Shown: one piece after another, positions 1 to 57,336 of the stretch | Numbering within the stretch: position 1 is the first letter of the stretch | Layout: each line of letters starts with the position of its first letter | DNA from: a virus | Taxonomy: Duplodnaviria > Caudoviricetes | Length of the DNA stretch: 57,336 nucleotides | IMG/VR virus record: IMGVR_UViG_3300032329_000679 | Location: 1 to 57,336 of that record | Direction: 5' to 3' (one strand) | Notes under the pieces: model-generated | Seen by the model: the letters and a program-made list of their open reading frames with translations, nothing else | Told to the model about the DNA's origin: nothing | The model's database searches: none | Program-made: the position numbers and the translations under genes

Positions 1-879
1 ATTATGGGGATGATATACCATTTTGAAAAATTTAGATTGCACACTGCCTAATGTAGCCACATTTAAATCTAAATTATTTACCAATTCTCTTGCATAGAAA
101 TCTAATCGTTCATTGATATCAATTTCTTTAACTTGACTATGCCACATGTCTGTTAAGTAGTCAAAATCTCGTACATTACGATAGTCCCAATCAGTTAAAT
201 TGGTCATATAACATCCTTGTCTAGCGCCTATCATGGCCCATACGCCGTTGTCAACATCACTGCCAATATTACACCAAATCATTAATCTATGCAAATTCTT
301 CCAATGCACACCTTCTTTTACAGTGACCTTAGTCAACTTGGCGCCACGATCAAGGCTCATTTTTACACCTTCTCTAAAGCCTGCTCGCCATGCTTGAAAA
401 GGGGTGGCATTATTATGCACATCACTATAACAACCATTCATTTGAATATATTGATTATCCCAACAAAAATCAACTTGTCCCACATTGTCTTTTGGGTCGG
501 CATTTTCATGTGTACGCATGTTCATGACAAAATCTACGGTCCAGCACTTTAACCCACCGTTGCCATACATTAGACCATTGATAATATTATAACCACTCCA
601 ACTGATCACACTCTTTTCTAAATTAGGATATTTGTCCATGTCTATTTCTATATTTAGAAAATCTGCACGAATTATATTATCACCATCTACAGTGGTAAAT
701 CTTGGTGTTTCGCTTAATTGAGCACAGGCTTTATGAGCACTATCACTGCCTTTGACTCCATGTACACGTTTGGCCCATGGCACTTTGGTCAGTAAGTCTG
801 CATAATTCTTCTCTGCATTGGGTTCGTCATAACTGAGATATATGATATCATAATCGAGTGGTCTGAATAGTTTTGTCAT
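1..879 (-). CDS. GT-A-fold glycosyltransferase-like protein, 3' end runs off the window (not in the ORF track)
   Basis: ATG at 879 overlaps the TGA of the upstream gene (ATGA). My translation reads MTKLFRPLDYDIIYLSYDEPNAEKNY...RFTTVDGDNII...YGNGGLKCW...PFQAWRAGFREGVKM and stays open to base 1. It has a DxD motif after a hydrophobic strand. Confidence 0.75.
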   Translation of the reverse strand, partial: MTKLFRPLDYDIIYLSYDEPNAEKNYADLLTKVPWAKRVHGVKGSDSAHKACAQLSETPRFTTVDGDNIIRADFLNIEIDMDKYPNLEKSVISWSGYNIINGLMYGNGGLKCWTVDFVMNMRTHENADPKDNVGQVDFCWDNQYIQMNGCYSDVHNNATPFQAWRAGFREGVKMSLDRGAKLTKVTVKEGVHWKNLHRLMIWCNIGSDVDNGVWAMIGARQGCYMTNLTDWDYRNVRDFDYLTDMWHSQVKEIDINERLDFYARELVNNLDLNVATLGSVQSKFFKMVYHPHN

Positions 880-1541
880 ATTTTTGTTCTAATATATTGA
901 TATTTTTCAAAGATTTTTCTTGCATACAAACTAACCCTGACTTCATCTTTATCTATTTGATCAAACGGTAATATGCAATAATAATTATTAATTAACTCGT
1001 TCATAGGAACTCGTAATGTCTTATAAAGTACGTTAGGGTCATTAAACTCTGTAACATAGATTTCATAAGTTTGATCAAAATATAATTTTTTATTACGTAA
1101 TGATTGAGCTAAATTGCCGTTAATATATATTTTCCAACAAGTTTCTGCGTAATCTTGTATAATAGTAATATCATTCGTTGGATCATATTCTAACGGTATA
1201 CTAGTGTCTATTAACGGGGAGCATTGAAATATTACATCATGAATGCTTTGTAATATTTCTTCCTGCTCATCTAATCTTATAAATGTATAATCCTTAGCAT
1301 CTGGACTAAAAATAACTTTATAGTTGTTTATAACATCCGAGCCTTCCAATAAACTTTTAACTTGACTAAATGTTACAGTAACAGATGGCAATGTTTGCTC
1401 ATTGGCCACATTAGATATACCTTTTATTTCGCCAGTATCAGGTTCATAAAAAACAAATCTAAAATCATCTGTTTGATTAATTTTATTATTGTAAGATTTT
1501 AAATCTTCCTCGGTGATGTCCCACTCTACTTGTAACAACAT
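876..1541 (-). CDS. hypothetical protein in the glycosyltransferase-like operon
   Basis: 221-aa ORF that abuts or overlaps both neighbours; no motif recognised. Confidence 0.75.
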   Translation of the reverse strand: MLLQVEWDITEEDLKSYNNKINQTDDFRFVFYEPDTGEIKGISNVANEQTLPSVTVTFSQVKSLLEGSDVINNYKVIFSPDAKDYTFIRLDEQEEILQSIHDVIFQCSPLIDTSIPLEYDPTNDITIIQDYAETCWKIYINGNLAQSLRNKKLYFDQTYEIYVTEFNDPNVLYKTLRVPMNELINNYYCILPFDQIDKDEVRVSLYARKIFEKYQYIRTKI

Positions 1542-2384
1542 TTAATTTATTCCTGTAATTTTTTCTAATTGATTTATTATATGATCTGTTAAAAAACTAT
1601 ATTCTGTATAATGGAATAAGCCTTGTTGTTGATAATTGCCTATTTTAAGTTCACATTTTTTGTCAAAATATGCCCCAATGCTATCCTGCCAGGATTCAGT
1701 TGGGCTCTCCCAATTTTGAATCATGGGCTTCATATGAGTAAAAGTTATAGGTGCATTTTTATGACTAACTAGATTTTCGCAATCTAAAATTTTGGCAGCT
1801 AAACTAACAGTTACATCCATACTGGGCAATTTAGGATAATTTACATTAACATAACGCCCATAAAACAATTCCCAATTATTACTGATATCTTCGACCCAAT
1901 TAAAATATTCTTTTGCATAATCGCTCTTTTTAAAATAAGCAGCACCAAAGTAAAAGTTTGGTAAGTTATTACTATCAAATGTTTTTCTGTAATATCTCCC
2001 AGTTATAATTTTTCCTCTGTAGTCTAATACATTACTGGTTAAAAATACGTCATAATCTTTTAAATATTCCCACCAAATATCCAAGTTAGAAAACGCCAAC
2101 ATGTCTGCATCCAATACAATAGTTTCGTCATATGGACTACAATGATAGAGTTTCCATCTATCTTCTGTTTTAAAAAATGTAGTTGTTTTATTTCTATCAC
2201 GCCATGGGACTGGGACAATTTGATCGAATACTAAACGATATTTTTCAGGAACTTTATTGTCAGTGACCAAACTTATGTTACTATCAGGCATATGATTTTT
2301 TATACTCAATGCTAATGCATAAGCAGATCTTGTATACTTTTTTAACTTGGCATCCTCAGCGAATATCAAAAATCCTTTAGACAT
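1542..2384 (-). CDS. GT8-like (GT-A fold) glycosyltransferase
   Basis: Motifs ALALSIK...ISLVTD, SPYDETIVLDADML (DxD) and FTHMK resemble GT8/nucleotide-diphospho-sugar transferases. Confidence 0.7.
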   Translation of the reverse strand: MSKGFLIFAEDAKLKKYTRSAYALALSIKNHMPDSNISLVTDNKVPEKYRLVFDQIVPVPWRDRNKTTTFFKTEDRWKLYHCSPYDETIVLDADMLAFSNLDIWWEYLKDYDVFLTSNVLDYRGKIITGRYYRKTFDSNNLPNFYFGAAYFKKSDYAKEYFNWVEDISNNWELFYGRYVNVNYPKLPSMDVTVSLAAKILDCENLVSHKNAPITFTHMKPMIQNWESPTESWQDSIGAYFDKKCELKIGNYQQQGLFHYTEYSFLTDHIINQLEKITGIN

Positions 2385-4062
2385 TTAGTTCCTCATTTAA
2401 TATTCTGCTTATACTAAATTTATTCATTACATGCACATTAATACTCTTAGTTTTCATTAATGTATATTCACCTCGATATTTTTCTTTTTCAATTAAAAAT
2501 TTCATCTCAGTATCTTCATGTTCAAGTAATATGTCTTTGTCAATGGTATAGTATAATTTTCCTGGCAGATCATGGGACCATGTGCCATTTTGATATCCAT
2601 TCATGACATGTATAGCGATACTAAAAGCAAAGTCATTTCTATATAACCCTTGCTCAATTTGATAGATATATCTATAATAATTCCAGTTTTCTTGTATATG
2701 TCCTAGGTAATTAAAAAAGATTTCTGTATTTTTATTTTTTCTAAAAAAGAACACAGTGGCCCAATAGAAGTCAATGCTTTTATCGCTTAAAGTAATTAAT
2801 CTTGGGTCATACCTATAACCACTAAGATCTACTGCCTGTTTATGTATTAAAAAATCATGGGGCTGTTGCCAGCAATATTTTAATATATCGTTATTGATTA
2901 AGTAGTCGCAATCAATAACCAAAGTTTCATCAAATGGACTCAATTCAAAACTTTTAACACGAATGTCATTTTTAAATCTTAGTTTTTTATGAGTCATTGC
3001 TCCGTCAAAATATTGACGATATTGTGGAGCAGAATCATATACTAAAAATCTTTCTTTGGTATTTTCCCACAAATCATATCTAATTTTATCTTTAGTGTTA
3101 TGTGTAAGATCATAATTAATCAATGACATCCACAAAACTCTTTCATGAAATAATATATCGCCTTTGGTAAATTTAGTTAATTGTGTTAATTCGTTAATGT
3201 TTTCTAAAACAACATCATATTGGTCTAGGCTAAATTTTTCTTTTTCCTCATATTCAGTATGACACCTATATAAATTATTTTCATACCAAACGTGTTGTCC
3301 TGCCAAATAAGGCAAATTAGGATACCATTTGTCGATGTCAATGCCTTCATAAACTCTAGTAAAATTATCCTCAATTTTATAAGTTTTTTGAATGTTAGTA
3401 TTAACTGCATTTACAGCTTCTTTTTTTACCTTATCAATATTACTCATCCATAAAGAACGATTAAACAGAACAATATCGCCTTTGGTTATTTCTTCTATAA
3501 TTTCACTATCTCGAACACGATCAATTAATGAAATATATTTGTCTTTACTAAATGTTTCACCTTCAGTATATTGTATAGCACATCGGTATAATGTGTTTTC
3601 ATACCAAACGTGTTGTCCTACCAAGTAGGGCAAATTTGAATACCATTTGTCGATGTCAATGCCTTCATAAACTGGTTCAAAGTCCTCTTGATTGAAAGTA
3701 TACACTTCTTTTTCAGCGACTTCAACAACTTCAACAACTTCAACAACTTCAACAACTTCAACAACTTCAGGCCCCTCATTAATTTTACGCCATATAGTAC
3801 CATTATAAAAAGCCAAACTGTTTACAGGATATTGCCAGGTCGATGTCCAAGGCTGTACTTCCGCATCTTGAACAACTTTTATGACCATGTCAACGTCGTC
3901 TTTATAATTGGGATATTGTTGATATAACCAATCAGCACTATCTGTGACTAAGGCTACAGGCACACCTAAGTACTGTTTTACTCGTCTCGCAGCATTTAAC
4001 GCCAATTTAGCATAGTCAATCTGCTCATTGTTTAGAGCATAGATTAGAACTCCTTTGCTCAT
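2377..4062 (-). CDS. GT8-like glycosyltransferase with a large internal insertion of CBM5/12-like repeats
   Basis: Paralogous to 1542..2384 (MSKGVLIYA, VALVTD, SPFDETLVIDCDYL, VHVMNK). An extra ~280 aa carries W..(N/T)..Y..G..V.Y....YRC repeats. Confidence 0.65.
   Translation of the reverse strand: MSKGVLIYALNNEQIDYAKLALNAARRVKQYLGVPVALVTDSADWLYQQYPNYKDDVDMVIKVVQDAEVQPWTSTWQYPVNSLAFYNGTIWRKINEGPEVVEVVEVVEVVEVVEVAEKEVYTFNQEDFEPVYEGIDIDKWYSNLPYLVGQHVWYENTLYRCAIQYTEGETFSKDKYISLIDRVRDSEIIEEITKGDIVLFNRSLWMSNIDKVKKEAVNAVNTNIQKTYKIEDNFTRVYEGIDIDKWYPNLPYLAGQHVWYENNLYRCHTEYEEKEKFSLDQYDVVLENINELTQLTKFTKGDILFHERVLWMSLINYDLTHNTKDKIRYDLWENTKERFLVYDSAPQYRQYFDGAMTHKKLRFKNDIRVKSFELSPFDETLVIDCDYLINNDILKYCWQQPHDFLIHKQAVDLSGYRYDPRLITLSDKSIDFYWATVFFFRKNKNTEIFFNYLGHIQENWNYYRYIYQIEQGLYRNDFAFSIAIHVMNGYQNGTWSHDLPGKLYYTIDKDILLEHEDTEMKFLIEKEKYRGEYTLMKTKSINVHVMNKFSISRILNEELNV
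3279..3673. repeat. internal duplication: near-identical ~77-nt cores at about 3279-3355 and 3597-3673, period 318 nt (106 aa)
   Basis: The copies encode VYEGIDIDKWYSNLPYLVGQHVWYEN and VYEGIDIDKWYPNLPYLAGQHVWYEN; the DNA is nearly identical. Confidence 0.9.
3719..3769. repeat. perfect 9-nt tandem repeat (ACTTCAACA) x ~5.7, encoding EVV repeats
   Basis: Read directly from the sequence. Confidence 0.95.
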
Positions 4063-4406
4063 TGAGTCAATGCCTCTACACTTCTATTCTTTTTAAGTAA
4101 TTGATAATCATTATAATAACTGTTTGAAGCAATAAAATATTGATCAATCACATCATCTAAAAATTGTTGTAAATTACTTACTCTAACAGGCAAGTCATTG
4201 TCATCAATTACCACAACGTCAGTGGTATTACCCATATCTATCAGAGTTTTAAGGAAAGTGATGAGGTCTTTAGTGATTGTAAACGTGCCGCCATTTTGGT
4301 AGTAAACACAATCAGTATGATATTTTTCTTTTAAAGCTCGTTTTTGATTGTTTAAAGTTACCATAAAATTGGCAAACTCTAGAGCCTTTTCCAGTCTTTC
4401 ATCCAT
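4059..4406 (-). CDS. hypothetical phage protein, first gene of the glycosyltransferase-like operon
   Basis: 115-aa ORF with a GGGAG Shine-Dalgarno upstream and an ATGA overlap with the next gene. Confidence 0.8.
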   Translation of the reverse strand: MDERLEKALEFANFMVTLNNQKRALKEKYHTDCVYYQNGGTFTITKDLITFLKTLIDMGNTTDVVVIDDNDLPVRVSNLQQFLDDVIDQYFIASNSYYNDYQLLKKNRSVEALTQ

Positions 4407-4418
4407 AGAAACTCCCGC

Positions 4419-4448
4419 AGTGTATATTAATTATCTGCTAAGAGTCAA
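4419..4448 (-). promoter_or_regulatory. putative sigma70 promoter (TTGACT-N18-TACACT) containing a late-promoter-like GATAATTA
   Basis: Minus strand reads TTGACT CTTAGCAGATAATTAATA TACACT, in the intergenic gap upstream of 4406. Confidence 0.45.
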
Positions 4449-4460
4449 GGTTAGAAAATT

Positions 4461-5348
4461 TTATGCTATTACTGAGCCGGTAATGGTGGGAGCAAGAACT
4501 TGTACATTTGACCCTGTGGCACGATAATGTTGAACTCGACTAGTAGTTGTGCCATCGACGTTTTCGTCAGTTGTATTAAGTCCGGTATAATAGTTACCTG
4601 CGTCATTATAAGTAATAGTGAGAGTTAAAACACTAGCCGTTCCTGTACTATTATTGGCCACATTACAATATGCTTGAATGCTAAAAATATTGTTTGTATA
4701 AGTAAGTCCACTACTGGTATAAGTTAAAATTGTTTGATTTGAGCTAGTTAAATTATACCAACCTATGCTTGTTCCGCCTGCTCCTGCTGTTGTAGCAGCA
4801 TAACCAAATTTTGCAGTGCCAACTGTGGTAAAAATACTATTCCAAGCATTGCCTTTAGTACTAGTTTGACCACTGATGCTAGGTATTACTCTTATTTCCC
4901 CACCTGCATTAAAAAAGTATCTTGCATCGTTAGCTGAAGCAAAAGTTACTGTAACAGTATGAGTTCTTGCTGAATTCCATCCAGTCATTGTAGGTGCAAC
5001 ACCGTCGATGGCAGTGGCTTGACTGGTACTTAGGGTAAATCTTGTGCCACTTAAACTAGTGGCTTGGCTGGAGTAGGTACTCCAATCACTGGCCGTAATG
5101 CTGCCCCCGGCAACTACACTAGGTGCTGTACTGGCTGCATTATTTTGATGATAGGCAATTTTATCTAAGTCAGTTTTTAAATTTTGCATCTGACTGGCTG
5201 TTATAGTATTACCTACTGCAACTTGCGCAGAGCTTACTAATTGACCGTACCCTGTATTACCAGACCCAACACCTAACACATTGGCCACATTCGTTTGAAT
5301 TGTGTTATAATCCGATGCTAAAATTGAATTACCAGTGCCAATAGTCAT
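4461..5348 (-). CDS. Ser/Thr/Gly-rich virion structural protein (tail or baseplate associated)
   Basis: Beta-rich, low-charge composition; AAGGA SD; lies directly downstream of the tail-fibre genes. Confidence 0.6.
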   Translation of the reverse strand: MTIGTGNSILASDYNTIQTNVANVLGVGSGNTGYGQLVSSAQVAVGNTITASQMQNLKTDLDKIAYHQNNAASTAPSVVAGGSITASDWSTYSSQATSLSGTRFTLSTSQATAIDGVAPTMTGWNSARTHTVTVTFASANDARYFFNAGGEIRVIPSISGQTSTKGNAWNSIFTTVGTAKFGYAATTAGAGGTSIGWYNLTSSNQTILTYTSSGLTYTNNIFSIQAYCNVANNSTGTASVLTLTITYNDAGNYYTGLNTTDENVDGTTTSRVQHYRATGSNVQVLAPTITGSVIA

Positions 5349-5367
5349 TTGTTATTCCTTTCCTTAT

Positions 5368-7188
5368 TTATAATACTATACATTCTACTAGTTTAACCCC
5401 GGCTTCAGTGTTAGTTTCTAATGCTATAGCAAAGACATCGGCATGATTACTAAATGATGCATGAGCTACTCCATTGACTCCTGCTACTAGTCTTTGCCCT
5501 TTAATGACGCTGCCATTAACTTTAACTGGTACACGCCCTTTTAGAGCAACTGCTATACCGCCTTCTAATTCACTATTCATCAAGTAAGCTGGCTTTTCAG
5601 ACACAACTCCTATGGCACGGAATCCAGGTTGTGCTGCTGTAACTTCTTTCTCTCCACCTACCATTAACACAGTGCCTACACTATATTCAGTATCTGGCAA
5701 ATATTTTTCAGCTAGGTCTCCGTACTGTGCAAAAGTTGCTATACCATTAAAAATACCAGCAGTTAATGTGTTAGAATTTGGATTATATGTTAATGAATCG
5801 CTGTCGACAAGTAAGTTTCGAAAGCCCGATGATCCATTAGTAAAAGTAATATAATGTGTGGTATTTGTAATTTTTGTATCAGTAATACCAATTTGTGTGG
5901 CTTGTCCGGTATCAATTAAACTAGTAAGGCTTATCCAATCTAAATTACCAGCATCATTTATAGCCAATACCTGTCTGGCTGTGCCTGGAGATAAAAAAGC
6001 TGTGGTATTTGCGTCAGATTGATAAGGAATTGATTTAGCAGTTCCTCCGTTTATATTGGCTGCTCTAGTAGCAAGTCCTACAAATCTGTTTGCAGTAATA
6101 TATCCATCAGCGTCCCTGGCTGCTACCGTGTTGGCTGTAGCACTTAAACTACCATTCATATAGGTGCCGCCAACATTAATTGTTTCAGCTTTACTAGCAG
6201 TACCATCTAAAGTGCCGTTGAATGTTTGAGCATAAATTGTGTTAAATTTTGCACTGCTAGACCCTATATTGATAGAATCAGATCCAGGTAAAAGTGAACT
6301 TCCTTGAATCTTTAATGGAATTTTTTCAGCAGTACCTGACTCTACGGCTACTGTAGTTTTAAAAATAATAGGTGCATCAGCTGTTTGATTCTTAATTACA
6401 GAAGTTGAATTATCTATATAAACCTTAAGATCATTATTATTACCAACTGTAAATCCTGGGTCAAGGAATCTAACTAGATTAGAAAAAGAGCTGTTTGCTA
6501 GTTTAACAAAATCCGAGTCCGTGAATCCGTTTAATTTGGCAGCATTAGATGCTGTCCCCCAATAGATATAACCAGTTTCAGTATCAGTAACACCATTTGC
6601 ATTAGTATCAACTAAGGTTAATCCTTTTTTAATTTCAAGGAATCCATTAACTGCATTATCTGTATCAGTGCTTACTGTAAACGCAGAATTGCTTATAATA
6701 AACACAACTTTTCCGTTTACTACTCCTTCGACAACTGGGCGGGGGTTGCTATCCACGTCAAGAATGCTAGTGCTTCTAACTTCAGTAGTTTGAGCATTTT
6801 GCACTGCCTGCGGGCCTACTAGTATAAATTCTGTTCCTGACCAAGCAAATAATTGATTAGTATTAGTATTATACCAAAAATCTCCAGTAGTTAATCCGCT
6901 GGGTTGTGTTGTGCCTATTTCTGCTCCGCCTGTGGTTCTAAATTTAACTCCGTCATAGAATTTTAATTTTTTACTTGCACTATCAAACCAAATTTGACCT
7001 GTAATTTTACGTGGGGGTTCGCTGGTGCCTGCAAAGTTTTCCAACATGTGAACCATGTTTTCATTTTGAACTTCACCGTACCCAGCATAATTTCTGCCAA
7101 TAAGTCTGACGTCTAAACTATTGTCTACTGTTCCGTCTTCTACGTTTGCTACCAGTGAACCATCATATTTGTTAATACTGTATGGCAT
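5368..7188 (-). CDS. tail fibre protein with C-terminal intramolecular-chaperone (peptidase G2/S74-like) domain
   Basis: Shared N-terminal module GRNYAGYGEVQNENMVHMLENFA...GQIWFD. C-terminus DLAEKY...GGEKEVT...IGVVSEKPAYLMN...ALKGRVPVKV. Confidence 0.7.
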   Translation of the reverse strand: MPYSINKYDGSLVANVEDGTVDNSLDVRLIGRNYAGYGEVQNENMVHMLENFAGTSEPPRKITGQIWFDSASKKLKFYDGVKFRTTGGAEIGTTQPSGLTTGDFWYNTNTNQLFAWSGTEFILVGPQAVQNAQTTEVRSTSILDVDSNPRPVVEGVVNGKVVFIISNSAFTVSTDTDNAVNGFLEIKKGLTLVDTNANGVTDTETGYIYWGTASNAAKLNGFTDSDFVKLANSSFSNLVRFLDPGFTVGNNNDLKVYIDNSTSVIKNQTADAPIIFKTTVAVESGTAEKIPLKIQGSSLLPGSDSINIGSSSAKFNTIYAQTFNGTLDGTASKAETINVGGTYMNGSLSATANTVAARDADGYITANRFVGLATRAANINGGTAKSIPYQSDANTTAFLSPGTARQVLAINDAGNLDWISLTSLIDTGQATQIGITDTKITNTTHYITFTNGSSGFRNLLVDSDSLTYNPNSNTLTAGIFNGIATFAQYGDLAEKYLPDTEYSVGTVLMVGGEKEVTAAQPGFRAIGVVSEKPAYLMNSELEGGIAVALKGRVPVKVNGSVIKGQRLVAGVNGVAHASFSNHADVFAIALETNTEAGVKLVECIVL

Positions 7189-7207
7189 TCCTTACACCCC
7201 TTTGAAA

Positions 7208-7215
7208 TATTTATC
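7208..7215 (-). promoter_or_regulatory. T4-type late promoter (GATAAATA)
   Basis: Resembles the gp55 TATAAATA consensus; in the short intergenic gap before the 5368..7188 gene. Confidence 0.65.
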
Positions 7216-7219
7216 AATA

Positions 7220-10132
7220 TCAAGCATTATCATAGACCCATCCTCTTGCATTGCCTGTATATACTAGACTAAATGCCTTGCCAGCAGTATTAATAGTAAG
7301 ATTGCTAGCTACTGCATTAATCAAGCTGCCATTTCTAGCAATAATTAATGAATATGTTCCTAACCCAACTTGATCTATAAAATGAACTTCGTCGCCAACT
7401 GTTGGAGTTGCTGGCAATGTTACTGTAATATTGTTTAAACCGGCATTAATTAATAATCTATCTCCAGCTACAGCTTCATAGTTATTATTAAGCGTTTTCC
7501 ATTTAGGAATAAAATTACCAAGCACTTTAATTTTAGATGTACTACTACCTAAACTAATAGTTTCGTTGCCAGCGCCCCCTAAGTTTAATGTGGTTACGTT
7601 ATTATTAAACACATTTACAGTGGTGTTAGTTGAACTTATGATCCCCACTGCAGGATTGCCTGGGCCTATAGTTCCTGATACAGGAAAAGCTCCTGCTATG
7701 ATTAATTCTTTCGTTATCTTGCCAGTTTCTATAATGGCAGTATTATCAGTACCTGTAAGTTTGCCACTATAAAATATATCTCCATTAACAATTAATGCGC
7801 CTGAGGAGGTACTAGATGTTCTTACAAAGTCTGATGATGCAAGACGATTATTAACATCTTTAAGCAATAATCCCGCACCGCCTATGCCACCTGCATTAGT
7901 ATCCACATTTGGAAGAATTACATCATTAATTATCTTTAGATCATACTGAATAGTAACAGTACCACCAGTTTGATTATTGTCATCATCATAAGGTTTGCCT
8001 ATATAGATGTATTCAGCAGTGGGTGCCACTGTTAATGTGGACAAATAGCTTGGGAAAAGATCGAATACTGTAGTATTTTGAGCAACTGAAAAAGTTCCTT
8101 TATTACTGGAATTTTTTCCATCAACAGTAATACTACCGCTAATAGTAACATTATTGTTAATTGTAGTATTACCTGTGTCGTTTCCTATCTCAATAAGTGA
8201 TGCAGATTTTCCTATAACAATAGAAGTAGCAACTTGGTTAAAAAGACTGGCACTGGAGTTAGTTGTTCTTAAGTCACCCCCTTTAATAGTCAAGTCACCT
8301 TCTACTACAGTATTAGGATTACGTATGTAAAAAGTTCCAGAAGCTATACTACCTGCTGTAATACTTGTGGCACTTTCGCCAAAACGTATAGTTCTTGCAT
8401 TGGTATTATGTAGATAGGCAACAGGGCCACTGGAATCAATATACGAAGGAGTTGATCCATCATAACCCACAACAAGCTTGCCATTAGCAGTTAAATCGTT
8501 ATTAATATAAGTATTACCGGACGAAGCGCCTATAGTGACTAATGTGGACGATTCTCCTATATATAAATTTCTAACATTTACTGGTAAAAATTTAAAATAT
8601 GCCCCCCCTGTATTAATATTAGTAATTATTGCTTCCCCGTCCACGTCAAATTTTAATTGGTTCTTTAAAATTAAATTTTCAGTAGCTTGTGTGTCTACTT
8701 GAAATTCTACTCTTCCGTTTATAGAGCTTAATATTAAATTAGCCAGTGTTGCAGATCCTGTAGATTTAATTATATTATCTGCTGTATTGACACTACTGAC
8801 TTGTGATTCTTTTGTAACTGCTAAATTATTTTTAACTAGCGCATTATAATTAATGGTTGTTGTGCTGGCATTACTACCTAATTTAATGTCTGTTGCTGCT
8901 CCACCTAAATTAATAGTAGCAACAGTAGTGTTAAGCAAATCAAAACTGGTTCTTGAAGAAGTTATCGATCCTCCATTGGCTCCGATATTTTTTAATGCAT
9001 CAAGATCGCTTTTAATTGTAGTGGTTCCACTAATATAACCTATTCCAACATTACTGGCGGCGCCGCCTATATTAATAGTGCTAACTCCAGTATTAAAAAC
9101 ATTAATTGAACTGTTATTGCTAACCAAATTACCACGTATGTTAACATCACCATTAATATCCAAAGTGGCCAATGGCGTTGATTCAAAAATGCCTACCCTG
9201 CTCTGACTTGCCTTAATGAAAATAGCATTATTTGTTGTAGACGAATCCTTAACTTGAATAATAAAATCATTACTGTTTCTGTTATTTTTAAGTATGGAAC
9301 TAGTTCCAACAAATTGAAATGTTAAATTATTTGAAGCTCCTAAAATCAATGGAGTGCTATTTAAAATACTCAATGTGCCACTGAGGTAATTATCACGATT
9401 AGTTTGAACAAAGTTATTAACACTGATAACATTACCTTGAGGGTCTAGAAGATTTTCTGCATTTTTTGCTGTGATATAAAATTTGACATCTTCCCCGACT
9501 CGTGTATATACAGGAGTAAACCCTTTAACTAATGTAATACCATTGGAATCGGCTACGTTTGCTGCATCGCGCATTCCTTCAGATTTAAGTAAAAGGCCTT
9601 CATTATTAGTATAATTGGGGGTAAAAGATTCTTTACTAAAAACACCTAATAATGTATTTCCAATCTTAAGTTTAATTATAGTTTTATCTGCATTATTTGT
9701 ATCTTTAACGGTGACTATTTCATAACCAGTAACACCCTGTTGTTCTGAATAAACAGGGCCAGCCAATCTTGTACCTTGCCCATCATTAAAATACAGTTGT
9801 CTTCTATAACTATCGATCCATAAATCGCCAGGACTTAGATCTGGTTCAATGTTACTGACCTGTGGTCTGTTTGGTTCTTTAAAAACACTGCCATTAAAAA
9901 TTCTAATTTTTTCTTCACTAGTATCATACCAAAGTTGTCCTTTGATTGGATGTTTTGGCTCTGTTGTATTGGCAAAATTTTCTAATAATTTAACAAAATT
10001 TTGATTAAATTCTAACCCATAATTTTGAGTACTTTTGCCCACTAGTGTCAAACTAGAAGATTTTTTATCAACACTATTGTCTAAAATATCTGTTAGAACA
10101 GTGCCATCAGTTTTAATTATAGTATATGGCAT
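7220..10132 (-). CDS. long tail fibre protein
   Basis: Same N-terminal module (NFVKLLENFA...GQLWYD) and repeated FNT.V.TINIGGAA units. C-terminal AVAGDRLLIN...VTLPATPTVGDEV domain resembles T4 gp9/gp10/gp34 repeats. Confidence 0.7.
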   Translation of the reverse strand: MPYTIIKTDGTVLTDILDNSVDKKSSSLTLVGKSTQNYGLEFNQNFVKLLENFANTTEPKHPIKGQLWYDTSEEKIRIFNGSVFKEPNRPQVSNIEPDLSPGDLWIDSYRRQLYFNDGQGTRLAGPVYSEQQGVTGYEIVTVKDTNNADKTIIKLKIGNTLLGVFSKESFTPNYTNNEGLLLKSEGMRDAANVADSNGITLVKGFTPVYTRVGEDVKFYITAKNAENLLDPQGNVISVNNFVQTNRDNYLSGTLSILNSTPLILGASNNLTFQFVGTSSILKNNRNSNDFIIQVKDSSTTNNAIFIKASQSRVGIFESTPLATLDINGDVNIRGNLVSNNSSINVFNTGVSTINIGGAASNVGIGYISGTTTIKSDLDALKNIGANGGSITSSRTSFDLLNTTVATINLGGAATDIKLGSNASTTTINYNALVKNNLAVTKESQVSSVNTADNIIKSTGSATLANLILSSINGRVEFQVDTQATENLILKNQLKFDVDGEAIITNINTGGAYFKFLPVNVRNLYIGESSTLVTIGASSGNTYINNDLTANGKLVVGYDGSTPSYIDSSGPVAYLHNTNARTIRFGESATSITAGSIASGTFYIRNPNTVVEGDLTIKGGDLRTTNSSASLFNQVATSIVIGKSASLIEIGNDTGNTTINNNVTISGSITVDGKNSSNKGTFSVAQNTTVFDLFPSYLSTLTVAPTAEYIYIGKPYDDDNNQTGGTVTIQYDLKIINDVILPNVDTNAGGIGGAGLLLKDVNNRLASSDFVRTSSTSSGALIVNGDIFYSGKLTGTDNTAIIETGKITKELIIAGAFPVSGTIGPGNPAVGIISSTNTTVNVFNNNVTTLNLGGAGNETISLGSSTSKIKVLGNFIPKWKTLNNNYEAVAGDRLLINAGLNNITVTLPATPTVGDEVHFIDQVGLGTYSLIIARNGSLINAVASNLTINTAGKAFSLVYTGNARGWVYDNA

Positions 10133-11958
10133 TAGGTTTTTCCGGTGTAAATTATATAATTCATCCCAACTGCTGGAACGTTATTTCTTAAATCTGGTAT
10201 AATAAATTTTAAAATTCCGCCGTCTGAAAAAGTTGTGCCGCCTATTATATTATAAAAATCTTGATATTCTTGTTTAGGCAAAGCTCTGCCATCGCATAAG
10301 AGATACCCTGGCGGAATTGAGGAAACGTTAGGCCATAGTATAACAGAACCGGGCTGTATAATAGACTTGGTGAAAGACGTGAGGAGTTGTGCTCCAGTTA
10401 ATTTTACCAATGTTTGACTATTGTCATCGGGATCGTTGTTTGCTTTTCTACTAATCAATATTAAATCTGAATTTAATAAAGCCTTAGCAGTAGGAAAAGG
10501 CTTTTCATATACATATTGTGGATTTAAATTAGGTGCCAATGTAACAGACAAAGTTTCTGCTGTTCCTATAGTTACAGGAGACATTTGAATATCGTTTGAA
10601 TTCATTGCTAAAGATATGCCATTAGTCAAACGGGTTGCACTATTTGCAGAGATCGCATTTCCTTCAATATTTGTTGCATATATGGTATTAAACTTAAAAC
10701 TCGGTGAGCCTATATTATTAATATTATTTGAAGACGGTAAAATAACTGCTAGATCGCCTGTTGTTTTTTCTAAGGTAAGTTGACCTTTGATTGTAACATT
10801 ATTGTTTAAGGTGCTAGTACCGGTTACTGATAAATTACTACCTACACTCAATGAATAGGCTATTTTTGCTCCACCATTTGGAATAGATAAAGCGGGAATC
10901 TCAGGGCTAATTACATTACTGTCATTGGATCCTGTAATAATCAACGATCCATTAGTTTTTATATTTCCTACTACATCTAAGCTGGTTGTTTGATCCGGTG
11001 CTACATTGTTAATACCTATACACCCTCTTTGTGGTATATTGCTTCTAGAATCAATAACCATTACATTTTTAATTTGATCATTATTCTTTAATCTAAAAAT
11101 TATATTGGATCCAGACTTATTATTGTAAATTAAAGGACCATTAGTATTGGCATCTATACCTATGGAAAATGATAAATCAGTTCCTATGCTTAATCCATTA
11201 TTATTCCTAACATTAATACCTTCTGATGTTGTGCTTACAGCATCGGCTCTTAAAAAATTAATTGCATTTACTGTAGTATCATTTACAATTAGAGCTTCTG
11301 CTTTTTCACTAGTGCCCCAAAATTTGTTTATTTTTGAAGCTGTTTGAAATTTTGTAGTACTTAATGTAATGCCTTGTCTAATCGTTGTAAACCCATCGAT
11401 TCCTGTCTTAGGTACAAATTCTCTATCACTAATTATAGCTACCCTTTTTTGTTTAACAAAAAGAGTCAATACTAATCTGGGTTCATTGCCCAAATCATAA
11501 ATTGTTTCAACTTCGGCAGTGGTTCTGTCAACAGCTTTGGACGGAGGTCCGATTAAAGTCCAAGCATTATCACCTAAAATATGTAATTGTTGGCTGACTG
11601 TGTCTACATAAAGATCGCCATTTTTAAAAGGCAAGCTAGGTGAAATAGGAGGAGGATTGCCCCTGCCTTTTTTGATCACGCCCAACGGAATCCAGTTTGT
11701 GCCATCGAATACTTTTAGTCCGCCATCTAAATTATTTTCTACAGAATTATACCAAAGTTGACCTTCAGTCGGTGTAGTAGGAGGTGTGGTGCTGGCAAAA
11801 TTTTCTAACAGATGCAGAAAATTTTCGCCTATGATACTGCTATAACTTTGATTATAGTTTTTACCTATAAATGTTAAGCTAGTTTCTTGATTTAAATCCC
11901 CATCATCAACTACAATTGATGGTTTTCCTGGATCAGAATGGCGTATATTATAAGACAT
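10132..11958 (-). CDS. tail fibre protein with C-terminal tail-collar domain
   Basis: N-terminal module GENFLHLLENFA...GQLWYN. C-terminus PGSVILW...IPPGYLLCDG...IPDLR is the phage tail collar motif. Confidence 0.75.
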   Translation of the reverse strand: MSYNIRHSDPGKPSIVVDDGDLNQETSLTFIGKNYNQSYSSIIGENFLHLLENFASTTPPTTPTEGQLWYNSVENNLDGGLKVFDGTNWIPLGVIKKGRGNPPPISPSLPFKNGDLYVDTVSQQLHILGDNAWTLIGPPSKAVDRTTAEVETIYDLGNEPRLVLTLFVKQKRVAIISDREFVPKTGIDGFTTIRQGITLSTTKFQTASKINKFWGTSEKAEALIVNDTTVNAINFLRADAVSTTSEGINVRNNNGLSIGTDLSFSIGIDANTNGPLIYNNKSGSNIIFRLKNNDQIKNVMVIDSRSNIPQRGCIGINNVAPDQTTSLDVVGNIKTNGSLIITGSNDSNVISPEIPALSIPNGGAKIAYSLSVGSNLSVTGTSTLNNNVTIKGQLTLEKTTGDLAVILPSSNNINNIGSPSFKFNTIYATNIEGNAISANSATRLTNGISLAMNSNDIQMSPVTIGTAETLSVTLAPNLNPQYVYEKPFPTAKALLNSDLILISRKANNDPDDNSQTLVKLTGAQLLTSFTKSIIQPGSVILWPNVSSIPPGYLLCDGRALPKQEYQDFYNIIGGTTFSDGGILKFIIPDLRNNVPAVGMNYIIYTGKT

Positions 11959-11959
11959 A

Positions 11960-12568
11960 TTAGATTCCCATTAGACCGGTTAAACTTTGAATTCTAACAG
12001 TATAATCTATTTGAATAAGCCTATTCAAACTTTTTTGTACCGGATGGAATATTACATGAGTCAGTAACCTGCTCTGATTTGTATCACTATAAGATTTTAA
12101 TCCTAATTCATCAAAAACATATTGAGCTTCGTTGTTGGTTGTATTATCAAATGCTTCTTGCCCACTAGGCTCGCCATAGTCTAACAAACAAGTAATAAAC
12201 ACATCAGTATAATTAGTGCCAGTAACATGCCTGGTTTCTATGTAATTTCTTATAGGATCTTTATTGTTTACGCTTTGATCATCAACAACTTTAGAATAAG
12301 TTGGATTATAAAGATCGGCATTAACTCCAGTGGTATTTGGCGTCAAGTATGTAATAATTCCTGTAGGATCTACGGCTGTACCACCGTTTCCAAAAGACAT
12401 TTCATAGATATATCCTTGGCTGGAATTAGCTATACTTTTAGCTAATGCCACACTCATATTTTCATAATGTATGGCATTACGTTTATTGATATAGACTTCC
12501 TTGGAACTTGGGTCCCAAATCTTAATATGTCCTTCGATATGTATTCCACTAAAATCTTTGTTTTGCAT
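11960..12568 (-). CDS. conserved virion structural protein (baseplate/fibre attachment)
   Basis: 202-aa ORF between the giant wedge protein and the fibres, with its own late promoter. Confidence 0.6.
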   Translation of the reverse strand: MQNKDFSGIHIEGHIKIWDPSSKEVYINKRNAIHYENMSVALAKSIANSSQGYIYEMSFGNGGTAVDPTGIITYLTPNTTGVNADLYNPTYSKVVDDQSVNNKDPIRNYIETRHVTGTNYTDVFITCLLDYGEPSGQEAFDNTTNNEAQYVFDELGLKSYSDTNQSRLLTHVIFHPVQKSLNRLIQIDYTVRIQSLTGLMGI

Positions 12569-12587
12569 GTTTATTTCTCTATCAAAA

Positions 12588-12595
12588 TATTTATT
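12588..12595 (-). promoter_or_regulatory. T4-type late promoter (AATAAATA)
   Basis: Directly after the stop codon of the giant ORF and upstream of 12568. Confidence 0.6.
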
Positions 12596-15500
12596 TTATC
12601 CGTTATCTAGTTTTCTTGGGGTAGTTTTCAAGAAATATGCTACTTCATTGGTTGATTCTGCTAGGTTTTTACCTAAGTCATTCCACGGTGTAAGAACTTT
12701 TCTAACAACCTGTATTCTTACTCCTGGAGTATCTGGTATATGTTCTAATCTTACTTGAGAATTTATACCATCTACAGCAAAATCTGCAGGATAATCGATG
12801 TCTCCTTCGGGACTCTCTGGATGCTCTATTGGATCGTGAAGTGTGTAAGCATCTTTTCTTTGTCTAACCCCACCCACAAACACTTCGATGCTATCTTTAG
12901 TTGGTATGAATGGTAATTCGATTAAATGTGTGCTATCTAACAGTGCATCAGGATATTCTTCAGGAGGCCATGTAATAACTTCCTCGCGATCTTTATAAGG
13001 AATAGTTTCGTTGGGTCCAATATCTAATACTTTTTCTGATTTCTTATGCACATCGGTAATACCAGTTCCCCAAGTACCTCTTCTAAGTTGGCTTAAAACA
13101 TTGCCATTTTTAATAAAATATTCTATTCTTTCGCCATTTACGTATATGACTCCTGGCGCATTTGCTTCTATAACTGGTTCGTTTAATGCAGTGCCATCAT
13201 CAACAGTTATTTGTTTATCATAATAGTGCAAATCTTCTGCTAAAATAGTAGTCCTATTTTTACTGATTCGTTTATAATGTGTTCTATTTAACATATCTTT
13301 GATTTGCATAAAGGCAATCGAATCTCTTACTATATTATTAGAAAAGGTTAGAATTGAAAATTTATCACTTTCTGTGGGAGAAGTACTTACTATAATTTCT
13401 GTTTTATTATCTGATAATATATAATCTATATTAGGTGTTAATAGAGTTTTATTTTTAATAACCCATGCGTAATTTGCATCAGCAATAGGCCTTTCAAGAG
13501 TAAAAATGCCAGCACTAACTTTAACGGCATTTGCATAATAGATACTATCTTGATAACGATCTACATCAGGATAAATTTGATAATCTGTTCTTTGGATATC
13601 TAAAATATCATGATTAAACATAGAGATAATTTCTATTTTAGTATTCTCTGGATAAGAATTTTTAAATTCAATATAGTTTACACGGTTTTCAACACCAATA
13701 GTATATTCGGCATTTTTAACTATAGTAACTAATAGTTTAGCATTTTCTATGTATTTGTTACTTTTAACTATTATTTTTGATTTTAATAAGTCTAAATCAA
13801 AACCATCGGATAGATAAATTAATTGATTATCAACATACACTTTAAAATCTGTTGATTCGTATTGATTAATATCATCTTTACCCAAAGGAATAATATATTC
13901 GTATGCTTGATTTTTTAGTATAAAATAAAAAGAATCAACTGAATTTAATATCTCGTTTCCTACTTTAACAATAGCATTATATTCTAATGGTAAAAGATTA
14001 CCAATAGGATTAGAAAGAGTATATCTGGACGCAGATTCTTTATATGTAATTGTTTCTTTTGAAACAATACTGGTGGTTTTGTTAGGAGTATCAAAAATTA
14101 AATAATTTATTAATTGCCCGGGCATGACATCGAAGGCAAATCTTATACCTACCTTATTATCTATTTTGAATAAATTATAATTTTGAACAACCCCAGAGAC
14201 CAACACTAACAAGCTTATATTATCTTTCCAAGGATAGTCCGTTACAATTTCGTTTGTTACAGTTTCTACTATGACATGATTAGTATCTGAAACATTTACT
14301 CCATTTAATCCTATACTAATAATAGAAACATATTTGTTAGCTTCTGGAATTTCATTAAATTTTACTAATAAATTATCAAAATCTATAGTGTAGTCAACAT
14401 CTATTTGAAGTATAATTTGATCTAATTTTACTACAACAGCGGATTTACTATTAGGATATTGCCCTACTTTGAATTCAGAAATAACACCATCAGTTAGATA
14501 ATTATCGCAAATTACATTGCTGGAACCTGAACGATTGTCATCAAATACTTTTATTACTAGAGTGTCTACAACGTGTCCTGGAAGCATTTCTTCTGGAGCA
14601 GGGCTAGTTATTGGACTAATAAACCTATCTCCGTCTATAATAATATCTTCCGCTGTTAGACCTGTAGCAGTAGTATAGGCCATATTGCCGCCTTCTACTA
14701 GTGTATCGTAAATTTTATTTTCATTTCCTATAAGGTCCCATCCTTTATCACCCCAAGTATTATTTTCACTATCCCATGCCAAGGGCTGATTAAAGTTAAT
14801 ACCAACAATACTAACGCCTCCATAATCAATACCTGTCATTAACTGGGCAAAATCCTTACCAATCATTCCACTTTCTGGACTGTAATAATGTTTAATTCTG
14901 TCCAGGGCCGAAAGATGGTGGAAATCTTTTTCGTATGTTATTGTTATAATAGTTCCCAGACTGGGTGGATGTACAAAGGTTATTTGACCATAATAAACTG
15001 TATGACCTTTTTCTTTGGAGGAAGTTTTTACTATAGTATAATTTTCACTGATTTCGTCAATAGTAATGCCGTCAATAGTGTATTCTACTAAAAGTTTTTT
15101 AGATTCAGTATTAGGACTATATTTTAAATTAAAAGTGATAGTGGCATTATCACCAGTAAAAGTATCAATTTGTTCTAAAGGCAATATTTCTGATAATAAT
15201 TTTTTATTATAACGATCAAATTTCATAGCTATAAGATTGCTTCTAACAAGATCGTTTTTTACAATAGCAACTGCCTGTGCCTGCGTTCCTCCTACACTTA
15301 AATGGCCTTCTATGACTATTTCAGGAGCTTTTAAATATCCTGCACCTGTATCTAAAATTTCGATATCTATTACTTGGCCGTTAGATATAAATGCTCTAGC
15401 CTTGGCTGGTCTAGTACAATTTCCTATAATTTTTACCAGTGGCCTTGATGTATAACCATGTCCTTCATTTGAAATAGTAATAGTCTTTATGCCAAATCCA

Positions 15501-18500
15501 ATATTATCTCTCCAAAGTTTCCATGGATATTCATTTATAATATCGTCATAATAATATAATTCGTCATTTTTAATTTGGGTAGTAATAACTTCTATATTAG
15601 AATTGGTAATATAGGAAGGCAAGTCAAAATCAGTCACCATACTTTGTGTGTTATCTATGCTATTATACACACTGACAAATTCCCTTATTTTTGTACGATA
15701 AGGCTTAACTTCGGATATGTAACTTTCAAAATCTTCTAAATTATCATTGCTGTATGTTACTTTTTGTTTAAGTTTACCTACATTATGTAAGGCTTTGATA
15801 AAACTGGTTTTAAATATCCAATCCAAATAAGGTTGCTCATATAACGCATATCTGATACTGAGGAAAAACAAATTCAAATAAAGTATTCTTCGATCATCTA
15901 TTAGAATTCGATCTTTCAAACTGTTTAAAATTATACGTAATTCTGTGGTTCCGGCATTGTCAAATTTATTAGAATCATAGAGACCACTATCGTAACCCAA
16001 CTTATTTTTAACAAAATTATAAAAATTAGTTGATAACTGAATAGATCCATTTTGTCTTCCTACAACTTTATAACTTTGAGTATAATCAATAGAATCTGCG
16101 TTGGCATATTTTACCAATAGCATCCATCCCGAGCTACCTACATTATTAACTTTTACTGTTTGGCCTATTTCACTATCTTGTGTAAAAAGCTGATAAGTCC
16201 CATCTACTACATGATCGATTTTGCTATATTGATTATATGTGTATTCCCTTCCTGTATCAGAGTCTATATAAGACCCATACCAGTCGATGTAATTCCAAAA
16301 CGCAGTTACATCATATTCTTGAATTTTTATTTTACTCCATATTTCACCAACAGGATCATAAGCATAAATGGCCCAATTTCCAAAAATTGTACTGTCACTT
16401 CTAACTAACGCACATAAAGGCCTTACAGATAAAGTAGTTGTTTCTTTGTCATAACCTTTACCACCATTTTTAATTTCAATCGGTAGTAATACTCCAACAG
16501 AATTTACAGTAACGTCAATTGCTGCGTTAATACCTTTACCTATAATAGAAATTGTAGGGCCTTTATATACATTTTGTTTAATTTGTTGTAGTGTTCCATA
16601 TCCATATCCATTAGAATTAATGTTGATTGAAACAATACTGCCGTTTACTATTACCAAAGATAATTCAGGCTTTTTAAATAATCTTGTGTTGATAAATTGT
16701 AATTCACTTTCAGTATCAACAACATAATCGTATACCCCGGATAGTGTCGTCGGAGCAAGATCTTTTTTCAATAAATCAGTTAAATCTAAATTATCTATTT
16801 GAATTGTTTTAAATTCGCTATTAATTCGTTCGATAACTTGCTTAACTGCTTCTAGTCTATTGACAAACATGCTTTGTCTAGGTTTAGATTCTATACCATA
16901 TCTTTGTTTAGGAGGTAGTTTAAGATCTGGAACCATTTTGCCATTTTCGTCAAAACCTACTAAACTATCAATCCATTTCTTTTCAATATGTTTAGGTATT
17001 TCAGTTTTTTCATTTTCACTAATAATTTTCCATTGACTATGGATATTAATTTCATGCTGTGGAATATTCCAATATTGAATAGCAAGTACTACATCACGAT
17101 CCGATAGTAAATCTTTGACATTAGTTAAACTAAAACTATTTCTGTCAGTAAATTCAATATATTTTAATGCAGCACCTTTGGGATTGCTAATAATGTTAGA
17201 AATATCAGCAGCTGAATTGGTTCTTCCAATAACAGTAGGAATTGTAGTTTTATTTTTTACCCAGAAATAATAAGTCGAATTAAACGACTTAGCCACTGTG
17301 TCATAGGTTCTTTTAATACTATAAACATCATCACCATATAGACTTTTTCCGCTAATACCTTGGGTAATTCCTTGATCCGTATCAGCTAATTTGTCCCAGG
17401 CGGAAGGCAAATATCTAGACGAAACCCACTCGTAGACATCAATGCTGGCTGTTTCGTACAACGTATTCCATGTGGTATTTTTATAAACAATGTCACTAAG
17501 ATGTGCATCTAAAAATTTAGCCCTACTTAAATCCCACCATAAAGTACCAACTTCTACGTCCAACCAAGACATTCCATCGTCTACTATAACTGATATATCT
17601 GATGCGGCAGAACGGAATGAATAGGTAGCCGGATCGTAATAAGTTTTATACTTGATCTGTTGTTCAGCAATTCCTGATATTTTACCCTGTGTAGGATCTA
17701 TTATATCTAAGTAAGTGACTAATTGATTTGTTCGTTTATTATACAAGAAGATTTTTTTGAATACACTTAAATCTATTTTTGCTGTTTCTTCTTGACTAAT
17801 TTTCCAACTATAATTATTAGGGGTTCGTTTATGGGTGTAAATTGCACCGCTATTTTTATTATCATTCAACCCAGATGGTGCAGAAATTACTACAGTATTG
17901 TCCGAAACATCCACACAACTACCATATTCCTCTGCTTGACTACTAACCACAGCCAAACTTTCGGAAAATATAAATTTATTGTCATAGATATCATAGATAT
18001 CTGCTCTGCCTGAATCACGTTTAATAATGTAGGTACTATCATCATGATGTGTAATACTATCATGATAATTCATAGTGCTATCATCATAATTGAACAAATC
18101 ATTTTTTGACCCGTCACTAAGTCGGCTAAAAATTAATAATGTTTTTTCATTATTAACAAATTTTAAATATGTACCAAATTTTTCATTGCTATCACGATCA
18201 TTATTTCTTTCAACTAATGTTTGAAATAGATTATAATTTTTATAAACGTTTACTATTTGTTTATTATTTGTTTGACTCGATACGGCCAAATAAGTTCCAT
18301 TATTGGATAAAGATATTGTCTGTCCAAAATTTAGTTGATTTGCTTTAGTTATTTCATGTTCTTTTGTAAATGTTTCATTATTCCTATGAAAAACTAAAAC
18401 TTTTCCTTGACCATTATGAGTTAATGATGTAGACAATGCCAATGTACTAGCTGTCTGATCAATATCGAATTCATAGGCAAATGGTTGATTTTCACAATCA

Positions 18501-21500
18501 ACATCAGTTGGACGTATACTGGTTACAAACTGCCAAGTAGAACTATCGCTAAAGTTCTTGAAATAGTATATTATACCACTAATACTATTACCATCTGTGC
18601 TGCTAACAGTTAAGGAATACAACCCATCATAGGCAAATTTAATTTTGAATCCAAAATAAGGATCGGGATCAGAGTTTGTTAAAGTTGTAACAAACTCGTA
18701 TTGTAAACTATCATTTAATTGATATAATTCAATAACACCATTATTTGATGTAGTTACACAACCAATAGCTAACCACTTTTTATCATCACTGACTGCTAAA
18801 GTTTTAGCAAATGTTCTTATATCACCTGGCATAAGAATTGTTTGACGATCACTCCATCCTGAATCATTAGACCATGGTGTGTAGATATTCACTCTTTGTG
18901 TTTGATTCTGACCTAAGGCTACTACCATAATATCGCCAGCTGCATTAGTAACTAATTTTCTACCAAATTTATATTCATTCCCTAACAACGGGTCATATAA
19001 TTTTGTCCTTGTATAAACAGGATTATTTTGCCAAACTGCATATTTGTTGCCAAGTGAACGATTAATCCAGACAAGTTCACCTTTTTTAAGGTAATGGGGA
19101 ACTACAATATCGTCTATGGTGTTAAATCTTTGAGGTAAAATTTTAAAAATTTTAGTAGTACTTAAAGTTTCAGAGTCAGGAGTTTTCCAATTGATCAGTC
19201 TGATATTGACCGTAACAATTCTGCCATCTATTTCACTAATTTCAAAGAAGGAGTTAACTTTGTCGTAGTCAGATTTAATTCCAATTATTTGACCTACGGT
19301 AAAATCTATATCATTGGCAAAGGATATAAACAGAGTATTATCGGTATATGACATTCCATCTACAACATAATCTGTTTTGGTAAATCTATATACATTCCAA
19401 TCGTCATTAAATTCGTTTATTTTATTTTCAAATGCACACCAAATATAGTCGCCTGATGAAAAATTCTCTATGTCTTCGGCTAATAAACTGCTCTTTGAAT
19501 CAACGGCTAGTTTAATTTGATCATATTTGACAAAACCAGGTGTACGCAAAAATGGTTTATAATTACTGTTAACAGGCCATAAATTATTTTGATAAAATTT
19601 GGGTGTTAGATATATGTCTTTTTTAGTTTGTCTAATAACAAAATCTACCAAAGTATTATCAACGGTACTGACTAATTCTATTGCCTGAGGATTAATTTTA
19701 AATTGGCCTTCGTCTAATATAAATTCTACTTCGTCAAAAGCATCACTGGCGCCATATTGCCCTGCTCTAATTGCCCATTCTTCGATAAAATCAATACTAT
19801 CCCTATCATCTGCACTGAGAACGTCAAATAATTTATTAAGAGAATTCACTGTGCCTTTTTCTTGGATCATTCCTTGATAAAACTTGAATTCACTAACATC
19901 GTTTTTAATAATGTTACTCAAGTATTGACGCTTTTGATAGCCTATTAAATGCTGAGCTATTTTTTGTTGACCTACATCAAAATTATCGCTGTCTAAATCA
20001 TAAAAGTCTGTGAATTGTAAGGCTTTATAGTCCCAATTAGGCAGTAGTTGACTAGTCGGTTTGCTGTCTAATCTTATCCATTTATTTTTATTGAATTCTT
20101 CTTGGCCTGGTAAGAATTCCATGGCTGAATAATAAAATTCTTTATATTTGACAATATCCCCTAGATGATAATCCATCCAGGGTTGCCAGTCATTGATATA
20201 GGCTCGATCATAGATAAACCCAGGTGCGTCAAGACTTCCATTCCAGTTTAATGTTTTATATCCAGATACTTTAATTCTTTCTTGTCTATAACCTGTTTCT
20301 GGACTATAAATCACATCGTTGAATTGTGTATCATTGTCAATGATTAATACATGTTCTTTTTGTATTAGGTATAAACTTGCTCCATATATACCAGTATTTT
20401 CATTTGTCGGTTTTAGTGAAAAAAGAGTGTCATATCTAGAATAACTTAATAATTTAGGATCGTATTTTTGACCATTGGCTGAAAATATTTCATATGTGCC
20501 AATCTGCTCTCTTAAATCAGCAACAGTAGCATAATTTAAATTTAAATCTATGCCCAATGCTGCTGGACTCAAGCTTATTGCTGACGCCCCGTCTTGATTT
20601 AAGCCATCTAATTTTACATATAAATTAACATCAAAAAAAGTTGTTGTTGTATGATCTCTTTTTGATTTATAATAATCGCCATTGTAAAGAACAACCGACC
20701 CTGCTTTATAAAAAATACCAAAATCCCATTCGGAATAATTTTCAGTGCCTGGACTCCAATTTTGCGTAGTCCAGAATAAAAATTCTTTCACGCTGGTTTC
20801 CCAACTAGCTACAGATTTTAATGTTATATTATACTGGTCAAATGCCAATCCTTGATCTTTTAAATATTCTCCGTAACCTTGAAGGAAATCTACAACTTCT
20901 TGAATCGATCCTAAAGTAGTTCCATAATTTAAAAGAACAGGAATTCTTTCCCATTTTTTTCTAATTAGAGCTGTTGCTCCTCCAATTATAGGCAATGCTG
21001 GTAATTTTTGTAAAAGATCTAGTGAAGGGGTTTCCTCACTAACATGTGAAGTTTTTACTCTATAGAAAACATTATTAATCTCTATAATGTTTCCTACTAC
21101 ATATTGTTGATTGTTAGTCCATTTAATAAAGCTTTCGCTAATTCCGCCTACGTTAATACCATGTCCAGATTGAGTCCATACATAATAATAAAAATATGGG
21201 TTGCTTTGACTATATCCTTTTATTTCATAACCTATGCCAGTTTTAGTCAATACTTTAGTTACAATAACACCACTATATAATATTTTTTTAATAGGACTAC
21301 TAGTGTTTAAAAATATTTTATAATTTTCACTTGGTACGAAAACGCCCGATTTAGCTGCACTGCTTTTGCTGTCTAAAATTAAATTATATTTTTCTTTGCT
21401 AGTAAATGCTGATAATCTATGTGCAAGTTTATTGTTAATGGTTATTAAATCATTTTTATATGTGTCTAATGCTGTGGAATTATCTCCTTGTAAATAATCT

Positions 21501-24500
21501 ACAACATAATTGACTAAACCCGCCGTTAATGTTCTAACATTATCCGATACAGTATTAGGTGTTAATAAGTCTTTTAATCTCAATCTTACACCAGTTTCTG
21601 AATAGATTAATTGATCATTTCTATTTTTAACTATCCTTGATCGATCTAAGTAACAACCTAATACTCGACTTGGCTGCATAAGAATCATTGTAATTAGTAA
21701 ACTAAACGGATAATAACTACTGCGTCTCCACGCTGTTTCTACAGGGCTTTGATCGCCAAAAACGTATGTAAATGATCTATTACTATTAAAAATTCCATGT
21801 GCTAAATTAGCTGTTAAGGGGTCTAATAATTGACCATCTTCTTTAACAGGAATATTTTTAAGTACAGGTCTTGCAAATTTAGGATTTCTTGTTAAAGGTT
21901 TTCCGGGTTCTTTGATTACACCATCTCGCAGATCCTGCCAAAGTATAAGATTATTAGATGTATAAGGTGCAGGCCCATAAGTACTTTCCCACCATTTTGG
22001 CTGAATACTAAATCCTAAACTCTCCCAAGGTGTTAAGTGTATGCGGTCTGTGTCAAAGTACCATTTGTAAATTCCACGCCAAAACCCCGGAACATTGTTT
22101 CCGTCTATGCCTACTGCTTCCCTGTAGTTGTAAGTAAAAGGATTATTTGAATCATATTTCAAAGATTTGGTAAAATCTTTATCAATTAGTCCAGTCCATT
22201 GATAAAAATTAGGTGCAAGAATTTGATTGAATTCATCTATAGTATACTCAGTAGGTCTATTAGAATTAGGTATAAAATCATATATGTCTATAATATTTGG
22301 ATCATATTTGACTTTAATATTGTTAAAAAATCTTTTTTCTAATTCTAAAATTATTTGATCTCTATAATCATTAAAAGCTAATACAATGCTGCCATCGTGC
22401 CCTTGAATTACATTTTGTGGCTCAAGTAAAGTAGTATCTAGATAAATTTTTGGCTCAAATTTTGGATATAATCCTAAACTTGTCGGGGTAGAAGGAATAT
22501 AACATCCATCTGTACTTTCATATTCATAAACTGTTATGACATCATCTTCTTTTATAGAGCACAATATTTCTACAAACCCATCCAAGCCAAATATATAATC
22601 TTTTTCATGTAATAATTGAACATTATTCACATACACATTAACAGATTTATTACTTAAACTTTGTAAAGTAAACACTGTGGCTAAAGGATATTTTTTAACT
22701 CTATAATCTTGTACAGTAAAATCTGTTTGTTTGGCTGCACCATAAGCTAACATATCACTAAAATAGTATGAAGCTTTTTTAGGTTTGCCTTGATTAATTT
22801 CAAATAAAATTAAATCAACTGCTTGTTTAACTGTTATTTCACTATTTAAAACACCGGTATGATTTATAAAATTTCTTTTAAAGACTCCAAAGTCATCTCT
22901 GGCTTTTTCTAATGCTGTTATTATATTAGCATCTTTATTGGTCAAATGATATAATGCTAAATTTAAACTGCCACTATGTTGAATAAATTTAGTTCCATGA
23001 CTACTAAGATTGCCTATATCCCTTAAATTACTTACTCCTGGATATTCCCCTTGGAAATTATCTAAATTATCTATAATAGAATCTACATGATCAATAACTT
23101 CACCTAGAGTAAAATCATTAATATTATTGTTTAAAGGATTATTTTGTAAATTGATAGGAAATTCGTAATAACCATTATTGTTTTTATTTTGTCTAGCATA
23201 ACATCTCAGTGTAACTACATCAGTTGTGTTAGCATCTGTAATTAATACTACTTTTTTATAATTTGCAGCATCTTCAACTGAAAATAAATTTTTATCAATT
23301 CTTTTGCCATTTATATAAACTTTTACCAAAAGATCATTAAGATCAGTAATATCATTGTATACATCTATAGGAAAATTATTAACTAAAACAACTTTTGTTT
23401 TTATTCCGTTTACAAATTCTTCTACCGTTTCGTTTTTATAAATCCTCACAATAGGTTGAATATTTTTTAATGTATTTTTAGTCCACCCATTAATGTATTT
23501 TGAACCTAAATTAGAAAAGTTTTTAAGAAACTTATTATCTGTGTTTTCGGTAATTATGGACGCTTGTTGCTTGTAAGAAAAACTTTCTTGTAGTAAGTTA
23601 TAGTTAAAAACAATATCCCCTACATTATTAATATTTTTATAACTTAATGCAAATCCTAATTCACTATCTACAACACCAGATCCAGTTTTATAAGAAAATA
23701 ATTTATTTCCTAGAAAAGTAGTGCCTTCATATTTGGTCGAATCAGAAAGACTAACTTGATCTTTATCGAATAAATCAAATAATGGAGGCTGATTTTGATC
23801 TGTTTTTGATTGTCCTACTAGCCAGTTAGAACCATTAAACCATAAATGTTTACTTTTATATTGGACACCGTTTTTAATTAATACAATTTCTTCTAGTAAA
23901 GGATCACTATCTGGTTCTTGTACTAGATGTATTCTACGTTGTCCTGGATCATTGGCATCTGCATGAATAAGAATAAATTCTACTTTAAAAATTTTATTAC
24001 TTACCAAGGGATCTTTATCACCTGTAAATAATATACGATGTCCGTCTAGTAATGAAACTCCATCGATATTATAGCTTAACGCTCCTTCTATTACAGAAAA
24101 TACATCATTGGTAAAATCGTCAACTAAATCTACATCTTTTTTAGGACGTATTCCAAAATTATATAGTTTGATATTGGCATTAAACTCTATAATCGGTCTC
24201 TTGGCTCTTTGACTTTGGTCAAATACTGCGGGTACTTCGAAATGATCTGCTGTTTGTTGTATGACATCCTGATGGAACCAGCGATTATACCGGGTCCAAG
24301 GATTGCAATCTAAACTAGCTCTATTAATTGTAATATAATCTTTGTCTGCTGCCGAGTATATAACATCATTATAAGGCAAGTCGTCAAAGCCGGTGTCATC
24401 GAAAGTTACGTCATAATTTGTAGTATACGGAGCTACAATTTCTAATTGTTTTTCCGGAATAAGTTGAATTCTTTCACCTACTCCTTCTACATAAAAATCT

Positions 24501-25453
24501 CCTTCACTATAAGAACTAGGAGTAACACGGCCTTTAAAATTAACTTTCATTCCATTGCTTAAAGATATTCCGCTGGGCAATGTGTACGTTTTTGCGTTTA
24601 TGATTTCATTTTCGACATCTATGGCTGTATTTTCTTTAATGTCAAATATTTTAATAATACCGGATGTATCTGCTGATATTTCGCTAGTATAATAAAGTAC
24701 GTCAGGACTTTGTAAAGGCACTGTAAAAGTTATTGTGCCATTTTCTACAGCAAAATTATCTACATCTGTATATCTAAAAAAGTTGCCTGTTTCAAGTTCC
24801 GTTTTAATACTGAAAGGTTCGCCCGGAGTATCAATTTCAAATTTATAAGTTTGTCCACGATATAAAGTCAATGACGGATTTCTAGTCAATCCGTTTGGAG
24901 TGAAAAGATATGCTCTATTGTCACCTTCGTCGGACAATGTTACTTTGAAAGTACGAGTTATTTCTTGTTGTTGTCCATAAATTGTTATGGTTTTAGGCCC
25001 GAATGGTAACCAATAGTAATGTAAAAAGTTAACAATCTTATCCCAATCAATATGAGGTTCCCAACTGTAAAATTCCTGTTGATTTAGTACTTGATGATTG
25101 CTAGCTAATCCTCCTAATACATTTACACTATGTACATAATCTAAATAATCTTTAAAAAATGTCACATTGCCCAATGTATCTTCAATTACCAAGCTAGGTT
25201 CTAACTGATAATTTTGTCTTTCGTCTAACAGTTCTTCTAAAAAAACATCGTTACTTGTAACTGATTTTGCGTTTTGACGTCCAATGAATCCGTTAAGTCT
25301 TTTTACAGTTCCAGTCTGAACTAGCTGATCTATTGTGCCGCCGATGAATTTTTTATTACTATCAGTTCTGTAAATTCTAGGTAATAATGATTCGGTTTTT
25401 CTTTTTTGATTAGGATCAATAGGAGGAGCATTTTCTGTTTGATTTTCAGACAT
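12596..25453 (-). CDS. giant (4285 aa) baseplate wedge/structural protein, gp7-like position
   Basis: Uninterrupted 12.9-kb ORF following the gp6-like gene. Contains FG-GAP-like repeats, CBM5/12-like modules and G.GY...P repeats typical of large myovirus structural proteins. Confidence 0.7.
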   Translation of the reverse strand: MSENQTENAPPIDPNQKRKTESLLPRIYRTDSNKKFIGGTIDQLVQTGTVKRLNGFIGRQNAKSVTSNDVFLEELLDERQNYQLEPSLVIEDTLGNVTFFKDYLDYVHSVNVLGGLASNHQVLNQQEFYSWEPHIDWDKIVNFLHYYWLPFGPKTITIYGQQQEITRTFKVTLSDEGDNRAYLFTPNGLTRNPSLTLYRGQTYKFEIDTPGEPFSIKTELETGNFFRYTDVDNFAVENGTITFTVPLQSPDVLYYTSEISADTSGIIKIFDIKENTAIDVENEIINAKTYTLPSGISLSNGMKVNFKGRVTPSSYSEGDFYVEGVGERIQLIPEKQLEIVAPYTTNYDVTFDDTGFDDLPYNDVIYSAADKDYITINRASLDCNPWTRYNRWFHQDVIQQTADHFEVPAVFDQSQRAKRPIIEFNANIKLYNFGIRPKKDVDLVDDFTNDVFSVIEGALSYNIDGVSLLDGHRILFTGDKDPLVSNKIFKVEFILIHADANDPGQRRIHLVQEPDSDPLLEEIVLIKNGVQYKSKHLWFNGSNWLVGQSKTDQNQPPLFDLFDKDQVSLSDSTKYEGTTFLGNKLFSYKTGSGVVDSELGFALSYKNINNVGDIVFNYNLLQESFSYKQQASIITENTDNKFLKNFSNLGSKYINGWTKNTLKNIQPIVRIYKNETVEEFVNGIKTKVVLVNNFPIDVYNDITDLNDLLVKVYINGKRIDKNLFSVEDAANYKKVVLITDANTTDVVTLRCYARQNKNNNGYYEFPINLQNNPLNNNINDFTLGEVIDHVDSIIDNLDNFQGEYPGVSNLRDIGNLSSHGTKFIQHSGSLNLALYHLTNKDANIITALEKARDDFGVFKRNFINHTGVLNSEITVKQAVDLILFEINQGKPKKASYYFSDMLAYGAAKQTDFTVQDYRVKKYPLATVFTLQSLSNKSVNVYVNNVQLLHEKDYIFGLDGFVEILCSIKEDDVITVYEYESTDGCYIPSTPTSLGLYPKFEPKIYLDTTLLEPQNVIQGHDGSIVLAFNDYRDQIILELEKRFFNNIKVKYDPNIIDIYDFIPNSNRPTEYTIDEFNQILAPNFYQWTGLIDKDFTKSLKYDSNNPFTYNYREAVGIDGNNVPGFWRGIYKWYFDTDRIHLTPWESLGFSIQPKWWESTYGPAPYTSNNLILWQDLRDGVIKEPGKPLTRNPKFARPVLKNIPVKEDGQLLDPLTANLAHGIFNSNRSFTYVFGDQSPVETAWRRSSYYPFSLLITMILMQPSRVLGCYLDRSRIVKNRNDQLIYSETGVRLRLKDLLTPNTVSDNVRTLTAGLVNYVVDYLQGDNSTALDTYKNDLITINNKLAHRLSAFTSKEKYNLILDSKSSAAKSGVFVPSENYKIFLNTSSPIKKILYSGVIVTKVLTKTGIGYEIKGYSQSNPYFYYYVWTQSGHGINVGGISESFIKWTNNQQYVVGNIIEINNVFYRVKTSHVSEETPSLDLLQKLPALPIIGGATALIRKKWERIPVLLNYGTTLGSIQEVVDFLQGYGEYLKDQGLAFDQYNITLKSVASWETSVKEFLFWTTQNWSPGTENYSEWDFGIFYKAGSVVLYNGDYYKSKRDHTTTTFFDVNLYVKLDGLNQDGASAISLSPAALGIDLNLNYATVADLREQIGTYEIFSANGQKYDPKLLSYSRYDTLFSLKPTNENTGIYGASLYLIQKEHVLIIDNDTQFNDVIYSPETGYRQERIKVSGYKTLNWNGSLDAPGFIYDRAYINDWQPWMDYHLGDIVKYKEFYYSAMEFLPGQEEFNKNKWIRLDSKPTSQLLPNWDYKALQFTDFYDLDSDNFDVGQQKIAQHLIGYQKRQYLSNIIKNDVSEFKFYQGMIQEKGTVNSLNKLFDVLSADDRDSIDFIEEWAIRAGQYGASDAFDEVEFILDEGQFKINPQAIELVSTVDNTLVDFVIRQTKKDIYLTPKFYQNNLWPVNSNYKPFLRTPGFVKYDQIKLAVDSKSSLLAEDIENFSSGDYIWCAFENKINEFNDDWNVYRFTKTDYVVDGMSYTDNTLFISFANDIDFTVGQIIGIKSDYDKVNSFFEISEIDGRIVTVNIRLINWKTPDSETLSTTKIFKILPQRFNTIDDIVVPHYLKKGELVWINRSLGNKYAVWQNNPVYTRTKLYDPLLGNEYKFGRKLVTNAAGDIMVVALGQNQTQRVNIYTPWSNDSGWSDRQTILMPGDIRTFAKTLAVSDDKKWLAIGCVTTSNNGVIELYQLNDSLQYEFVTTLTNSDPDPYFGFKIKFAYDGLYSLTVSSTDGNSISGIIYYFKNFSDSSTWQFVTSIRPTDVDCENQPFAYEFDIDQTASTLALSTSLTHNGQGKVLVFHRNNETFTKEHEITKANQLNFGQTISLSNNGTYLAVSSQTNNKQIVNVYKNYNLFQTLVERNNDRDSNEKFGTYLKFVNNEKTLLIFSRLSDGSKNDLFNYDDSTMNYHDSITHHDDSTYIIKRDSGRADIYDIYDNKFIFSESLAVVSSQAEEYGSCVDVSDNTVVISAPSGLNDNKNSGAIYTHKRTPNNYSWKISQEETAKIDLSVFKKIFLYNKRTNQLVTYLDIIDPTQGKISGIAEQQIKYKTYYDPATYSFRSAASDISVIVDDGMSWLDVEVGTLWWDLSRAKFLDAHLSDIVYKNTTWNTLYETASIDVYEWVSSRYLPSAWDKLADTDQGITQGISGKSLYGDDVYSIKRTYDTVAKSFNSTYYFWVKNKTTIPTVIGRTNSAADISNIISNPKGAALKYIEFTDRNSFSLTNVKDLLSDRDVVLAIQYWNIPQHEINIHSQWKIISENEKTEIPKHIEKKWIDSLVGFDENGKMVPDLKLPPKQRYGIESKPRQSMFVNRLEAVKQVIERINSEFKTIQIDNLDLTDLLKKDLAPTTLSGVYDYVVDTESELQFINTRLFKKPELSLVIVNGSIVSININSNGYGYGTLQQIKQNVYKGPTISIIGKGINAAIDVTVNSVGVLLPIEIKNGGKGYDKETTTLSVRPLCALVRSDSTIFGNWAIYAYDPVGEIWSKIKIQEYDVTAFWNYIDWYGSYIDSDTGREYTYNQYSKIDHVVDGTYQLFTQDSEIGQTVKVNNVGSSGWMLLVKYANADSIDYTQSYKVVGRQNGSIQLSTNFYNFVKNKLGYDSGLYDSNKFDNAGTTELRIILNSLKDRILIDDRRILYLNLFFLSIRYALYEQPYLDWIFKTSFIKALHNVGKLKQKVTYSNDNLEDFESYISEVKPYRTKIREFVSVYNSIDNTQSMVTDFDLPSYITNSNIEVITTQIKNDELYYYDDIINEYPWKLWRDNIGFGIKTITISNEGHGYTSRPLVKIIGNCTRPAKARAFISNGQVIDIEILDTGAGYLKAPEIVIEGHLSVGGTQAQAVAIVKNDLVRSNLIAMKFDRYNKKLLSEILPLEQIDTFTGDNATITFNLKYSPNTESKKLLVEYTIDGITIDEISENYTIVKTSSKEKGHTVYYGQITFVHPPSLGTIITITYEKDFHHLSALDRIKHYYSPESGMIGKDFAQLMTGIDYGGVSIVGINFNQPLAWDSENNTWGDKGWDLIGNENKIYDTLVEGGNMAYTTATGLTAEDIIIDGDRFISPITSPAPEEMLPGHVVDTLVIKVFDDNRSGSSNVICDNYLTDGVISEFKVGQYPNSKSAVVVKLDQIILQIDVDYTIDFDNLLVKFNEIPEANKYVSIISIGLNGVNVSDTNHVIVETVTNEIVTDYPWKDNISLLVLVSGVVQNYNLFKIDNKVGIRFAFDVMPGQLINYLIFDTPNKTTSIVSKETITYKESASRYTLSNPIGNLLPLEYNAIVKVGNEILNSVDSFYFILKNQAYEYIIPLGKDDINQYESTDFKVYVDNQLIYLSDGFDLDLLKSKIIVKSNKYIENAKLLVTIVKNAEYTIGVENRVNYIEFKNSYPENTKIEIISMFNHDILDIQRTDYQIYPDVDRYQDSIYYANAVKVSAGIFTLERPIADANYAWVIKNKTLLTPNIDYILSDNKTEIIVSTSPTESDKFSILTFSNNIVRDSIAFMQIKDMLNRTHYKRISKNRTTILAEDLHYYDKQITVDDGTALNEPVIEANAPGVIYVNGERIEYFIKNGNVLSQLRRGTWGTGITDVHKKSEKVLDIGPNETIPYKDREEVITWPPEEYPDALLDSTHLIELPFIPTKDSIEVFVGGVRQRKDAYTLHDPIEHPESPEGDIDYPADFAVDGINSQVRLEHIPDTPGVRIQVVRKVLTPWNDLGKNLAESTNEVAYFLKTTPRKLDNG

Positions 25454-28400
25454 TATGCTGCTCCTTGACTTGTAATATTTTGTTGAGATATCACATAACT
25501 TGTAGAGTTAATATTACCTTCGGCAGCAATTGTATTTGCTGTGATGGCGGTGATTATTTCAATGTCATCAGTGGTAGTGCCATTGATAAAAATTTGATCA
25601 CTTTCGGCTTTGATTTCAAACAAACTTCCAAAATACAAATCGGGTTGTCTAGGCACTATGACCATGTTAGACAAGAAAGGAGTTGTTCTAGACATAACAT
25701 ATGCTACTAGTTCGCTGAAATAAAAACTATCTCCAAAATCCCAATTTTCTAAGGCAAAAAATTCGTTAATAGCTGTTAGCACATTTGTTTTTAACTGATT
25801 ATCACTGATGGGTTGCTCTGCATTTTTTATTAGTTTAAAGCTGGCCCTTAAATTCAAACTGGCTCTAGGTCCAAATAATACTTTATATTTTACCGGGTGA
25901 AAGATAATTTCATCGCTCATGGCTTTAATATTATTTAAAGTTGGAGACAATAACAAGCTCAATTGATCCGAACTTGGAGGCAATGGTTCTGCATCAAGAT
26001 TACCTAATAGCCATTTTCTAAATTCTAAATCGTATTGTTTGGTCAGCACATATAAATCCATGATATTAATCTGTCCTGGATCTATTCTTGCTTCATAGTC
26101 TGCGCTATGAACATACTGAAATTTTAAATCTTCTCTACCTTGATAGACTTTATAATCTAAATTAGCCACAAATCTTGCTAGTTTATTGTCCCACTGAGCA
26201 ACTGTGTCTGTAGTAGTGAAATAAAAATATTGACCATCTACTTTTTCATTTAATAATACGTCATCGGAGCTAGATTTAATTTTAATTAAATTATCATTTT
26301 TAATATATCTATAATCTAGTTGACCGTTAGTTGTTTCGTATCTTTGTAAAATTATATACTTTGATTGATCAGTACTAGGAGCCACAATAATATCAAAAAT
26401 ATCAGGATCATCAACTACTCCGTCATCATTACTGTCATTGAAAGTTAATTCTATTTTTTTATTATCCACGTAACCGTCTGATCCTAAAAATTCTTTACTG
26501 ACTTCCCAATCTAAACTATAGCTAAAAGGATTAATACTGTCAGGTTTAGTATTAATATTAAGTACACTAATTTTATCTTTAACTACTTTATTACTTCTGC
26601 TATCGTATACTTTGCTATTAGCATCAAAATAAAATCTAATTTGACGATCACTTTCAAAAATATATTTTAATTTTCTTGACTTAACTGTATAGTATGCAGT
26701 GTCCGTGGAAAACAAAATTAACCAACTATTATCTAATTTTTGATTGCTAATATCTCCGGCTCTACCAATATTAAACAATCCATTTATAGATAAATTTGCT
26801 TCGTATATTAATTTCCAATTTTTAGTATCTAGGTCATATCGTAGACCAAATGGCTTGTTAGAAAAAATTAAATCTATCATAGTAGCTATAGTGGCCGCAT
26901 CCAAACTAGTACGCCATTTTGGAATAACTTTTACTAAGGTAGCTCCTGTTGGCACTTCTACATTCAGTGTAATAGGGCCTTGACCCGTGGTTAAAGCAGA
27001 AACTGCACCATTTTCAGTTACACTAACAACTTTAGCCCAAAGATAAGAAGTTGAGTTAGGCACAATTGTTGTGCCGGTAACCAAGGCATTTGAATTAGTT
27101 TTTAAAAATACTTTACCTGTGGGAGGAACGAATTTTAATAAGGCACCCGGTTCTAAATGTTTTAAATCAGTTCCCGAATCGTATCCTGTAATTAAGTTTA
27201 ATTGATTTTTAAAATAACCCGTACTTTGATTAGTATCTTTTGTTACTTGATTCCAAGTATACGTTTCAGTTGTGGTAGATAATTTACCAAATTTATCATA
27301 ATAAAAATTACGTAAATCAATATCTTTAATAATGTCTAAAACTTGATTATAAATCACTGCTTCAATATCAGTTTTTGCAACATAATTAAATCTAAAATGA
27401 TCCTCGTATTCTTCTTTGTAAATTACACCGTCATCACCAAATAGATTGGTGCTACTATATTTTCCTGTGGGATCAGTTAGATCAAAATACCTACTAATAC
27501 CACTACTGGTTCTATTAATAGTTTTTATTTTGGCCACATCTTGGCTGATACTCAAGGGACTAATGTTATAATCTTCTGCTGTAATCATACGATTTTGTGT
27601 ATAATATGTAGCAGGTGCTTTGGCTTTAATTTCGTCGTTGCTTTCACTCAATGCACTATTACTAATACTAGATTGTAATCCTAAAGTAATGCTTAAAGTT
27701 TCTATTTGTCCTACGCCAGATACATAAGGAACGGAGATAGAAACATTTCTAATATTTTTAGGATTTATAGTATAACTAAGTCCATTACTTACACGATAAT
27801 ATACTCTAAAAGACCCCAATGGCAATGTGCCAAATGTGCCATCACTAAACGTCAAACTGATTCTATCTTCTGCTCTAGTAACAACCCCGTAGATATTTCT
27901 AATATTTTTCTTTAAACTATTATAGATTATGTTATTGCCTTCAAAACTGGAAACTTTAGCCCAATATTCTTGTTCTACACCATTAGAGTCTAGTTTATAC
28001 AACCATACATCAGTGTCGTTAATATTAGTAGCATCGATATCGACAATTTCATTAGTACTTGGCTGGCTAATTGAAAAAGAGCCTGTGTTCAAGCTACCTT
28101 GTCTAAAATGTAAAAAGAAACCAGTAGTAGGACTGGCTGCTCCTCGGCCGTCGTCTCTATAAAGGAACGCCAAGCTTTTACCTGCCTGCGGAGGGTCTTC
28201 CACAATATCCATTCCGTCTTTGATAATAGTACTGACTATTTCAAAATTCATATTCCTACCATCTACTACTTTGGTAAATCCATATACAGGAATATTACTA
28301 CTAGCCGATTGAATTCTATATTGTTCAGTAGGTATGCTATATACCACAGCTTTATTATCTGGATTACCAAACTGCTTGATAGCAGGCATAGAAGCATTGA

Positions 28401-28878
28401 TAACTTTGATAAATTGATCATACCAATTACTATTTGCGGTGTCATTCCAGATTATTTCTTGCCCAGATAAATTTCTTCCATTACTATCTATTACTGCCTG
28501 CGTAGTAGAAATACTGGTAAATTTTAACAAGCCGTTAGCTGCTTGGTTACGTTTGGCATTGTAACCTAGCATTCTGGATAATCTTAAAACACTTTCTCTA
28601 CGTTCTGCTAGTTCTAAAAAGTTTTCACGAGCATTTAGGTCCACTCTAAATGCAATACTTTGTCCTAAAAAAGCAATCATATCTATCAATGCTAGATATT
28701 CACTGCTTTCAATATAGTCGTTGAAGTCTTCAGGATAATTCTGTCTAAGGTAATCTACCATTACTCTGCGTAGATTTTCAAAATCATAACTTTGAAAATC
28801 AGCATTTCTATAGCTTTGATAAATTCTCTTCCAATCTTCAGCTACGAGTAATCTATTTTGTCTGTCGGTAGATGACAT
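25453..28878 (-). CDS. gp6: baseplate wedge protein, T4 gp6-like
   Basis: N-terminal YDFENLR...FNDYIESS...NARENFLELAERRESVLRL motif, FSDGTFG and TQNRMITAEDY; follows gp25. Confidence 0.8.
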   Translation of the reverse strand: MSSTDRQNRLLVAEDWKRIYQSYRNADFQSYDFENLRRVMVDYLRQNYPEDFNDYIESSEYLALIDMIAFLGQSIAFRVDLNARENFLELAERRESVLRLSRMLGYNAKRNQAANGLLKFTSISTTQAVIDSNGRNLSGQEIIWNDTANSNWYDQFIKVINASMPAIKQFGNPDNKAVVYSIPTEQYRIQSASSNIPVYGFTKVVDGRNMNFEIVSTIIKDGMDIVEDPPQAGKSLAFLYRDDGRGAASPTTGFFLHFRQGSLNTGSFSISQPSTNEIVDIDATNINDTDVWLYKLDSNGVEQEYWAKVSSFEGNNIIYNSLKKNIRNIYGVVTRAEDRISLTFSDGTFGTLPLGSFRVYYRVSNGLSYTINPKNIRNVSISVPYVSGVGQIETLSITLGLQSSISNSALSESNDEIKAKAPATYYTQNRMITAEDYNISPLSISQDVAKIKTINRTSSGISRYFDLTDPTGKYSSTNLFGDDGVIYKEEYEDHFRFNYVAKTDIEAVIYNQVLDIIKDIDLRNFYYDKFGKLSTTTETYTWNQVTKDTNQSTGYFKNQLNLITGYDSGTDLKHLEPGALLKFVPPTGKVFLKTNSNALVTGTTIVPNSTSYLWAKVVSVTENGAVSALTTGQGPITLNVEVPTGATLVKVIPKWRTSLDAATIATMIDLIFSNKPFGLRYDLDTKNWKLIYEANLSINGLFNIGRAGDISNQKLDNSWLILFSTDTAYYTVKSRKLKYIFESDRQIRFYFDANSKVYDSRSNKVVKDKISVLNINTKPDSINPFSYSLDWEVSKEFLGSDGYVDNKKIELTFNDSNDDGVVDDPDIFDIIVAPSTDQSKYIILQRYETTNGQLDYRYIKNDNLIKIKSSSDDVLLNEKVDGQYFYFTTTDTVAQWDNKLARFVANLDYKVYQGREDLKFQYVHSADYEARIDPGQINIMDLYVLTKQYDLEFRKWLLGNLDAEPLPPSSDQLSLLLSPTLNNIKAMSDEIIFHPVKYKVLFGPRASLNLRASFKLIKNAEQPISDNQLKTNVLTAINEFFALENWDFGDSFYFSELVAYVMSRTTPFLSNMVIVPRQPDLYFGSLFEIKAESDQIFINGTTTDDIEIITAITANTIAAEGNINSTSYVISQQNITSQGAA

Positions 28879-28896
28879 GTTTAATCCTTGTTCTGA

Positions 28897-28904
28897 TATT
28901 TATA
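28897..28904 (-). promoter_or_regulatory. T4-type late promoter (TATAAATA)
   Basis: Exact consensus upstream of the gp6-like gene, followed by an AAGGA SD. Confidence 0.75.
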
Positions 28905-28924
28905 GTGTGTAATAATATGGTAGT

Positions 28925-29365
28925 TTATCCTATTAATCCGTTATCTTGATCAAACTTAAAACGCATAGATTCTGAAATGTTGTAAGGAAGATAAGTTAAG
29001 TCGCATTCGATTTGAATACCAGTTTCATAGGCAGTGATTGTAATATCATTAACTCTAACCCTGGGATCATAGTTAATAATGTCCTCGACATTTTTTATTA
29101 TTAAATTTTTTAAATCTTCAGTTAATGGTTCAAAAATTACATCCCAAATTATAGTACCAAATTCTGGATTCATTAATCTTTCACCTTGTCTTACGTGAAA
29201 GTGATTAAGTAAATCTTGTTTAATTAAGTCCAAGTCATATAATGAGTATGATTCACTGTCAGTGCTTATAGTACTGAAACCTCTGTATGTTCTTGGTAAC
29301 GGCGGTTGTGCTCGAGCATTATTGCCTTTAACAATAAGTTTTTCGTATAGTCTTTGAATAGCCAT
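28925..29365 (-). CDS. gp25: baseplate wedge subunit, gp25/GPW family
   Basis: LIKQDLLNHF...GERLMNPEFG...IFEPL...YDPRV motif. Confidence 0.85.
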   Translation of the reverse strand: MAIQRLYEKLIVKGNNARAQPPLPRTYRGFSTISTDSESYSLYDLDLIKQDLLNHFHVRQGERLMNPEFGTIIWDVIFEPLTEDLKNLIIKNVEDIINYDPRVRVNDITITAYETGIQIECDLTYLPYNISESMRFKFDQDNGLIG

Positions 29366-29373
29366 AAAAATAT

Positions 29374-31071
29374 TTAATCCTTTTTGCTCTTAGAAAATGT
29401 ATCAATCGCCGTGGAGTATACACTCCAAAATTCAGGAACAGCAATGTCATCTTCTGCTTCTCTGTCTGTCATATCTGATTTAAAATTCAAAGGATCTAAA
29501 TTTTCATGATGTGGCCACGGTTCGGCAGTTGGCACACGCTGCATGATAGTTTGTACAAATTCATCACCCTGCTCGTCTGGTACACTATGAGTTGACAAAG
29601 GATCTGGCAACTCCGCTTTTTCTGCCACTTCCGCTGTGGCTGCTTCTGGTGCAGCTGGTCCGTTAAGATTAATTGAGCTAGCACTAAGAACCAAGCTTGC
29701 ACCTCCAATGCTAGTTGCGCCGCCGCCTGTCCATTTACTGGCTCCCCCACTTTTAATATCAAGTGCTCCACCGGCTGTGATCACATTGTTGCCGCCGGAG
29801 TTAAGTTCTGAATTACCTCCAGCTGTTAATTTATTATTGCCATCTGTGCTAAGATCAAAATTTCCTAAAATTGTGTGAAGATAGTTGCCCTCAAAAGTAG
29901 TATTAACATCGCCCTTGACATGGTTGGCTTGTAGGCCGTCGACTATCAAAGTCTGATCCTGCCCCACTTCGGTTTGCATATTTTCTGCCACTTTGACATT
30001 GAAATTGCGTCCACACTCCATATTGATGTCACGATCAGCATAAAAATTAAAATCATTTCCAGTGTGTATGCTAATACTGTCTTGGGCAAAAATATCTATT
30101 TTGCCATCACTAGTTAATTCTATCCAAGTTGAGCCACGAGCATTACCAATATAAATCAAATCTTCACTGTTGTGCAGTAATATTTGATGCCCGGTTCTAG
30201 TTCTTAATCTTATTAATTCGTTATGAGGAATAGTAACATCGCCTTCTTCCCCTTCTTCTATACTGGCATAGTCTGGCGGACCTTCACTGGGCGTAGTTTT
30301 CCTAAGAAATTTATCATCACCATCATCCATGACAAAACTAGAACCCCCTAACCTACTGACAAAGGCTGTAGTTTCAGTTTCTTTTTTGCCTAATTTGCCT
30401 TTTGGTGCATCGGCTTGCTTGTCAACGGGTCCCGGTGTGCTAATACCAAAAACGGCACTGGGCCATTCTCTTCTAGCACTGCTACTAGTAATTCCTCTAA
30501 TGTCATCCAGTAATAATCCTTGTTGTTCCAGTATGGTGGCAAAAGGATGTTTTGGTTTTTTAGTTAGTGTTGTGTCATTTCCTATTTGTTCTTGTGCTGT
30601 TTTGTTGTACTCTGCTACAGGAATTCTTCCTGTACGTCCTTTAAGATCTGCATTTACGTTTTGATCATTTGTAAAAGTTGTGGCAGCATACCCTGGTATC
30701 ATAAAATTCATGTCATTGTCTTGTACGCAACCGATCCAATAACCTCTTTTAGGATCACCTTGTACAAATACCACCATGACTGTGGTGCCTACATCCGGCG
30801 GTATCATCCACATTCCATAACTTTTTTGTGTGTTTCCGTAATTGTCGTCTTTGCCGGCAAACTCAATGGCTGTGGCCCCCATAAAAGGACTTAGATATTT
30901 CACCTTACGTAACTGTGTTGCTGTTCTAGGAGTACTACCTACTTCGCTCAATAATTCCACTTCTAATGTGCCCATATATGAAGGGTCTAGATGACTGACC
31001 ACTTTGGCCAACAAAACTCCTGTGTTATTTTCTGGTTGTTTACCTATAGGGGCTCTATTTTCCTCTGCCAT
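29374..31071 (-). CDS. baseplate central spike, gp5/VgrG-like (OB-fold plus beta-helix)
   Basis: YGMWMIPPDVGTTVMVVF OB-fold motif, RTRTGHQILLH, and C-terminal Gly-rich beta repeats; no lysozyme motif recognised. Confidence 0.75.
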   Translation of the reverse strand: MAEENRAPIGKQPENNTGVLLAKVVSHLDPSYMGTLEVELLSEVGSTPRTATQLRKVKYLSPFMGATAIEFAGKDDNYGNTQKSYGMWMIPPDVGTTVMVVFVQGDPKRGYWIGCVQDNDMNFMIPGYAATTFTNDQNVNADLKGRTGRIPVAEYNKTAQEQIGNDTTLTKKPKHPFATILEQQGLLLDDIRGITSSSARREWPSAVFGISTPGPVDKQADAPKGKLGKKETETTAFVSRLGGSSFVMDDGDDKFLRKTTPSEGPPDYASIEEGEEGDVTIPHNELIRLRTRTGHQILLHNSEDLIYIGNARGSTWIELTSDGKIDIFAQDSISIHTGNDFNFYADRDINMECGRNFNVKVAENMQTEVGQDQTLIVDGLQANHVKGDVNTTFEGNYLHTILGNFDLSTDGNNKLTAGGNSELNSGGNNVITAGGALDIKSGGASKWTGGGATSIGGASLVLSASSINLNGPAAPEAATAEVAEKAELPDPLSTHSVPDEQGDEFVQTIMQRVPTAEPWPHHENLDPLNFKSDMTDREAEDDIAVPEFWSVYSTAIDTFSKSKKD

Positions 31072-31073
31072 TA

Positions 31074-33470
31074 TTATGGACCTCCTACAACGTCTTCATA
31101 TCCGTTAGGTTCTGCTGCGGCTTCTTTAGGCGAAGGCACAGGTGTTTTTAAAATAGTATCCACCAAGGTTTTACCTTCTTTAGGTGCAGCGTTTTTATCA
31201 GTGTCTTGATTAGGCATTTTCATTAGTTTAAGACTTTGTGTGAAAAGCCCATTATTAAATTCATTTTGCACTTCGCCTACTCTATATAATCCACTAAATT
31301 GTGGAACTATTTTACCTTGACCAAATTCATATAAGCCTGTGGTGTAATCAATGTCTATGGGATTCCTGAAGTTCACTGTGATATAAACTTCTGTACTTTG
31401 ACCGTCAATGGCGCCATCATTATTGATGCCCCTTAAATTGGTCTTTTGTGCTGAATAATTTCCCATATTACTATCGCCCAGGTAATAAGGATCACCTAGG
31501 ATTTTTAAATCTAATTGTACCATGTCTAACATGGAATTTATAGCTTCGTTAAATGCTTTTGCAGCCAGTGTACCTGGGTCATCGTCCCCTGTAGGACTTT
31601 TATTACTGCCAATGCTAATGGCATCATTGATTACAGGTGCGCCATCTTTAGCTGGTCTTGCTTCAGTATTAGTAGTAGGAGTTTTACCGCTGTCAGTTTT
31701 AGTTTCACTGGTTGCGTCACTGCCTGTTGTTGATTTGGTCAATACACCTTGATTTCTTTTTCCCATATCTACGGTTAATTGTTTATAGAATCCGTTATTA
31801 AATTCAATATTAAAATCTATGATGTCAATATTTTTTGAAGTATAGATATAGTTGTATTCTTTAAGAGCTACCTTTTTTAAATTTTCTATGCCTTTGGGTC
31901 TGTCTTCTGGCGGTAAAAATCTACTACTATGTATAGCCGACGGTATTACTCTATACACTGCCAAAGTGGCATAGTTTCCAGTTGTTGCTACATTTTCGTC
32001 GGAATCTAAAAGATATAGTTGAGTTTCCACTCTCCACCAAGGAACAAACCCATCATTGTCTACACTTTCCAAGGCCTGTCTTCCATATTGACTGACTAGA
32101 ATTATTTGATTTATCATATTAGGAATATTACTGCCTTGGGCAAACTCTGCTACTCCCTGCTCCGATTCTATTTTAATACTGCCTCTTTTAAATACTCCTG
32201 CTTTGGAATCGTATACTTCGGCTTCTTCACCAAATGCCTGTTTGGCCCGTTGTAAATCGCCAAACCCCATAGTGGATGTGCCTATGGTATTGACATTGTC
32301 TATTTGAATAGGACTAACATCACCTGATACACCTAACCTTTTATAAAGATTCTGATTAATTATTTTTAGATCAGCAGGATTTACTACAGCTCCTGGAGGT
32401 TTATTAATATCTTTATCGCCGCCGTCACTATTAGAAGTTTTAGTATCTATGGGAAAAAGAATTAATATTTTATCTGCTACAGGTGTTTTTTTAGCATCAG
32501 CCTTGTCTTTTTCTATTTTGTTAAGAGTATACTGTAAACTTTTTGGACCACTCTGTAACATTTCCTGAACTGTTTTTCCTTCTATAGTAACTTGACTTTT
32601 GGCCGTGCTTATGGCTGTGCTATAAGCACGTTCGTTCCATGGTATAGCAGTACAATCATAAGTACAGCCATTGCCACTGACCTTCATGCTTATATTCATA
32701 ATTTTTAAAGGAAAATATTTGGTAGCTTTGGGCACTTTGACATTTAACTCGTATTGATCTTTATGTCCTGTAAACTCCAATCTCAACATTATAGGCACAT
32801 TATTCCAAGACTTAGATCCTGATTTATAAACTGCTGCCTGTAGGGTTTGAAAGAATAATCCCAAGCTATAAGGTTCTATAACTTTAAAACTAATACTATT
32901 AGCGTTGGTGTTTCCTGTATTTTTATCTAGTCCTATCAGTCCGCCAATACGAACATTGTCTATGAAAAAGTCAAATTTACCAGAAGGATTTGATGTTTTA
33001 CTTTTGTAATTAGTTAGGGGGATTCTATTATCAGGTTCTCCGCTGCCACTTTTTAATATGATATCTCCTGTAACACCTTTTCTATAAGTTACATCTGGAA
33101 AATTCAAATCATAAGGACGTAATACCCACATGGTCCAGATATAGTTGTAGCTTGCATATTGATTTAGTATGTTTGCAAAAGGAGGCTTTTCTTCTATTTG
33201 TGCAATACTAGTACCTTGTGCAAGACTGCCAAGTATGTCTTGTTTTTGAGCCTGGGTAGAATAGTCAATAATTTGTTGAAATTGGCCAGGGATTCCTGAT
33301 GTTAAATCTTTAAGTAGGCCGCCGGCTCCGGATAATAGTTTATTTGCCACACCACTCAATAGTGATCCAGCTTTATTTTGTAGCCCACTAACTAATCCTG
33401 AACTACTTAGACTTTTATTCACCGCCGAACTTACTAAATTAGTAGCAGCACTACCTAGGTCAAATCCCAT
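31074..33470 (-). CDS. baseplate hub protein (gp27-like)
   Basis: C-terminal LKILGDPYYL...FSGLYRV..V.NEF..GLFTQ.L motif of hub proteins; lies between gp53-like and gp5-like genes. Confidence 0.6.
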   Translation of the reverse strand: MGFDLGSAATNLVSSAVNKSLSSSGLVSGLQNKAGSLLSGVANKLLSGAGGLLKDLTSGIPGQFQQIIDYSTQAQKQDILGSLAQGTSIAQIEEKPPFANILNQYASYNYIWTMWVLRPYDLNFPDVTYRKGVTGDIILKSGSGEPDNRIPLTNYKSKTSNPSGKFDFFIDNVRIGGLIGLDKNTGNTNANSISFKVIEPYSLGLFFQTLQAAVYKSGSKSWNNVPIMLRLEFTGHKDQYELNVKVPKATKYFPLKIMNISMKVSGNGCTYDCTAIPWNERAYSTAISTAKSQVTIEGKTVQEMLQSGPKSLQYTLNKIEKDKADAKKTPVADKILILFPIDTKTSNSDGGDKDINKPPGAVVNPADLKIINQNLYKRLGVSGDVSPIQIDNVNTIGTSTMGFGDLQRAKQAFGEEAEVYDSKAGVFKRGSIKIESEQGVAEFAQGSNIPNMINQIILVSQYGRQALESVDNDGFVPWWRVETQLYLLDSDENVATTGNYATLAVYRVIPSAIHSSRFLPPEDRPKGIENLKKVALKEYNYIYTSKNIDIIDFNIEFNNGFYKQLTVDMGKRNQGVLTKSTTGSDATSETKTDSGKTPTTNTEARPAKDGAPVINDAISIGSNKSPTGDDDPGTLAAKAFNEAINSMLDMVQLDLKILGDPYYLGDSNMGNYSAQKTNLRGINNDGAIDGQSTEVYITVNFRNPIDIDYTTGLYEFGQGKIVPQFSGLYRVGEVQNEFNNGLFTQSLKLMKMPNQDTDKNAAPKEGKTLVDTILKTPVPSPKEAAAEPNGYEDVVGGP

Positions 33471-33471
33471 A

Positions 33472-33771
33472 TTAGGCTCCTAAAACTTTTATTAGACTAG
33501 ACTTTTTTGGTATATAAATTTGTATTCCTGGTATAAAATCAAATACAGGATCTTGTAATACATCTAGATTACGCTGTATAAAAACCCACCAAAGATCCGG
33601 AGTTCCGTATAAATCATAACTTAATAGATCAGGCCTATAACTGTATTGACTTTCTATGGTGTAAAGGAAGTCGTCTGCTTCGGCACTGACTGGCCTGATG
33701 CTCAACAAGTCAAGATAATTCTTATTAGTAGGTGTGTTAAACCAAGGGCTTGTTGAACTATATTCAGCCAT
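33472..33771 (-). CDS. baseplate wedge gp53-like / LysM-like protein
   Basis: RPDLLSYDLYGTPDLWWVF...PGIQIYIP motif. Confidence 0.75.
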   Translation of the reverse strand: MAEYSSTSPWFNTPTNKNYLDLLSIRPVSAEADDFLYTIESQYSYRPDLLSYDLYGTPDLWWVFIQRNLDVLQDPVFDFIPGIQIYIPKKSSLIKVLGA

Positions 33772-34784
33772 TATAGATATCCTTGCCCAACATATCCACC
33801 TTTGATAAAAGTGTTAAGACTGAAATTTCTAATTTTTTCTCTACTATATACCGGTCTAAGATTTACGGTTATTGAACTATTAGTAGGAACATGGGATTCT
33901 CCAGGACCACCTGGCGTTCCTGCACTGCCTTTTGCACCACCCCCAAGAGCGGATACAGCACCTACAAGAGCTGCTCCTGTTTTTACTAGATTAGCTGCTT
34001 TGGTTTGTCCAAATGCACTAAGACCTGTTGACAATAAATTGGCTGTTTTAGACAAGTTATCTGCTCCACTTGACCCACTACCACTAGTACTACTATTTTT
34101 TGCCAAGGGATTTACAGCAATATAATCAACTTCCTTGCCTAATTGTATATTAAAATTTGTAACTACTACAGGAACATTTTTAAAAACAAAATCTCCGTAT
34201 GCACTAAAATTTAATATGGGAGGCGGGTTACCTGGGTTAGAATCCCCAGTATTTCCAGTATACATCTTGGTCACACTTCTTAAAAAATGTAAAACAGCAA
34301 GCCAATATGCTGCCTGATCAGAATCTTCTACAGGAAAATCACCCACTACACTAATTTCATTTACTCTACTGCTCTGATAGTAAACAAATTGATAGTTAGA
34401 ATGAGTCATAGCTTGATCACTGTAACCAGCTGAACTACCTATGCTTATAGTGGGAGTATAGGGAAATATCAATCCTCCTGTCTGTTTAATCGGTGCAAGA
34501 ATCGGTGCATTATCAAAAAACGATGTATCAAGTATGTTCAATCTTGCTCGCCAATCATTGTTAGTATCGGCCATCTTGGCCGTTGCCATTGGACTATCGG
34601 ATTTAACTTCTCCGCCTTTGGGTAAGTTGAAAGATCGAATAGTACTCATTACTTTACTAGGATTTGATAAATTATTAGCAATAGTACTCAATTTATTGAC
34701 CGTATTGAGACCGTTTGCTATAGCACCAAACGTACTCGATGACTGATCTACTGCCGATTTTACACTGTCAAAAAAACTAGGCAT
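33771..34784 (-). CDS. baseplate-tail tube initiator (gp48/gp54-like); start revised from 34802 to 34784
   Basis: FPYTP and GNPPPILNFSAYG..VF.NVPVVVTNF motifs. A GGAG SD lies 7 nt before the ATG at 34784. Confidence 0.6.
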   Translation of the reverse strand: MPSFFDSVKSAVDQSSSTFGAIANGLNTVNKLSTIANNLSNPSKVMSTIRSFNLPKGGEVKSDSPMATAKMADTNNDWRARLNILDTSFFDNAPILAPIKQTGGLIFPYTPTISIGSSAGYSDQAMTHSNYQFVYYQSSRVNEISVVGDFPVEDSDQAAYWLAVLHFLRSVTKMYTGNTGDSNPGNPPPILNFSAYGDFVFKNVPVVVTNFNIQLGKEVDYIAVNPLAKNSSTSGSGSSGADNLSKTANLLSTGLSAFGQTKAANLVKTGAALVGAVSALGGGAKGSAGTPGGPGESHVPTNSSITVNLRPVYSREKIRNFSLNTFIKGGYVGQGYL

Positions 34785-34803
34785 AATCATGCTCCTTGGC
34801 AAA

Positions 34804-34810
34804 TATTTAG
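34804..34810 (-). promoter_or_regulatory. late promoter variant (CTAAATA) for the leftward baseplate operon
   Basis: Sits at the strand switch just upstream of the GGAG SD. Confidence 0.55.
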
Positions 34811-34839
34811 TTGACTTTTAAAAGTACGTATATTATAAT
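34811..34839 (+). promoter_or_regulatory. sigma70-type promoter TTGACT-N17-TATAAT for the gp55-gp47-gp46 operon
   Basis: -35 at 34811-34816, -10 at 34834-34839, exact 17-nt spacer; AGGAG SD at 34852-34856. Confidence 0.8.
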
Positions 34840-34861
34840 AATTCTGACCTTAGGAGTCTTA

Positions 34862-35683
34862 ATGACCACAAACTATCTTAATAATCGAGATCTGCTAGAG
34901 GAAATTCATAGAAGTAAAAATTCTTACTCTAGCTATACTAAACCAGAATACCATCAGTATGATATCATACTACCCAATGTTGAAAAAATCAATATTAGAA
35001 CTGTGGCTGACGCCAAACGCAGTCGTGCCAAAAGAATAGGCGACGAAAATTATTCAAGAAGAAAAGCCGCAGGAGAAAAAGTCAAAATAGCTGATTGCGA
35101 AATTGACTACAAAAAAATTCCAAAGATTGATTTGGTATTCAGGATCATGACTTATGAACATATTCCTGTGAACAAAACAAGAAAAAAAGTTCAAAAGTCC
35201 GAAGCTGATGGAAGAGATAAAGTGAATTTTCCTCCTTTCCAACATTGGAAATTTGACGATAATGATGAATTAATTTGTGTAGGCCGTAGTCACTGGAAAG
35301 GTACCGTGGACAAAGGACGATTTAGCAAAGATCATGGCCAGATTACTGACACACTAGCACGTATGTATATCAAATTGTGTGAACGTTATGCTACCCGAGG
35401 TAATGTCAGAGGCTATACCTACAACGATGAAATGCGAGCACAAGCTATTTTACAACTGACTCAAGTGGGTTTACAATTTGACGAATCAAAAAGTAATAAT
35501 CCTTTTGCATACTTCACTGCCGCAGTGACTAATAGCTTTGTACGAATTATTAATATTGAAAAGAAAAATCAAAACATTCGAGACGATATCCTAGAAATGA
35601 ATGACATGGCTCCCAGTTATACTAGAACCAGTAACGCTGAATACTCAGCAGGACTACGTAGATTTGAACGTGAGGAAGAATGA
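34862..35683 (+). CDS. gp55: late-transcription sigma factor, T4 gp55-like; start revised to ATG 34862
   Basis: NYLNNRDLL, N.RGYTYNDEM and FDESKSNNPFAYFT motifs; adjacent to gp47/gp46 as in T4. Confidence 0.85.
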   Translation: MTTNYLNNRDLLEEIHRSKNSYSSYTKPEYHQYDIILPNVEKINIRTVADAKRSRAKRIGDENYSRRKAAGEKVKIADCEIDYKKIPKIDLVFRIMTYEHIPVNKTRKKVQKSEADGRDKVNFPPFQHWKFDDNDELICVGRSHWKGTVDKGRFSKDHGQITDTLARMYIKLCERYATRGNVRGYTYNDEMRAQAILQLTQVGLQFDESKSNNPFAYFTAAVTNSFVRIINIEKKNQNIRDDILEMNDMAPSYTRTSNAEYSAGLRRFEREEE

Positions 35684-36693
35684 CAAATCTTTTTAAACGT
35701 GTGGCCCTATTCACAGACATACACTTTGGACTTAAAAGTAACAGCGCCACACACAATCAAGACTGTGAAGATTTTGTAGATTGGTACATTAGCAAAGCAA
35801 AGGAGTTAGACTGTGATGTTGGGATTTTTATGGGCGATTGGCATCATAACCGTAATAGTCTTAATATTACGACCATGGATTATAGTCTTAGAGCCTTGGA
35901 AAAACTGGGGCAAGCCTTTGATCGTTTTTATTTTTTTCCTGGCAATCATGACTTATACTACAAAGACAAACGCGATATTCATAGCGTAGAATTTGGCAAG
36001 TATATACCAGGAATTACCGTAGTACACAAGCCCATGACAGAAGGCAATGTGACCATGTGCCCTTGGCTAGTGGGAGACGAATGGCGAAGTATAGGTAAAC
36101 GAGGTGGCAAATATATCTTTGGTCACTTTGAATTGCCTAGCTTTTTTATGAATGCCATGGTACAGATGCCAGATCATGGCGAAATTAAATTAGAACATTT
36201 TCAAAATTACGAACTTGGCTTCAGTGGACACTTCCATAAACGTCAACAACAAAAGAACATGATCTATATTGGCAATGCATTCCCGCACAATTACGCTGAT
36301 GCTTGGGACGATGATCGTGGCATGTGCGTATTAGAATGGGGAGGGCAACCAGAATACTACAGCTGGCCCGATCAACCTACTTTTAGAACTATTAAACTTA
36401 GCGAACTGATTGACAACGGCGCTAAAATTATCAAGCCTAAACAACATCTTAGAGTCACATTGGACATTGATATTAGCTATGAAGAAGCTAGTTTTATTAA
36501 AGAAACTTACTTGGCAGATTATGACATTAGAGAATTGACCTTGATTCCAGAAAAGCGCGAAGTAGAATTGACCAGCGACACTGATATTAAGGCATTTGAA
36601 AGCGTGGATCAAATTGTGACCAATCAATTGATCAGCGTGGAAAGTGACACTTATGACGTAAACCTTCTATTAGACATTTACAATAACCTATGA
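35680..36693 (+). CDS. gp47: recombination endonuclease subunit, gp47 / Mre11-SbcD-like
   Basis: Metallophosphoesterase motifs DIHFG, GDWHH, GNHD and SGHFH. Confidence 0.9.
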   Translation: MTNLFKRVALFTDIHFGLKSNSATHNQDCEDFVDWYISKAKELDCDVGIFMGDWHHNRNSLNITTMDYSLRALEKLGQAFDRFYFFPGNHDLYYKDKRDIHSVEFGKYIPGITVVHKPMTEGNVTMCPWLVGDEWRSIGKRGGKYIFGHFELPSFFMNAMVQMPDHGEIKLEHFQNYELGFSGHFHKRQQQKNMIYIGNAFPHNYADAWDDDRGMCVLEWGGQPEYYSWPDQPTFRTIKLSELIDNGAKIIKPKQHLRVTLDIDISYEEASFIKETYLADYDIRELTLIPEKREVELTSDTDIKAFESVDQIVTNQLISVESDTYDVNLLLDIYNNL

Positions 36694-38468
36694 TTCGTAT
36701 TAAAGATTTAACTGTTAAAAATTTCATGAGCGTGGGTAATCAAACCCAAGCTGTAGATTTTTGCAAAGAACAACTGACACTGGTCTTAGGTGAAAACTTA
36801 GATCAAGGCGGTGATGACAGCGGCAGTCGCAACGGCACAGGCAAAACTACTATTGTCAATGCCTTAAGTTATGCCTTATTTGGTCAGGCTCTTACTAACA
36901 TTAAGAAAGATAACTTAGTCAACAAGACTAATAATAAGAACATGATTGTCACACTGAATTTTGAAAAAAGTGGTGTGAGCTATAAAATAGAACGTGGTCG
37001 CAGACCTAATATTTTTAAATTTTTTATCAATGGCGAAGAACAGGACACTGACAATATTGACGAAAGTCAAGGTGATGTTAGAGAAACTCAGCGTGATTTA
37101 GATGCACTGTTAGGCATGAGTCACGACATGTTCAAACATATTGTGGCACTTAATACCTATACCGAACCATTCCTCAGTATGCGAGCCGCTGATCAAAGAA
37201 TGATCATTGAACAATTACTGGGCGTTACCTTGCTTAGTGAAAAAAGTGAAAGCCTGAAAGAATTAGTTAGACTAACTAAGGAAGAAATTAATCAAGAATC
37301 TGCCAATATCGAAGCCACTAAAAAAAGTAATGATCGTATTGAACAAAGTATTACTGGTTTAGAAACCAAGCAACGAGCATGGCGTAAACAGCAAAAAGAT
37401 GATTGCGAAAAGGTTGCTGAAAAGATTTTAGAACTACAAAACATTGACATTGAACAAGAACTAGCACAACATGCTCTACTAAAAAGTTATGACGAGTTGT
37501 CAGCTAAAATTCGAAGTCTCAACAAGGAAAAATCCACTTTAGAAACTGCTGTTGGGCAGGCTGAAAAGTCTGTGAACAAATATAAAAAAGAAGTGGAGCA
37601 ACTGGCCGATAAGACTTGCCATGCTTGTCAACAACAGTTATTGGATCATAAACATGGTGAAATGACTGAGACTGCCTTGGCTAATTTCAATGAAGCTAAA
37701 GAATATTTCAAAAAAACTTCGGCCAGTTTGAAAAAGATTCAAAAAGAAATCAAGGATATTGGTGATATCAATGGTCGTCCTGAAACATTTTACGACACCG
37801 TAGAACAGGCCTTAAAACATCAAAACAATTTGACCAGTTTGGAAGAAGCACTTGTCAAACGTAATGATGATGTGGATCCTTATCAAGAACAGATTGACGA
37901 ACTACGCAACACAGCCATACAGGAAGTAAGTTGGGACCATGTTAACCAATTAAACAAACTAAAAGAGCATCAGGAATTTTTACTTAAATTATTGACCAGC
38001 AAGGACAGTTTTATTCGTAAGAAAATTATTGATCAAAACTTGGCCTATCTCAATAATAGACTAACCTACTATCTAGACAAAATGGGATTGCCACATGTTG
38101 TTAGATTTCAAAATGATCTCACTGTGGAAATTACACAGTTGGGTCAAGACTTGGATTTTGACAACTTGTCACGTGGCGAACGTAATAGATTAATCTTAGG
38201 TCTAAGCTGGAGTTTCCGTGATGTGTGGGAAAGCTTATATGACAATATTAATTTATTGTTCATTGACGAACTTATTGACAACGGATTAGATGCTAGTGGA
38301 GTAGAGGGTGCGTTGGCTGTACTTAAAAAGATGGCACGTGAACGTAACAAAAATATCTACTTGATCAGTCACAAGGATGAATTGATTGGCCGTGTAAACA
38401 ATGTGTTAAAGGTCATCAAGGAAAATGGTTATACTAGCTATGCCAATGATTTGGAGGTAGTAGAATGA
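36690..38468 (+). CDS. gp46: recombination ATPase subunit, gp46 / Rad50-SbcC-like
   Basis: Walker A NGTGKTT, zinc-hook CHAC, signature LSRGE, Walker B LFIDE, and ISH. Confidence 0.92.
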   Translation: MIRIKDLTVKNFMSVGNQTQAVDFCKEQLTLVLGENLDQGGDDSGSRNGTGKTTIVNALSYALFGQALTNIKKDNLVNKTNNKNMIVTLNFEKSGVSYKIERGRRPNIFKFFINGEEQDTDNIDESQGDVRETQRDLDALLGMSHDMFKHIVALNTYTEPFLSMRAADQRMIIEQLLGVTLLSEKSESLKELVRLTKEEINQESANIEATKKSNDRIEQSITGLETKQRAWRKQQKDDCEKVAEKILELQNIDIEQELAQHALLKSYDELSAKIRSLNKEKSTLETAVGQAEKSVNKYKKEVEQLADKTCHACQQQLLDHKHGEMTETALANFNEAKEYFKKTSASLKKIQKEIKDIGDINGRPETFYDTVEQALKHQNNLTSLEEALVKRNDDVDPYQEQIDELRNTAIQEVSWDHVNQLNKLKEHQEFLLKLLTSKDSFIRKKIIDQNLAYLNNRLTYYLDKMGLPHVVRFQNDLTVEITQLGQDLDFDNLSRGERNRLILGLSWSFRDVWESLYDNINLLFIDELIDNGLDASGVEGALAVLKKMARERNKNIYLISHKDELIGRVNNVLKVIKENGYTSYANDLEVVE

Positions 38469-38719
38469 TTCCGAGAGATGAAAAAACTCATGACGAACTC
38501 ATGGAAGCTTTTAGAGAATATTTTAAAGCTAATCAAAAATGGATGGATAGAGGTTCACGAAGAGCCGGCATGGATACTAGGTTATGGCTGTTAAGAATTT
38601 ATAATATAGCACGTAATCGAAGACATGCTATCATGGATTGGCGTAAAGAATTAGATCAATTAAAGGCACAGAAAAAATTTCAAAAGGCACAGGCACAGGC
38701 ACAAAAAGACGCTATATAG
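38465..38719 (+). CDS. small basic protein, possibly histone H1-like Hc1 family
   Basis: GSRRAGMDTR...IARNRR..I resembles the G.KAAG.RARK pattern of Hc1-like proteins (recognised by eye). Confidence 0.45.
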   Translation: MIPRDEKTHDELMEAFREYFKANQKWMDRGSRRAGMDTRLWLLRIYNIARNRRHAIMDWRKELDQLKAQKKFQKAQAQAQKDAI

Positions 38720-38722
38720 TTG

Positions 38723-39160
38723 ATGTCATGGTATTATGAAAATCAACTAGTCACAGAAATATCAGAAGATTACATAGGCTTCGTTTACATCATAACAAAC
38801 TTAACCACAAATAAAAAATACATAGGCAAAAAACTAGCCAAGTTCGCTAAGACCACTTATAAAGTTGTCAAGTTGAAAAACGGCACAAAGAAAAGAAAAA
38901 AGATTCGAGGCAAAATAGAAAGTGACTGGCAAGAATATTATGGCTCCAACGATGAACTCAACAAAGACGTATTAAAATTAGGCAAAGAAAATTTTAGGCG
39001 AGAAATTTTATATTACTGCAAGACCAAAAGCGAATGTAGTTACATAGAGGCAAGAGAACAATTTTCAAGGCGTGTATTAGAAAGCGACGATTACTACAAC
39101 GGGCATATTCAGGTCAGAGTTCACGGCAAACACATCATAGGCAAACAGTTAAACGGTTAA
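38723..39160 (+). CDS. stand-alone GIY-YIG family endonuclease (ATG 38723; the track starts at TTG 38720)
   Basis: GFVYIITN...KKYIGKK, YYGS, conserved E (IEAREQ) and YYN; no C-terminal DNA-binding extension. Confidence 0.75.
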   Translation: MSWYYENQLVTEISEDYIGFVYIITNLTTNKKYIGKKLAKFAKTTYKVVKLKNGTKKRKKIRGKIESDWQEYYGSNDELNKDVLKLGKENFRREILYYCKTKSECSYIEAREQFSRRVLESDDYYNGHIQVRVHGKHIIGKQLNG

Positions 39161-39615
39161 GGCTAGCGCAGGCTAATTTCATGCGCCTCTAAACCTGGAC
39201 ATCGGTGTCACAGGGACGAGAAACTCTGGCCGTTCGGAGGACTCAACCACTACCCGCAAGGATGAGGATAGCAAAATGCCGCTATTTGGTTGTTTGAAAA
39301 GGATTAACAGGCTAAAAGAAGGGGCTCTGATGAAAAAGATACAACCCCAAAGTAGTTAGGCAAGACTATATTTGTTTAATTATTTCCCGTCGTATAGAAG
39401 ACTGGGCTCGAGGTACAGGATGACCGCCTCTGTAATGCCCTAATATAGTATCGGACTAAGCAACTCGCATAATGTCTTTTTTTCTCCCGGCAACGGGAGA
39501 AGTACGTCCACGCAATCTGCATAATATATCAGCTACGCAGTGTTTATTATTAACAACAAAGAAAGAAAAAAGTTTTAAGACGTGAGTCTTAAAACAGAGT
39601 GAGCTTGCTCACTCT
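39161..39615 (+). ncRNA. putative large structured non-coding RNA or cis element
   Basis: The only long ORF-free gap in the window, with about 10 helices, GCAA/GUGA/CUUG loops, G-U pairs favouring the + strand and a predicted pseudoknot (see findings). Confidence 0.65.
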
Positions 39616-39619
39616 CGAA

Positions 39620-39627
39620 TATAAATA
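39620..39627 (+). promoter_or_regulatory. T4-type late promoter TATAAATA
   Basis: Exact consensus, 5 nt before ATG 39633. Confidence 0.75.
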
Positions 39628-39632
39628 ATCAT

Positions 39633-40574
39633 ATGAAGATTAATGAATTATTGGATACATCACAGATTGAAGATTTAGATGAAAGCCTATTAGGTCTTTT
39701 AGGCACAGGAGTGGGATTAGCTGCAAGAGGTGCTGGAGCTCTTCTTAAAGGATCTAAAACTGGTAAGCAGGCATTACAGGCTGTGGGTCGTAGAGTTGCT
39801 CCTACCATGGCTGCTAGTACTGGCAAAGCAGATAGAATACTAAGAAGTGCCGGAGTCGATACTAGTACTTGGTTAAACTCTAAATGGCGTGATGTATTAG
39901 CTTGGCAGATTCAAAGAAAAGGCATGAAAGCCTTTAAGGCTGGGCAGGCAGCAGCCTATGAAAATGGTAAAATAGCCACTAATCTAGTAAGTGACTTGGG
40001 ATTATCAGCATTTGGGCTAGCCACGTTGGCATATGATTTAACCAGTTATTATCATACTAGACAGGCTCTTCAAGAAAAGTATGCCAATGATCCAGATAAA
40101 TTAGATCAGGCATTGAACGAATTAAATGTAGGCATGGTAGCCTCTGTTTTTCTTCCTAGAGTAGTAGGTACACTAGGCAAAATGACCAGTAAGGTAGTAG
40201 GCGGTATCATAGGTAAAGTAGCAGGTCCGCGTGCTGGTGCATTTACAAAGTTTTGGGGAGGCATGGTGGCCAAAGCAGGTGAAGCAAGTGCCATGGCTAT
40301 TTTCCGTAGTAATGCAGGTAAAAAATGGTTAGCTGATTCCTTGGCATTTGTGTCCACAGGTATAGGTGTTGCATCAAAGTTATTGTCAGCATTAGGTGAT
40401 TTAATCAAGGCCGCTGGCGGTGTTATTTCTGATCTTTTTAACACTTTATTTGACAATCCCAACTTAATCAGTATAGGTGTAGCTGGTAAATGGTTGCCTA
40501 GTGGCATGGGGGACAAGTTACCTTGGCAAAAAGACAAAGATAAAGAAGAACCTACTCCGGCTAAAAAGGATTAA
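39633..40574 (+). CDS. Ala/Gly-rich hydrophobic late protein, possible internal head or ejection protein
   Basis: Late promoter, N-terminal MKINELL...LDE, amphipathic and hydrophobic segments. Confidence 0.55.
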   Translation: MKINELLDTSQIEDLDESLLGLLGTGVGLAARGAGALLKGSKTGKQALQAVGRRVAPTMAASTGKADRILRSAGVDTSTWLNSKWRDVLAWQIQRKGMKAFKAGQAAAYENGKIATNLVSDLGLSAFGLATLAYDLTSYYHTRQALQEKYANDPDKLDQALNELNVGMVASVFLPRVVGTLGKMTSKVVGGIIGKVAGPRAGAFTKFWGGMVAKAGEASAMAIFRSNAGKKWLADSLAFVSTGIGVASKLLSALGDLIKAAGGVISDLFNTLFDNPNLISIGVAGKWLPSGMGDKLPWQKDKDKEEPTPAKKD

Positions 40575-40786
40575 AGCAAGGGCATTCCGCTATTTTTAGT
40601 CATCTCAATATTGTCTTTGATAATTTCGTTTATGATTTTTCTATCTTCGTAACCGTAAACATGGAATAGTTCTTGACTGGTTACGCCGCCTCTCATATAC
40701 CAGCATATACGAAAAATTTCGTCCTTGATAGATTTTGCTGTGTTGTCGTAATTTACAATTAGATCTATAATGTCAGAATCCGACAT
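40571..40786 (-). CDS. small baseplate hub assembly protein (gp51-like)
   Basis: 71 aa with ICWYMRGG..; directly downstream of the gp26-like gene. Confidence 0.5.
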   Translation of the reverse strand: MSDSDIIDLIVNYDNTAKSIKDEIFRICWYMRGGVTSQELFHVYGYEDRKIINEIIKDNIEMTKNSGMPLL

Positions 40787-40791
40787 ATAGG

Positions 40792-41643
40792 TTATTTTTT
40801 TCCGAAAAAATTTGATGGATCCAATGTTACAGAAAGATCTGTTTCGTGTTGACAGTTATCACAGGTCACGTGTTGTTTGGGCAAATCCCAGATTTCTTTA
40901 TTTTTTTCTAATTTCTTTTTGATTTCTTGGAAAAAATGTCTTTCGGTATTTTGTAACCACTCGCTGATGAACTCCATATCTTCTACAACTTCGTTGCCTA
41001 CTCTAACACTTTCGATACTGCTGATAAAAAGTTTTACTTGTATTTCACTAATGGTTCGATAGATTTCAGCCTGCATACTTTTTATTTTTTCTGGACCATT
41101 TTCTTCTTCTGCAAGATCACTTTTGTTTAATTGAAACAACATTTTTTGCAATTTAAAATTTTCTATATTAAAGTCTGTGACTTCTTTATAGGTTAACGGT
41201 CTTAAATTAATAGTTAGATCATCTATGGTAATTTTTCCATCATAAGTTTGACTATTAAAATAGTCTAACATTTTAGTAAGATCTATTTGATAGTCATTTT
41301 CGTGATCACATTCTGAGCAAGTGTGACTGATATCCAGTCCTTCTCCATAAGTGGCGATTCTTATGCCGATCAATAATGTATCGATGTCAATACTGGGAAT
41401 TTCATTGCCTGATTTAATATATGGACAGCAGCTTTCTATTACTTTGGTAGTGCTTTCACCGTTCATTAAGGCATCGGGAGTTTTAAAAATAATTTCATCC
41501 ATACCAGTCATGCTGAAGATAGGCACATTATTATAATCTCCCTGTAATGAATTATTCTTGTAAAAAAGACCTTTACTGGGAAGACTAATGTAAATTTTCG
41601 GTTGGCGAAAATATTTCTGTAATGGATTACCTTGAATTGACAT
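40792..41643 (-). CDS. baseplate hub assembly protein (gp26-like)
   Basis: LPSKG.FY, D.D.LLI.IRIATYG and two CxxC pairs (CSEC, CDNC). Confidence 0.7.
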   Translation of the reverse strand: MSIQGNPLQKYFRQPKIYISLPSKGLFYKNNSLQGDYNNVPIFSMTGMDEIIFKTPDALMNGESTTKVIESCCPYIKSGNEIPSIDIDTLLIGIRIATYGEGLDISHTCSECDHENDYQIDLTKMLDYFNSQTYDGKITIDDLTINLRPLTYKEVTDFNIENFKLQKMLFQLNKSDLAEEENGPEKIKSMQAEIYRTISEIQVKLFISSIESVRVGNEVVEDMEFISEWLQNTERHFFQEIKKKLEKNKEIWDLPKQHVTCDNCQHETDLSVTLDPSNFFGKK

Positions 41644-41652
41644 AGTTACTCC

Positions 41653-41677
41653 GATAAATATAACTATGGTATTTATA
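41653..41677. promoter_or_regulatory. pair of opposed late promoters: GATAAATA (+, 41653-41660) and TATAAATA (-, 41670-41677)
   Basis: Both lie in the 58-nt gap between the divergent gp26-like and tape-measure genes. Confidence 0.7.
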
Positions 41678-41701
41678 TACGCATTTTACCGGTAAAAAAA
41701 A

Positions 41702-44700
41702 ATGGCAAAAGATGATGGTGTTGGTAAAAAAGTAGTTGATGCAACTAAAGATGCAGCAAAAGGGCTAGAAGGGTTTGCTAAACAAGCCGGAAGAGCCGAT
41801 AAAGCTTTAGATTCTTACACTGGATCAGTTGAAGCAGCAGCAGCAGGTGCAGTTGATTTATTAACAACACCTTGGAGGAAGATGGCTCAACTCATAGGCA
41901 CCAATACGGAAGCCTTTGAGCAGTTAAACAAAACTGGTATGAGTTTTGGTAACAGCATGAACAACATACGCATGAGTGCAGCAGATATGCGTATGGGACT
42001 CGATGAGTTTACTAGGTTCATGGGAGAGAATCAAAAAAGTTTTGCCAGTCTTGGCGGTACTGTAGGTAAAGGTGCTCAGAATTTTGCTGAGATGAGCAAG
42101 CTCATGCAGGCCAACAGTGAAAAATTAACTCAAATGGGTTATGGCTATGAGGAATTAAATCAAATATTGGCCATTCAAGTTGGTGCCAGTAAGGCCAAAA
42201 TAGAAGGCGATGAAGCCGCTAGAAACAGACAAATTGCCGGCGCAATAAAACTAGCCGAAGAAATGGACGGGTTAGCCAAGCTCACTGGTGTTAGTAGAAA
42301 AGAACAAGAAGAAACAAGAAAAGCTCTTCAAAAGGACATGGCATTTGAAGCTGCCATGCGTCAAGAAACACGCAACATGACCAAGGAGGATGCTGAAAAA
42401 TATAGAGCAGCCATGATGGATCTTGTAGCGACAACAGAAGCTACTCAAGGTGCTGCTGCCGGTGCTGCTATTAAAGAATCGATAATAACCGGAGGTAGTT
42501 TACAAAGTGGTGAAGCCATGGCTCATGCTTCTTTGAATAATGAAGCATATCAAAAATCCATGGAAGCTAGGGAAAAAATCAAGCAAGGTGATTATGAAGG
42601 AGCCAAACGATCCAAAGAATCATCGGATGCTGCTGCAATAACTTCACAAAATAGTGACGCAAATCTCAGTGTGGCAAGGTATGTGGGAGGCACTGCTGGT
42701 AATGTGGCCAAGGGCACAATGGCTGCTACTCAAACACAATTTGAAGGTTTGAAATCTTTAGAGGACTCTTTATCAAGACAAGGTAAAACTATATCAGATG
42801 TTAATGAGTTAATGGGCCGACAGAAGGCTGCGATTAAGCAAGAACAAGAAGCTAGGGATGGCGTAACAGCAGCCATGATAACCACAAAGAATAGACTAGC
42901 TGATGCAACTGCTGCTACTACTAGGGTAGTAGGCGAAACCATGGGCAAAGGGTCTAAGATGGAACAGGACATGCTTAAGGTTTCCGACAAGAATAGTGCA
43001 TCTAAGCGAGACGAGTACGCTAATAATTTTAGGAATAGTGGTGTTAAAGGTGCTGTGCAATTAGGTGCAGATCTTGCAGGTACAGCAGTTGTAGGATTAG
43101 ATAAGTTAGCTGACGAAGCCGTTAAATTAGCCGGCGAATTGAAAAAATGGTATGATCAGGTTAAACAACAAAATAATGAAAGAACTCCGACAAGAACCCC
43201 TGGATCTAGAGATGGGGGCACATTAGAAAAAACAGGTAGTCCTATAGAACCCATGGATGCACTTGTTAAAATTCACAAAGGAGAAACAGTATTAAGTCCA
43301 GAATCTACTAAAAACATGGCCAAACAATTGTCAGAGGGCAGAGAAGGAATGACACAGTCGGGTAGAGAAGGAATGACACAAATGTCACCAGCATCAATTT
43401 CTAAGATGCTTGGCCAACCAGGTGGTGCTGCAACTAAATCAGTGGGCGGTGCTATGCCTGGAATTGACATTAATAAAATACTCACAGACATTAAGACCAC
43501 AGTCAGTAAGGTAGAAATCAGTAACTGGCCCAAGGAACTTAAAGACATTGGCAAAGCAGCCCCAGTTCAGACACAGCCCGCAGCACCTGCACCTAAGCCC
43601 GCAGAAGTAAAAAAAGAGGAGCCTAAACCAGCGCCTAAGGCAGCTGAAGCAAAGCCAGCAGAGAAGCCAGCAGAGAAGCCACCTGAAGCCAAGCCAGCAG
43701 AAAAGCCACCTGAGGCTAAGCCAGCAGAAAAGCCACCTGGGGCTAAGCCAGCAGAAAAGCCACCTGAGGCTAAGCCAGCAGAAGTTAAATCTCCTAATAC
43801 TTCAGAGTCTTATAAAATCAATGGCAAGGAAGTTGGCAAGGAAGACTTTGACAAGCATATGGAAGCTAATCCAGCCTTGGCTAAACTAATGGACAGTGCC
43901 AAAGCTAATTTAGCTAAAGTTAGTAGTGATGCAGGCAGTGTAGGTGGTATGACACCCAGTGTTGGTGGTAGTGGAGATCCAGTAGCAGAGGCAGCCGCTT
44001 CAATGGAACGTATGAAAGCCCAGCAGGCACAATTTAACAAGGATGTTGAAGACGCAGAATTAGAAAGATTAATAGCTCAACAAGCTAATTTGAAAAAAAC
44101 TCAAGATGTTGTCAATGAAGAATTAGGTGTCAAACAACAAGCCAATGAAAAAGAGTTAGATTTCACCAATAGTTTTGTGTTAACAACTGCGGGGTTGAAT
44201 AATCGTCAACGAGAGATGCACGGTGAATTAGCCAAGTTGACCTTAGAGGATAGTAAAGAAAAATTAGAGGCAAATAAAAAACAACAAGAAGCAACATTAG
44301 CTGAAATGAGGGCCATAGATTCCAAAGCCAATGCCATAGAAGCAACAGCTAAAAAAGAAGGTCGTGCTCTGACAGAAAGCGAAGAAGCACAGGTTAAGGC
44401 ATTGGATGAAGAAGCTAGTGCAAAGAGTAAAGCCAGGCAAAAAGAAAATGCTCGTATGGCAGATGAGAATAAGGTATTAGAAAGATTAATTCGAGATAAA
44501 ACAATGGCCGAAAAGGCTGGCATGGAAACATCCATAGCCGAGAATGGCAAAATAGTCAAAGTAATGGAGCAAAATTCCAAGAAAATTGCCGAGGATATTA
44601 AAGAGGCCTTGCCAGTTAAGGATGTAAGTGCATCGTCAGAACAAGTAGGTGATGTATATCAGAAACACGGTGAATCTGTTTTAGGATTTGCCAAATTGTA

Positions 44701-45838
44701 TACAGATGAACAAATGGCCACTTATAAAGAAGGTGCAGAAACTTCTTTAAAACAAAACAAAGAACAACTAGAAGAAAATAATGTAGAACTAGCAGGGTTA
44801 CGTACTAAGGCAATGGAAAGCGAATTGTCCACTGCTGAACAACAAAAAATAAAACGTCTTGAAACTGAAAACGCTCTTTTAGAAAGTGGTATCAAATATA
44901 ACGAAGCAGAAATTGAAGCTTATAAAAAAGTTGAAAATGAAAAGAAAGGCATTGTTACAGAATCAACGGCCAAAATAGCAGAGACTATATCAGAAGCATT
45001 GCCCGTTAAGGACATTGAAAAAGGTAAAGAGTTATTAGAGGAAAGAATTAAGTTACAAAACGAAGCTGAAGAAAAGGCTGCCTTGGCTGATGAAGAGGAA
45101 ATAGCAAGGATTGAAGTTGCAGCACAGGCCAAGTTTGCTGCTGATGAGGAAGCAGCCATAGCTCAAGCCGATCTCGCTTCTTTATTGCCTAAAACTATAG
45201 ATTTAGAAAAAGAACGAATCGATTTACAGAACAAGGCAGAACAGGATGCTATGGCCTATGAAGAGGAGGAAATAGCGAGGATTGATGCTGAAGCACAGGC
45301 CAAGTTTGCTGCTGATGAAGAAGCAGCCATAGCTCAAGCTGATCTTGCGTCCCTAATACCTAAACCTATAGATTTAGAAAAAATGGGCGGGGATATGTTG
45401 GCAAATATGGTTCCTGATAAAAAGTATAGTGATCAAGACTCTGCATCAAGAACCACAGCTGATATAAATCAGCCATCTATAAACAAGGCCAAGTCTACCA
45501 AGTTCAGTGACATCAGTGTGGATGCTAGCGGAATGCCGGTGATTAGAAGTAAAGCTGAAAGCCTTAAAAAAGAAGAACCTAAAAAAGAACCAAGTCCTGG
45601 GAAGAAAATTAATCCAGAAACTGGAGAAGAATATACGCCAGTTGATGAATCAAAGCCGTCAAAATCCACTAAGGAAGGCGCTAAAGAGCAGAAATCAAAT
45701 CTAGATGACGTAGTAAAGAAACTAGAGTTGTTAAATACTACAATGAATAATCTTATAAAGAAAACTGAAGAAGCAGCAGCCAATCAAGTTAAGGCTACAA
45801 AAGGCATTGCCAGTGGTAACTTATTTGGGGCAAGATAA
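41702..45838 (+). CDS. tape measure-like protein
   Basis: 1378-aa Ala/Lys/Glu/Met-rich helical protein with a HKGETVL motif; adjacent to hub assembly genes. Confidence 0.65.
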   Translation: MAKDDGVGKKVVDATKDAAKGLEGFAKQAGRADKALDSYTGSVEAAAAGAVDLLTTPWRKMAQLIGTNTEAFEQLNKTGMSFGNSMNNIRMSAADMRMGLDEFTRFMGENQKSFASLGGTVGKGAQNFAEMSKLMQANSEKLTQMGYGYEELNQILAIQVGASKAKIEGDEAARNRQIAGAIKLAEEMDGLAKLTGVSRKEQEETRKALQKDMAFEAAMRQETRNMTKEDAEKYRAAMMDLVATTEATQGAAAGAAIKESIITGGSLQSGEAMAHASLNNEAYQKSMEAREKIKQGDYEGAKRSKESSDAAAITSQNSDANLSVARYVGGTAGNVAKGTMAATQTQFEGLKSLEDSLSRQGKTISDVNELMGRQKAAIKQEQEARDGVTAAMITTKNRLADATAATTRVVGETMGKGSKMEQDMLKVSDKNSASKRDEYANNFRNSGVKGAVQLGADLAGTAVVGLDKLADEAVKLAGELKKWYDQVKQQNNERTPTRTPGSRDGGTLEKTGSPIEPMDALVKIHKGETVLSPESTKNMAKQLSEGREGMTQSGREGMTQMSPASISKMLGQPGGAATKSVGGAMPGIDINKILTDIKTTVSKVEISNWPKELKDIGKAAPVQTQPAAPAPKPAEVKKEEPKPAPKAAEAKPAEKPAEKPPEAKPAEKPPEAKPAEKPPGAKPAEKPPEAKPAEVKSPNTSESYKINGKEVGKEDFDKHMEANPALAKLMDSAKANLAKVSSDAGSVGGMTPSVGGSGDPVAEAAASMERMKAQQAQFNKDVEDAELERLIAQQANLKKTQDVVNEELGVKQQANEKELDFTNSFVLTTAGLNNRQREMHGELAKLTLEDSKEKLEANKKQQEATLAEMRAIDSKANAIEATAKKEGRALTESEEAQVKALDEEASAKSKARQKENARMADENKVLERLIRDKTMAEKAGMETSIAENGKIVKVMEQNSKKIAEDIKEALPVKDVSASSEQVGDVYQKHGESVLGFAKLYTDEQMATYKEGAETSLKQNKEQLEENNVELAGLRTKAMESELSTAEQQKIKRLETENALLESGIKYNEAEIEAYKKVENEKKGIVTESTAKIAETISEALPVKDIEKGKELLEERIKLQNEAEEKAALADEEEIARIEVAAQAKFAADEEAAIAQADLASLLPKTIDLEKERIDLQNKAEQDAMAYEEEEIARIDAEAQAKFAADEEAAIAQADLASLIPKPIDLEKMGGDMLANMVPDKKYSDQDSASRTTADINQPSINKAKSTKFSDISVDASGMPVIRSKAESLKKEEPKKEPSPGKKINPETGEEYTPVDESKPSKSTKEGAKEQKSNLDDVVKKLELLNTTMNNLIKKTEEAAANQVKATKGIASGNLFGAR
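43646..43783 (+). repeat. 27-nt tandem repeat encoding (K)PAEKPPEA, about 4-5 copies
   Basis: AAGCCAGCAGAAAAGCCACCTGAGGCT units read directly. Confidence 0.9.
45041..45381 (+). repeat. 171-nt (57 aa) tandem duplication in the tape measure gene
   Basis: EEEIARI...AQAKFAADEEAAIAQADLASL.PK.IDLEK occurs twice; GCACAGGCCAAGTTTGCTGCTGATGA at 45122 and 45293. Confidence 0.9.
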
Positions 45839-47565
45839 TGAGTTGGCGTAGATATTTTAGTCCCGTTTCAGTTAATAACCAGACTGGCACTAGTAGCCCT
45901 ATGAGCAATAACGGCAGCAAGGCTGGTCCGGCTCGTAGCAATTATAGTAGTTACTTGCCAGACATTTATGTAGGCAGTCCTAATAGAATAGAACGTTACA
46001 TGCAGTATGACACAATGGACATGGATCCTGAAGTCAATGCTGCATTAGATATTCTAGCAGAATTTTGTACACAAAAAAATAAAGAAAATAACACAACCTT
46101 TCATCTTAGTTTTAAGGACAAAGCTACTAATACTGAAATCCGTGTATTAAGAGAATATCTTCAACAATGGTTTAAGTTACAACAGTTTGATACACGATTT
46201 TTTCGTATGGTGCGTAATACTTTCAAGTATGGTGATGCATTTTTTATTAGAGATCCAGAAACACAAAAATGGTTTTATGTAGATCCTAGCAAATTAGTCA
46301 AAGTTATTGTTAATGAAAGTGAAGGCAAAAAGCCTGAACAGTATGTGGTCCGTGATTTGGCACCTAATTTTCAAAATTTAGTAGCCACTCAAATACAGAC
46401 TAGTCCTAATCAAACTAATAATAGAGGTAGTAATTATGTGGCTGGCGGCGGTCAAGCTAGAGGAGCAACAGGTGCGTACCCTACACAATATGGAGATAGA
46501 TTCCATATTGGTGAAAATGAAATGGCCATTGATGCTGCCCATGTAATACATTTAAGTTTGAGCGAAGGGTTAGATAATAATTATCCATTCGGCAATAGTT
46601 TATTAGAACAAGTGTTTAAAGTATACAAACAAAAAGAACTATTAGAAGATGCTATTCTAATCTATCGTATACAACGTGCTCCAGAGCGTAGAATATTTTA
46701 CATTGATGTAGGCAACATGCCCAGTCACATGGCTATGAGTTTTGTGGAACGTGTTAAGAATGAAATACATCAGCGTCGCATTCCTAGTCAAAGTGGGGGC
46801 GGAATGAATGTGATCGACAGTGCCTACAATCCATTAAGTATTAACGAAGATTATTTCTTCCCTCAAACTGAAGGTGGCCGAGGCAGTAAAGTTGAAACTT
46901 TACCTGGCGGTACAAACTTAGGTGAAATTGATGACCTTAAATACTTTACGAATAAACTTTTTAGAGCTCTAAGGATTCCTAGCAGTTACCTACCTACTGG
47001 TGCGGACGACAGCCAGGCGCAGTATAACGACGGAAGAGTAGGTACTGCTTATATTCAAGAGTTACGTTTCAATAATTACTGTATGAGATTGCAAAGTCTC
47101 ATATCCAGTGTGTTTGATGAGGAATTTAAGCGTTATCTACATGTTCAAGGCACTAATATTGACAGTAGTTTATTTGAAATAAGGTTCCAGCCACCACAGA
47201 ACTTTGCCAGTTATCGTCAAGCTGAAGTTGACGGGCAGAGAATCAACACATTTAATACTATACAGGCTGTGCCTTATATCAGTAAGCGTTTTGCCTTGAA
47301 GAGATTCCTAGGGCTCAGCGAAGAAGAAATGGCAGAAAACGAAAACTTATGGAAGCAAGAGAAGGGCATGAGTTCTGTAAGTGGCACCGATGCCAGCGGA
47401 GAATTACGCAGCACAGGCATTAGTGCTGCTGGCATAGACAGTGATCTAGAATTGACCAGTGATACTAGTGCTCCAGAAGATATGGCCCAGGCTGCCGGAG
47501 GTATGCCGCCAGGCGTTGATACAGGTATGGGTGCAACAGCACCAGCAGCGGCCCCTCCAGTTTAA
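45838..47565 (+). CDS. gp20: portal protein, T4 gp20-like
   Basis: LLEDAILIYRIQRAPERRIFYIDVGNMP, EDYFFP and ETLPGGTNLGEIDD motifs. Confidence 0.95.
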   Translation: MSWRRYFSPVSVNNQTGTSSPMSNNGSKAGPARSNYSSYLPDIYVGSPNRIERYMQYDTMDMDPEVNAALDILAEFCTQKNKENNTTFHLSFKDKATNTEIRVLREYLQQWFKLQQFDTRFFRMVRNTFKYGDAFFIRDPETQKWFYVDPSKLVKVIVNESEGKKPEQYVVRDLAPNFQNLVATQIQTSPNQTNNRGSNYVAGGGQARGATGAYPTQYGDRFHIGENEMAIDAAHVIHLSLSEGLDNNYPFGNSLLEQVFKVYKQKELLEDAILIYRIQRAPERRIFYIDVGNMPSHMAMSFVERVKNEIHQRRIPSQSGGGMNVIDSAYNPLSINEDYFFPQTEGGRGSKVETLPGGTNLGEIDDLKYFTNKLFRALRIPSSYLPTGADDSQAQYNDGRVGTAYIQELRFNNYCMRLQSLISSVFDEEFKRYLHVQGTNIDSSLFEIRFQPPQNFASYRQAEVDGQRINTFNTIQAVPYISKRFALKRFLGLSEEEMAENENLWKQEKGMSSVSGTDASGELRSTGISAAGIDSDLELTSDTSAPEDMAQAAGGMPPGVDTGMGATAPAAAPPV

Positions 47566-47571
47566 TAAATA
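47564..47571 (+). promoter_or_regulatory. late promoter AATAAATA overlapping the portal stop codon
   Basis: 5 nt before ATG 47577, with no SD. Confidence 0.6.
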
Positions 47572-47576
47572 GATAT

Positions 47577-47819
47577 ATGATCTTAAGAGAATTATTCTAT
47601 CTTAATCCTGAAACACAAAAGGTCAGCAACGATTTTAGATTCGATGCTGCTCGTGATGTGTCGGAATTATTGCGTAGTGACACAAGAAAAACTAGACTAA
47701 CTTTAAAACAGATAAATGATTTAAGGAAGAGCTCGGAAGCACATATTTTAGAAATGGAAGAAGACCTAACATTTGTACAAAGTATGTACGGAGCTGAACC
47801 TGCTGCACCAGCGGCTTAA
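47577..47819 (+). CDS. small conserved head-region protein
   Basis: 80 aa, MILRELF...RKTRLTLKQINDLRK; directly after portal. Confidence 0.7.
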   Translation: MILRELFYLNPETQKVSNDFRFDAARDVSELLRSDTRKTRLTLKQINDLRKSSEAHILEMEEDLTFVQSMYGAEPAAPAA

Positions 47820-47837
47820 ATTATTAAAGGATTAAAG

Positions 47838-48440
47838 ATGGATTGGAATCTCAGTTTATATGGCTTGATTAGCCAGCAGCATAGAAATTTTATACCTGTT
47901 TTTGAAAAGTTTTTTGCACAGGTAAAACCAGCAAACGTTGTAGAGGTTGGCACTGGCCAAGGCGGTACAGCATTGGCTCTTAATAATGTGTTAAAGAATT
48001 TAAATTATACATATTCATACACTACCTATGATGTGATTAATTTAGGTCAATTTCAACAATTAAGGGATGATGGCATTATTGTACGTTGTTGTAATTTGTT
48101 CAATGATGATTATAAAACCATTAAAGAAAGTAACTATGACGAAATTAAAAATGCTATTCAACGTCCAGGTACTACAGTATTAATGTGTGACGGTGGTAAT
48201 AAAATCAATGAAGTTAATTTGCTAGCAGATTTGCTCAAGCCAGGTGATTATATTATGGCCCATGATTATAGTGAAACCAAAGAGTATTTTGAAACTCATA
48301 TCAAAGCCCCCAATGAATGGCTATGGTGTGAAATTACTTTTGAAGATGTACAGGAAGCATTAGATAGAAATAATTGTGTTCCTTATATGCAAGAGGAATT
48401 TCAGTCTGTTGTTTGGATGTGCAGACGTAAACCTCTATGA
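47838..48440 (+). CDS. class I SAM-dependent methyltransferase (CmcI/Methyltransf_24-like)
   Basis: VVEVGTGQGG motif I, YDV, CDGG and LKPGDYIMAHDY. Confidence 0.7.
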   Translation: MDWNLSLYGLISQQHRNFIPVFEKFFAQVKPANVVEVGTGQGGTALALNNVLKNLNYTYSYTTYDVINLGQFQQLRDDGIIVRCCNLFNDDYKTIKESNYDEIKNAIQRPGTTVLMCDGGNKINEVNLLADLLKPGDYIMAHDYSETKEYFETHIKAPNEWLWCEITFEDVQEALDRNNCVPYMQEEFQSVVWMCRRKPL

Positions 48441-49024
48441 AAAGAAGTTTTGTGTTTGGCAATGGCCGAACACGATTGAATATAGACTTTGATGAAGTTA
48501 AGCCATACGGATCTATCTATGCCTGTAATGCTGTATATAGGGATTACAGGCCAGATTATCTTGTGGCAGTAGACACCAAGATGGTTGAAGAAATCAATCA
48601 AGCTGGTTATCAAAAGAATAGTTCAGTCTGGACAAACTATAATATAAAATATAAAAATTTTGAAAAGTTTAACTACTTTGAGCCTAATTTAGGTTGGAGT
48701 AGTGGACCCACAGCATTGAATTTAGCTACTAGCCACGACCCTCATGAGGTCTATATTTTTGGTTTTGATTATTCAGGCCTTAATGGCAAATTAAACAATG
48801 TATATGCTAATACTTTTAATTATAAAAATAGTAAAGACCCTGCAACTTACAACGGTAACTGGCTAAAACAAACAGAAACAATTATTAAAACTAACCCTAA
48901 TATAAATTATTTTAGAGTTAATGTGGAAAATTTTTACGAGACTAATTGGAAATATCCCAACTATAAAAGTGTACTTTTTAAAGATTTTAAGGATCTTATC
49001 AAAGACTGGGAAAAAATACGTTAA
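48437..49024 (+). CDS. DUF115/MAF-like, sialyltransferase-type glycosyltransferase
   Basis: FVFGNG, IYACNA, PDYLVAVD, SSGPTAL and VYIFGFDY motifs. Confidence 0.6.
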   Translation: MKRSFVFGNGRTRLNIDFDEVKPYGSIYACNAVYRDYRPDYLVAVDTKMVEEINQAGYQKNSSVWTNYNIKYKNFEKFNYFEPNLGWSSGPTALNLATSHDPHEVYIFGFDYSGLNGKLNNVYANTFNYKNSKDPATYNGNWLKQTETIIKTNPNINYFRVNVENFYETNWKYPNYKSVLFKDFKDLIKDWEKIR

Positions 49025-49059
49025 AATTACACCATTATCAACCAATTTTTACAGTTATA

Positions 49060-49067
49060 TGTAAATA
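49060..49067 (+). promoter_or_regulatory. late promoter variant TGTAAATA for the head operon
   Basis: Intergenic, upstream of an AGGAG SD and ATG 49101. Confidence 0.5.
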
Positions 49068-49100
49068 TACTTGACAGCTCATTACCTATAGGAGAACAAA

Positions 49101-50072
49101 ATGACAGATCGTTCAAAATTCGAGCAGATGCTTGAGCACCTTATCAATGACAATGAGGCCAAAGCACGTGAATTATTTCATGACATCGTAGTAGCTAAAT
49201 CCCGTGAGATTTATGAGAATCTACTAGCTGATGATTTTGAAGAAGAGGAAACAGAAGAAGGCATGGACATGATGGGCGGTATGCCTGAAGAAGAAGCCAT
49301 GGGCGGTGACGAAACCGATGACATGTTAGGCGATGTTGAATCCGATGACGACATGGGCGGCGATGAGTTCGGTGGTGACGACATGGGTGGTGATGAGTTC
49401 GGCGGCGATGACGACATGGGCATGGGCGGCGAAGAAGAATTAGGCGATCGTTTAGACGACCTAGAAGCAGAATTAGAGGCCCTTAAGGATGAGTTTGAAA
49501 GCCTAATGGGTGGTGAAGAAGGCGAAGAAGGCGAGTTCGGCGGCGACGACATGGGCGGTGATGACATGGGCGGCGACGAGTTCGGTGGTGAAGAGGAAGA
49601 AGAGGAAGGCGAAGAAGAGAGCATGTACTTCGAGAAGCGTGACGAAGATGAAGAAGAGGAAGAATCAGATGATGAACAGACTGACGAAGACTTCATTCGT
49701 GAGTATGTAGAAAAAGTTGGTGGTGGTAAAGACTATACTAGCTTTGGAAAAATGGGTGACGACGGTGTAAACACCAAGTCAATCGTAGCTGGTAAGAATG
49801 ACATGGGCGGTACAGCTAAGAATTTAAATCAAGGCGGTACAGAGACTCCAACATTTGCTAATCAAGGACAATTGAAAGGCACTGGTGTATTCAAAGGCAG
49901 CAAGCCACAGCTACAAGATGGTGGAAACATTAATGTTCCAGGCGGAAAGGCTGGTAAGACAGCATTTAAGAAGAAAGAGCCAGGACATGGGGCTGAGAAG
50001 AAGAGCACAGGTGACAATGGTGACAGAAGTGCTGACAGTCCAATCAATGGCGCTCCAGGAAGAGCAAAGTAA
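49101..50072 (+). CDS. highly acidic prohead core/scaffold-associated protein
   Basis: Asp/Glu-rich with GGDDMGGDEF repeats; sits between portal and protease (T4 gp67/68 position). Confidence 0.65.
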   Translation: MTDRSKFEQMLEHLINDNEAKARELFHDIVVAKSREIYENLLADDFEEEETEEGMDMMGGMPEEEAMGGDETDDMLGDVESDDDMGGDEFGGDDMGGDEFGGDDDMGMGGEEELGDRLDDLEAELEALKDEFESLMGGEEGEEGEFGGDDMGGDDMGGDEFGGEEEEEEGEEESMYFEKRDEDEEEEESDDEQTDEDFIREYVEKVGGGKDYTSFGKMGDDGVNTKSIVAGKNDMGGTAKNLNQGGTETPTFANQGQLKGTGVFKGSKPQLQDGGNINVPGGKAGKTAFKKKEPGHGAEKKSTGDNGDRSADSPINGAPGRAK

Positions 50073-50080
50073 ACATATAG

Positions 50081-50707
50081 ATGAACTACTTACGTGAAAA
50101 TCTCAGTTTCGACCAAGCCCGCATGGTGGTCGAATCTGACGGCCAAGACGGCAAAAACCTTTACATGAAGGGTATCTGCATTCAGGGAGGCATCAAAAAT
50201 GCCAACCAGAGAGTATATCCTGTAGATGAAATTGAAAGAGCTGTCAAAACTTTGAATGATCAAATTACAGGCGGATATAGCGTTTTGGGCGAAGTAGATC
50301 ATCCAGATGACTTAAAGATCAATTTGGACCGTGTGTCACACATGATTACTGAAATGTGGATGGACGGTCCAAATGGTTATGGAAAATTCAAGATATTGCC
50401 AACACCCATGGGCCAACTAGTGCGTACTATGTTGGAAAGTGGAGTCAAGTTGGGAGTGTCTAGCAGAGGTTCTGGCAACGTCAGCGGTGATGGCACTGGC
50501 AAAGTCAGCGATTTTGAGATCATTACAGTAGATGTGGTGGCTCAACCTAGTGCTCCTGGAGCATATCCTACACCAATTTATGAACACATTATGAATGCCA
50601 GAGGTGGTTATAATGCTTTGCGCATAGCGAAAGAGGTTAAGGGTGATTCGAAAGCACAAAAATACATCAAAGAGAGTTTATTAGAAATAATAAACAAACT
50701 CCACTAA
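50081..50707 (+). CDS. gp21: prohead protease, T4 gp21-like
   Basis: N.NQRVYP, LGEVDHP, GVSSRGSG and DVVAQPSAP motifs. Confidence 0.93.
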   Translation: MNYLRENLSFDQARMVVESDGQDGKNLYMKGICIQGGIKNANQRVYPVDEIERAVKTLNDQITGGYSVLGEVDHPDDLKINLDRVSHMITEMWMDGPNGYGKFKILPTPMGQLVRTMLESGVKLGVSSRGSGNVSGDGTGKVSDFEIITVDVVAQPSAPGAYPTPIYEHIMNARGGYNALRIAKEVKGDSKAQKYIKESLLEIINKLH

Positions 50708-50719
50708 AAGGAGAATCAC

Positions 50720-51820
50720 ATGTTGGACGTATTGAAAGGCTTATTTGAAAACAATGTGGTTAGCGAAAGTGTTAAGGCTCAAATTGAAGAGGCTTGGGAG
50801 GCTCGCATTGCCGAGAATCGTGAGCAAGTAACTCAACAATTAAGAGAAGAATTCAGTCAACGTTATGAGCATGATCGTCGGGTCATGGTTGAAGCTATCG
50901 ATCGTATGATCGGTGATCAATTGGCTCCTGAGATTGCTGAATTTGCTGAAGACCGTGCTCAACTTGCCGAAGCTAAGGCCAAGTATGCAGTTAAAATGAA
51001 ACAAGACAGTGCAAAATTAAAAGAATTCGTTCTTAGAAGTTTAGCTGGCGAAGTGAAAGAATTGCATGAAGACCAAAAAGTTATGGCAGGCAAATTTTTC
51101 AAGTTAGAAGAATTTGTAGTTGAAGCGCTCGCTAATGAAATTGCAGAATTTTATGCAGATAAGAAAGATCTAGCAGCTACCAAGGTCAAGTTGATCAAGG
51201 AAGGTCGTATTGCATTAGATCAGATGAAGAAACAATTTGTCAAACGTGCTGCCGTAATGGTTGAAGGTTTAGTCACTAAGAACTTGAATAGAGAATTAGT
51301 ACAACTAAAAGAAGATATTGAAGCAGCAAGAAAGGCAGATTTTGGACGTAGAATATTTGAAGCGTTTAGTAATGAATATCAATCCAGCTACTTGAATGAG
51401 AAATCAGAAACAAGTAAATTACTCAAAGTCGTTAATAAAAAGGACTATGAGATTGCTGAAGCACACACTGTACTATCAAAGGCTCAAAAGGTCATTGAAA
51501 GCAAGCAGACAGAAATTCGTGTACTAAAAGAAAGCATTCAAAGAAAGGCAATCATGAGTGAGCTATTGGCTCCATTGAACTCAGAACAAAAGGGAATTAT
51601 GAGCGAGCTTTTGGAAACTGTTCAAACTCAGAGATTGAATGAAAGTTTTAACAAGTATTTGCCAACCGTTATCGACGGTGGCGGTGCTCCAAAAAGAAGA
51701 CAGGCACTTGTAGAGGCAAAAGAAATTACCGGTAACAAGGTTACCAGAGAAACAACAACAACAATCAGCAGCGAGCCCGATAGTAACATCGTTGATATCC
51801 GTCGCCTGGCTGGACTATAA
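50720..51820 (+). CDS. gp22: prohead scaffolding protein, gp22-like
   Basis: Coiled-coil protein between protease and capsid, ending IRRLAGL; AGGAG SD. Confidence 0.8.
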   Translation: MLDVLKGLFENNVVSESVKAQIEEAWEARIAENREQVTQQLREEFSQRYEHDRRVMVEAIDRMIGDQLAPEIAEFAEDRAQLAEAKAKYAVKMKQDSAKLKEFVLRSLAGEVKELHEDQKVMAGKFFKLEEFVVEALANEIAEFYADKKDLAATKVKLIKEGRIALDQMKKQFVKRAAVMVEGLVTKNLNRELVQLKEDIEAARKADFGRRIFEAFSNEYQSSYLNEKSETSKLLKVVNKKDYEIAEAHTVLSKAQKVIESKQTEIRVLKESIQRKAIMSELLAPLNSEQKGIMSELLETVQTQRLNESFNKYLPTVIDGGGAPKRRQALVEAKEITGNKVTRETTTTISSEPDSNIVDIRRLAGL

Positions 51821-51836
51821 TTAAGGAGATTATATA

Positions 51837-53015
51837 ATGTCACAACTACTAACAAGTCGTTGGCAGGAGACCAAAGAGGCTCTATTAGAGGGTCTTCAAG
51901 GTACAAAGAAATCAGTGATGGGTGTTACTTTAGAAAATACACGTAAGTATTTGGCAGAGAGCGCAACAGCTGGTGGTACCTCTGCTGGCAACGTAGCAAC
52001 ACTAAACCGCGTGATTCTTCCAGTAATCCGTCGCGTTATGCCAACCGTTATTGCTAACGAGTTACTAGGCGTACAACCAATGACTGGACCAGTTGGTCAA
52101 ATCCATACTCTACGTGTTCGTTATAGCGACAGCGTCAATGCCAATGGTGACGTTGTTGGTGTAACAGCAGGTGAAGAGGCACTAAGTCCATTCAAGATTG
52201 CTGAGCAGTATTCCGGTGCTAACACTGGTAAGGCTGCAAGTACAGCAGCTCTTGAAGGCGTAGCTGGAAAGCGTATGAGCATTCAAATCCTCAAGCAAAC
52301 AGTTGAAGCTAAGACACGTAAGCTATCAGCTCGTTGGACATTTGAGGCAGCTCAAGACGCACAGGCCCAACAAGGTATTGACATCGAAGCTGAAATCATG
52401 GCAGCTCTAGCACAAGAAATTACTGCTGAGATTGACCAAGAGATCCTAGCAAGCCTAAACAGCTTGGCAGGTGCAGCAGCGTTGACATACAACCAAGCAC
52501 AGGTCAGTGGTACAGCCACATTCGTTGGTGACGAACATGCTGCTCTAGCAGTTCAAATCAACCGTGTTGCAAACATCATTGCACAGCGTACACGTCGTGG
52601 CGCTGGTAACTGGGCAGTTGTAAGTCCATTTACACTAACAATTCTACAAAGCGCAACAACATCAGCTTTTGCACGTACCACTGAAGGTACATTCGAAGCT
52701 CCAACAAACACCAAGTTTGTTGGTACACTAAACGGCGCAATGAAGATTTATGTTAACACATATGCTCAAGATAGTGCTGATATCCTTATTGGATACAAAG
52801 GTACTAGCGAAAGTGATGCAGCAGCATTCTATTGCCCATACATTCCATTGATGAGCAGTGGTGTTGTACTAGATCCAACAACATTCGAACCAGTCGTAAG
52901 CTTTATGACACGTTATGGATATGTTGAACTAAGCAATACAGCAAGTTCTCTTGGTAACGCAGCAGACTACCTAGGTAAAGTAGGTATTAATAGTGGAAAC
53001 GTTAAGTTCAGCTAA
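51837..53015 (+). CDS. gp23: major capsid protein, T4 gp23-like
   Basis: GVQPMTGPVGQI, VEAKTRKLSARWT.E.AQD, FYCPYIPL and FMTRYG motifs. Confidence 0.96.
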   Translation: MSQLLTSRWQETKEALLEGLQGTKKSVMGVTLENTRKYLAESATAGGTSAGNVATLNRVILPVIRRVMPTVIANELLGVQPMTGPVGQIHTLRVRYSDSVNANGDVVGVTAGEEALSPFKIAEQYSGANTGKAASTAALEGVAGKRMSIQILKQTVEAKTRKLSARWTFEAAQDAQAQQGIDIEAEIMAALAQEITAEIDQEILASLNSLAGAAALTYNQAQVSGTATFVGDEHAALAVQINRVANIIAQRTRRGAGNWAVVSPFTLTILQSATTSAFARTTEGTFEAPTNTKFVGTLNGAMKIYVNTYAQDSADILIGYKGTSESDAAAFYCPYIPLMSSGVVLDPTTFEPVVSFMTRYGYVELSNTASSLGNAADYLGKVGINSGNVKFS

Positions 53016-53044
53016 TCTGCACTAGTTATTTTAGAGTAACTTTT

Positions 53045-53072
53045 AAAAGGCACTATTCGTAGTGCCTTTTTT
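53045..53072 (+). terminator. rho-independent terminator after the capsid gene
   Basis: AAAAGGCACTA-TTCG-TAGTGCCTTTTTT. Confidence 0.9.
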
Positions 53073-53079
53073 ATGATTG

Positions 53080-53087
53080 AATAAATA
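53080..53087 (+). promoter_or_regulatory. late promoter AATAAATA
   Basis: Just after the terminator, 5 nt before ATG 53093. Confidence 0.6.
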
Positions 53088-53092
53088 TCTTC

Positions 53093-53758
53093 ATGATAAT
53101 AGAATTACATATTTTTACAAATTCCACAGTACATGCACCGTCAACTAAGCATATTGAAAATACCTATAAGTCATTTATGGATACTTTCAAATATAAAGTT
53201 AAAACTACAATTTGGTGCGATCGCAATCCCAATGTGGAAGCATCAGAAGAATATATTAACAATTTAAAAAAAATATTTCCCATAGTCAATCATGAAGTCG
53301 GCGGTCTCAGTCACGGATATCATTTAGCAGCTAAAACTAGTAATTCTGAATTTTTAATTATGTTAGAACATGATTGGGATTTTATTGCTGAAAATATTCA
53401 TCATACACTGCCACAACTCATAGACGGTATGCGTAAAGATAATATTCTACATTTAAGATTTAACCGTAGGCCACAAGGCAACATATCTATGGAAATGGAT
53501 ACGGGATTGTTGCCAGTCAAAGGTAAAGTTTTTGATTTCTGCACTACTCCGTTATTGGGTAATAATCCTCATATTATTAATAGACAACGTTGGTTAGATG
53601 AAGCTACCAAACATACTCATTACATGGGGTTTGGTGGTGCATATGGTTTAGAAGAATACTTACATGCCAGCCCTTTAATAGGTGCTCTTTATGGTCCACT
53701 AGGGCATCCCCCTACAATATATCACACAGACGGCAAACATCTAACTAGACAGTATTGA
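53093..53758 (+). CDS. GT-A fold (GT2-like) glycosyltransferase
   Basis: FLIMLEHDWDF (ExD), LRFN, NNPHI and a C-terminal YHTDG. Confidence 0.6.
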   Translation: MIIELHIFTNSTVHAPSTKHIENTYKSFMDTFKYKVKTTIWCDRNPNVEASEEYINNLKKIFPIVNHEVGGLSHGYHLAAKTSNSEFLIMLEHDWDFIAENIHHTLPQLIDGMRKDNILHLRFNRRPQGNISMEMDTGLLPVKGKVFDFCTTPLLGNNPHIINRQRWLDEATKHTHYMGFGGAYGLEEYLHASPLIGALYGPLGHPPTIYHTDGKHLTRQY

Positions 53759-53824
53759 TAAATAAATTGTCTAAAGGATTTATGCGGTACCCACCGCGTA
53801 GGCTTAGAACGCCATTTAGAGGAG
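53757..53824 (+). promoter_or_regulatory. late promoter GATAAATA (53757-53764) followed by a structured 5' leader
   Basis: TCTAAA/TTTAGA closing helix and TATGCGGT-ACCC-ACCGCGTA hairpin before the GGAG SD. Confidence 0.6.
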
Positions 53825-53830
53825 AAAAAA

Positions 53831-54877
53831 ATGGGACGTCCGTTAAACAAGAGATACTTTGGGGCTGATGCCAATAACAATATTAAGGTTCAGTTCTTTA
53901 ATGGTACAGTTAGTGTACCGGGATATATTGTAAAACAATTAGGAAGTAAAAAATTCCTATGTTCAGATGCAGATGGCAATACTGCTATTTGCTATATTGT
54001 TGAAAAAGCCAGTGCTGACTTAGCTGATGGCGAAATGACTATCACAGTCAAGTATGATAATGGTGATACAGCACAGATTACTAAAATTGCTGCACACCTA
54101 GTTACAGCAAATGATCATCAAGAACCTTGGACATTCACAGTTAGTAATAGTGATGGATTTGTACAAATTGAGGAAGCAGGCACAAATACTGCTATGTCTG
54201 GTGCAACTAACTTAGAGGGTGATGACTTTACAGGTGATAGAGATTATCCAGCTCCTGGGTCTGGTACATATGTAGCTTCTGCTGATATTACAGCCACATA
54301 TAGTGCATGGGGAACTCCTGCTAATATCAGTACAACTGGTAGCTTGACAACAATTCCTAACAGCGTTAGTGGATTGTATAGAACCAAGTGGAAAGGCATG
54401 ATGCTTGGAGCACCTGAATCAGTTCCAGATGATTGGGATATGACTTTCCCTAATGCCAATTATCAATTTGTTAAAGGTACAACTGATACATATGGAGGAT
54501 TTGGTGCTCAAAATGACGTAGCCCCAAATACACAATTCAGTTTAGAATGGAAAGGATATATCAAAGTGCCAACAACACAGGCTTGGAACTTTGTTTTTAA
54601 CGTAGATGATAATGTAGCTATGTGGATCGGTCCAAATGCCAAAACCCCAACTAAAACTAATTTTCATGCTTGGTTATCTGGCGGAAATCAAACCACCGAT
54701 GGACATGCCACAAATGGAGTTATTTTAAATAGTGCCAAATGGTATCCAATCAGAATTTGGTTCTCAGAAAACACTGGCAGTTGCAAAATGCAAGTTTTTG
54801 CAATTGGTGCAAATGGTACAAAACTAAACGGTTCAGATTTGCAATTTGCCTATAATGGCACAACACTAGGATATTAA
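53831..54877 (+). CDS. putative capsid decoration/fibre protein with a C-terminal PA14-like domain
   Basis: N-terminus MGRPLNKRYFG. C-terminus FSLEWKGYIKVP...DDNVAMWIG...WYPIRIWFSE fits the PA14 pattern. Confidence 0.6.
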   Translation: MGRPLNKRYFGADANNNIKVQFFNGTVSVPGYIVKQLGSKKFLCSDADGNTAICYIVEKASADLADGEMTITVKYDNGDTAQITKIAAHLVTANDHQEPWTFTVSNSDGFVQIEEAGTNTAMSGATNLEGDDFTGDRDYPAPGSGTYVASADITATYSAWGTPANISTTGSLTTIPNSVSGLYRTKWKGMMLGAPESVPDDWDMTFPNANYQFVKGTTDTYGGFGAQNDVAPNTQFSLEWKGYIKVPTTQAWNFVFNVDDNVAMWIGPNAKTPTKTNFHAWLSGGNQTTDGHATNGVILNSAKWYPIRIWFSENTGSCKMQVFAIGANGTKLNGSDLQFAYNGTTLGY

Positions 54878-54879
54878 TC

Positions 54880-55263
54880 ATGGGACGTCCATTAAGTAAA
54901 GATGTAAACGGTGTCAAGGTAATTGGCACATTCACAGGTGATGCTGGTATTAAAGTAACAGGCAGATTTGGTGGCAATACTTATACTGACTATTATATTG
55001 TCAAACAACGTGGTGCTAAAACTTATGTTGTTACAAGAGATGGTACAACATATCAAACTGGTGTATTAGTATCAAGTATTGCCAATAATGGTGATATTTT
55101 AATCACAGGTTCAATTGGCGGCGGCACTACCCCAGGTACAACTGCTATTGCCAAATTAACTAAAAGATTAGCCACAGATTTTAGTTCAAATACCTATACT
55201 TGGTACTTGAAAAATTATCAAGATAGCACAGGTGATTTAATTTTATTAACGCCAACAACCTAA
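54880..55263 (+). CDS. putative decoration protein, paralog of the N-terminal domain of 53831..54877
   Basis: MGRPLSK...YIVKQRGAK aligns with MGRPLNK...YIVKQLGSK; AIAKL aligns with QITKI. Confidence 0.6.
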   Translation: MGRPLSKDVNGVKVIGTFTGDAGIKVTGRFGGNTYTDYYIVKQRGAKTYVVTRDGTTYQTGVLVSSIANNGDILITGSIGGGTTPGTTAIAKLTKRLATDFSSNTYTWYLKNYQDSTGDLILLTPTT

Positions 55264-55264
55264 T

Positions 55265-56344
55265 ATGTCAAAAGTTCTAAGAATTCAGGATGGTGGCTAC
55301 AAGATCATAACAAAGTCTGGTAGTGAGATTAAACTGGACACCGGTGAGTCACAAGGTAAAGTTACCATCACCGGTGATTTGTTCGTCAAGGGTAATACAA
55401 CTTATTTTGATGTAGCAGATCTTAGAATTGAAGATAATATTATTGTACTAAACAAAAATGAATCCGGTGCTGGTATAACTCATCCGGATCGTCAGGCTGG
55501 TGTTATGATTGAAAGAGGTACATTGCCTGATGTTCAATTCTTTTTTGATGAAACAATTCAACATTTTAATCCTTCTTTAGGTCTACATGGTGAAACGGTC
55601 AACGGAACATATGTTTTAAAAAATACCAACGGCAATCTCATCGGATTAAAAATTAATAGCATTAAGACTGACGGCAATAATTTAAATTTCGATCTGGGGA
55701 ATGATGGTGTATTAATGGTAGATCCTTCGGGCAGTAAGGATTATAAATCTCGAGTAATTGATATTAATAGCGTACCAAATTTAGATTTTTTGCAAAAGTA
55801 CGTGGCTGCTGAAGCAGGTAATGCTCTTATTGAAAAATTATATCGTTATCAAACTCTAAGTCCAGGAGTATTTAGACAAACTGGTACAGGAATTCAATCC
55901 TTAGATTTTCAAGCAGGGGATGCCTATACTAGACTAGAATTTTCTGTGTCAGATTTACAAAGTACAAACAAAAAAATAAAAACAATTGTTGATAATAATG
56001 GATTGTTAGTAGGCGATAATACTCCGTCAACTGCTCCTAGGGTAAGAATCAATGGAACAGGAATTAGTACAGAAAATACCAGTTTAGAATCAGGCAACAT
56101 ATTTAAAATAGCACCGGAAGACGGGTTGGTAAATATCGAGTCCCAACTATCTTTTAAACAATTACCAGATACACAAATAAATCCAACTCTTATAGATGGT
56201 CGTACTTTGATATATACTAGGCAAGAGGAAAAAACTGGGGGCACTGGAATTTTTTATATAAAACAGGCGTCTGCAGGTGATACTGTTTCCTCAGGTGAAC
56301 TTATCAGTGCTACTAAAGCATTAGTTTATGGATTGATATTTTAA
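55265..56344 (+). CDS. virion structural/fibre protein
   Basis: ITGDLFVKGNTT...IEDNIIVLNK...AGVMIERG fibre-type motif. Confidence 0.6.
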   Translation: MSKVLRIQDGGYKIITKSGSEIKLDTGESQGKVTITGDLFVKGNTTYFDVADLRIEDNIIVLNKNESGAGITHPDRQAGVMIERGTLPDVQFFFDETIQHFNPSLGLHGETVNGTYVLKNTNGNLIGLKINSIKTDGNNLNFDLGNDGVLMVDPSGSKDYKSRVIDINSVPNLDFLQKYVAAEAGNALIEKLYRYQTLSPGVFRQTGTGIQSLDFQAGDAYTRLEFSVSDLQSTNKKIKTIVDNNGLLVGDNTPSTAPRVRINGTGISTENTSLESGNIFKIAPEDGLVNIESQLSFKQLPDTQINPTLIDGRTLIYTRQEEKTGGTGIFYIKQASAGDTVSSGELISATKALVYGLIF

Positions 56345-56353
56345 GGAATAATA

Positions 56354-56668
56354 ATGACTGTAAAAAGTACGGTACTTGACGGCACAATTCGACCAATATT
56401 AACAGTTGCTCAAAATCAGCAATATGCTGTGACCAGTATGTTTTATTGTAGTACAGCAGTTACAGATAGTGTCTTACAGGTTTATATTGTTGCAAGTGGT
56501 GATACTCCCAGTAATCTTAATAAAATTATACAAGATTTATTAATAACCTCGGGTGATACTTTTACTTTTGATACAGAAAAAATTATTTTAGATTCAGGGG
56601 ATTCTATTCAGGCCACTATTACTGGCGGCAGCATTAGTTGTACTGTAAGTTATGTTAGGGTTGCTTAA
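56354..56668 (+). CDS. small beta-rich virion protein
   Basis: 104 aa with an AAGGA SD, inside the structural operon. Confidence 0.65.
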   Translation: MTVKSTVLDGTIRPILTVAQNQQYAVTSMFYCSTAVTDSVLQVYIVASGDTPSNLNKIIQDLLITSGDTFTFDTEKIILDSGDSIQATITGGSISCTVSYVRVA

Positions 56669-57249
56669 TGAAGTTCCTTAAAACTTATAAAATAAACAAT
56701 AAAAAGGCAAAAGATAAATCTTTTATCTATAGAACTGACCAACAGCTCATTATGGATTCTGTGGTTAGTTTGCGTTTACCAACGGGTACAGGCGATCCGA
56801 ATTTTGCCCCAGGCACTCCTGAGAATCAAAGACCAAATTTACCTTATGCTCAAAATGGTCTATTAAGATATAATTTAAGTTTAGATGCTCTTGAAGTGTT
56901 ACAACAAGGTATATGGTATCAATTAAAAACAAAAACTCCCTTGGCTATCGTCCAGCAATCATTCATACCAACCCCATCTGACCCAATAACAGGCATTACT
57001 TATGTTGATGGTACGGAAATACATTTCGGACCTTTAAAAGGTCAAGCCAATCAGGCACCTGTTGGACCACGTAATATATTAGTCTATATAGAAAACGTTC
57101 CACAAATTCCTATCACTAATTATGATTTGGTTGAAAGCACAGGATTTGTAGGACAGCCTGGTAAAATTTATGCCCAAGGCATTTATCTTGAGTTCTCCAG
57201 CCCAGTTCCGGCTGGCAAAACTGTCACCGTTCTTCACGGATTTGACTAA
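56668..57249 (+). CDS. virion structural protein
   Basis: LRLPTG...QRP...GLLRYN...LEV fibre motif and ILVYIENVPQIP..NY. Confidence 0.6.
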   Translation: MKFLKTYKINNKKAKDKSFIYRTDQQLIMDSVVSLRLPTGTGDPNFAPGTPENQRPNLPYAQNGLLRYNLSLDALEVLQQGIWYQLKTKTPLAIVQQSFIPTPSDPITGITYVDGTEIHFGPLKGQANQAPVGPRNILVYIENVPQIPITNYDLVESTGFVGQPGKIYAQGIYLEFSSPVPAGKTVTVLHGFD

Positions 57250-57265
57250 TATATCTTTGAAATCT

Positions 57266-57336
57266 GATAAATAATTTTGAACAGCCAAGGTAGTTCTTGG
57301 TTGGTCTATTTTACTGTGGTAAACCAGCAAAGAGCC
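57266..57336 (+). promoter_or_regulatory. late promoter GATAAATA (57266-57273) and start of a structured leader, truncated by the window end
   Basis: CAGCCAAGG-TAGT-TCTTGGTTG hairpin at 57282-57303. Confidence 0.5.

What the first reader, a model, noticed from the sequence alone, without database searches (positions are those of the whole stretch)
38723..39615. Stand-alone GIY-YIG nuclease gene directly followed by a ~460-nt highly structured non-coding element (candidate new nuclease-RNA system)
Seen: in a genome with almost no intergenic space, 39161-39632 is ORF-free, more GC-rich than its flanks, and structured from just after the GIY-YIG stop. Helices found by eye: GCGCA/TGCGC (39166-86); CCTG-GACA-tcgg-TGTC-a-CAGG (39194-214); CAACCA/TGGTTG (39244-92) enclosing CC-GCAA-GG and ATAGC/GCTAT; GGGG/CCCC (39321-48); a 14-bp helix 39350-63/39372-85 with four G-U pairs, which would be A-C mismatches on the other strand and so favours + strand RNA; GGGC/GCCC (39404-40) enclosing GAGG/CCTC; TTCTCCCG-GCAA-CGGGAGAA (39482-501). 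GACGAG (39215-20) may pair at long range with CCCGTC (39386-91), or GGACG with CGTCC (39505-09). Known: the protein has only the GIY-YIG catalytic domain plus a basic insert (KLKNGTKKRKKIRGK), and lacks the DNA-recognition tail of homing endonucleases such as I-TevI. IscB/HEARO and TnpB are precedents for a compact nuclease encoded beside a structured RNA. Inference: the pair may form a ribonucleoprotein (RNA-guided or RNA-regulated nickase), or a nuclease plus primer RNA for replication. I cannot match the element to a named RNA family.
Basis: partly seen in the sequence, partly recalled or inferred. Interest (0 to 1): 0.9.

Follow-up and report, generated by a model that had tools for sequence, protein, structure and literature searches.

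The report
Large structured phage RNA after nuclease
The stretch after the small GIY-YIG nuclease gene is a real folded RNA of about 370 bases, found in hundreds of freshwater phage contigs; its first third was already catalogued as the Polynucleobacter-1 motif, and its function is still unknown.

Summary
39161-39527 (+) is a conserved, pseudoknotted RNA, followed by terminator hairpins to about 39615. Covariation is strong on 53 sequences: 79.5% of cells paired against 36-45% in slid controls, and 0 of 500 shuffles reached it. G-U cells outnumber A-C cells 204 to 6, which fixes the + strand.

39161-39295 is Rfam RF01718, Polynucleobacter-1 (111 bits). That motif is only the 5' third. The conserved core is a 3' domain with two pseudoknots that has no Rfam match.

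In T4-like freshwater phages the RNA always follows a small nuclease gene: usually the 146-aa GIY-YIG, or a PD-(D/E)XK nuclease in 11 loci. The pair is not obligate. The RNA occurs without either nuclease in other phage-like contigs and in Methylococcales-labelled contigs. The GIY-YIG family occurs in 459 cultured-phage records, and five of those examined had no such RNA.

Best reading: an autonomous structured RNA gene of unknown function. A nuclease-RNA particle is unproven.

One unexplained feature: two 7-base segments about 55 bases apart are identical in 260 of 260 distinct sequences, across 14 variants.

The parts
38720..39160 (+). 146-aa stand-alone GIY-YIG nuclease gene (Pfam PF19835; PHROG phrog_447)
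   Evidence: There are 147 distinct homologues of 142-150 aa with the GIY, YIG, E and N motifs conserved. Median dN/dS is 0.14 on the 32 of 150 sampled pairs with dS below 3.
39161..39295 (+). 5' domain of the RNA = Rfam RF01718 Polynucleobacter-1 (helices 39166-70/39182-86, 39195-201/39206-13, 39224-27/39236-39, 39244-49/39287-92, 39254-55/39260-61, 39267-72/39281-86)
   Evidence: cmscan gives 111.3 bits against a gathering score of 37, E 2.4e-23, over model positions 1-141. Covariation is, helices 1-8.
39296..39527 (+). 3' domain, the conserved core of the family, with no Rfam match
   Evidence: No Rfam hit at E up to 10 apart from chance-level hits. It is conserved in 222 of 229 loci and in 120 of 120 metagenome loci. 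The invariant runs are listed.
39321..39348 (+). hairpin GGGG/CCCC (39321-24/39345-48)
   Evidence: helix 9: 82% paired, and 3 of 4 pairs change on both sides.
39350..39385 (+). 14-bp hairpin 39350-63/39372-85 with four G-U pairs; its loop 39365-71 forms pseudoknot 1
   Evidence: helix 10: the inner pairs covary strongly. The outer part is misaligned by MAFFT (68% paired overall).
39365..39449 (+). pseudoknot 1: loop ACUAUAU 39365-71 pairs with AUAUAGU 39443-49
   Evidence: ranks it as the top helix. helix 11: 96.2% paired, and 7 of 7 pairs change on both sides. A further compensatory change is seen in L096.
39389..39424 (+). pseudoknot 2: GUCGU 39389-93 pairs with AUGAC 39420-24, which lies in the loop of the GAGGU/GCCUC hairpin
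   Evidence: helix 12: 99.6% paired. Across all loci, 137 of 150 distinct stretches keep all three variable pairs, 120 of them as Watson-Crick pairs, in 12 or more triplet combinations.
39404..39440 (+). helix GGGC/GCCC (39404-07/39437-40) enclosing hairpin 39410-14/39426-30
   Evidence: helices 13 (98.1% paired, 4 of 4 pairs covary) and 14 (97.4% paired).
39461..39473 (+). segment 1: CAA-CUC-GCAUAAU (the 7-mer is 39467-73)
39482..39501 (+). hairpin UUCUCCCG-GCAA-CGGGAGAA between the two segments
   Evidence: Present in all sequences by eye. The MAFFT columns are poor (helix 15: 54% paired).
39513..39525 (+). segment 2: CAA-UCU-GCAUAAU (the 7-mer is 39519-25). Conservation of the RNA ends just after it.
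   Evidence: The 7-mer equals that of segment 1 in 260 of 260 distinct sequences. The end of conservation is seen.
39572..39595 (-). intrinsic-terminator-like hairpin for minus-strand transcripts (stem followed by a T run on the - strand)
   Evidence: In most relatives the genes downstream converge on this point.
39596..39615 (+). second hairpin AGAGUGAG-CUUG-CUCACUCU, a possible end of the + strand transcript
   Evidence: Read from the sequence; equivalent hairpins appear in relatives. In one search I entered this helix one base out of register, so its 44% paired figure there is not meaningful.
39620..39627 (+). TATAAATA just before the ATG at 39633. It matches the T4 late-promoter consensus, which I recall from memory.
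   Evidence: Sequence. The downstream 313-aa ORF was found in only 2 of the 222 loci (L012, L143); a similarly placed 312-aa ORF stands after the RNA in L149.

Best explanation
39161 to about 39527 (+) is a gene for an autonomous, highly structured RNA of about 370 nt.

Its 5' third is the Rfam candidate motif Polynucleobacter-1. Its 3' two-thirds form the family's conserved core: a compact fold with two pseudoknots and long invariant single-stranded runs.

The RNA is carried mainly by T4-like freshwater myoviruses, some of them 345-355 kb jumbo phages. There it sits at the 3' end of the gp47-gp46-(small ORFs)-nuclease block, just after the stop codon of a small nuclease gene, and faces convergent baseplate genes.

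The GIY-YIG gene is a separate, selected member of a widespread phage nuclease family. Its adjacency to the RNA is lineage synteny, not an obligate partnership.

Inferred, not shown: the RNA acts in trans during infection as a ribozyme-like or protein-scaffolding RNA. Its two identical 3' segments would serve as two equivalent docking sites for one common partner.
For: Real RNA on the + strand:
- Covariation on 53 sequences with median pairwise identity 66%: 79.5% of cells paired against 36-45% in slid controls, covariation score 0.335 against 0.07-0.10, and 0 of 500 shuffles as high.
- 204 G-U cells against 6 A-C cells.

Known 5' part: RF01718 at 111 bits.

The core is the 3' domain:
- 9 of 14 loci tested keep the 3' domain but have no RF01718 match at gathering score; those displayed carry a different 5' domain, with no Rfam match in the one tested.
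- The Methylococcales-labelled copies keep every 3' helix.

Autonomy:
- The RNA occurs with a divergent upstream gene and no GIY-YIG or PDDEXK in L093, L095, L096 and L106.
- It also occurs that way in L285, L333, L254 and L286.
- It follows PF24608 PDDEXK_15 instead of GIY-YIG in 4 + 7 loci.

The nuclease family stands alone elsewhere:
- 459 cultured-phage records hold a homologue.
- In the five examined, the next CDS starts 0-148 nt after it, and neither the core pattern nor nhmmer finds the RNA.
- It is under purifying selection.

The downstream gene is on the opposite strand in most loci, so the RNA is not a 5' leader. An RNA-library contig of 653 nt bridges the nuclease ORF into the RNA (38737-39389). 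This is weak evidence, since DNA carry-over is possible.
Against: - The function is not shown by anything here.
- Folding energy of the single sequence is not better than shuffles.
- Apart from 39613-39618 at its far 3' edge, the finding stretch (38723-39615) differs from the nearest contigs of this set at many places, and the window copy has features of its own, so the window copy may not behave like the family.
- No phage locus with room upstream lacks a nuclease gene, apart from L261, whose upstream 247-aa ORF matched nothing.
- Two unrelated nuclease families sit in exactly the same place, with their stop codon a few bases before the RNA. That is more than simple synteny predicts and keeps a functional link open.
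- The RNA's ends, abundance and independence from the nuclease mRNA are unknown in phages.
- Viral and metagenome collections overlap in origin, so locus counts are not independent.
Confidence: 0.7

Rival explanations
1. Nuclease-RNA module. The RNA binds the upstream nuclease and guides, activates or restrains it, as the first reader proposed by analogy with IscB/HEARO and TnpB.
For: - Fixed adjacency in the T4-like lineage: 76 of 77 GIY loci with room.
- In RNA-anchored sets: 101 adjacent + 9 nearby GIY and 4 PDDEXK among 139 loci, then 96 GIY + 7 PDDEXK among 120.
- The stop codon is usually 4-66 nt before the RNA.
- Adjacency persists down to 33-41% protein identity (L150, L173).
- A non-homologous small nuclease takes the same slot in three different RNA lineages.
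- A NYN nuclease gene lies about 0.5 kb downstream of the RNA in L106 and L092.
Against: - One RNA scaffold serving two unrelated nuclease folds would be unusual.
- The RNA occurs without any such nuclease in at least 8 loci with room.
- The protein family is common without the RNA.
- No hypervariable guide-like segment was seen. The region after segment 2 holds small hairpins and terminators.
- All linked loci share one gene order.
Confidence: 0.12
2. Homing-type relation. The small nuclease genes are, or descend from, free-standing selfish nuclease cassettes that settled beside the RNA gene because its very conserved DNA is a good cleavage and landing site. I recall that T4 SegB sits among tRNA genes in this way.
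For: - Two unrelated nuclease families occupy the identical intergenic slot.
- Extra insertions of 0.15-2 kb lie between nuclease and RNA in some loci, for example a 287-aa ORF in L005.
- The GIY-YIG family sits in many different neighbourhoods in cultured phages, as mobile genes do.
- Pfam's best match is the SegE GIY-YIG domain, and weaker PHROG matches are homing endonucleases.
Against: - No empty sites: no T4-like locus with room lacks a nuclease, whereas selfish endonuclease genes are usually patchy.
- The protein has no DNA-binding domain.
- It is under purifying selection, with median dN/dS of 0.14.
Confidence: 0.15
3. Cis-acting mRNA element. Either a 3' UTR that stabilises or regulates the nuclease operon mRNA, or a 5' leader of the downstream gene. 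Weinberg et al. 2010 rated the motif as probably cis-regulatory in their Table 1.
For: - It starts right after the stop codon.
- An RNA-library contig bridges the ORF and the RNA.
- The window, L012, L143 and L149 have a same-strand ORF after it.
- Table 1 of PMC2864571 marks it y for cis-regulatory.
Against: - About 370 nt with two pseudoknots is far more than known UTR elements need.
- Upstream genes differ: GIY-YIG, PDDEXK, or none on the same strand.
- Downstream genes are mostly convergent.
- In L285 and the Methylococcales-labelled loci the upstream gene is divergent, so the RNA must have its own promoter.
Confidence: 0.08
4. Template RNA. The two identical segments are realignment sites that let a polymerase copy the roughly 55-nt unit between them repeatedly, as in telomerase or DRT2/DRT10-type systems.
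For: Identical 7-mers flank a unit of 47-61 nt in 260 of 260 distinct sequences. The second copy lies at the 3' end of the conserved RNA. Precedent: passages on DRT2 in bioRxiv 10.64898/2026.09.22.753630, and the abstract listing of the DRT10 preprint.
Against: - No reverse transcriptase (PF00078) in the window record or in three large relatives, two of them 99-100% complete.
- Unit lengths are not multiples of three, and the unit carries UAA or UGA.
- No product is known.
Confidence: 0.03
5. DNA-level element, such as an origin, a packaging site or a recombination site, rather than an RNA.
For: Direct repeats and hairpins lie at a boundary between convergent transcription units.
Against: Helices tolerate G-U but not A-C (204 cells against 6). 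Pseudoknots covary with Watson-Crick changes.
Confidence: 0.02

Closest known systems
Polynucleobacter-1 RNA motif (Rfam RF01718; Weinberg et al. 2010, PMC2864571, Table 1 row and column key read)
   Same: 39161-39295 matches the whole 141-position model at 111 bits, with all its helices. The habitat agrees: the table gives 'Burkholderiales, fresh water/estuary', and one of my loci (L100) is from a Polynucleobacter-labelled MAG.
   Different: The Rfam model covers only the first third. The 230-nt 3' domain with two pseudoknots and the paired 7-mers is not in Rfam. Some members replace the RF01718 domain with another 5' domain. The carriers are mostly T4-like phages, and the gene layout argues against the paper's 'probably cis-regulatory' rating. 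The paper discusses the motif only in additional files, which I could not open.
   Same: Several hundred nucleotides, many helices and pseudoknots, carried by phages, with no known function.
   Different: No sequence or structure match to any Rfam family other than RF01718. No tRNA genes in the window. The position after a nuclease gene in T4-like phages is specific to this RNA.
IscB/HEARO and TnpB omega-RNA systems
   Same: A compact nuclease gene lies next to a long structured RNA on the same strand.
   Different: The nuclease fold is GIY-YIG or PD-(D/E)XK, not RuvC/HNH. No guide-like hypervariable end was seen. No transposon ends were looked for or seen. The two partners occur apart.
Free-standing GIY-YIG homing endonucleases of T4 (Seg proteins; SegB beside tRNA genes), recalled from memory
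   Same: The GIY-YIG domain is of SegE type. It sits in a T4-like phage beside a conserved RNA gene, and an alternative nuclease family occupies the same slot.
   Different: The protein is 146 aa with no DNA-binding tail. The gene is fixed in the lineage and under purifying selection.
Template RNAs with terminal direct repeats (telomerase RNA; DRT2 and DRT10 ncRNAs)
   Same: Short identical segments bracket a defined unit near the 3' end of a structured RNA.
   Different: No reverse transcriptase in the phage genomes, and no evidence of a copied product.

Membership tests
Rfam RF01718 Polynucleobacter-1 | Covariance-model score at or above the curated gathering score (37 bits) over the full model | tested here: met
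   111.3 bits, E 2.4e-23, model positions 1-141 of 141, at window 39161-39295 on the + strand.
Rfam RF01718 Polynucleobacter-1 | The model's helices are supported by covariation in relatives | tested here: met
   helices 1-8: 88-100% paired, and changes on both sides in 19 of 30 pairs.
Rfam RF01718 Polynucleobacter-1 | The family model describes the whole RNA | tested here: not met
   Conservation and covarying helices run on for about 230 nt past the model's end. Nine of 14 loci tested have the 3' domain but no RF01718 hit.
GIY-YIG nuclease superfamily (Pfam PF19835 SegE_GIY-YIG) | Profile score above the curated cut-off | tested here: met
   115.4 bits against a cut-off of 25, E 2.4e-33.
GIY-YIG nuclease superfamily (Pfam PF19835 SegE_GIY-YIG) | Conserved GIY and YIG motifs and downstream acidic and Asn residues. 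Which residues are catalytic is recalled from I-TevI, not tested here. | tested here: met
   G-[FY]-V-Y, Y-I-G-K-K, Y-x-E and Y-Y-N are conserved in at least 90-98% of 147 distinct homologues.
GIY-YIG nuclease superfamily (Pfam PF19835 SegE_GIY-YIG) | Nuclease activity | not testable with these tools
   No solved relative was found by sequence. No structure prediction was run.
Free-standing homing endonuclease (Seg / I-TevI type) | A C-terminal DNA-binding domain joined to the catalytic domain | tested here: not met
   The domain covers residues 4-130 of 146, and homologues are 142-150 aa.
Free-standing homing endonuclease (Seg / I-TevI type) | Patchy presence or absence among related genomes | tested here: not met
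   No T4-like locus with room lacks a nuclease gene at this site. Across distant cultured phages, however, the family sits in varied places.
RNA-guided nuclease systems (IscB/HEARO, TnpB omega-RNA) | RuvC-type (plus or minus HNH) nuclease | tested here: not met
   The Pfam hits are GIY-YIG, or PDDEXK_15 in relatives.
RNA-guided nuclease systems (IscB/HEARO, TnpB omega-RNA) | Obligate co-occurrence of the nuclease and its RNA | tested here: not met
   The RNA occurs without the nuclease, and the nuclease family occurs without the RNA.
RNA-guided nuclease systems (IscB/HEARO, TnpB omega-RNA) | A variable guide segment at one end of a conserved scaffold | tested here: inconclusive
   The sequence after segment 2 varies but forms small hairpins, an A-run and terminators. 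No target matching was possible.
Group I intron carrying a homing endonuclease gene | A match to intron models, with flanking exons of one gene | tested here: not met
   No intron family at E up to 10 apart from a 14-bit chance hit. The flanks are separate genes, and the downstream gene is convergent in relatives.
tRNA / tmRNA | Detected by ARAGORN or by the Rfam tmRNA models | tested here: not met
   ARAGORN found 0 genes in the window, and there were no Rfam hits.

The most novel reading that the evidence does not exclude
The RNA is a catalytic or templating RNA. Its two always-identical 3' segments are successive docking sites for a single partner strand, either for two-step self-processing or for realignment during repeated copying of the 55-nt unit. 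In T4-like phages it works together with whichever small nuclease (GIY-YIG or PD-(D/E)XK) is encoded immediately upstream. This would be a new kind of nuclease-RNA module.
Probability: 0.1. Interest if true: 0.9.

Novelty: new variant of a known kind. Interest (0 to 1): 0.65.

Why it matters
Large, intricately folded RNAs of unknown function are rare, and several have turned out to be ribozymes or the cores of new machines. This work adds four things:
- A catalogued 141-nt candidate motif, left without a function since 2010, is the 5' third of an RNA of about 370 nt. The conserved core of that RNA, with two pseudoknots, is not in Rfam.
- The RNA is abundant in freshwater phage contigs, including jumbo T4-like phages with complete genomes.
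- Its carriers and gene layout are now defined, and that layout argues against a 5'-leader role.
- Two 7-base segments never differ from each other across 14 sequence variants. That constraint is not explained by ordinary base pairing and points to an unusual mechanism.

The analysis also tempers the attractive "new RNA-guided nuclease" reading by showing that each partner occurs without the other. In passing it corrects a widespread mis-annotation of the nuclease family as "NAD synthetase".

Tried and rejected
1. Thermodynamic test. The minimum folding energy of 39161-39530 is no better than 100 shuffles on either strand, so it was dropped as evidence.

2. GACGAG/CCCGUC can pair in 42-52 of 53 sequences at five of its six positions and only 6 of 53 at the sixth, but only because G pairs with either C or U, and it competes with the covarying helix 39389-93/39420-24. 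GGACG/CGUCC is broken in the family.

3. tRNA, tmRNA, group I or II intron, RNase P. ARAGORN found none. Rfam gave nothing besides RF01718. A resemblance of AGAUGAAU to a conserved RNase P stretch is recalled from memory only and has no model support.

4. A cis partner for the two 7-mers. The only G-U-tolerant complement is the invariant UGUUU at 39291-95. It can pair with either copy but does not covary, and it was not seen in the type-B sequences I read by eye.

5. A phage-encoded trans partner. In two complete relatives (355 and 345 kb) the 13-mer or its complement occurs nowhere else at 0 mismatches. At 1 mismatch it occurs at control level. In the window the motif is not enriched: 11 matches against 8.8 expected.

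6. Translation or ribosome-hop readings of the 7-mers (a sense codon followed by UAA or UGA). By my reading, no conserved reading frame or start codon enters them.

7. Deletion variants lacking the inter-segment unit: none among 313 loci.

8. Reverse transcriptase: none found. L300 and L279 were not held and so were not searched.

9. Expression. The look-up of sequencing runs listed six RNA runs, four of them with small shares. In the four laid, contigs at depth 2.5-5 cover the nuclease ORF. One runs on to 39389. None lay on 39401-39712. Contigs cannot show levels, ends or strand, and DNA carry-over is possible, so this neither shows nor denies a stable RNA.

10. L056, the one GIY locus without an nhmmer hit. 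It has an ORF-free stretch of about 500 nt with a near match to the invariant core and a repeated GGAAAAG. It is probably a divergent copy and was not counted.

11. My first regex counts of segment identity and of pseudoknot 2 were mis-anchored. replace them. In one search the last hairpin was entered one base out of register.

12. Literature. 'Polynucleobacter-1' is found in 1 paper. 'RF01718' is in 3 papers; I did not open the two besides Weinberg 2010. Two broader searches and passages of PMC10690425 and of a 2026 preprint mention no such RNA. PMC10690425 reports candidates of at most 151 bases and discards overlaps with Rfam.

13. No structure prediction, complex prediction or atlas search was run.
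Full report
WHAT IS THERE

The window is a 57-kb fragment of an IMG/VR virus record with T4-like genes. These are an Mre11/gp47-like phosphoesterase and a Rad50/gp46-like ATPase at 35680-38468, and a T4 baseplate protein (PF12322) on the minus strand at 40792-41643. The ORF 38720-39160 encodes 146 aa that match Pfam PF19835 (SegE GIY-YIG domain) over residues 4-130, at E 2.4e-33. It matches PHROG phrog_447 over its full length, at 1.3e-37.

From 39161 to 39632 there is no ORF longer than 48 aa. GC rises to 0.45-0.46, from 0.33-0.37 upstream.

THE NAMED PART

cmscan places Rfam RF01718, Polynucleobacter-1 RNA, at 39161-39295 on the + strand. The score is 111.3 bits against a gathering score of 37, over the whole model. 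Nothing else in the window reaches a gathering score. With permissive settings nothing credible covers 39296-39700.

The one paper that discusses the motif is Weinberg et al. 2010. Its Table 1 lists it as probably an RNA, probably cis-regulatory, with riboswitch status ambiguous, from Burkholderiales and fresh water or estuary. Its description is in additional files that I could not open.

THE WHOLE ELEMENT IS CONSERVED

An exact 18-base pattern from the 5' domain found ten viral contigs in which the entire stretch of about 430-460 nt aligns. I collected more copies in two independent ways.

(a) Starting from the protein. At least 589 viral stretches encode a relative, and the best 80 were kept.

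(b) Starting from a pattern in the 3' domain. This found 19 MAG contigs, at least 120 viral contigs and at least 120 metagenome contigs.

After two rounds of nhmmer, 222 of 229 loci hold the element, as do 120 of 120 metagenome loci. These collections overlap in origin, so the counts are not independent.

STRUCTURE

On 53 copies below 95% identity (median pairwise identity 66%), I entered a structure of 95 pairs.
- 79.5% of cells are paired, against 36-45% when the partners are slid by 1-3 columns.
- The covariation score is 0.335, against 0.07-0.10 in the slid controls.
- 70 pairs change on both sides, and 0 of 500 shuffles reach any of the measures.

The best helices are:
- 39166-70/39182-86 (99.6% paired)
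- 39244-49/39287-92 (100%)
- 39267-71/39282-86 (100%)
- 39404-07/39437-40 (98.1%)
- 39410-14/39426-30 (97.4%)

There are two pseudoknots. In the first, the loop of the 14-bp hairpin (39365-71) pairs with 39443-49: 96.2% paired, and 7 of 7 pairs covary. In the second, 39389-93 pairs with 39420-24 inside the loop of the 39410-30 hairpin: 99.6% paired.

Across all loci, pseudoknot 2 keeps its three variable pairs in 137 of 150 distinct stretches, with a dozen complementary triplet combinations. Some of the 13 failures are chance pattern hits or regex mis-anchoring.

Length-variable hairpins score lower because MAFFT misaligns them (helices 10, 15 and 16). I also entered the last hairpin one base out of register.

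In well-aligned helices there are 2022 Watson-Crick cells, 204 G-U cells and only 6 A-C cells. The RNA is therefore read from the + strand. The single-sequence folding energy is unremarkable (z -0.38), so the case rests on comparison alone.

EXTENT AND MODULES

Conservation stops just after the second 7-mer, near 39527. This holds in phages and in the Methylococcales-labelled copies. Beyond it lie a variable linker, a hairpin that scans as a minus-strand terminator (39595-39572) and a second hairpin (39596-39615).

The 3' domain is the constant part. In 9 of 14 loci tested, RF01718 is not detected although the 3' domain is present. Those I displayed have a different 5' domain of similar length, which matched nothing in Rfam in the one region tested (L134).

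THE NUCLEASE LINK

In the protein-anchored set, 76 of 77 loci with room downstream have the RNA. The three other misses end within 22 nt of the gene. The single exception, L056, has what looks like a divergent copy.

In the RNA-anchored sets:
- GIY-YIG is directly upstream in 101 loci and further upstream in 9, out of 139.
- GIY-YIG is directly upstream in 96 of 120 metagenome loci.
- A 173-aa PF24608 PDDEXK_15 nuclease takes the same slot in 4 and 7 loci. These loci span three different RNA lineages.

All of these loci share one gene order: gp47, gp46, small ORFs, nuclease, RNA, then convergent p71 and baseplate genes. No T4-like locus with room lacks a nuclease. The nuclease is under purifying selection: median dN/dS is 0.14 on the 32 of 150 sampled pairs that were not saturated. 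Its motifs are conserved.

EACH PARTNER ALSO STANDS ALONE

The complete RNA occurs in contigs labelled Methylococcales with no such nuclease upstream. There the upstream gene is a divergent 126-138-aa ORF. Neighbours include a NYN nuclease and a TIR protein (L106, L092), an integrase next to htpG (L104) and a resolvase (L093). It also occurs in other phage-like contigs:
- L285 and L333, next to DUF454, a metallophosphoesterase and DUF2828/DUF7788
- L254, next to an AAA ATPase
- L286

Conversely, 459 cultured-phage records encode a homologue of the GIY-YIG protein, all below 60% identity and often annotated 'NAD synthetase'. I examined five: Melnitz, P-SSM2, phiM7, a Flavobacterium phage and a Stenotrophomonas phage. 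In all five the gene sits in unrelated neighbourhoods, and the next CDS starts 0-148 nt after it. Neither the invariant core pattern nor nhmmer finds the RNA. Melnitz gave one 1-mismatch pattern hit, equal to the control count, and nhmmer was negative there.

READING

The RNA is an autonomous gene. The adjacency is fixed within one phage lineage, and synteny can explain it. Two points keep a functional or homing-type link alive as a minority view: the non-homologous replacement of the nuclease at exactly this site, and the absence of empty sites.

The layout argues against a 5'-leader role. It sits at the end of a transcription unit, faces convergent genes, and has varied neighbours elsewhere.

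Expression evidence is thin. One 653-nt contig from an RNA library spans 38737-39389 at low depth.

AN UNEXPLAINED FEATURE

Near the 3' end, two segments flank a hairpin: CAA-CUC-GCAUAAU at 39461-73 and CAA-UCU-GCAUAAU at 39513-25.
- The 7-mer is identical in both copies in 53 of 53 aligned sequences, and mutual information is maximal only between the equivalent columns.
- It is identical in 260 of 260 distinct sequences from 312 loci, with 14 variants.
- A 313th locus, L063, carries a fifteenth variant, again identical in both copies by eye.
- The three bases before the 7-mer differ by transitions (CUC against UCU). Positions -4 to -6 agree in half of the sequences.
- Spacing is 47-61 nt.

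This is same-sense covariation, not complementary covariation, so ordinary pairing between the two copies does not explain it. I found no covarying partner in cis. I found no second copy or complement in two complete relatives, no reverse transcriptase, no reading frame and no deletion variants.

Two kinds of explanation remain. Either both copies dock to one partner in turn or alternately, or one copy is templated from the other. I cannot decide between them.

NOVELTY AND SCORE

The 5' third is a known candidate motif. The following do not appear in Rfam 15 or in the papers I could search: the full RNA, its pseudoknotted core, the alternative 5' domain, the phage carriers, the nuclease-slot pattern and the paired 7-mers. 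Closed supplementary files may hold fragments. I rate it a new variant of a known kind, with interest 0.65.

Noticed in passing
window 39633-40574 (+), with TATAAATA at 39620-39627: A 313-aa ORF with no Pfam family and a weak PHROG membrane-protein hit lies between the RNA and the convergent genes. It is preceded by a T4-late-promoter-like octamer (consensus recalled from memory). Only 2 of 222 loci (L012, L143) match it; L149 has a similarly placed 312-aa ORF. It looks like a recent insertion.
   Followed up: partly
L149:3963-4484, also L154, L172, L207 and seven metagenome loci (L235, L238, L262, L263, L335, L340, L343): A 173-aa PF24608 'phage putative PDDEXK endonuclease' replaces the GIY-YIG gene in exactly the same slot before the RNA. 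This occurs in loci whose RNAs belong to different sub-types.
   Followed up: partly
e.g. L147, L134, L103, L101, L113 (region between the nuclease stop codon and the 3' domain): A second type of 5' domain, about 150 nt long and containing ...CCCAUUGAGGA...CUAACUUAAGG..., stands in place of the Polynucleobacter-1 domain. It has no Rfam match.
   Followed up: partly
L106:2631-7227 and L092, L095 (contigs labelled Methylococcales): Here the RNA lies in what looks like a mobile or defence island. Nearby are a NYN-domain nuclease, a CAP12/Pycsar-type TIR protein and conserved small ORFs of unknown family. In L104 an integrase-like ORF (by my reading of its sequence; no family search) and htpG are adjacent.
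   Followed up: partly
GenBank phage records under (e.g. KR052480.1 gp310, KJ019073.1): Many deposited records annotate the phrog_447 GIY-YIG family as 'NAD synthetase'. The Pfam and motif evidence says it is a GIY-YIG nuclease.
   Followed up: no
L093:12-85: There is a group II intron domain match (RF00029, 50.5 bits) at the edge of a Methylococcales-labelled contig that also carries the RNA, about 3 kb away.
   Followed up: no
window 39137-39160, and upstream of the RNA in L093, L095, L096, L106: The motif UAGGCAAA(C) recurs 1-3 times just upstream of the RNA in the Methylococcales-labelled loci. It also occurs in the last codons of the window's GIY-YIG ORF and at the start of the type-B RNAs. 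It could be a leader or promoter element, or chance.
   Followed up: no
window 41702-45838 (+): This 1378-aa protein has a run of AKPAEKPPE-like repeats and long coiled, Ala/Glu/Lys-rich stretches. It is conserved next to the baseplate genes in relatives. I did not analyse it.
   Followed up: no
G002 (354,680 bases, CheckV 100%) and G003 (345,154 bases, 99%): Relatives that carry the RNA are jumbo T4-like phages. CheckV estimates the window record as only 16% complete.
   Followed up: partly
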